Shown here: positions 1 through 26,170 of the stretch, one piece after another | Numbering within the stretch: position 1 is the stretch's first letter | Layout of the letters: every line of letters starts with the position of its first letter | IMG/VR virus record: IMGVR_UViG_3300022937_001303 | Location: 1-26,170 of that record | From: a virus | Lineage: Duplodnaviria; Caudoviricetes | Strand: one strand, 5' to 3' | DNA: 26,170 nt | Notes under the pieces: model-generated | Database searches by the model: none | What the model was told of the DNA's origin: nothing | What the model saw: the letters and a program-made list of their open reading frames with translations, nothing else | Program-made: the position numbers and the translations under genes

Positions 1-1191
1 TCCTGCAGTAGGTAAATAATATCTCCATAAGTTAGTATCATTTGTTCCTTCATTGACACCCATATACACACTATCTCTCGATACAAACATAGAATGTGGA
101 CAAGTATCTACTCCATCTACAACCCATTCTTTTACTAACTGTCTGTTAGCTAATACATATAAGTTATCTGCAACTGTTAAGTCTGCACGATATAATCTAC
201 CAACAGTTCTTGAAGTTTCTTGTGTTCCTAAGAATACAATTCCCTCTGTAGCTGCCATAGAATGTATCTGTTCAAAAGGTATGTGTGTCTGTCCTTGTAG
301 TGTTAATGTTCCTGATACATCTTTAAGTGAATAAACATTTTCATTTGTACTACCTGCAAGTACAACTGCACCTGCATCTACAACAGAAGTAATTTCATGT
401 GTAGGTTCTAATGTTAAAAGTGGAGTGCTAACAGAAAAATCAGATGACCAACTGTCTGCAAATGGGTCACCTTCCCATAGATATTCTGCATCTCCATCAT
501 TAGCTGTAACTACTAATCTATCTTTTACAAACCAAACACCTGTAAATATTCCACCAGTAAAACCTGTATTGTGTACTGCCCAACCATGACCACCTGGTTC
601 ATAATGTGCGAACTGTGTATTAGTTGTTCCTGCAGTTCCAGTAGTTACATAAAGTGTATTTCCAAAAGCAGCTATACCAGTTATGTCATAAAGTATTCCA
701 GTAGATGACATAGCTGACCAGATATCTCCATCATCTGTACTTTCATAGATAGTTGTACCATCAGCTACATAGATATTTCCATTCGTAGTTCTAGCCATAT
801 AATTATTATCAGAACTAAAAGTAATACTCTCTGGTGCAGTTGTGTATAACAAATGTGTGTGATAAGAAGTTTCATCATCGCCATGAAATACATCTACACC
901 TTTGCTATCAAAAAATCTTGTTGTATCTTTAGGCGTACCATTAGCTCTATGTGCTGTATCTAAACCTTGTCCACCAGTAAAGTTATTTCTAGAATAAATA
1001 CGACCTAAGTTAGATGTAAAATCTTCAGGGTTTTGTTTAACATTAATCTGTTGTTCTTGTACATCAGATGATTGTATTTGCATCTCTCTACCAGGACCAA
1101 CAGCAGAACGAAGTAGTATATTATCAATTCTTACATCATATCCATATCTTTTAGGATTGTTTATGTTAGATGTGGTAGCTACTCTAGGCAT
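1..1191 (-). CDS. Tail nozzle / tail tubular protein B-like beta-propeller (partial, runs off the window start; missing from the ORF track)
   Basis: ATG at 1189-1191 overlaps the upstream TAA (TAATG). Open for 397 codons: MPRVATTSNINNPKRYGYDVRIDNILLRS...NNFTGGQGLD...GNIYVADGTTIYESTDDGDIW...GNTLYVTTG...KDRLVVT...RDSVYMG. Propeller blade-like strands, an early F-x-GG motif and position after the adaptor fit T7 gp12/P22 gp10-like nozzles. Confidence 0.75.
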   Translation of the reverse strand, partial: MPRVATTSNINNPKRYGYDVRIDNILLRSAVGPGREMQIQSSDVQEQQINVKQNPEDFTSNLGRIYSRNNFTGGQGLDTAHRANGTPKDTTRFFDSKGVDVFHGDDETSYHTHLLYTTAPESITFSSDNNYMARTTNGNIYVADGTTIYESTDDGDIWSAMSSTGILYDITGIAAFGNTLYVTTGTAGTTNTQFAHYEPGGHGWAVHNTGFTGGIFTGVWFVKDRLVVTANDGDAEYLWEGDPFADSWSSDFSVSTPLLTLEPTHEITSVVDAGAVVLAGSTNENVYSLKDVSGTLTLQGQTHIPFEQIHSMAATEGIVFLGTQETSRTVGRLYRADLTVADNLYVLANRQLVKEWVVDGVDTCPHSMFVSRDSVYMGVNEGTNDTNLWRYYLPTAG

Positions 1192-2228
1192 TATTGCACT
1201 CCAGAGTTAACACCATTTATCTCTACTGCTTCTGGATATTTCGCTCTTAAATATTTTCTAGCTTGTGTTATTAGTAACTGTTGATATTGGAGTAATGAGT
1301 TTCTAATACTATTAGATGAACCGACAGGATAGGCTTGTGCTGCCATTTGGTCTGTTATGTAATCAGTTGTAGCAGCAGGTATATCTCTACCTGACATCAT
1401 ATGTGCAGCAACACCTGCCATTATGATTGGTTCGTATTCATCTTCTAAACCTATTGTTGTAAGTGTGTCTGTTTCTGCAGTAGGTTCTACAAATTTCTTT
1501 TTAAAAGTTATATAACAAGTATGACCTTGGTCAATGCTATAAAACTGTAAAGCATTAACTTGATTAGGTCCTGTATCGTAGGTTATTGTTCTCTCTGTTC
1601 CATCACTATCTGTATAAGTGAATGGATTAGGTAGTTGTATCATTTGTACAGATACAGGTTGAAATATAACACCTGTCTGGTCTGAACCACTACTAAAATC
1701 TGTGTATTGTGATATCGCTTTTAAAACAGAAACTAAATAGTTGTTTGTTCCTGGTGCATCATAACTACCAAGTAGTACATATCCTGAACCACTTGTAACA
1801 TTGACAGTTTCTACTGCGAATAGAGTAGGAAATAAATTTTTAATCTGGTCAACTACAGCATCAAATACATTCTTACGAGGAAAAGGAGGTGCAATCTTAA
1901 TTATACTTCCTTGTGCGTGTTCTGCTGCAGTAGTTCCTCTAACACCTCTAGTAACTGTAACTGTGTTTGTAACAGCATTAAGGTCACGACATATCATAAG
2001 TTCTTGACCTATCTCTATAATTGTACCTGCATCTAAAGCATCTTCTTCTTCAACAGACAATAGGTCGCCATTAAAAGTAACTTCTGTTGCTGTGTCTGTT
2101 AGTCCTACAGTAACACCATCATCTAACAAATCGCTGTTAGAAAGTGTTGTGTAACTAACAATGTCATCCATAGGTTCAAGATATTCTCTAAAGGTCCTAT
2201 CTACTAGGTCACCAATTGTTGTACTCAT
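1191..2228 (-). CDS. Head-to-tail adaptor / tail tubular protein A-like with inserted beta domain
   Basis: 345 aa, SD AGGAG upstream. Helical N-terminus (TIGDLVDR) and C-terminus (YEPIIMAGVAAHM) typical of adaptors; internal IEIGQELM...TVTRGVRGTTAAEH segment typical of phage tail beta domains; lies between capsid and nozzle genes. Confidence 0.7.
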   Translation of the reverse strand: MSTTIGDLVDRTFREYLEPMDDIVSYTTLSNSDLLDDGVTVGLTDTATEVTFNGDLLSVEEEDALDAGTIIEIGQELMICRDLNAVTNTVTVTRGVRGTTAAEHAQGSIIKIAPPFPRKNVFDAVVDQIKNLFPTLFAVETVNVTSGSGYVLLGSYDAPGTNNYLVSVLKAISQYTDFSSGSDQTGVIFQPVSVQMIQLPNPFTYTDSDGTERTITYDTGPNQVNALQFYSIDQGHTCYITFKKKFVEPTAETDTLTTIGLEDEYEPIIMAGVAAHMMSGRDIPAATTDYITDQMAAQAYPVGSSNSIRNSLLQYQQLLITQARKYLRAKYPEAVEINGVNSGVQ

Positions 2229-2236
2229 TGGCTCTC

Positions 2237-2569
2237 CTAACTATGTCTTAGATGAACTGTTATGCTTCTGTCTGCTGCTTCTGTTCCATCAGATGTGATT
2301 CTTAAATATCCATTACTAGCAAAAGCCCAACCACTAGGGTCAACTCTTACTGCATCTCCTGCTGAAACTGTATATGATACATCAGTTCCATCTGTTTCTT
2401 TGACATCTGCCCAAGTAGAATTATCTAATGAGAAATCAAAGGTAATAGCTGTACCTGTCATAGTTGCAGGGAATTGAATACCACAAAGCAACATTCCATC
2501 TAGTTTAAAACCAACAGAATTGCTTGCATCTTCTGAAACATCTATAAGTGCTTGTTTTGAAATAATCAT
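2237..2569 (-). CDS. Small beta-sandwich virion protein (capsid decoration or tail accessory), 110 aa
   Basis: Start moved from TTG 2590 to ATG 2569 (MIISKQALIDV...) because AAGGA precedes it and 2590 lies in the terminator tail. Alternating beta-strand pattern (AITFDFSLDNSTW, YLRITS); directly after the capsid gene. Confidence 0.65.
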   Translation of the reverse strand: MIISKQALIDVSEDASNSVGFKLDGMLLCGIQFPATMTGTAITFDFSLDNSTWADVKETDGTDVSYTVSAGDAVRVDPSGWAFASNGYLRITSDGTEAADRSITVHLRHS

Positions 2570-2578
2570 ACTTTCCTT

Positions 2579-2587
2579 ACTATAGCA
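2579..2587 (-). promoter_or_regulatory. Putative extended -10 promoter TGcTATAGT
   Basis: TTGTGCTATAGT directly follows the post-capsid hairpin; near-identical TTGTGTTATAGT follows the hairpin at 25753-25780. Confidence 0.45.
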
Positions 2588-2625
2588 CAAGAAAAGGGTG
2601 GAGGTGGAGTTCCACCCTAATCTTG
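2588..2625 (-). terminator. Intrinsic terminator after the major capsid gene
   Basis: AGGGTGGA-(ACTCCACC)-TCCACCCT 8-bp stem followed by TTTCTTG; extendable by CAAGA/TCTTG. Confidence 0.75.
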
Positions 2626-2638
2626 AAATTTATGTAGC

Positions 2639-3772
2639 TTAGGCTACAGCTTGAATTTTACAATGATATGAAGGAGGACCAAATTCAAATCCCATCTCCA
2701 TATAAACTGCTTTTCCAATTCTAGCGTTTGCATCTTGGTCTAAGTCACGAACAAACACAGTACCAAATCCTGGGATATTGGTGAATACTGGTTGAATGTA
2801 AGCTAGGTCAATAATGAAAGCACTACCTGAAGGCATGATATCTGGGTCAATAACCATCATTCCGATTGAACCGAATGGGGTTACAACTGTATCAACATCA
2901 ATACCTGCAACACTTCTATCTCTAGGTAGTATTGCACCTGTAATTCCGACATTACCTTGTAGTAATTCAGTATTAAGGTCTAGTAATTGCTTAGGTGATA
3001 CGCAGAGAACTGGTTGTTTTAATGGTGCGTGAGCATCATATAATCTCTTCATAGCACCTGCGATTGCATCAAATGATAATACTTGTGCATCACCAGTTCC
3101 ATCACCTGCTGTGTCATTGTAGAAACAGTTACCACCGATTGGGTTAGCTGATGCAGCTACAGTATTGTTTGCGTTCTTGTTAAGAGAAACCCAATAGTCA
3201 ATTCCCCACATTTCTCTAGTACCATCACCTGGTGTGGTGTTAGCACCATCAGAGAATGAACCATTGAATGCAAACCATTCAACTTCTCTTGCTACTTTTT
3301 CTAATGCTTTTTCTAATTGCAAAGCAAATTCATCATTAATTGGGTTACCCCCAAATAGTCCTTGTTGAGTACCTGCTGTTGTTGTTCCATCACCATCAGA
3401 TTGATTTGTGATAGCTGCAGATAATGTAAAAGGATTTTGATTTCCTGTTGAAGCTAAAGCTGTGTAGGTCATTTGTACACCCTTATGGAAAATTTGAGTT
3501 ACATGAGTAAATGCTGCTCTATCTCTTCCAAGATATTCTGTAGGTGTTGAGCCTTCTTGTCCTTTGTCAGGTTCTGAATTAATGATTGCATTATCTTCTA
3601 CTTGGACTTGCCAGTATGTAGAGTTTAATACTTTACCACCATTCAAACCACCAACTGATGACAATAAAGGTGTTCTTTGACCACCAACTTTAAACAATTC
3701 ACCAGTAAAGTTATTTATTTGTTGTGCGTAGATAGTATCGCTACCTGCACCACCAAGGCTTATTTCTGCCAT
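2639..3772 (-). CDS. Major capsid protein, SU10/DUF5309-like (HK97 fold)
   Basis: 377 aa; RTPLLSSVG, RAAFTHVTQIFHKGVQMTYT, LQLEKALEKVAREVEWFAFNG, REMWGI and VDTVVTPFGSI match the DUF5309 capsid pattern; SD AGGAG; scaffold upstream, terminator downstream. Confidence 0.92.
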   Translation of the reverse strand: MAEISLGGAGSDTIYAQQINNFTGELFKVGGQRTPLLSSVGGLNGGKVLNSTYWQVQVEDNAIINSEPDKGQEGSTPTEYLGRDRAAFTHVTQIFHKGVQMTYTALASTGNQNPFTLSAAITNQSDGDGTTTAGTQQGLFGGNPINDEFALQLEKALEKVAREVEWFAFNGSFSDGANTTPGDGTREMWGIDYWVSLNKNANNTVAASANPIGGNCFYNDTAGDGTGDAQVLSFDAIAGAMKRLYDAHAPLKQPVLCVSPKQLLDLNTELLQGNVGITGAILPRDRSVAGIDVDTVVTPFGSIGMMVIDPDIMPSGSAFIIDLAYIQPVFTNIPGFGTVFVRDLDQDANARIGKAVYMEMGFEFGPPSYHCKIQAVA

Positions 3773-3778
3773 TTATAT

Positions 3779-3823
3779 CTTCTCCTATAAATTATTTAAA
3801 TTGTCTTATACTTTTAGAAGAAG
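3779..3823 (-). promoter_or_regulatory. Potential SD-sequestering hairpin of the capsid gene
   Basis: CUUCUUCUA (3823-3815) can pair 9 bp (one G-U) with UAGGAGAAG (3787-3779), which contains the capsid SD. Confidence 0.4.
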
Positions 3824-3834
3824 TCTGTTAAAAA

Positions 3835-4269
3835 CTATTTGTTTTTTTTAGCTTCTTCCATAACAGAAAGTTTGGCAGCTATTGAATCTCGTACATTTCC
3901 AGATTTTTCTATGTCACGAACCTGTGAAACTGCATCTGTGCTGTATAAATCTACAACTGAATTTCTTTGTATGTTGTTTAGTCTTTCTTGACTTTGTTCT
4001 ACATTATCTTGTAATCTGTCTTGATTCCCAAACTCAACTGAAAATTCTTGTGATGCGTATTCTTGGATTCCTTCTACAGTTAAATCACCTTCGTACATCA
4101 TCTCAACTGCTTTTCCAACACCTTTAGTAGTGTCAAGACCTGCTTGTTTAAAAACTTCTTGTCTTTCTTTACTTTCGTATTGTGCGATTTTTTCTTCGTA
4201 AAGAGATAATTTTTCTCTCATCTCTTTCCAGTTCTTATCGCCTGTGTCAGAGTTCATTTCTTCTGTCAT
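3835..4269 (-). CDS. Capsid scaffolding protein
   Basis: 144 aa, acidic and helical/coiled-coil (NWKEMREKLSLYEEKIAQYESKER), immediately upstream of the capsid gene, SD TAAGGA at 4280-4285. Confidence 0.75.
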   Translation of the reverse strand: MTEEMNSDTGDKNWKEMREKLSLYEEKIAQYESKERQEVFKQAGLDTTKGVGKAVEMMYEGDLTVEGIQEYASQEFSVEFGNQDRLQDNVEQSQERLNNIQRNSVVDLYSTDAVSQVRDIEKSGNVRDSIAAKLSVMEEAKKNK

Positions 4270-4287
4270 TATTCTATTGTCCTTACT

Positions 4288-4429
4288 TCTACGATATTTT
4301 TACAAGAGGTGTAGAGTGACCTCTGCATTTTGTCTTACACTACTGTTTTTATTTGACAGGTCTTGTCAGTAGGCATCAAGACCGATTACAAAATTGAAGT
4401 CATATTATCCTGCAGACTTACAAACGCAG
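4288..4429 (-). ncRNA. Structured 5' leader with three tandem H-type pseudoknots
   Basis: PK1 4429-4397: CUGCG/UGCAG + AAGUC/GACUU. PK2 4383-4340: GGUCUUG/CAAGACC + CUACUG/CAGUAG. PK3 4324-4288: AGAGGU/ACCUCU + UCUAC/GUAGA. All have L2 of 0-1 nt and A-rich L3. Paired by hand. Confidence 0.7.
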
Positions 4430-4438
4430 CTTGATTTG

Positions 4439-4465
4439 ATTATACCATATATTGTGGTTGTGCAA
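4439..4465 (-). promoter_or_regulatory. Promoter for scaffold-capsid transcript (TTGCAC-N15-TATAAT, extended -10 TGgTATAAT)
   Basis: Perfect TATAAT at 4444-4439 with TG extension in an intergenic gap; -35-like TTGCAC has a short 15-nt spacer. Predicted start is a few nt before PK1. Confidence 0.65.
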
Positions 4466-4486
4466 GTATATATACTAGATATTGTA

Positions 4487-5767
4487 TTAAGTTTCTATTA
4501 AACCTGTAACTGCACCAGTTTGTGTAGTAGCAGCACCCAATACAGCAGCACTTTCAGATGCTATCTGTGCTGATATGTTCTGTAAATTCTGCAGTTCTTG
4601 TGCTTGTCCTAGTTGTGTAGCTTGTACATACTCTGTAGCAGTAGGACCTCTTCTAGCTTGACTTGCTGCAGCACGTTGTAGTCCTTCAAGAGTTAATGCT
4701 GCTTGACCAAAACCTTGTCTAGCACCTTCTTGTGTTAGTCCTTGTTGTGCTAATGATGTACCAACTTGTGCAGTAATGCCACCAAATCCTGCTGCTTCTG
4801 CTTCACCAAGAACTTGTGATGCTCTTATCTGTCCTTCTAATATTTTTGTAGCAACATTAGGAGAAACAAACATAGCAAATATAGATTCATCTGGTAAGTC
4901 AATACCAAAGTTTTCTAAGTATGCTTTTTTAACTTGTGGTATGTTATTGACAACACCTTCGTATCCTGCTTCCATTCTCTGTCTAAACTCTAATGGAGAT
5001 ACATCACCACTAATTGCATTAACAATATCATCTTGAAACTCATTAGGATTTAAGTTATATGTTCTTACAGTAGCTTTCATATTGTCTACAGCAGCAACAT
5101 ATTCTTGTTCTGTCATTCTAAGTGAACCATCTTTTCTCTTTATTCCAGGGTATACTTCTTCCATAAGAGGGTCTGCTCTCATCTCTGCTAAAGCTAAACG
5201 TTCATTTCCTGATTCTGCATATTTATTTAAAAATAATCTAATTAATCTGTCATCTAAATAAGGATATAAGCCTTTAGCCTGTTCAAATGTAGATGGTCCT
5301 GTTTGTTTTGTTTCTTCTACTTGTGCTGATTTAGAATAATTACCAAGCAAATCTTCTAATGTACCTGTATCTAACTTTCCTTTTTCACCTGTAGGTGGAG
5401 ATGTATTTGTAAAACCTTGTCCTCTATATATACTTTCTTGGTCTGCACTACTGACTAATATTGCAACACCTTCATCATTGTATAAATAAAATGGTGTAAA
5501 AGTAACTTCTTCTACAACTGTTTCATCAACTGTATCATCAACTGTATCATCAGGTTCTTCTGTACTCACATCACTTCCATAAACTAAACCAGTAGTTTTT
5601 GTAACGTTATATAAATTTGGGTCTGCTGCTTCTGCTTCACCTATAGACCTAAAAGTACCTATCTTTGCTTCTGCTGCTGCTCTTGTGTTTGGTCCAATAA
5701 TTCCATCAGGTGTTACACCTAATTCTCTTTGTAACGCCTTAATTTCTTCTGTTGTCATGTTTTCCAT
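4487..5767 (-). CDS. Probable internal virion/ejection protein with N-terminal peptidoglycan-binding domain
   Basis: 426 aa; EEIKALQRELGVTPDGIIGPNTRAA fits PG_binding_1 (LQxxL...DGxxGxxT); acidic linker; Ala/Gln/Gly-rich helical C-terminus typical of ejection proteins. Confidence 0.7.
   Translation of the reverse strand: MENMTTEEIKALQRELGVTPDGIIGPNTRAAAEAKIGTFRSIGEAEAADPNLYNVTKTTGLVYGSDVSTEEPDDTVDDTVDETVVEEVTFTPFYLYNDEGVAILVSSADQESIYRGQGFTNTSPPTGEKGKLDTGTLEDLLGNYSKSAQVEETKQTGPSTFEQAKGLYPYLDDRLIRLFLNKYAESGNERLALAEMRADPLMEEVYPGIKRKDGSLRMTEQEYVAAVDNMKATVRTYNLNPNEFQDDIVNAISGDVSPLEFRQRMEAGYEGVVNNIPQVKKAYLENFGIDLPDESIFAMFVSPNVATKILEGQIRASQVLGEAEAAGFGGITAQVGTSLAQQGLTQEGARQGFGQAALTLEGLQRAAASQARRGPTATEYVQATQLGQAQELQNLQNISAQIASESAAVLGAATTQTGAVTGLIET
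5515..5550. repeat. 3 x 12-bp coding tandem repeat (DDTV DDTV DETV linker)
   Basis: caactgtttcat caactgtatcat caactgtatcat. Confidence 0.85.
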
Positions 5768-5769
5768 AA

Positions 5770-6987
5770 TTAACCTACTAAACTTTGTCCTGTAAATACA
5801 CCTGATACATCTTGCTTAAACACACTTGCCATAGCACCTAACGCTTGGTCTTGATATGTAGGGTCATTTTCATATTGTTTTCTTACTTCTCCTGCAAACA
5901 ATGTCATATCTCCACCGACTTTTTGTGATATAATGTCCACATTCTTTTTGTCTTGATTAGACAATGCACTCTTACCAGTTATAGATTGAAATGTTCTATA
6001 TAGTGGTGCTGACCATAGTTCATGTTGACTACCTTCATAATTAGGAAATAATTTATCGTGTGCTTTCTGCAACTGTTCTATAATTACTTCTCTATTTGTA
6101 GTGACACCTTCACCTTGTGCAGCATCAGCACGTAACATAGCAGCGTATTGTTCTATAACGCCATTATCTTCAAATGCAACTGCTGCATCTACACCAAGAT
6201 ATTTTGTAACTAAACTTTTAGCATCAGACATACCACTTTTTGTAGGATTAATCTTGTCAATATATCCTATGTAGTCTTGGTTCATAGCACTTACACCACC
6301 TGCCATAGATAATTTATATGGGTCTATTAAGAAAGATATTGTTTGTGCAGCTTCTGCTGTAGTTAAATTACCTTGTGCAATATCACTTGCTAGTTCTCTA
6401 ACTAAATCATCAACACCTTCTCCAGATATACCTAACTGTGCAATCTGTAGCTTTAGTGCTGTGTAGTTATCTTTAACTAGCTCTGCTGCTTTAGTTGGAT
6501 TTGTATATACAAGCTGAATCCAATCTCTTTGTTCTGGTGTGTGGTCTTTAAACCAAGTTAAATTTTCTAAGTATGGAGTTATGTCCTGTCCAGTAATTGC
6601 ACCATATGCAAATAACTGTTGTACTTCATCATCTAAATACCAAGTCTTACCAAATATTGTTGCTTTCTTTTGTAAATCATTTTCTACGTTTTCTAATAAC
6701 CAATCTATATCTGTCTTAGGATTTTCAGGGTCAAGAAGTTTTAGGTCTGATAAGTTGAACATAGGAAAAAATGCATATCCATACTTATCTGTAAATGTTT
6801 GTTCTGTATACGCAACTGCAGTATCTAATGCACCTTCTGCAAAACTTTCTGGTAAATCTACATCTACTACTAATGGCATAACAGCACCACTTGTAGTTGT
6901 GTAATTATACACAGCATAGTACCTTCCATTAACGAAAATTAATTCATCTGGAACTTGTAGTCTACTACCTTCTTTAAATATTGCCAT
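5770..6987 (-). CDS. Hypothetical virion-associated protein, 405 aa
   Basis: Long ORF coupled by TAATG to the upstream gene; mostly helical; no catalytic motif recognised. Confidence 0.6.
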   Translation of the reverse strand: MAIFKEGSRLQVPDELIFVNGRYYAVYNYTTTSGAVMPLVVDVDLPESFAEGALDTAVAYTEQTFTDKYGYAFFPMFNLSDLKLLDPENPKTDIDWLLENVENDLQKKATIFGKTWYLDDEVQQLFAYGAITGQDITPYLENLTWFKDHTPEQRDWIQLVYTNPTKAAELVKDNYTALKLQIAQLGISGEGVDDLVRELASDIAQGNLTTAEAAQTISFLIDPYKLSMAGGVSAMNQDYIGYIDKINPTKSGMSDAKSLVTKYLGVDAAVAFEDNGVIEQYAAMLRADAAQGEGVTTNREVIIEQLQKAHDKLFPNYEGSQHELWSAPLYRTFQSITGKSALSNQDKKNVDIISQKVGGDMTLFAGEVRKQYENDPTYQDQALGAMASVFKQDVSGVFTGQSLVG

Positions 6988-9900
6988 TAGTCATCTCTAT
7001 TATAAACATTGTTTGCTAACTTTACAGTCCTATCTATTATCACATTAGCACTAGGGTTATTGTTTAAATACCCTGTAAATACTTTATCATAATCAATAGA
7101 GTTCTGCATAAGGTCTAGTTTTTGGCTATCTGGTATATTACTGTAATAAATATCATTTCTCATATCTATATCACCTACATCTTCTATGTAACTTTCTTCT
7201 AAAGCATCACCATTAGATGCTCTAGTCATAACATCTATAGCTGTACTCCATATTGCATTACCTAATAATTCTGCAGGTGACCTTGAACCTGCTTCTTCTA
7301 ACATTTCTAATAACTCACCACCATAATCTTGCCAAAAAGTTTCTTCAACCAGTTGCTTTTCCCATTCTTCACCATTAGCAAGTATCTCATTTCTACGTGC
7401 ATATACTTGATATAGTTCAGGTAACGATAGTGCAGCAGTTCCTAACAAGTTAAATATTTCATAAAAAGACCATATTGCTGCTGCAGTTGCAACACCTGTA
7501 CCAAGAGTAATAGCACCTGCTGCTGCTGCTACAGTTGCAGCTTTTGAAAACGCTTTGTTAATTAATGTTTCACCTATGTCTAATGTTTTCCAACCTACTC
7601 CTAAAGCCTTACCTACTTTGCTTTGTGCAAATGATTTCATCATCTTACGTAAAGTTGCTACATCAGGTGTTAATCCAGTAGGAACTCTTTCTTGATTATA
7701 TGGAATACCATAATAACCAATATTGTTACTACCACCTACTGCTCTTCCATAAGTATAAGAAGCTCTTACACTATCAATAGTTTCATTACCATACACTACT
7801 GGTTGAACAGGATTTACTACTGCATCATATCTTGGTGCGTTATTAGGATATAATTCCTCAATAGATATGTCGTAATCTAATATATTGTTTAAATTAGTTT
7901 CAATTATTCCATTTTGAAAATGCTCATCTGGTGCAATAATAGTTATATCTCCAACTATGAAATTTGATGGTATATCTCTTAATTGTTGCCGACTAAGATT
8001 AACTGGTGTTGTACTGCTATCTGGTGCTGTAACATTAAATATAGGTTCTTGACCAGTTCTTTTTATAATTTCTATCTCTGGTCGTGTTGTTCCATCAATA
8101 GGACTTGGACCACGCAAATTTATCTTTACAGCACCTACTGTTCTATTGTCAACCATATCATATAAATTATCTAATGCAGTATTAAGTTTTTGTACATCAA
8201 TTCCCTCATTACTTGCAAACGCTTCTATAGGAGGAGTAATGTTTGCTTGTGAAAATACTGGTTGTGGAGATATATCTCTAGGAGTTCTAGTTTCTGAACT
8301 TGTATTTCTAACCATTTCTAATTCTTCATCTATAACAAATTGTCTGTTTTGTATTTCTTCATTAGAAGTTTTTCTATTTATATATAAAAAATTATCTGAT
8401 GCTCTCAATCTTAAAGAACCATCATTTGATTCATAAGCAACATTAAAAGCAGCACCCACTCTACCAGTAGGATGTATTCTTGAAGATATTGGATTATCTC
8501 TTTCTTGTCCTGAAAAACCATCTCTTACTTCTATTCCTAATTCTTTCATCATATGAATAAAAGAACGATTTATTATATTTGTTGTAATTCCACTTCCTGT
8601 TTTTGTAGATTGCACATTAGAAGTAATAGATGCAACCACATTATTATTTACATCTAAATGATTTGTTACTTCTATAGTTGCATAATGTTTTGTTAATGTT
8701 AAATCTCCATTTGTATTTTCTACATCATATATAAAACCAACTTCAAAATAATCTTTTGGTCCAAATCTGTCTGATAATGTTTGTCTTGTTCCAACGTGTT
8801 CAATTTCTACAACTAAAAGATTTCTATCAGCACCACCAAATAAATCTGACTCATTAAATAAAGTTTCTGCACTTCTTGTAAAGTAATGTTTAGCTTTATC
8901 AGATAATATAACTTTATCTTGAAATGAACCACCATTTATTTTTCTAAATGCTTGATTTAGTTCAGTACCAAAAATATCTTCATTATTAAAATATATACTA
9001 CTTAATACTGCTAATTGACCATCTCCTAATAACTGATTTCTATACCAACCCTGATTTTCAAATAATGGGTCTAAATCCTCAAACATATCATATATAGAAA
9101 ATGCACCTGCTTCGGCATCTAATATATTAATATTGCCTTCACTTATTCTTGCTAATACAGCTCTTTCACTAAGATTATCTTGGTTTAACAACTGTGTTAC
9201 AGGTCTACTATCTGTAATTGTTGAACCTCTAGTTGATGGAGATGTTGTTGTATCTGGTGTTGTTGTTTCTGGTGTTGTTGTTTCTGCTGCTTGTCCAAAT
9301 CTTGAATCTACCCATTGTAATATACCTTGTGTTTGTATATTTGCTTCTGAACCTGCTAAACCATCTATCTGTGACAATAATGATTCTCTTGTAAACATAT
9401 TTAGATTACTTTCTCTCATTGTGTCCGAAGGATATGTTTCAATTAAATCTTCTAAGAAGTAATACATAGCTTCTCCATTATTATCCATAAAGTTATTTAG
9501 TGAACCAGTTTTAATAATTCCAGTATCATCAAGTTGAGAATGTACTACTAAATCATTTGTATAGACTAAACCTAAATTTTCAAATATATTTTGTAGCTCT
9601 GTTACATCTTCCATAGGATTTAAACCTGTAGAAGTTACCATAGCTTCAGTACGCATAAGTAGTTGTGCAAACATTTGTGGGTCTACCTCATATGAAAGTG
9701 CATCAAACAAACCATAAATATCATCTTTTTTTCCGAAGTATTTTATTTTCTCTAGTTTTTCTGGGTTATCGTAGTTATCAGATAAAAACTTAATCATTGG
9801 ATTGCCACCAATATTTTTTCTTCCAGTAGCAATATAAAGTAATTCTTGATTAAGTTTACTTCTTTTTACATCAGTCAAATTTTCTAAATCTACTGATGCT

Positions 9901-11972
9901 AATAAATTCAACATAGATACGTGTCTAGGAGATTTTAATATATTGGTTTGCTTTGGTTTAATTGCAAACTCTGCATCAGTACCATCCAAAGGACTACCCC
10001 ATAATGATTGAATTACTCTTGGCAATCTTACTTTAAATTCACCACCTACTCTACGAGTTTTCCATTCATCTACTTTTTTCCACAATGGTCCTGGATATCT
10101 CACCATAGAACTGTGACTCCAGTTAGTAAATTTTGTATCTACATCTAATTCGGTAAAATATTCACCTGTAAATATAAATCCACCATTTTGATACAAATTA
10201 GCAACTCTATCATTTATAGGAGAGTTAGTTAATATTACAAAGTCTGCATCAGCTACAGTTAATAAACCATGAAACCATTCTTGGCTTTTTATTACACCTG
10301 CTTTTTTAACTTTTTCAGCTAATGACATTGTAGATTCTCCTGTAAATATAGAATATTCTGATGGCGAAATGACATTAGGATAATATCCAGTTACTGAACC
10401 TGGATGTGTAGATAAAAAGTTAGTAGTGATACTTGCACTTCTTTGACCTAAAATATCTCTACTACTACGAATACTATTTTCGTACTGTCTAGCATATGCA
10501 GAATCTGATTCAAAAAAACTAAGTATATGTTTTTTACCATTTACATCTTGATACGTTAAAGCTAGTACATAGCTTGGTTTTTTTTCTAATGTTGTATATC
10601 TTTCTCCAAATGGTTTTGCTAATATTTTTTTAATATAATCTGGAAAACCTTTCCAATGAACTGCCATATTGGTATAGTCACCTTGAACTGGAGATTTCAT
10701 TTGACCTATAATTTCAAAACTATAATCTCCACCTTCAAGAACTGTATCTAAAGCTGCAGCTACTTCTGAATTGTATTTAGCATTTTGAAGTATAGAACCC
10801 ATTTTTCTATGGTTTTGTTTATTAGTAGTTAGTAATGGTCCATCTTCTCCATATTGTTTAAATCTTATATCTGTTAAATTTTCAAATCTTCCATCTAAAA
10901 ATTCTGCAACTCTTATTTTTAATGCATCTTTATCTTCAGGAAAAATAATTAAATCGTGTGTGATATTGCCTGTAGTGTTATTTAGTACATTTTTTTCAAC
11001 ATCACGTATGCTGTTTTGTCTTTTAATTTGGTTTTCATCTTCAAGAAACCCACCTTCTTCATCCATAAATGCAGGTCTTTCTGTATTAGGGTCTAATCCC
11101 CTAAATACTATAGAGTGTTTGTTATCTTTAGAATATCTTTTTAATATCTCAAAAAACCTCTCTTCAATTTTTTTAAAATATATTCCATCATCAGTAGTAG
11201 GATTATTATTGACATTAAATTTATCTACATCTATGTCAAACTTATCATATATTCCTTTATATCTTGGTGAGTTCCTAGGTGATGTTGCAACAGATACAAC
11301 ATCATCTGTTCTTAAAGATAAAGTTAAAATATCATTATCTACTGCATATTTAAGATAGCTAATCATATCTTCTCTAACACTAATACTTATTGCATCTGAC
11401 CTATTTATATAATCAACTAAACCTTGATACTTAGAAACATTAATATCATACCCTTCTAAAAACTCACCAAATTCTTCTAAGTTTCTTGAACTGTAAGAAT
11501 TAAGTATATTTGCATTATCACTACCTACTGAAGTTTGAGTAGGAGTAGCATCAGGAACATCTGGAGTTTCAGTAGTAATTTCTGGTGTACTGTTTGCTTC
11601 CCTTTGAATAGAAGCAATTTGTTCTGGGTTAGTATCTAAACGATTATAGAAAGCACCTAAATCACCTGAATCTATATTTTGAAATAAAAACTCTCCTAAA
11701 TTATCAACTAAACCTTCTGTACTATAACCTGCATTACTAGCGATTGTTGCTATTTTGTCTACTATAGCATCAATTATTTCATCACCCCAAGTAGTAATAC
11801 TTGAAGATGGAAATACTTCAGCAACTGATTGTGCTATAGCATTTGATACTGGTCCATCAAATTGTCTAATTCTATCAGCAGGTGTTAAATCTTCTAATCT
11901 TGTATCAATGTTTTCAGTAACAAAACGTGTAACTAAACCTAATACTTGTGATTTAAAAGCATCAAAGTTCAT
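6987..11972 (-). CDS. Large multidomain (polyvalent-like) virion protein with GNAT-like segments and a C-terminal hydrophobic hairpin, 1661 aa
   Basis: Thr/Pro linkers separate domains; ILTNSPINDRVANLYQNGGFIFTG resembles GNAT motif B; VQSTKTGSGITTNII resembles motif A; Ala/Gly-rich AATVAAAAGAITLGTGVATAAAIWSFYEIFNLLG near the C-terminus. ORF is certain, domain calls are tentative. Confidence 0.55.
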   Translation of the reverse strand: MNFDAFKSQVLGLVTRFVTENIDTRLEDLTPADRIRQFDGPVSNAIAQSVAEVFPSSSITTWGDEIIDAIVDKIATIASNAGYSTEGLVDNLGEFLFQNIDSGDLGAFYNRLDTNPEQIASIQREANSTPEITTETPDVPDATPTQTSVGSDNANILNSYSSRNLEEFGEFLEGYDINVSKYQGLVDYINRSDAISISVREDMISYLKYAVDNDILTLSLRTDDVVSVATSPRNSPRYKGIYDKFDIDVDKFNVNNNPTTDDGIYFKKIEERFFEILKRYSKDNKHSIVFRGLDPNTERPAFMDEEGGFLEDENQIKRQNSIRDVEKNVLNNTTGNITHDLIIFPEDKDALKIRVAEFLDGRFENLTDIRFKQYGEDGPLLTTNKQNHRKMGSILQNAKYNSEVAAALDTVLEGGDYSFEIIGQMKSPVQGDYTNMAVHWKGFPDYIKKILAKPFGERYTTLEKKPSYVLALTYQDVNGKKHILSFFESDSAYARQYENSIRSSRDILGQRSASITTNFLSTHPGSVTGYYPNVISPSEYSIFTGESTMSLAEKVKKAGVIKSQEWFHGLLTVADADFVILTNSPINDRVANLYQNGGFIFTGEYFTELDVDTKFTNWSHSSMVRYPGPLWKKVDEWKTRRVGGEFKVRLPRVIQSLWGSPLDGTDAEFAIKPKQTNILKSPRHVSMLNLLASVDLENLTDVKRSKLNQELLYIATGRKNIGGNPMIKFLSDNYDNPEKLEKIKYFGKKDDIYGLFDALSYEVDPQMFAQLLMRTEAMVTSTGLNPMEDVTELQNIFENLGLVYTNDLVVHSQLDDTGIIKTGSLNNFMDNNGEAMYYFLEDLIETYPSDTMRESNLNMFTRESLLSQIDGLAGSEANIQTQGILQWVDSRFGQAAETTTPETTTPDTTTSPSTRGSTITDSRPVTQLLNQDNLSERAVLARISEGNINILDAEAGAFSIYDMFEDLDPLFENQGWYRNQLLGDGQLAVLSSIYFNNEDIFGTELNQAFRKINGGSFQDKVILSDKAKHYFTRSAETLFNESDLFGGADRNLLVVEIEHVGTRQTLSDRFGPKDYFEVGFIYDVENTNGDLTLTKHYATIEVTNHLDVNNNVVASITSNVQSTKTGSGITTNIINRSFIHMMKELGIEVRDGFSGQERDNPISSRIHPTGRVGAAFNVAYESNDGSLRLRASDNFLYINRKTSNEEIQNRQFVIDEELEMVRNTSSETRTPRDISPQPVFSQANITPPIEAFASNEGIDVQKLNTALDNLYDMVDNRTVGAVKINLRGPSPIDGTTRPEIEIIKRTGQEPIFNVTAPDSSTTPVNLSRQQLRDIPSNFIVGDITIIAPDEHFQNGIIETNLNNILDYDISIEELYPNNAPRYDAVVNPVQPVVYGNETIDSVRASYTYGRAVGGSNNIGYYGIPYNQERVPTGLTPDVATLRKMMKSFAQSKVGKALGVGWKTLDIGETLINKAFSKAATVAAAAGAITLGTGVATAAAIWSFYEIFNLLGTAALSLPELYQVYARRNEILANGEEWEKQLVEETFWQDYGGELLEMLEEAGSRSPAELLGNAIWSTAIDVMTRASNGDALEESYIEDVGDIDMRNDIYYSNIPDSQKLDLMQNSIDYDKVFTGYLNNNPSANVIIDRTVKLANNVYNRDD
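9243..9287. repeat. 3 x 15-bp coding tandem repeat (AETTT PETTT PDTTT linker)
   Basis: tgttgttgtatctgg tgttgttgtttctgg tgttgttgtttctgc. Confidence 0.85.
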
Positions 11973-12148
11973 AATACATCTTCATAAAGAGTTGCTGATA
12001 TAAACAACTCTGTATCATCTATGTATGTAGAATTAGTCCTTTCTATGTCAATGTTAATATTTAATGAGGACCAATCTATTTCACCATCAACAATGTATTT
12101 ATTAAACTCTGGATTATCTTCTAAATATTCTTTTAATTCATCACTCAT
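11969..12148 (-). CDS. Unannotated 59-aa acidic protein
   Basis: MSDELKEYLEDNPEFNKYIVDGEIDWSSLNINIDIERTNSTYIDDTELFISATLYEDVL; start overlaps the upstream stop (TAATG) and its TGA overlaps the next start (ATGA), exactly filling the gap. Confidence 0.8.
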   Translation of the reverse strand: MSDELKEYLEDNPEFNKYIVDGEIDWSSLNINIDIERTNSTYIDDTELFISATLYEDVL

Positions 12149-13542
12149 TATCCACCAAACATACTTCTAAAAGCGTTTCTATCTTTAGGATTTTGTTTTT
12201 TAATTTTATTACCTTGTGGTTTTACTCTTAATATTTTTTCTAAATTATTTAAAAATGTAGGTGCAGCTTCTTGGGCAGATGCTACAGGATTGTAACCACT
12301 TCTTCTAACTTCATTTTCACCACTAAACATAGAAGGAAAAGGATTGTAACCACTTTCTTTTACTAAATTATTACTACTAGGTGTACTACTTAAAGCATTT
12401 GCAGCATCTTCACTTATTTTTACATAAGGTTCTATTGTTCTAAATAAATATTCATAAACATTATCTATCTGTGCTAATGGTTCGTTTTCATTTTTACTTA
12501 AATAATATCTGTACATATAGTTTTTTGCAGAGTTCATTCTTTTATTAACTACATCACCTGTGATAACACTACCAGTAGAAGCATCATAAAAATAATCTTG
12601 ATTGTTTACATTTTTATTTTGTACTAAATCAACAATATTCCTACCTTCATTTTTCATGTTTACTTTTCTATAAGTAACACCATATGGTAAATATCCACTT
12701 AAATCTTTTACGTACATATCAACTACTTCTTTAGGCGATAAATCTTTAACTTCTATATTTGCGTACATATTTTTAAAATCATTATTTAAATCAGAACCTA
12801 CTACTTTTCTTATATTGTTTCCTTTGTAAGAAATGTATGTTTCTGGTTTAGAAAAGTATATACCATCTTTTGCAGATTGTAATGCACTCATCATTTGTTT
12901 GATTGTCAAAGGTGTATCTTCCAATATTTTTTCACCTCTATTTACATTTACTGCTAATGGTTCAGCAGGTATTTCTTCAATAGTTCCATCTGGTTTTTGT
13001 ATCATTTCTGGATTTTCTATATAATCAGTATCATACTCTTTTGCTTTTTCTACGAAATTACCAACACCTGCTTTTATTTGAAATGGGTCATCTTCTATGA
13101 TGACTGTTTCTTTAGTATCTGGATTAACTTGTTTATTCATAACTGTTTGCCAATTATTAATACCATATGTTCTATCATCACCTGTTTCAGATTGTGCAAT
13201 TATTAATGCAGCAACAGCATTCAAACCAGGGTCATCTAGTGCTGTTTCAATACTGTCATAAGAATTAAATATGTCGTATTTACGTAAAGTTTTTTCCCAA
13301 GTAGGAATATGTATTTGCCATGGTCCTCTTGACTTTTCATTATCTCCTGCTGTATTAGCGGCAAATCCAGATGTAACATCTCCATCTCTATGTTCTGCAA
13401 GTGCTATAGCAATAAGAGTATTAATATCTTCTTCGTTATTAGGATTAACTAATAAGTCACCACTTTTAAATTCAAAATCTTCTGATTCTAAATACTGTTT
13501 AGCAAACTGTATAAATTGATAAAGTTGCTGTGGACTATACAT
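12148..13542 (-). CDS. Virion-associated lytic transglycosylase (lysozyme-like SLT family, N-terminal domain), 464 aa
   Basis: IAIALAE (candidate catalytic Glu), GDNEKSRGPWQI, LDDPGLNAVAA and GINNW follow the SLT/SLT_3 motif order; long C-terminal region unassigned. Confidence 0.8.
   Translation of the reverse strand: MYSPQQLYQFIQFAKQYLESEDFEFKSGDLLVNPNNEEDINTLIAIALAEHRDGDVTSGFAANTAGDNEKSRGPWQIHIPTWEKTLRKYDIFNSYDSIETALDDPGLNAVAALIIAQSETGDDRTYGINNWQTVMNKQVNPDTKETVIIEDDPFQIKAGVGNFVEKAKEYDTDYIENPEMIQKPDGTIEEIPAEPLAVNVNRGEKILEDTPLTIKQMMSALQSAKDGIYFSKPETYISYKGNNIRKVVGSDLNNDFKNMYANIEVKDLSPKEVVDMYVKDLSGYLPYGVTYRKVNMKNEGRNIVDLVQNKNVNNQDYFYDASTGSVITGDVVNKRMNSAKNYMYRYYLSKNENEPLAQIDNVYEYLFRTIEPYVKISEDAANALSSTPSSNNLVKESGYNPFPSMFSGENEVRRSGYNPVASAQEAAPTFLNNLEKILRVKPQGNKIKKQNPKDRNAFRSMFGG
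12286..12355. repeat. 16-bp direct repeat pair, 54-nt period (SGYNP duplicated)
   Basis: aggattgtaaccactt at 12286-12301 and 12340-12355. Confidence 0.75.
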
Positions 13543-14984
13543 TAAAAGTTCTCCTCAAATTGCATAAAGTTTCTTGTAAACTCTACTGCTGCTGCAGACC
13601 TAGCTGATAATTCTTGACTAGCATCTATTCTACCTGCTTCTAAATCATCTACTATTTTACTTAATTCATATCTTACATCAATAGGTTGTAATAATGGTTT
13701 ACCTAATTGCTTTCTTGCTTGTTCAGGAGTTGGTGTCATTAAATTAAAATTACTATATGTATATGGTCCTATTTGTGTAGGTGCAGTTCCTGTATCATTT
13801 AATGTACTTAAACCAATTACTTCTGATAAAGTAGGTTTATTTTTTTCTATCTCTACTTGTCTTGCTGCTGCATCTTTTTGTAAATTAGAAAATATTCCTG
13901 CATACTTTTCATAATCTCTAGCTGTGGCATATATTCCTTTTTCAGCAAACAACTCATCTACTACAGCTTTTACTTCTGCTTCTGTAGGTGGTACTACTTC
14001 ACTACCATATTGTTCTAAACCTTCAACTAATACATTTGTTCTTTCTAACTTTTCTGCTGCATAAGATAAATAAGGAGTTAACTGACCCCATAAACTTGGT
14101 GCATTTTTATCTATCAAACCACTACTTGGCATTAAAAAATTATCATCATTTGCTTGTGTCATCAACATAGCAACAAAATCTATTTCGTTTCCTTTAGCAG
14201 AAAAGTTTATAACACCAGGCACAAAGTCGTATGATGATGGGTCTAAACCTAAATTAAATAATTCTTGTTGTATTTCAAATATTGCATTAGATGATAAACC
14301 TTCAAATAAAGCTGCAGCAGACCCTCTTCTAAAATGTGGTCTAATAGGGTTACCATTACTGTCTAGTTTTAGTTCTCCTGTTTTACCATCTACATAAAAA
14401 TCATTTTCATCAATAGGTATATTAGGACCTGTGTAATAGTTTCTTGATTGGAAAAAAAACTCTCCAGTTTCAGGGTCTATTTTTTCTGCAGGTGGAACAC
14501 TTAACCCTAGTACTTTTTGATTTTCTGGACCAAAGGTTTGTGTTTCAGTTGATGTTATATTCCAATTAAATACATTATCTTTTATTTCCCCTACATATCC
14601 TAAAGTAACATCAGGCACAAATAGACTTAAAGTAAAATTACCTTGTGTTCCTGATACCTCTACTTCTCCTGCTAACTCATTTAAAAAGCTAGATAAAGTA
14701 GCTGTATAACTATTCCAATCTGTAGGATTTTCTAGTTCACCTTTATACTTTTCTAATATAGGCTCTAAATCATAACCTAATCTTAATTTAGGATTACTAA
14801 GTAAATAACTTAATGTATATTCCTCACCTTTTGTACCAAATTCTGCACTTGAAACTCTAATAGGTATTTGTAATATTCTATTTACATCTTTAATAAAATC
14901 AGATAAAGGCTTTTCATAATCTTGGTTTTTATCAATATCAGCTAATAAATTTTCTATTTGATTTTTTGATTTCTCTGTTGTCAT
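13542..14984 (-). CDS. Hypothetical internal virion protein, 480 aa
   Basis: Coupled by ATGA and TAATG overlaps within the ejection block. AIFEIQQELFNLGL...FVPGVI faintly resembles a degenerate PG-binding repeat. Confidence 0.55.
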   Translation of the reverse strand: MTTEKSKNQIENLLADIDKNQDYEKPLSDFIKDVNRILQIPIRVSSAEFGTKGEEYTLSYLLSNPKLRLGYDLEPILEKYKGELENPTDWNSYTATLSSFLNELAGEVEVSGTQGNFTLSLFVPDVTLGYVGEIKDNVFNWNITSTETQTFGPENQKVLGLSVPPAEKIDPETGEFFFQSRNYYTGPNIPIDENDFYVDGKTGELKLDSNGNPIRPHFRRGSAAALFEGLSSNAIFEIQQELFNLGLDPSSYDFVPGVINFSAKGNEIDFVAMLMTQANDDNFLMPSSGLIDKNAPSLWGQLTPYLSYAAEKLERTNVLVEGLEQYGSEVVPPTEAEVKAVVDELFAEKGIYATARDYEKYAGIFSNLQKDAAARQVEIEKNKPTLSEVIGLSTLNDTGTAPTQIGPYTYSNFNLMTPTPEQARKQLGKPLLQPIDVRYELSKIVDDLEAGRIDASQELSARSAAAVEFTRNFMQFEENF

Positions 14985-17900
14985 TTCAAATACCTTCTGT
15001 TATCTAATTCTTTCCAGAAACTTCCTAAATACATATCAATCCAGTTTGTATCTTCATACTCTAACGCTAATTCTCTAGCATAAGCATCTAGTTCTTCACG
15101 TATATCAGCAATATTACCTGATGTACCACTTAGTGTAGCAGCAACTTTACCCTGAATACCACCTTTAGGAACTCTTATTGATTCTTTTGAAAAACCTTCT
15201 ATATAAAATAAACCACCATTTAATACAGTATCTATAGCTTTATCATATTCTTTAAAGAACTTTTGTAATGGTACAAATTCAGGTGATTCTTTAAGTAATG
15301 GTTCATTTTCCCAATCTCTTAGTTCTAATATAATCTGGTATTTATCTGCCATAAGTACAGCATCGCCTAAACTACCATAAGCAATAACACCATATTCTTC
15401 TTGAAGTTTTGTTTTCCTAGCAGAGTATGCTTCATTTCTTGCAGTAGGTGTTAATGATTTATCGTTCTTTAGTTCCTCTTTGTATTTTTCTAATTCAAAT
15501 TGTAATAATGATTGTTGTACTGCACGTGAATATGCATTAGGGTCTAATGTTTCTGCACCTGCCATAAATGCAGGTAACGAGAACTCATCATCAACTTTAT
15601 CAGGAAATAAATATATAGCTGTATATGGTTTTCTTTCAATCAACTTTTGATTTTCAATTTGCTGCCAAAACATATAAGATTCTTTCTTAACAGGAAATCT
15701 ACCTTGTTTTGCACTTGATGATTGTCTTAATGGAATTGGATTTAAACCAAATCTTTTTTCAAATTGTTGTGTTGTTATTGTATAGTCAAACTGATTAGCT
15801 TCTAACATTTGTTGATACTTTTGTGCTAATACTTGTATTGTCCACCAACCACCATTCTTATCTTGTATTTCATATCTTGGTTGTATTGATGTAGGATAAG
15901 CAGCTTGTGCAGAACCTCTAATTAACCAATGTGTAGCAGCAGCTTTTTCTGCTTCTACCATAGCAAGTTTTATAGATTCTTCATCTTCAGGTGTCCATTT
16001 ACCTGCGTAGTAATACAAAGTAAATATATCCATTACTGTTCTTGAATATGATGCATTTATTTCTTCTGTAGCTTCTTGTGATAATGGCATAGCTTTTAAT
16101 AAACCTTTAAACCAAGATGGTAAAAATGGTTCTACCAACAATTCTTGTATGCTAGTAGTTCCTGGTTGTTCAAAATTACCTAATACAAAATCTGTTAAGA
16201 ATTTAGGTGCAGTAGCAATTTTTGTTAATACTTTAAATGGAACAGTAACTATTGGTCCAAAACCAGGAGAAAATCCATTAGCAGATATTAAGTTAAGTCC
16301 TTCTAAGAAACCATAAGGTTTTACTCTTACACCTTGTTCAGTTAAATCTTCTCCAAGCAACCCAGTTTGTAATGGTGCAAAACCAAAAGCACCTGGTATT
16401 GCTGACAAACCAAATGTCATAACATTCATAACATCTACATAATTAAATAACAACTCTCCTGTTATTGGGTCAGATGTAAAAAATGCATTATCTGTATCCC
16501 AAGGTTTAGCTTCTTTACCTCTATCTATTGCTATACGAGTTCTATTAAATTTTTGTGGATTTTCTAATGTTAACTTACCCCAAGTTTTTAATACTTCTTG
16601 AAATATTTCAGGGAATGGAACATATGATGCCATAACATCAGATAGTACGTGTCTTTCTTGACTAGCATATAAAAGATTTTGAACTTCTTCCATAGCTTTA
16701 TATTTAAGTAATGTTTCTGCTTGTTCTAAAGTTGTAATGCTTCCTTCTGATGCAGGTTCTTTTGCTTTTTTAAGTAAATTTAAATATAGCTCACTACCTT
16801 CTGTCCAAGTCTTTGCACCTATAACAAATTCTTTTTTAACTTCTGGTGTCATAAATGGCATTAATTCTTCAGCTAATGTATAAAATGTCCACCTGAACAT
16901 TGGGTCACGATTCAAATAATCAGATGGTTTAGCTAACAAAAGTGAATACATTGAACCTAATGCATCATCCCATTTTTGTATAGCTTGTTCTACAAGTTGA
17001 CCTGATTTACTTAAATTAGGATTATTATTAAAAGCAACATTACGTGGACCTAAATCCATTTTTACAACTTCATCATCAAATATCTTTTTAATTTGGTCAT
17101 AAAATTTTCCAAAGTATCTTTCTGTTTTAGATGCTTGTACTGCATTTTTTTGTGCTAACTCTAACCAATCTTCATCATCAACAAAACCACCATTAGCTAT
17201 AAATTCACGTATTTTAGAAGCACCCATGTTTAAATCTACTTCGTAATCAGGATATACATATTCTCCATTTCCATTTGTTAATAATTCTCTTGCCTCACGT
17301 TCTGTAATTTCTTGACCATTACGTAAAATTTTATTTGTAGGGTTTCCTTGTAACCTACCAATTTCCCATTCAGCAGTTTTTAAATATTTTAACAACTGGT
17401 CTTTATTTTTTAATACTGCACGTGCATCAGGGTCATCACTTCTTTTAATTAAATCATCTATGTATTTTTTACCTTGTGTAGTATTTGTAAAAAACTCTAA
17501 TGCTTTATTAGCACCATCTCTTGCAACTATTACAAACAATGGGTCATTTGCTCTATTTAAAATTTCGTGTATAAACCCTCTCCACCATCTAGGGTCTATT
17601 GTTGCATTACCATCAGCATCAATAATATATTTATCTACATTAATAAAAAAATCATCTACTGCGTTTCTACCTCTGTTTTGTGGTTTTAAAACTTTCAATA
17701 ATGTTTGTTCAGACATTGTATTTATATATTGTGGTGTAGTGTTAAAAAACGTTCCTGAAGGTGCAGCTTGTGCATAACCTGTTTTTTTACTTACAATTTT
17801 TCTAGCTGTTTGAAAATTGCTATCAAACAAATACTCCATAACTTCTTTAATTACTGGTGAATCAAAATCAACATTATCTATACGTGGGTCTGGTTGTCCA

Positions 17901-20900
17901 TATACAGGTACTTCTATAAATTGAAAAGCAGGACTTTCATTAGTATTTAATACTTTAGATAATTTTCTAATAGGATGCTCTTTAGGCAATATATCAAGTA
18001 TTTCTTTTCTCATGTGTATTTTTGGTTGATGTGCTTTTATAGCAATAGACAAAGCATTTCGTATGTATGTTTCAGCTTGTGCTAATGTTTTGATTTCATC
18101 ATAATCACCAAGATTTACAACAACATCTAATATCAAATTGTTTTCTACAATATTTACAGAAACACCATGATTAGCTTTTAGAAGTTGTGGTTCTATAGAT
18201 GGATTTGTAACATACTGTCTTACTAATTTTCCTACATCTTCTATATTTTCAAACTCTAATATTTGTTTATATTTTTTATTAGGTACTACAGATATAGCAC
18301 CTCTTTTAAATCCATTATTAATTCCTGCAGATGGATTTAAAAATGGATGTAAAAAACCACCTGCAACATTAACACTTTGTACATCACCAAATCCCATATC
18401 TTCTAATTTGTTAAAATTTAATAATGATTGTCTTTTTAGTTTTTTTAAATCTCCTACTATTTCATCAAATGCAAAGTCTGTAGCACTATTGCCATCAATA
18501 GCATATTGTATAAATGAATCTCCAACTTGACCTGATGCATTTGTATTTAATCTAAGAGTTTTCATTATTTGTTGTATTTGTTCATATTTCAAATTTTCTA
18601 TTGATTTTTTCATATCAACATTTCCAATTAATTCTGCTACGCTATCTATCTCATCAGAGTTAATTCTTGTAGCAAATAATTGTTCTCCTAAATTGTCAAG
18701 CATTTGCACAAATACAGGGTCTGATTTATCTAAATTTAATTTATCTACAACTCTAGGAAATGGTCTTGCTTTCAATGAAGCTAATAACAAAGGGTGTCTA
18801 AACACACTAGGACCACCATACATAGCAATACGTACAGCTTCTTCTGGTGGTACACGTAATGTTAAAGCAGGTCTAAGCATCCAAACTGGTTTTAATGCAC
18901 GTTGCATAATGAAATCAGAATAAATATATTCTAAATAACTCTTAGGTGCTAACGTTGTATTTTTTTTAGCGTAATTAGTTTTTAATCCACGTGTAGGTAT
19001 TTTTGCTTGTTGCATAATTTTTTCCATTAAAGAGTAATCTTTTTTACCCCAAGTAGTTGATAAAAACTTTCTTAAACCACTATTACTTGGACCAACCAAT
19101 CTTCTAAATTTAGACAATGCTCTAGCGAGTTCGTTGTAGTCTGTTAATGGAACAAAGTTATCAGCAAACTGTCCAATAGAAAAAGCAGTAGGAACTGCAA
19201 CTTCAATAGCTTCTAATATGTTTCCTTCTTCATCTACTCTGTCAGGTCTTAATTTATACTTAGTACCTGGAAAAGATAATGGCATACCATCTGAATCATA
19301 TAAATATTTTCTTTTCTCTACTAACTCATTATTAACAAAATCCATAACTTCAGTAATTAATTCTTCATCATCTTTTAAATCAGGATTATCTTTAATTACT
19401 TTATCTTTCATTTTGTTATTGACTTTTCTAACAATTTTTACAATGTCATCTTGATTTTTAGAATTTAACAATTCATTAATTATAAAATCTCTACCTAGTT
19501 GGTCCTCACCCATAGCTATTAAAACGCCATCTATATTTTCTATTGTTTCTGCAATATAATTAATAGAAGCAAATTTACTTGGTGCTAAATCAAATAGTCT
19601 TTTAACTCTTTGTGGTAATGCATTTTTTAAAGAACCTCCGATACCGATAATACCTCTAAATGGGTCATTTTTAGGAGTACCAAGTAAAGCACCTATGCTA
19701 TTTCTTAATGGTGCTATATCTACTGCTTTACCACCAAACTTATACGCTAATTGATTTGCCATTTCAGCAACAACAGATTGTCGCATAGGTAATTTATTTA
19801 TAGGTGTTAATGTAGCTGCTTGTGCAATTTCTTGACCTACAAAAGTACCTGAATAAGGTGCAATCATTAAATCTGATAAATCACCATTTTTAAGTAATGA
19901 AGTAACTATCTCTTTCATAGATTCTTTATTTTTTACTTTTGCTAATAAATTTAAAACTCTAGTATCTACTTTTGAAAATGTTGGTATGTCTTTTAATCTT
20001 GCAACAGATTCATTTACAGTTAATGCTTCTATAAATTTATCTCCCCATTTTGAATCTAGAATTTGTTCTGCAGTTTTACCAAAAGTCATTCTTCTAGCTT
20101 CTTTACCTGCTTTTGTTGGCTTTAATGTATTTAACGCTCTAGTAATAAAAGCAGCATCATCTACGTATTGTGCAACTTCTGCTGCCGATACAACGCTTCT
20201 ACCTGCAGTTTTTACTGCACTACCATAACCTAAAAGTAGGTTAATTGGGTCTGCACCTAATCTAAATGCACCATCAATAATTGTAGATGTTAAAGCATAT
20301 GATATTTCTCCTTCTTGTGAAAACTGTGCTGCAACTATACGACCAGGAGATATTGGTATTCTCTCTCCTGTTTTAGTTGTATATTTATATTGGTATTCAT
20401 CACGTTCAAATTCTTCTGTTATTGGATTACCATAAACAGCAGCAGCAGCTTCATATGCTTCTGTTGGAGATTTACCTAATTTAATCTGTTTACTATATAC
20501 ATCTGTATCTTCTAACGCTATTGAATTAGGTAAAATTCCAACACCTAAGTTAAGTGGTTTACCTGCATCTATTTCATTTAATGCTCTACGAAATTCGTTT
20601 TCTCCATATGCTTCTTTTGCTTTGTTGTATGTATCATTAAAATCTTTTCCTAAAGTTGCCTGTCTTGCATTTTCTGTCCATTTTTCTGTAGGTAACAAAC
20701 CTGATATCAAGTTAGCACCAACTGCAAAAGGAACTGGTGTATCTGTTTCTTGTGCAGCTACTACAGATGATTTAAAATTTCTTGATATATTTTGAAATGC
20801 ACTATCCATAGCTAAGAAACCTAACTGTGTTGCTCTCTTAAAACCACCAACATTTGTATTAATTTTTACACGTTGTTTCTTTTCCATAGCTTTTTGTTGT

Positions 20901-21136
20901 GTCTGTGCAATTTTTAGTACATCTTCATCATCTGCTTTTAATCCCATTAATGGCAAATAAGCAACTAATCTTCTATCTAAAGATGGATATGTGTATGCCA
21001 TATCACGCATAGCTTCTACTAGTTCAGGAGATATAGCTCTTTCAAATTGAGATATTTCATCTAAATTTTTAGATGTAGATTCTGCTAAACCTTGTTTGAA
21101 ATATGAAGGTACAAAAAAATTAGATTTGTAATCCAT
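14981..21136 (-). CDS. Giant internal virion (DNA ejection) protein, 2051 aa
   Basis: Size, helical character, GAFRLGADPINLLLG near the N-terminus and YVPFPEIFQEVLKTW / SPGFGPIVTVP in the C-terminal third resemble large podoviral core proteins; no enzyme motif confirmed. Confidence 0.65.
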   Translation of the reverse strand: MDYKSNFFVPSYFKQGLAESTSKNLDEISQFERAISPELVEAMRDMAYTYPSLDRRLVAYLPLMGLKADDEDVLKIAQTQQKAMEKKQRVKINTNVGGFKRATQLGFLAMDSAFQNISRNFKSSVVAAQETDTPVPFAVGANLISGLLPTEKWTENARQATLGKDFNDTYNKAKEAYGENEFRRALNEIDAGKPLNLGVGILPNSIALEDTDVYSKQIKLGKSPTEAYEAAAAVYGNPITEEFERDEYQYKYTTKTGERIPISPGRIVAAQFSQEGEISYALTSTIIDGAFRLGADPINLLLGYGSAVKTAGRSVVSAAEVAQYVDDAAFITRALNTLKPTKAGKEARRMTFGKTAEQILDSKWGDKFIEALTVNESVARLKDIPTFSKVDTRVLNLLAKVKNKESMKEIVTSLLKNGDLSDLMIAPYSGTFVGQEIAQAATLTPINKLPMRQSVVAEMANQLAYKFGGKAVDIAPLRNSIGALLGTPKNDPFRGIIGIGGSLKNALPQRVKRLFDLAPSKFASINYIAETIENIDGVLIAMGEDQLGRDFIINELLNSKNQDDIVKIVRKVNNKMKDKVIKDNPDLKDDEELITEVMDFVNNELVEKRKYLYDSDGMPLSFPGTKYKLRPDRVDEEGNILEAIEVAVPTAFSIGQFADNFVPLTDYNELARALSKFRRLVGPSNSGLRKFLSTTWGKKDYSLMEKIMQQAKIPTRGLKTNYAKKNTTLAPKSYLEYIYSDFIMQRALKPVWMLRPALTLRVPPEEAVRIAMYGGPSVFRHPLLLASLKARPFPRVVDKLNLDKSDPVFVQMLDNLGEQLFATRINSDEIDSVAELIGNVDMKKSIENLKYEQIQQIMKTLRLNTNASGQVGDSFIQYAIDGNSATDFAFDEIVGDLKKLKRQSLLNFNKLEDMGFGDVQSVNVAGGFLHPFLNPSAGINNGFKRGAISVVPNKKYKQILEFENIEDVGKLVRQYVTNPSIEPQLLKANHGVSVNIVENNLILDVVVNLGDYDEIKTLAQAETYIRNALSIAIKAHQPKIHMRKEILDILPKEHPIRKLSKVLNTNESPAFQFIEVPVYGQPDPRIDNVDFDSPVIKEVMEYLFDSNFQTARKIVSKKTGYAQAAPSGTFFNTTPQYINTMSEQTLLKVLKPQNRGRNAVDDFFINVDKYIIDADGNATIDPRWWRGFIHEILNRANDPLFVIVARDGANKALEFFTNTTQGKKYIDDLIKRSDDPDARAVLKNKDQLLKYLKTAEWEIGRLQGNPTNKILRNGQEITEREARELLTNGNGEYVYPDYEVDLNMGASKIREFIANGGFVDDEDWLELAQKNAVQASKTERYFGKFYDQIKKIFDDEVVKMDLGPRNVAFNNNPNLSKSGQLVEQAIQKWDDALGSMYSLLLAKPSDYLNRDPMFRWTFYTLAEELMPFMTPEVKKEFVIGAKTWTEGSELYLNLLKKAKEPASEGSITTLEQAETLLKYKAMEEVQNLLYASQERHVLSDVMASYVPFPEIFQEVLKTWGKLTLENPQKFNRTRIAIDRGKEAKPWDTDNAFFTSDPITGELLFNYVDVMNVMTFGLSAIPGAFGFAPLQTGLLGEDLTEQGVRVKPYGFLEGLNLISANGFSPGFGPIVTVPFKVLTKIATAPKFLTDFVLGNFEQPGTTSIQELLVEPFLPSWFKGLLKAMPLSQEATEEINASYSRTVMDIFTLYYYAGKWTPEDEESIKLAMVEAEKAAATHWLIRGSAQAAYPTSIQPRYEIQDKNGGWWTIQVLAQKYQQMLEANQFDYTITTQQFEKRFGLNPIPLRQSSSAKQGRFPVKKESYMFWQQIENQKLIERKPYTAIYLFPDKVDDEFSLPAFMAGAETLDPNAYSRAVQQSLLQFELEKYKEELKNDKSLTPTARNEAYSARKTKLQEEYGVIAYGSLGDAVLMADKYQIILELRDWENEPLLKESPEFVPLQKFFKEYDKAIDTVLNGGLFYIEGFSKESIRVPKGGIQGKVAATLSGTSGNIADIREELDAYARELALEYEDTNWIDMYLGSFWKELDNRRYLK

Positions 21137-21137
21137 A

Positions 21138-21545
21138 TTATCCTATGTCTATATCTGCTTCTAATAACTCATCCCATATTGGGTCAGGTAATATTCGTTT
21201 AGCTGCTTTAAAAATATTAGATACTGTATCAGTAGGTATAGCCATACCACCATTGTCACCAGGTCCATAAGGTATTCCTGATTGTATTGGTTCAAAAGGT
21301 TTGTTTGTTGGTGCAGCTATATTCATAGGTGGCAAGTTAGGAATGCTAGGCATACCTCCTGTAGCACCTACTTCTTGTTGCATTGGACTAATAGCTTCTG
21401 CTTGTTGTTCCAATGCTGTTGTTTGTCCTGTTGGGTCGCCTTCCATTCTAGGTGGTGCAACTATATCTGCAAACGCACCTGATTGTGTTAGGTCAGTAGC
21501 TTCCTCTAATGCTTTACTTTTTCTTCCTCTGTTATATTTAGCCAA
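21138..21545 (-). CDS. Pro/Gly-rich protein downstream of portal (hypothetical virion protein)
   Basis: ORF track start ATG 21554 abuts the AGGAG; in-frame TTG at 21545 is 9 nt from that SD and is the likelier start. Low-complexity APTNKPFEPIQSGIPYGPG. Confidence 0.6.
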   Translation of the reverse strand: MAKYNRGRKSKALEEATDLTQSGAFADIVAPPRMEGDPTGQTTALEQQAEAISPMQQEVGATGGMPSIPNLPPMNIAAPTNKPFEPIQSGIPYGPGDNGGMAIPTDTVSNIFKAAKRILPDPIWDELLEADIDIG

Positions 21546-21741
21546 AGAAATCATCTCCTAGTCTTGGGTTATATTCGTACTCGAATGTTAAATTAATAAA
21601 AAAGTGTGGATGTGGTGTAGGTATAGTAATAAAGTTTTTCATAACTATCTCTCCCTCATCTGTGCCTGTAAATACATCTTCAGACCAATCTTCTCCATTA
21701 ATTATATTATAAAACTTAGCGATAACTTCTTGTTCATCCAC
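21538..21741 (-). CDS. Hypothetical 67-aa acidic protein
   Basis: Overlaps the portal stop and the next gene start; GGAG upstream. Confidence 0.65.
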   Translation of the reverse strand: MDEQEVIAKFYNIINGEDWSEDVFTGTDEGEIVMKNFITIPTPHPHFFINLTFEYEYNPRLGDDFFG

Positions 21742-23518
21742 CAGGTACTCCTTGTGGTTGTGGTGGTTGTTGACCTAATGCACCTAGAACTTGTTCTATT
21801 CCTGGTAATCCACCACCTGGACCTGTAGGTATTTGTGGTCCACCTTGTCCAAGTAAAGCTAATTCTTCTGGTGTAGGTTCTTCACCTTCTGCTGTATAAA
21901 ATTTATCTAGTATCTCTGACATTTTTTGTGGATTTTTTCTAATCTCTATTGCTGCCATTAATGCTTTTTGGTCACCTTGTGCAGCTTGTGACATAAGTGT
22001 TTCAAACAAAACAGTTTCTGCTTTTTCAGAATGTATACGTTGTTGTATTCTACTTATGTTATCCAATCCATCCATATTTTCTTGTAATGTCTGTGTATCA
22101 ATAATTCCTTGTTGTTTTAATTGCAAACCAGTAATAATTTTTTGTGCTTCATCAAACCCTGCCATAACACCATAAACTCTTCTTGTTTCATAGATTTCTG
22201 ATATGTCAGATTCTGGTGTGTAGTTTTCTTTAAAGGATGTTCCTTTATATCTACCTGCCATAGGTTTACGAAGTTTACCAAACATCAACTCATCATATTC
22301 AAGTCTTTTAGCATCCATTTCCTCTAAAGCATCTTTCATAATAGTTTGATACTCTCTAACGTGTAATGATGCAGATTGACCTAACTCCTCTAAACCTCTA
22401 CCAGTAACAAAACTGTTAGGAGATTGTCCATCATCAGATACAGGATATGATGCACCAAGTCGCAAGTGTCGTTCAAGTCTATCTACTTGTTGAAATAATT
22501 GGTATGGTAGATTATTGACTGGCTTTGACACTTGTGAACCTGGAGTTAAATAGTTAACAGCAAATCTGCCTTTTCTATATTTTCCTGATTCAATCTCACC
22601 GACTATGTTTGTTTCTGTAAATACTGCATCTTCCATAGCAATAGTTCCAAGAATATTAATCTTTGCCATGTTTGCCATAAGTCCTGTAATGTGTTGAAAC
22701 TGTGATTGCATTTGGTCAAACGCATATCGTTTAGCTATAACAAACGCAGGACCAGATTTAAGTATGTTAGGTATAAAATCTATAATCTTTTTATTTTCTG
22801 GTAGGAATACGTATGTTCCTTCTTTGTCATAATACTGAACCACTACTTTTCCATGACCTGTTGAGTTCGCCCAACTACCTGCTCTATCTGTACTATCAAG
22901 TAGTGCAGAGTATGGATTTTGAAAACCTGTGTTATCTTCTTGTTGATATATATATGCTTTAGCTTCTGGATATTGGTCAGCTAATATTCTATGTGGAACT
23001 CTACGAATAATTGCTAACTCATCAGGTTGTTGGTCATTACCAAATGTTCCTGGATAGCAAGTAAATGAATCTTGTAGTTCAGCATATGGATAGGGAACAT
23101 TATCTCTATCCCTTCTATGTGATATTGTCCACACAACAAAACCATAACCAGGTAACCATCTAGCTGCTTGTGGTAATTGTTTATCTAGTTTTTGAAACTT
23201 ATCATAAGATGTAACAATTCTCTCTATTTTCTCTGATTTTCTTTTAGCTCTCTCGCTATCTTTTTGATTAATTACATCAACTTTTAAATCAGGACTTCTA
23301 CCTAGTTTTTGTGCAAATCTTTCTAGTGCAGTTAAAAATAAGTTAGGTGCAGGTAACTCGTGGTACTCCACATTAATTGTATTACCTAGCAACGCTTTAA
23401 CTGCTGCTTCTCCACCATTCATAATGTCACGAATCCTAGACCTATCAATCATTTGTTCTTGATTAATAACTCTTAGGTAATCTATTCTGTCGTATAATTT
23501 TTCACTATCTAATGGCAT
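21734..23518 (-). CDS. Portal protein
   Basis: 594 aa directly after terminase (TAA ATG); RAKRKSEKIERI, WLPGYGFV, SFVTGRGLEEL and a Gln/Pro/Gly-rich tail fit P22-like podoviral portals. Confidence 0.88.
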   Translation of the reverse strand: MPLDSEKLYDRIDYLRVINQEQMIDRSRIRDIMNGGEAAVKALLGNTINVEYHELPAPNLFLTALERFAQKLGRSPDLKVDVINQKDSERAKRKSEKIERIVTSYDKFQKLDKQLPQAARWLPGYGFVVWTISHRRDRDNVPYPYAELQDSFTCYPGTFGNDQQPDELAIIRRVPHRILADQYPEAKAYIYQQEDNTGFQNPYSALLDSTDRAGSWANSTGHGKVVVQYYDKEGTYVFLPENKKIIDFIPNILKSGPAFVIAKRYAFDQMQSQFQHITGLMANMAKINILGTIAMEDAVFTETNIVGEIESGKYRKGRFAVNYLTPGSQVSKPVNNLPYQLFQQVDRLERHLRLGASYPVSDDGQSPNSFVTGRGLEELGQSASLHVREYQTIMKDALEEMDAKRLEYDELMFGKLRKPMAGRYKGTSFKENYTPESDISEIYETRRVYGVMAGFDEAQKIITGLQLKQQGIIDTQTLQENMDGLDNISRIQQRIHSEKAETVLFETLMSQAAQGDQKALMAAIEIRKNPQKMSEILDKFYTAEGEEPTPEELALLGQGGPQIPTGPGGGLPGIEQVLGALGQQPPQPQGVPGG

Positions 23519-25441
23519 TTATCTCCAATTATCTATATCCATGTTACTAGATTCGTACCCTGTAAAGCTAGGATTATAATCATATCCTAGTTCTGCAAAG
23601 CGTTCTTTTTGCATACGCCTAATTGCTCTCATTGGAAACCAACTAGCCATAACAATATCAGTTTTTGTACCCACGCTCTTGCTTTTGTTCCTAGCAGAAC
23701 TAAAGTACACTAACTGACTTGTATATAAGTTTACCTTCTCTTGTGCTTCAAAGCTAAGATATGGCAAAGAAATATTTTGTTCTTGAAACATAGGTCGCAT
23801 AGCTGTAACACCATAAATTGGGTCAAACTTATTCTTGTGTGTTTCGTGTCCTTCTAAAAATATTCCATGCTTAGATGCAAACTCTCTAATACTTTTATCT
23901 TGTCGTATTGCTTTTTGAAAACCATTTTCCTCAATAACCCAATGTGATAAATTATATTTAACCCACCACTCTTTCATTATCTCTAGTGCTTGTGGAATAC
24001 CACCACCTAAGTTGTTATTCATATCTACCATATGCAACTTGTTAGTTACTGAATCGTATGCCCATAAAAATGCAGCTTGATAACCTGTAGATGCAGGGTC
24101 TAATCCTGCTATAAGTCTTGTACCTTGTGGTACGTGTCCAATGTCACGTTTTTGGTCACGACATTCCTCTATCTCTACTCTATCAAACAAAGCTAATCCA
24201 TCAGGCATAGCTACATTAAGATAAACCATTTCGTATATTGCTCTACCACCTGTAGTTTCTGCTGCTCTCTTTCTATCCATTAACCACTTGTACGTTCTCT
24301 TTCCACCCCACAACATACAATCTACGTGTTCTTCTTCATTCCAGTCTGGCAAGTTACAAGCTGTGTCATGTGCTTCTTCTACAGTTGTAGTCCAACTTTG
24401 GTTCTCTAAAAGATGTGAATACAAATCATCATAATGCTGTCTTGAACCGATAACGACCATAGCTGTGTGTTCCTCTTTACGACTAGATAGTGTTGTTGTC
24501 CACCAACTTCTAGTGTTTTCTCTTGATGAAGGTTGCATAGTTGAGTTATGGTCCTCAATGTCATCAGCAATAATTATGTCACAGTCACGAGAAAGTATCT
24601 TACCACCTCTACCAATGCCAACCATTGTCGGTGACTTAATACCAGTAACTGTTCTTGTACCTACAGTAAAACCATTTTGTGACCAAGACTTACCTGTACG
24701 AGATGTAGGTTTAAATTTTGCACCAGGTCCACATATCTCTTCTATCAGTAACTCGTTACTTTCTAGTTGGTCAAGTACAGAACCTACTGCATTCTTAGCA
24801 ATCTCTTCGTTACCACCTACCCATAAAATACGTATGTTTGGATTTTTACAAATAAGCCATACTGCAAAGTGAATTAACAAATCTGTTTTACCATGTCGTG
24901 GTGGAGAAAGTATCATGTGCTGTCCACCATTATCTATAGCATTCATAATCTCACCTATCCATTTGTGATGAAAGTCTGGTGTTTCGTATGCTACACCTTG
25001 TTCTGTCTGGAAATATCTCTGTCTAAAATCATCAAAGTCTGCTAATGACTTTTCTGCTACTTGTGGTAATGACCATTTATCTTGTTCTTGTTTGCTTGTT
25101 AAATCTTCTATGTATGCAGAGTATGCCATAGATACTGCACCTTGTGTTGTGCCTAATATATCTGCAACTTCTTGCATTGTTATTTTCTTTGTATAGATAT
25201 CTGCAGCTAAACCTGATTCGACTATGTCGTTATAGACTTGTCCTCTACGTGCTTGTACATTTGTTTTTTGACTAGGTATATCTAGTACATCATCTTCTTG
25301 TGTCCACTCTTTACCTGCTTTTCTAGCACGTTTCTTTTGCATATTAATTCTGTTAGAACAACGTGTAGAACAAAACTTACGTTTTTTAGGTGGTAGTGGT
25401 CTATGGCAACCTGCTGCATAACATAACTTTTTATCTACCAT
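23519..25441 (-). CDS. terL: Terminase large subunit with N-terminal Zn finger and HTH
   Basis: Walker A SPPRHGKT, Walker B IIIADD, coupling motif IGSR, RNase H-like nuclease residues AGLDPA, VIEENGFQ, DIVMA. Confidence 0.95.
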   Translation of the reverse strand: MVDKKLCYAAGCHRPLPPKKRKFCSTRCSNRINMQKKRARKAGKEWTQEDDVLDIPSQKTNVQARRGQVYNDIVESGLAADIYTKKITMQEVADILGTTQGAVSMAYSAYIEDLTSKQEQDKWSLPQVAEKSLADFDDFRQRYFQTEQGVAYETPDFHHKWIGEIMNAIDNGGQHMILSPPRHGKTDLLIHFAVWLICKNPNIRILWVGGNEEIAKNAVGSVLDQLESNELLIEEICGPGAKFKPTSRTGKSWSQNGFTVGTRTVTGIKSPTMVGIGRGGKILSRDCDIIIADDIEDHNSTMQPSSRENTRSWWTTTLSSRKEEHTAMVVIGSRQHYDDLYSHLLENQSWTTTVEEAHDTACNLPDWNEEEHVDCMLWGGKRTYKWLMDRKRAAETTGGRAIYEMVYLNVAMPDGLALFDRVEIEECRDQKRDIGHVPQGTRLIAGLDPASTGYQAAFLWAYDSVTNKLHMVDMNNNLGGGIPQALEIMKEWWVKYNLSHWVIEENGFQKAIRQDKSIREFASKHGIFLEGHETHKNKFDPIYGVTAMRPMFQEQNISLPYLSFEAQEKVNLYTSQLVYFSSARNKSKSVGTKTDIVMASWFPMRAIRRMQKERFAELGYDYNPSFTGYESSNMDIDNWR

Positions 25442-25532
25442 AATTACTACACTCTTTATTTTTGCAAACTACTTTGCTATCTACAATATTTAAAACCTTT
25501 CCACATACTGGACAGGTTAATTTAATACTCAA
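25431..25532 (-). CDS. Unannotated 33-aa zinc-ribbon peptide
   Basis: TTG start directly after the upstream TAA; MSIKLTCPVCGKVLNIVDSKVVCKNKECSNYGR (CxxC-x12-Cx4C); overlaps the terL start by 11 nt. Confidence 0.65.
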   Translation of the reverse strand: MSIKLTCPVCGKVLNIVDSKVVCKNKECSNYGR

Positions 25533-25640
25533 TTATTTTTTCTTATTCTTTGTTTTTGCATAATATGCTTGTACTTGTTTCAGGGTCATCTTTTTACCAC
25601 TAGGTGAATAATAATACTTACCTCGTTTAGTAAAAGGCAT
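25533..25640 (-). CDS. Unannotated 35-aa basic peptide
   Basis: MPFTKRGKYYYSPSGKKMTLKQVQAYYAKTKNKKK; ATG 2 nt after the upstream stop. Confidence 0.7.
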   Translation of the reverse strand: MPFTKRGKYYYSPSGKKMTLKQVQAYYAKTKNKKK

Positions 25641-25642
25641 AA

Positions 25643-25717
25643 TTACATCTTCTTAGATTTTTTCTTACCACCTTTTTTGGCGTAAGATTTCTTTTTACCA
25701 TATTTGTTTATTGGCAT
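25643..25717 (-). CDS. Unannotated 24-aa lysine-rich peptide
   Basis: MPINKYGKKKSYAKKGGKKKSKKM (11 Lys of 24); clear AGGAG SD at 25727-25723; first ORF after the promoter. Confidence 0.7.
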   Translation of the reverse strand: MPINKYGKKKSYAKKGGKKKSKKM

Positions 25718-25744
25718 AATAACTCCTGTTGTTTATTACCACCC

Positions 25745-25753
25745 ACTATAACA
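25745..25753 (-). promoter_or_regulatory. Putative extended -10 promoter TGtTATAGT for the terminase operon
   Basis: About 27 nt upstream of the first micro-ORF start; same motif as 2579-2587. Confidence 0.55.
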
Positions 25754-25780
25754 CAAAACCCTGCCGAAGCAGGGTCTTGT
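25753..25780 (-). terminator. Intrinsic terminator with C(UUCG)G tetraloop
   Basis: ACAAGACCCTGC-TTCG-GCAGGGTTTTGT, 12 bp with one G-U pair that forms only on the minus strand. Confidence 0.85.
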
Positions 25781-26003
25781 CGTACAGTCTGTCCATTTAC
25801 TGTGTGAGTTTTGTAGGCAGTTGTTTCCTCAATTAAAGGTCCTCACACCTACGCTACTCTATGAAAGAAAATGAAAAATCAAACCAACTTTATCTATACA
25901 CAACAATTTCTGCGAACTGTCTTAAATATGATTAAGCTATCTTTCTTTTCATATCTTTACGCATACCCCTATGCGTATCTAGGACTTTCCTAGATACGAG
26001 TAG
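25753..26003 (-). ncRNA. Candidate ~250-nt structured non-coding RNA (multi-way junction, pseudoknot, terminator)
   Basis: Nested helices CUACUC/GAGUAG, GUAUCUAGGA/UCCUAGAUAC, GCAUA/UAUGC, UAUGAAAAGAAA/UUUCUUUCAUA, CUUAA/UUAAG, ACAGUU/AAUUGU; crossing helices GUAGG/CCUAC and UGUGAG/CUCACA. No promoter confidently located. Confidence 0.5.
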
Positions 26004-26005
26004 TA

Positions 26006-26052
26006 TAGCTACCCCCCCGAATTAGCTAGTGTGTAAAAAAAATTTTTTTTTT
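26006..26052. repeat. TAGCTA-C7-TAGCTA and A8-T10 palindromic tracts
   Basis: TAGCTA at 26006-26011 and 26023-26028 around C7; A8 at 26035-26042 followed by T10 at 26043-26052. Confidence 0.6.
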
Positions 26053-26081
26053 AAACAAAGGTTGTCATTATCCAGTTAGAT

Positions 26082-26116
26082 AGAACATACCCTCTATTGC
26101 TAGAGGGTGTTGTTCT
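26082..26116. promoter_or_regulatory. Stable hairpin upstream of the divergent gene
   Basis: AGAACA-T-ACCCTCTA-(TTGC)-TAGAGGGT-GT-TGTTCT; the loop is GCAA (GNRA) on the minus strand. Confidence 0.55.
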
Positions 26117-26136
26117 CAATCAGAAAGGAGTAAACA

Positions 26137-26170
26137 ATGAAACCTAGAAAGGTTGATGTTTACCTGTTTA
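26137..26170 (+). CDS. Start of a divergent gene (partial, MKPRKVDVYLF...)
   Basis: Strong SD AGAAAGGAG 6 nt before the ATG; open to the window end. Confidence 0.65.
   Translation, partial: MKPRKVDVYLF

What the first reader, a model, noticed from the sequence alone, without database searches (positions are those of the whole stretch)
4288..4429. Three tandem H-type pseudoknots tile the 5' leader of the scaffold-capsid operon
Seen: between the TGgTATAAT promoter and the scaffold SD, the ~165-nt leader holds three units with different sequences but the same topology. PK1 CUGCG-uuugu-AAGUC-UGCAG-gauaauau-GACUU; PK2 GGUCUUG-augc-CUACUG-a-CAAGACC-ugucaaauaaaaa-CAGUAG; PK3 AGAGGU-cac-UCUAC-ACCUCU-uguaaaaauauc-GUAGA. 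Each has 5-7 bp stems, L1 3-5 nt, L2 0-1 nt and an A-rich L3, and PK3 ends 2 nt before UAAGGA. Known: T4 gene 32 autoregulates through a leader pseudoknot, P22 scaffolding protein represses its own synthesis post-transcriptionally, and type III antitoxins (ToxI) are tandem pseudoknots that phage phiTE mimics. Inference: a structural (not sequence) repeat array acting as a cooperative scaffold-sensing translational operator, an RNase barrier/translation enhancer for the most abundant late mRNA, or a processed anti-defence decoy RNA. I do not recognise it as a described family.
Basis: partly seen in the sequence, partly recalled or inferred. Interest (0 to 1): 0.9.

Follow-up and report, generated by a model that had tools for sequence, protein, structure and literature searches.

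The report
Triple-pseudoknot leader of phage head mRNA
The stretch ahead of a marine phage's capsid-building genes encodes three small RNA knots in a row, which relatives have kept through matched mutations and no RNA family library lists, and which likely shield that message from decay, though a protein-controlled switch is not excluded.

Summary
The three H-type pseudoknots are exactly as described (minus strand 4429-4397, 4383-4340, 4324-4288). None of 3000 shuffles gives three. In 51 related leaders 96.6% of cells pair and 11 of 35 pairs change on both sides. A second leader class with different sequence keeps a three-knot layout (17 of 38 pairs). The PK2 core occurs only in this leader, and Rfam has no match. 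The array runs from the predicted transcription start to the Shine-Dalgarno of a probable scaffold gene and leaves that site unpaired. Best reading (0.5): a 5' shield against RNase E scanning, which pseudoknots hinder and hairpins do not (PMC9943677); the only candidate host order has RNase E (55/65) and no RNase J over the cut-off (0/65). Rival (0.33): a protein-bound operator, since PK2 is nearly sequence-frozen. A conserved hairpin that likely couples capsid to scaffold translation argues against P22-style scaffold-only control. A ToxI-like decoy is not supported. Host and function are untested. This scan already noted similar arrays on other phage DNA.

The parts
4439..4465 (-). Predicted promoter: TTGCAC hexamer 4465-4460, 15-nt spacer, TG-extended TATAAT 4444-4439; inferred +1 near 4432
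   Evidence: TG extension in 89 of 129 distinct related promoters, a TTG-type hexamer at 15 nt in 76 of 129; start site not mapped
4397..4429 (-). PK1, 5'-terminal H-type pseudoknot (5+5 bp; stem 2 probably extends by 3 bp past a bulge); eight interchangeable sequence types in relatives
   Evidence: 4 of 5 S1 pairs change on both sides; a PK1 type in 169 of 170 leaders; S1 starts 7-10 nt after a -10-like box in 154 of 169
4340..4383 (-). PK2, H-type pseudoknot (7+6 bp), core nearly sequence-invariant in class I
   Evidence: S1 7 of 7 pairs never vary in 51 leaders; first S1 pair G-C in 67 and U-A in 9 of 76; the unit at this position in class II has 8 of 8 S1 pairs covarying
4288..4324 (-). 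PK3, H-type pseudoknot (6+5 bp) ending 2 nt before the Shine-Dalgarno; same module as PK2
   Evidence: 2 pairs in each stem change on both sides; parsed in 62 of 64 class I leaders, the other two need a 2-nt loop 2
4270..4285 (-). Weak Shine-Dalgarno (TAAGGA) and A-rich spacer, unpaired in the model
   Evidence: GGACAA invariant in 51 of 51 class I leaders
3835..4269 (-). 144-aa acidic helical protein, probable capsid scaffold
   Evidence: position before the capsid gene; all-helical low-confidence model with two C-terminal helices; nearest named Atlas clusters are scaffolds at 0.90 and 0.89; Pfam Phage_scaffold only E 0.16 in 2 of 24; no significant fold match
3779..3823 (-). Anti-Shine-Dalgarno stem (3823-3815 with 3787-3779) covering the capsid ribosome site; likely translational coupling
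   Evidence: anti-SD in 35 of 39 class I spacers, 8-13 nt after the stop in 34; 0 of 49 in classes II-V; -9.5 kcal/mol, 12 of 200 shuffles as good
2639..3772 (-). Major capsid protein gene
   Evidence: phrog_1328, E 2.8e-25; 25-30% identity to annotated capsid proteins, mostly of actinobacterial phages
2595..2618 (-). Terminator-like hairpin after the capsid gene, probable 3' end of the transcript
   Evidence: consensus match only

Best explanation
The three pseudoknots form the 5' untranslated leader of the predicted scaffold-capsid mRNA and most likely act as a constitutive shield that slows its decay while leaving the ribosome site open. Shown: the fold (by covariation), its fixed place between promoter motif and start codon, and the unpaired Shine-Dalgarno in the model. 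Inferred: transcription starts 1-4 nt before PK1, so PK1 would hide the 5' end. Once a 5' monophosphate forms (by pyrophosphate removal, or by a cut in the AU-rich promoter region of a read-through transcript), RNase E would scan inward and meet three coaxial obstacles of 10-13 bp in series. Ribosomes loading behind PK3 would make scaffold and, on terminating, would open the hairpin over the capsid ribosome site, so one stabilised message would supply both head proteins.
For: Covariation in both stems of PK1 and PK3 and, more thinly, PK2; class II keeps three knots with other sequence. PK1 occurs as eight sequence types and starts 7-10 nt after a -10-like box in 154 of 169 leaders, so place and shape matter more than letters. 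H-type pseudoknots hinder RNase E scanning in proportion to coaxial base pairs, while stem-loops are bypassed (PMC9943677: abstract, introduction, methods, start of results and passages read); this explains knots rather than hairpins. In the order of the genome bin that holds two relatives, RNase E/G is found in 55 of 65 genomes and RNase J over the cut-off in 0 of 65. No unit pairs with the Shine-Dalgarno in classes I-III. Contigs of RNA libraries join the leader to the scaffold gene (X1 3974-4364, X3 3974-5241, X5 up to 4414), though DNA may be in those libraries.
Against: A purely steric shield should tolerate sequence change, yet the PK2 core is nearly frozen across scaffolds only 38-42% identical, and class II has a frozen core in PK3. 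The host is not established: the link is bin membership of two free-standing phage contigs, and no WhiB was found in 5 relatives, 4 of them at least 90% complete. The scanning work was done in E. coli, and the passages read do not test pseudoknots in tandem. An 11-bp knot was only a modest obstacle there. The start site is not mapped, and contigs give no strand, end or level. Class IV leaders do pair part of their Shine-Dalgarno (by eye).
Confidence: 0.5

Rival explanations
1. Translational operator: a late protein (scaffold, capsid protein or another) binds the repeated PK2/PK3 module and blocks or traps the 30S subunit at the adjacent site, with PK1 only protecting the 5' end.
For: PK3 ends at the edge of the ribosome footprint (18 nt before ATG). 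One unit per class is sequence-frozen. The distal ends of the PK2 and PK3 stems carry a possible C-G pair beyond a one-base bulge (S1: 76 of 76 for both; PK2 S2: 65 of 76 plus one U-A; class II PK2 88 of 90; class II/III PK3 95 of 95), which could be a repeated binding mark. Structured RNAs recur before GP20 scaffold genes (PMC10690425, passages). [quoted passage not shown] T4 gp32 nucleates on a leader pseudoknot (PMC3014915, passages).
Against: Leader class needs the minimum 4 changes on both the scaffold tree and the upstream-gene tree, so linkage explains it. Capsid proteins up to 97% identical sit behind different leader classes, which argues against capsid protein as a sequence-specific ligand. 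In class I the coupling hairpin would make scaffold repression cut capsid synthesis too, unlike the P22 logic (inference). There is no long unstructured tract for gp32-like spreading. The capping pairs are almost invariant, so they are not proven pairs, and 10 of 76 lack the PK2 S2 cap.
Confidence: 0.33
2. Translation enhancer only: the knots serve as a ribosome standby or S1-binding platform and lock up G/C-rich sequence so that the weak ribosome site stays single-stranded.
For: The class I Shine-Dalgarno is weak and 10 nt from the start; linkers and loops are A/U-rich; the site is unpaired in the model. S1 binding to pseudoknots and the tisB standby pseudoknot are recalled, from no call.
Against: It does not explain why PK1 sits at the very 5' end, 130 nt or more from the start codon, in 154 of 169 leaders. 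A short unstructured leader would keep the site open more cheaply.
Confidence: 0.1
3. Processed decoy RNA that neutralises a type III toxin-antitoxin defence, like phiTE pseudo-ToxI.
For: Units are 33-44 nt pseudoknots, near the 36-nt ToxI unit (PMC3475682, passages).
Against: The units are not sequence repeats and their number does not vary in class I. No Rfam match. No terminator-like site on the minus strand separates the array from the gene. The PK2 core is found before the scaffold gene in 95 of 102 matches, the other 7 being cut by contig ends in the same leader context.
Confidence: 0.03

Closest known systems
GP20-a and GP20-b motifs and six further candidate RNAs before GP20 genes (PMC10690425, passages read)
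   Same: Conserved structured RNA ending within 25 nt of a phage head-assembly gene. That GP20 is the old name of Pfam PF06810 Phage_scaffold is recalled; one search gives only the present name.
   Different: No covariance-model match; this protein is not PF06810 by cut-off; three pseudoknots fill the leader from the predicted start. The paper's alignments and diagrams could not be read, so overlap with its 10,006 candidates is not excluded.
Pseudoknot obstacles to RNase E scanning (PMC9943677)
   Same: H-type pseudoknots of 10-13 coaxial pairs in a 5' UTR, upstream of the region to protect.
   Different: The pseudoknots tested there were single inserts in an E. coli reporter; here three natural units lie in series in a phage of uncertain host, with no measured protection.
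T4/T2/RB69 gene 32 translational operator (PMC3014915, passages read)
   Same: H-type pseudoknot in a phage mRNA leader upstream of the ribosome site.
   Different: One knot 67 nt upstream, followed by an unstructured A+U tract and a gene for a single-strand-binding protein; here three knots reach to 2 nt before the Shine-Dalgarno of a scaffold-like gene.
Upstream pseudoknot domain of tobamovirus 3' UTRs (recalled; also named in earlier scan notes)
   Same: Three consecutive H-type pseudoknots of different sequence.
   Different: 3' UTR of a plant RNA virus; here the 5' leader of a DNA phage mRNA.
ToxI and phiTE pseudo-ToxI (PMC3475682, passages read)
   Same: Tandem pseudoknot units of about 36 nt.
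   Different: ToxI is a direct sequence repeat followed by a terminator and the toxin gene; neither holds here.

Membership tests
GP20-a / GP20-b RNA motifs | Match to the Rfam models | tested here: not met
   No hit at the leader in the window (E up to 5) or in 9 related loci of five classes (E up to 1)
GP20-a / GP20-b RNA motifs | Downstream gene of Pfam PF06810 | tested here: inconclusive
   E 0.16 in 2 of 24 members; Atlas neighbour at 0.89
GP20-a / GP20-b RNA motifs | Structure ends within 25 nt of the start codon | tested here: met
   PK3 ends at 4288, ATG at 4269
RNase E scanning obstacle (works-like) | Coaxial pseudoknot pairing 5' of the protected region | tested here: met
   10, 13 and 11 bp, covariation
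RNase E scanning obstacle (works-like) | Host degrades mRNA with RNase E | tested here: inconclusive
   55 of 65 genomes of the candidate order, but the host link rests on one bin
RNase E scanning obstacle (works-like) | Measured protection of downstream sites | not testable with these tools
   Needs a reporter assay
5'-exonuclease (RNase J) roadblock | Host has RNase J | tested here: inconclusive
   0 of 65 over the cut-off, one long sub-cut-off match with a stop; genomes incomplete, host unsure
T4 gene 32 operator | Pseudoknot followed by a long unstructured A+U tract over the ribosome site | tested here: not met
   PK3 ends 2 nt before TAAGGA
T4 gene 32 operator | Repression by the encoded protein | not testable with these tools
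   Tree test was uninformative
Type III antitoxin (ToxI / pseudo-ToxI) | Direct sequence repeats of the unit | tested here: not met
   Units differ in sequence
Type III antitoxin (ToxI / pseudo-ToxI) | Terminator then toxin gene, or match to an antitoxin model | tested here: not met
   No minus-strand terminator-like site, no ToxN among the listed matches of the downstream protein, no Rfam match
H-type pseudoknot riboswitches (SAM-II/V, preQ1) | Aptamer model match and a platform that sequesters the ribosome site | tested here: not met
   No Rfam hit; Shine-Dalgarno outside all stems in class I
Tobamovirus upstream pseudoknot domain | Located in the 3' UTR of an RNA virus | tested here: not met
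   5' leader in a phage contig; the family description is recalled

The most novel reading that the evidence does not exclude
Tailed phages have evolved a general, undescribed class of mRNA armour: modular arrays of small pseudoknots, built from a repeated bulge-capped unit, that block RNase E scanning on head-gene messages, with one sequence-frozen unit doubling as a sensor for a head protein that sets stability and translation of the coupled scaffold-capsid pair.
Probability: 0.25. Interest if true: 0.82.

Novelty: new variant of a known kind. Interest (0 to 1): 0.62.

Why it matters
If the shield reading holds, this is a natural case of pseudoknots stacked in series to hinder RNase E scanning, a mechanism characterised largely with reporters. 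It would also give a compact 160-nt stabilising leader for expression work. If the operator reading holds, it supplies a defined RNA target for the old question of how scaffolding proteins control their own synthesis, and a testable function for orphan motifs such as GP20-a/b. The five natural classes already provide compensatory variants and matched scaffold-leader pairs for swap tests.

Tried and rejected
Co-evolution test: leader class needed 4 changes on both the scaffold and the upstream-gene trees and 13 on the capsid tree (119 of 170 leaders had enough flank; FastTree), so it cannot separate function from linkage. RNA depth: summed contig depth is far higher over about 2100-4500 than over 5400-9000 in 4 of 4 runs, and in run X5 cover stops at 4414 inside PK1 with none until 4539. 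Contig depth cannot rank genes, the runs were found with this stretch, and X1 and X2 run across the promoter, so neither was used as evidence of a start site. A fourth pseudoknot-like hit inside the capsid gene (3632-3597) is kept in only 18 of 78 relatives; rejected. ToxN search in 65 genomes found nothing, but neither did the controls; uninformative. WhiB, tRNA and Pfam scans of 53 proteins gave no host marker. The cross-class PK2 alignment failed; that homology rests on parsing by eye. Fold search of the scaffold model gave no hit at E 0.001. A blastn of the leader against 50,697 phage records gave no real match. Literature: searches listed no paper on tandem pseudoknot leaders of phage head genes. 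For PMC10690425, motif and contig-name searches of the readable tables found nothing, but the rows seen there hold no sequences and the zip and PDF files were unreadable. Supplements of PMC5737381 were unreadable. No profile search of protein representatives and no scaffold-capsid complex model was obtained, so scaffold identity stays inferred.

Full report
Observation. The window is a linear virus record of 26,170 bases, 33% G+C, whose structural genes lie on the minus strand. The three pseudoknots are present letter for letter at 4429-4397, 4383-4340 and 4324-4288. They lie between a TG-extended TATAAT (4444-4439) and TAAGGA (4285-4280), 10 nt before the ATG of a 144-aa ORF. Loose single knots are common (60 on both strands), but three in the leader arise in 0 of 3000 shuffles and nowhere else in the window. 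Nested folding gives z +0.67 and rough knot energies are only comparable to the nested fold, so the case rests on comparison.

Relatives. Searches with the ORF, the capsid protein and alignments gave 326 profile hits and 170 distinct 230-nt upstream sequences; hits too near a contig end were dropped, and identical leaders with different upstream flank count separately. They fall into class I, like the window (64), class II (90), III (5), IV (10) and V (1). In 51 class I leaders the named structure has 96.6% of cells paired and 11 of 35 pairs changed on both sides (2 of 500 shuffles reach that; slid controls 35-47% paired). In 27 class II leaders, with different sequence, 98.2% are paired and 17 of 38 pairs change on both sides (0 of 500). 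Related sequences inflate such shuffle tests, and one class II stem 2 (PK2) showed no two-sided change in that set; three further leaders carry one. PK1 comes in eight sequence types, including one unrelated sequence with the same topology (L041). PK2 never varies in S1 among the 51, but a subclass found by pattern search has its first pair changed from G-C to U-A (9 of 76). Classes III-V were parsed by eye and carry three or more units.

Anatomy. PK2 and PK3 share a module. Loop 3 mostly begins with UG, and each stem is followed on its 3' strand by one base and a G that could pair with a C flanking the 5' strand (S1 76 of 76 in both; PK2 S2 65 of 76 plus one U-A; PK3 S2 62 of 62 parsed; class II and III 88 of 90 and 95 of 95). 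These caps are nearly invariant and so unproven. PK1 instead has a bulge on the 5' strand of stem 2 and starts 7-10 nt after a -10-like box in 154 of 169 leaders, which would leave 1-4 unpaired bases at the 5' end. The PK2 core matches 102 viral stretches; 95 have the scaffold-like gene 90-130 nt downstream and 7 are cut by contig ends in the same context. In two relatives scanned over most of their length the only chain of three strict knots was this leader; a class II genome gave none because its stems are bulged.

Genes. The downstream 377-aa gene is a major capsid protein. The 144-aa protein is a probable scaffold by position, helical model (mean pLDDT 61) and Atlas neighbours, but no family passes a cut-off with a name. 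Between the two genes, 35 of 39 class I spacers have an anti-Shine-Dalgarno stem over the capsid ribosome site, starting 8-13 nt after the stop in 34; none of 49 spacers of classes II-V has it. A terminating ribosome would open it (inference). A terminator-like hairpin follows the capsid gene. Contigs from salt-marsh RNA libraries join the leader to the scaffold gene, which is compatible with one message but shows no strand, end or level.

Host. Two relatives lie in an Actinomycetota genome bin, as free-standing contigs with duplicated gene blocks and no evident host flank, and the nearest annotated capsids are mostly from actinobacterial phages at 25-30% identity. The bin's order, 65 genomes of 0.6-1.1 Mb, has RNase E/G in 55 and RNase J over the cut-off in none. 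WhiB was not found in 5 relatives. The host is therefore a lead only.

Mechanism. RNase E scans from a 5' monophosphate, bypasses stem-loops and is hindered by H-type pseudoknots in proportion to their coaxial pairs (PMC9943677; first fifth of the text and passages read). Three knots of 10-13 pairs, the first at the predicted 5' end and of exchangeable sequence, fit a stabilising shield for the head message; I put this at 0.5. Against it stand the frozen PK2 core across scaffolds of 38-42% identity, the modest effect of an 11-bp knot in that paper and the uncertain host. The operator reading (0.33) draws on the frozen unit, the repeated caps, the closeness of PK3 to the ribosome site, and precedent in P22 (passage), T4 gene 32 (passages) and GP20 motifs (passages). 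It gains nothing from the tree test, and likely coupling makes scaffold-only feedback awkward. The two readings can both hold. An enhancer-only role gets 0.1 and a ToxI-like decoy 0.03.

Novelty. Rfam has no match in the window or nine related loci, no annotated phage record holds the leader, and eight literature searches listed no description. The alignments of the 10,006 viral candidates in PMC10690425 and the supplements of PMC5737381 could not be read and may include part of it. Structured RNAs before scaffold genes and leader pseudoknots are known kinds, so this is a new variant. Those notes are unchecked leads, but two that place arrays directly before capsid genes moved me from the operator towards the stability reading. 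Interest 0.62: a well-supported, easily tested RNA architecture with no function yet shown.

Noticed in passing
window 3779-3823 (minus): Conserved anti-Shine-Dalgarno stem over the capsid ribosome site just after the scaffold stop, in 35 of 39 class I spacers, with an apparently compensated version in L133; likely translational coupling.
   Followed up: partly
L342, L348, L353, L358, L372, L377, L410, spacer after the scaffold stop: A subclass has a strong hairpin in which the anti-SD pairs with a duplicated local SD-like sequence right after the stop, leaving the capsid SD free; a terminating ribosome might reverse this.
   Followed up: no
window 4439-4465 (minus) and relatives: A TTG-type hexamer lies only 15 nt before the -10 box in 76 of 129 distinct promoters, shorter than the usual 16-18; 89 of 129 have a TG-extended -10.
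   Followed up: partly
window 4277-4282 (minus): GGACAA is invariant in 51 class I leaders although it is a poor Shine-Dalgarno; the 5' strand of PK2 stem 1 is partly complementary to this region, more so in the subclass above. Too short to compete with PK2.
   Followed up: no
window about 3597-3625 (minus), capsid codons near 51-59: The rare valine codon GTC is kept in 91 of 98 parsed capsid genes (11% of valine codons overall), fitting a small hairpin, but the stretch is not among the 15 lowest windows of synonymous variation.
   Followed up: partly
L329 / L446 19082-19280 (minus); L079 and L120: The class V leader holds at least four units, one with a hairpin inserted in loop 1; class IV ends in a hairpin that covers part of the Shine-Dalgarno.
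   Followed up: no
window 25755-25779 (minus): Strong terminator-like hairpin with a UUCG loop upstream of small basic ORFs and the terminase; the weak Rfam hits here are terminator-only matches.
   Followed up: no
G001:C30 and G001:C36: Two phage contigs of 58 and 54 kb inside a bacterial genome bin show a repeated block of ORFs, so they are probably over-assembled circular phage genomes rather than prophages.
   Followed up: partly
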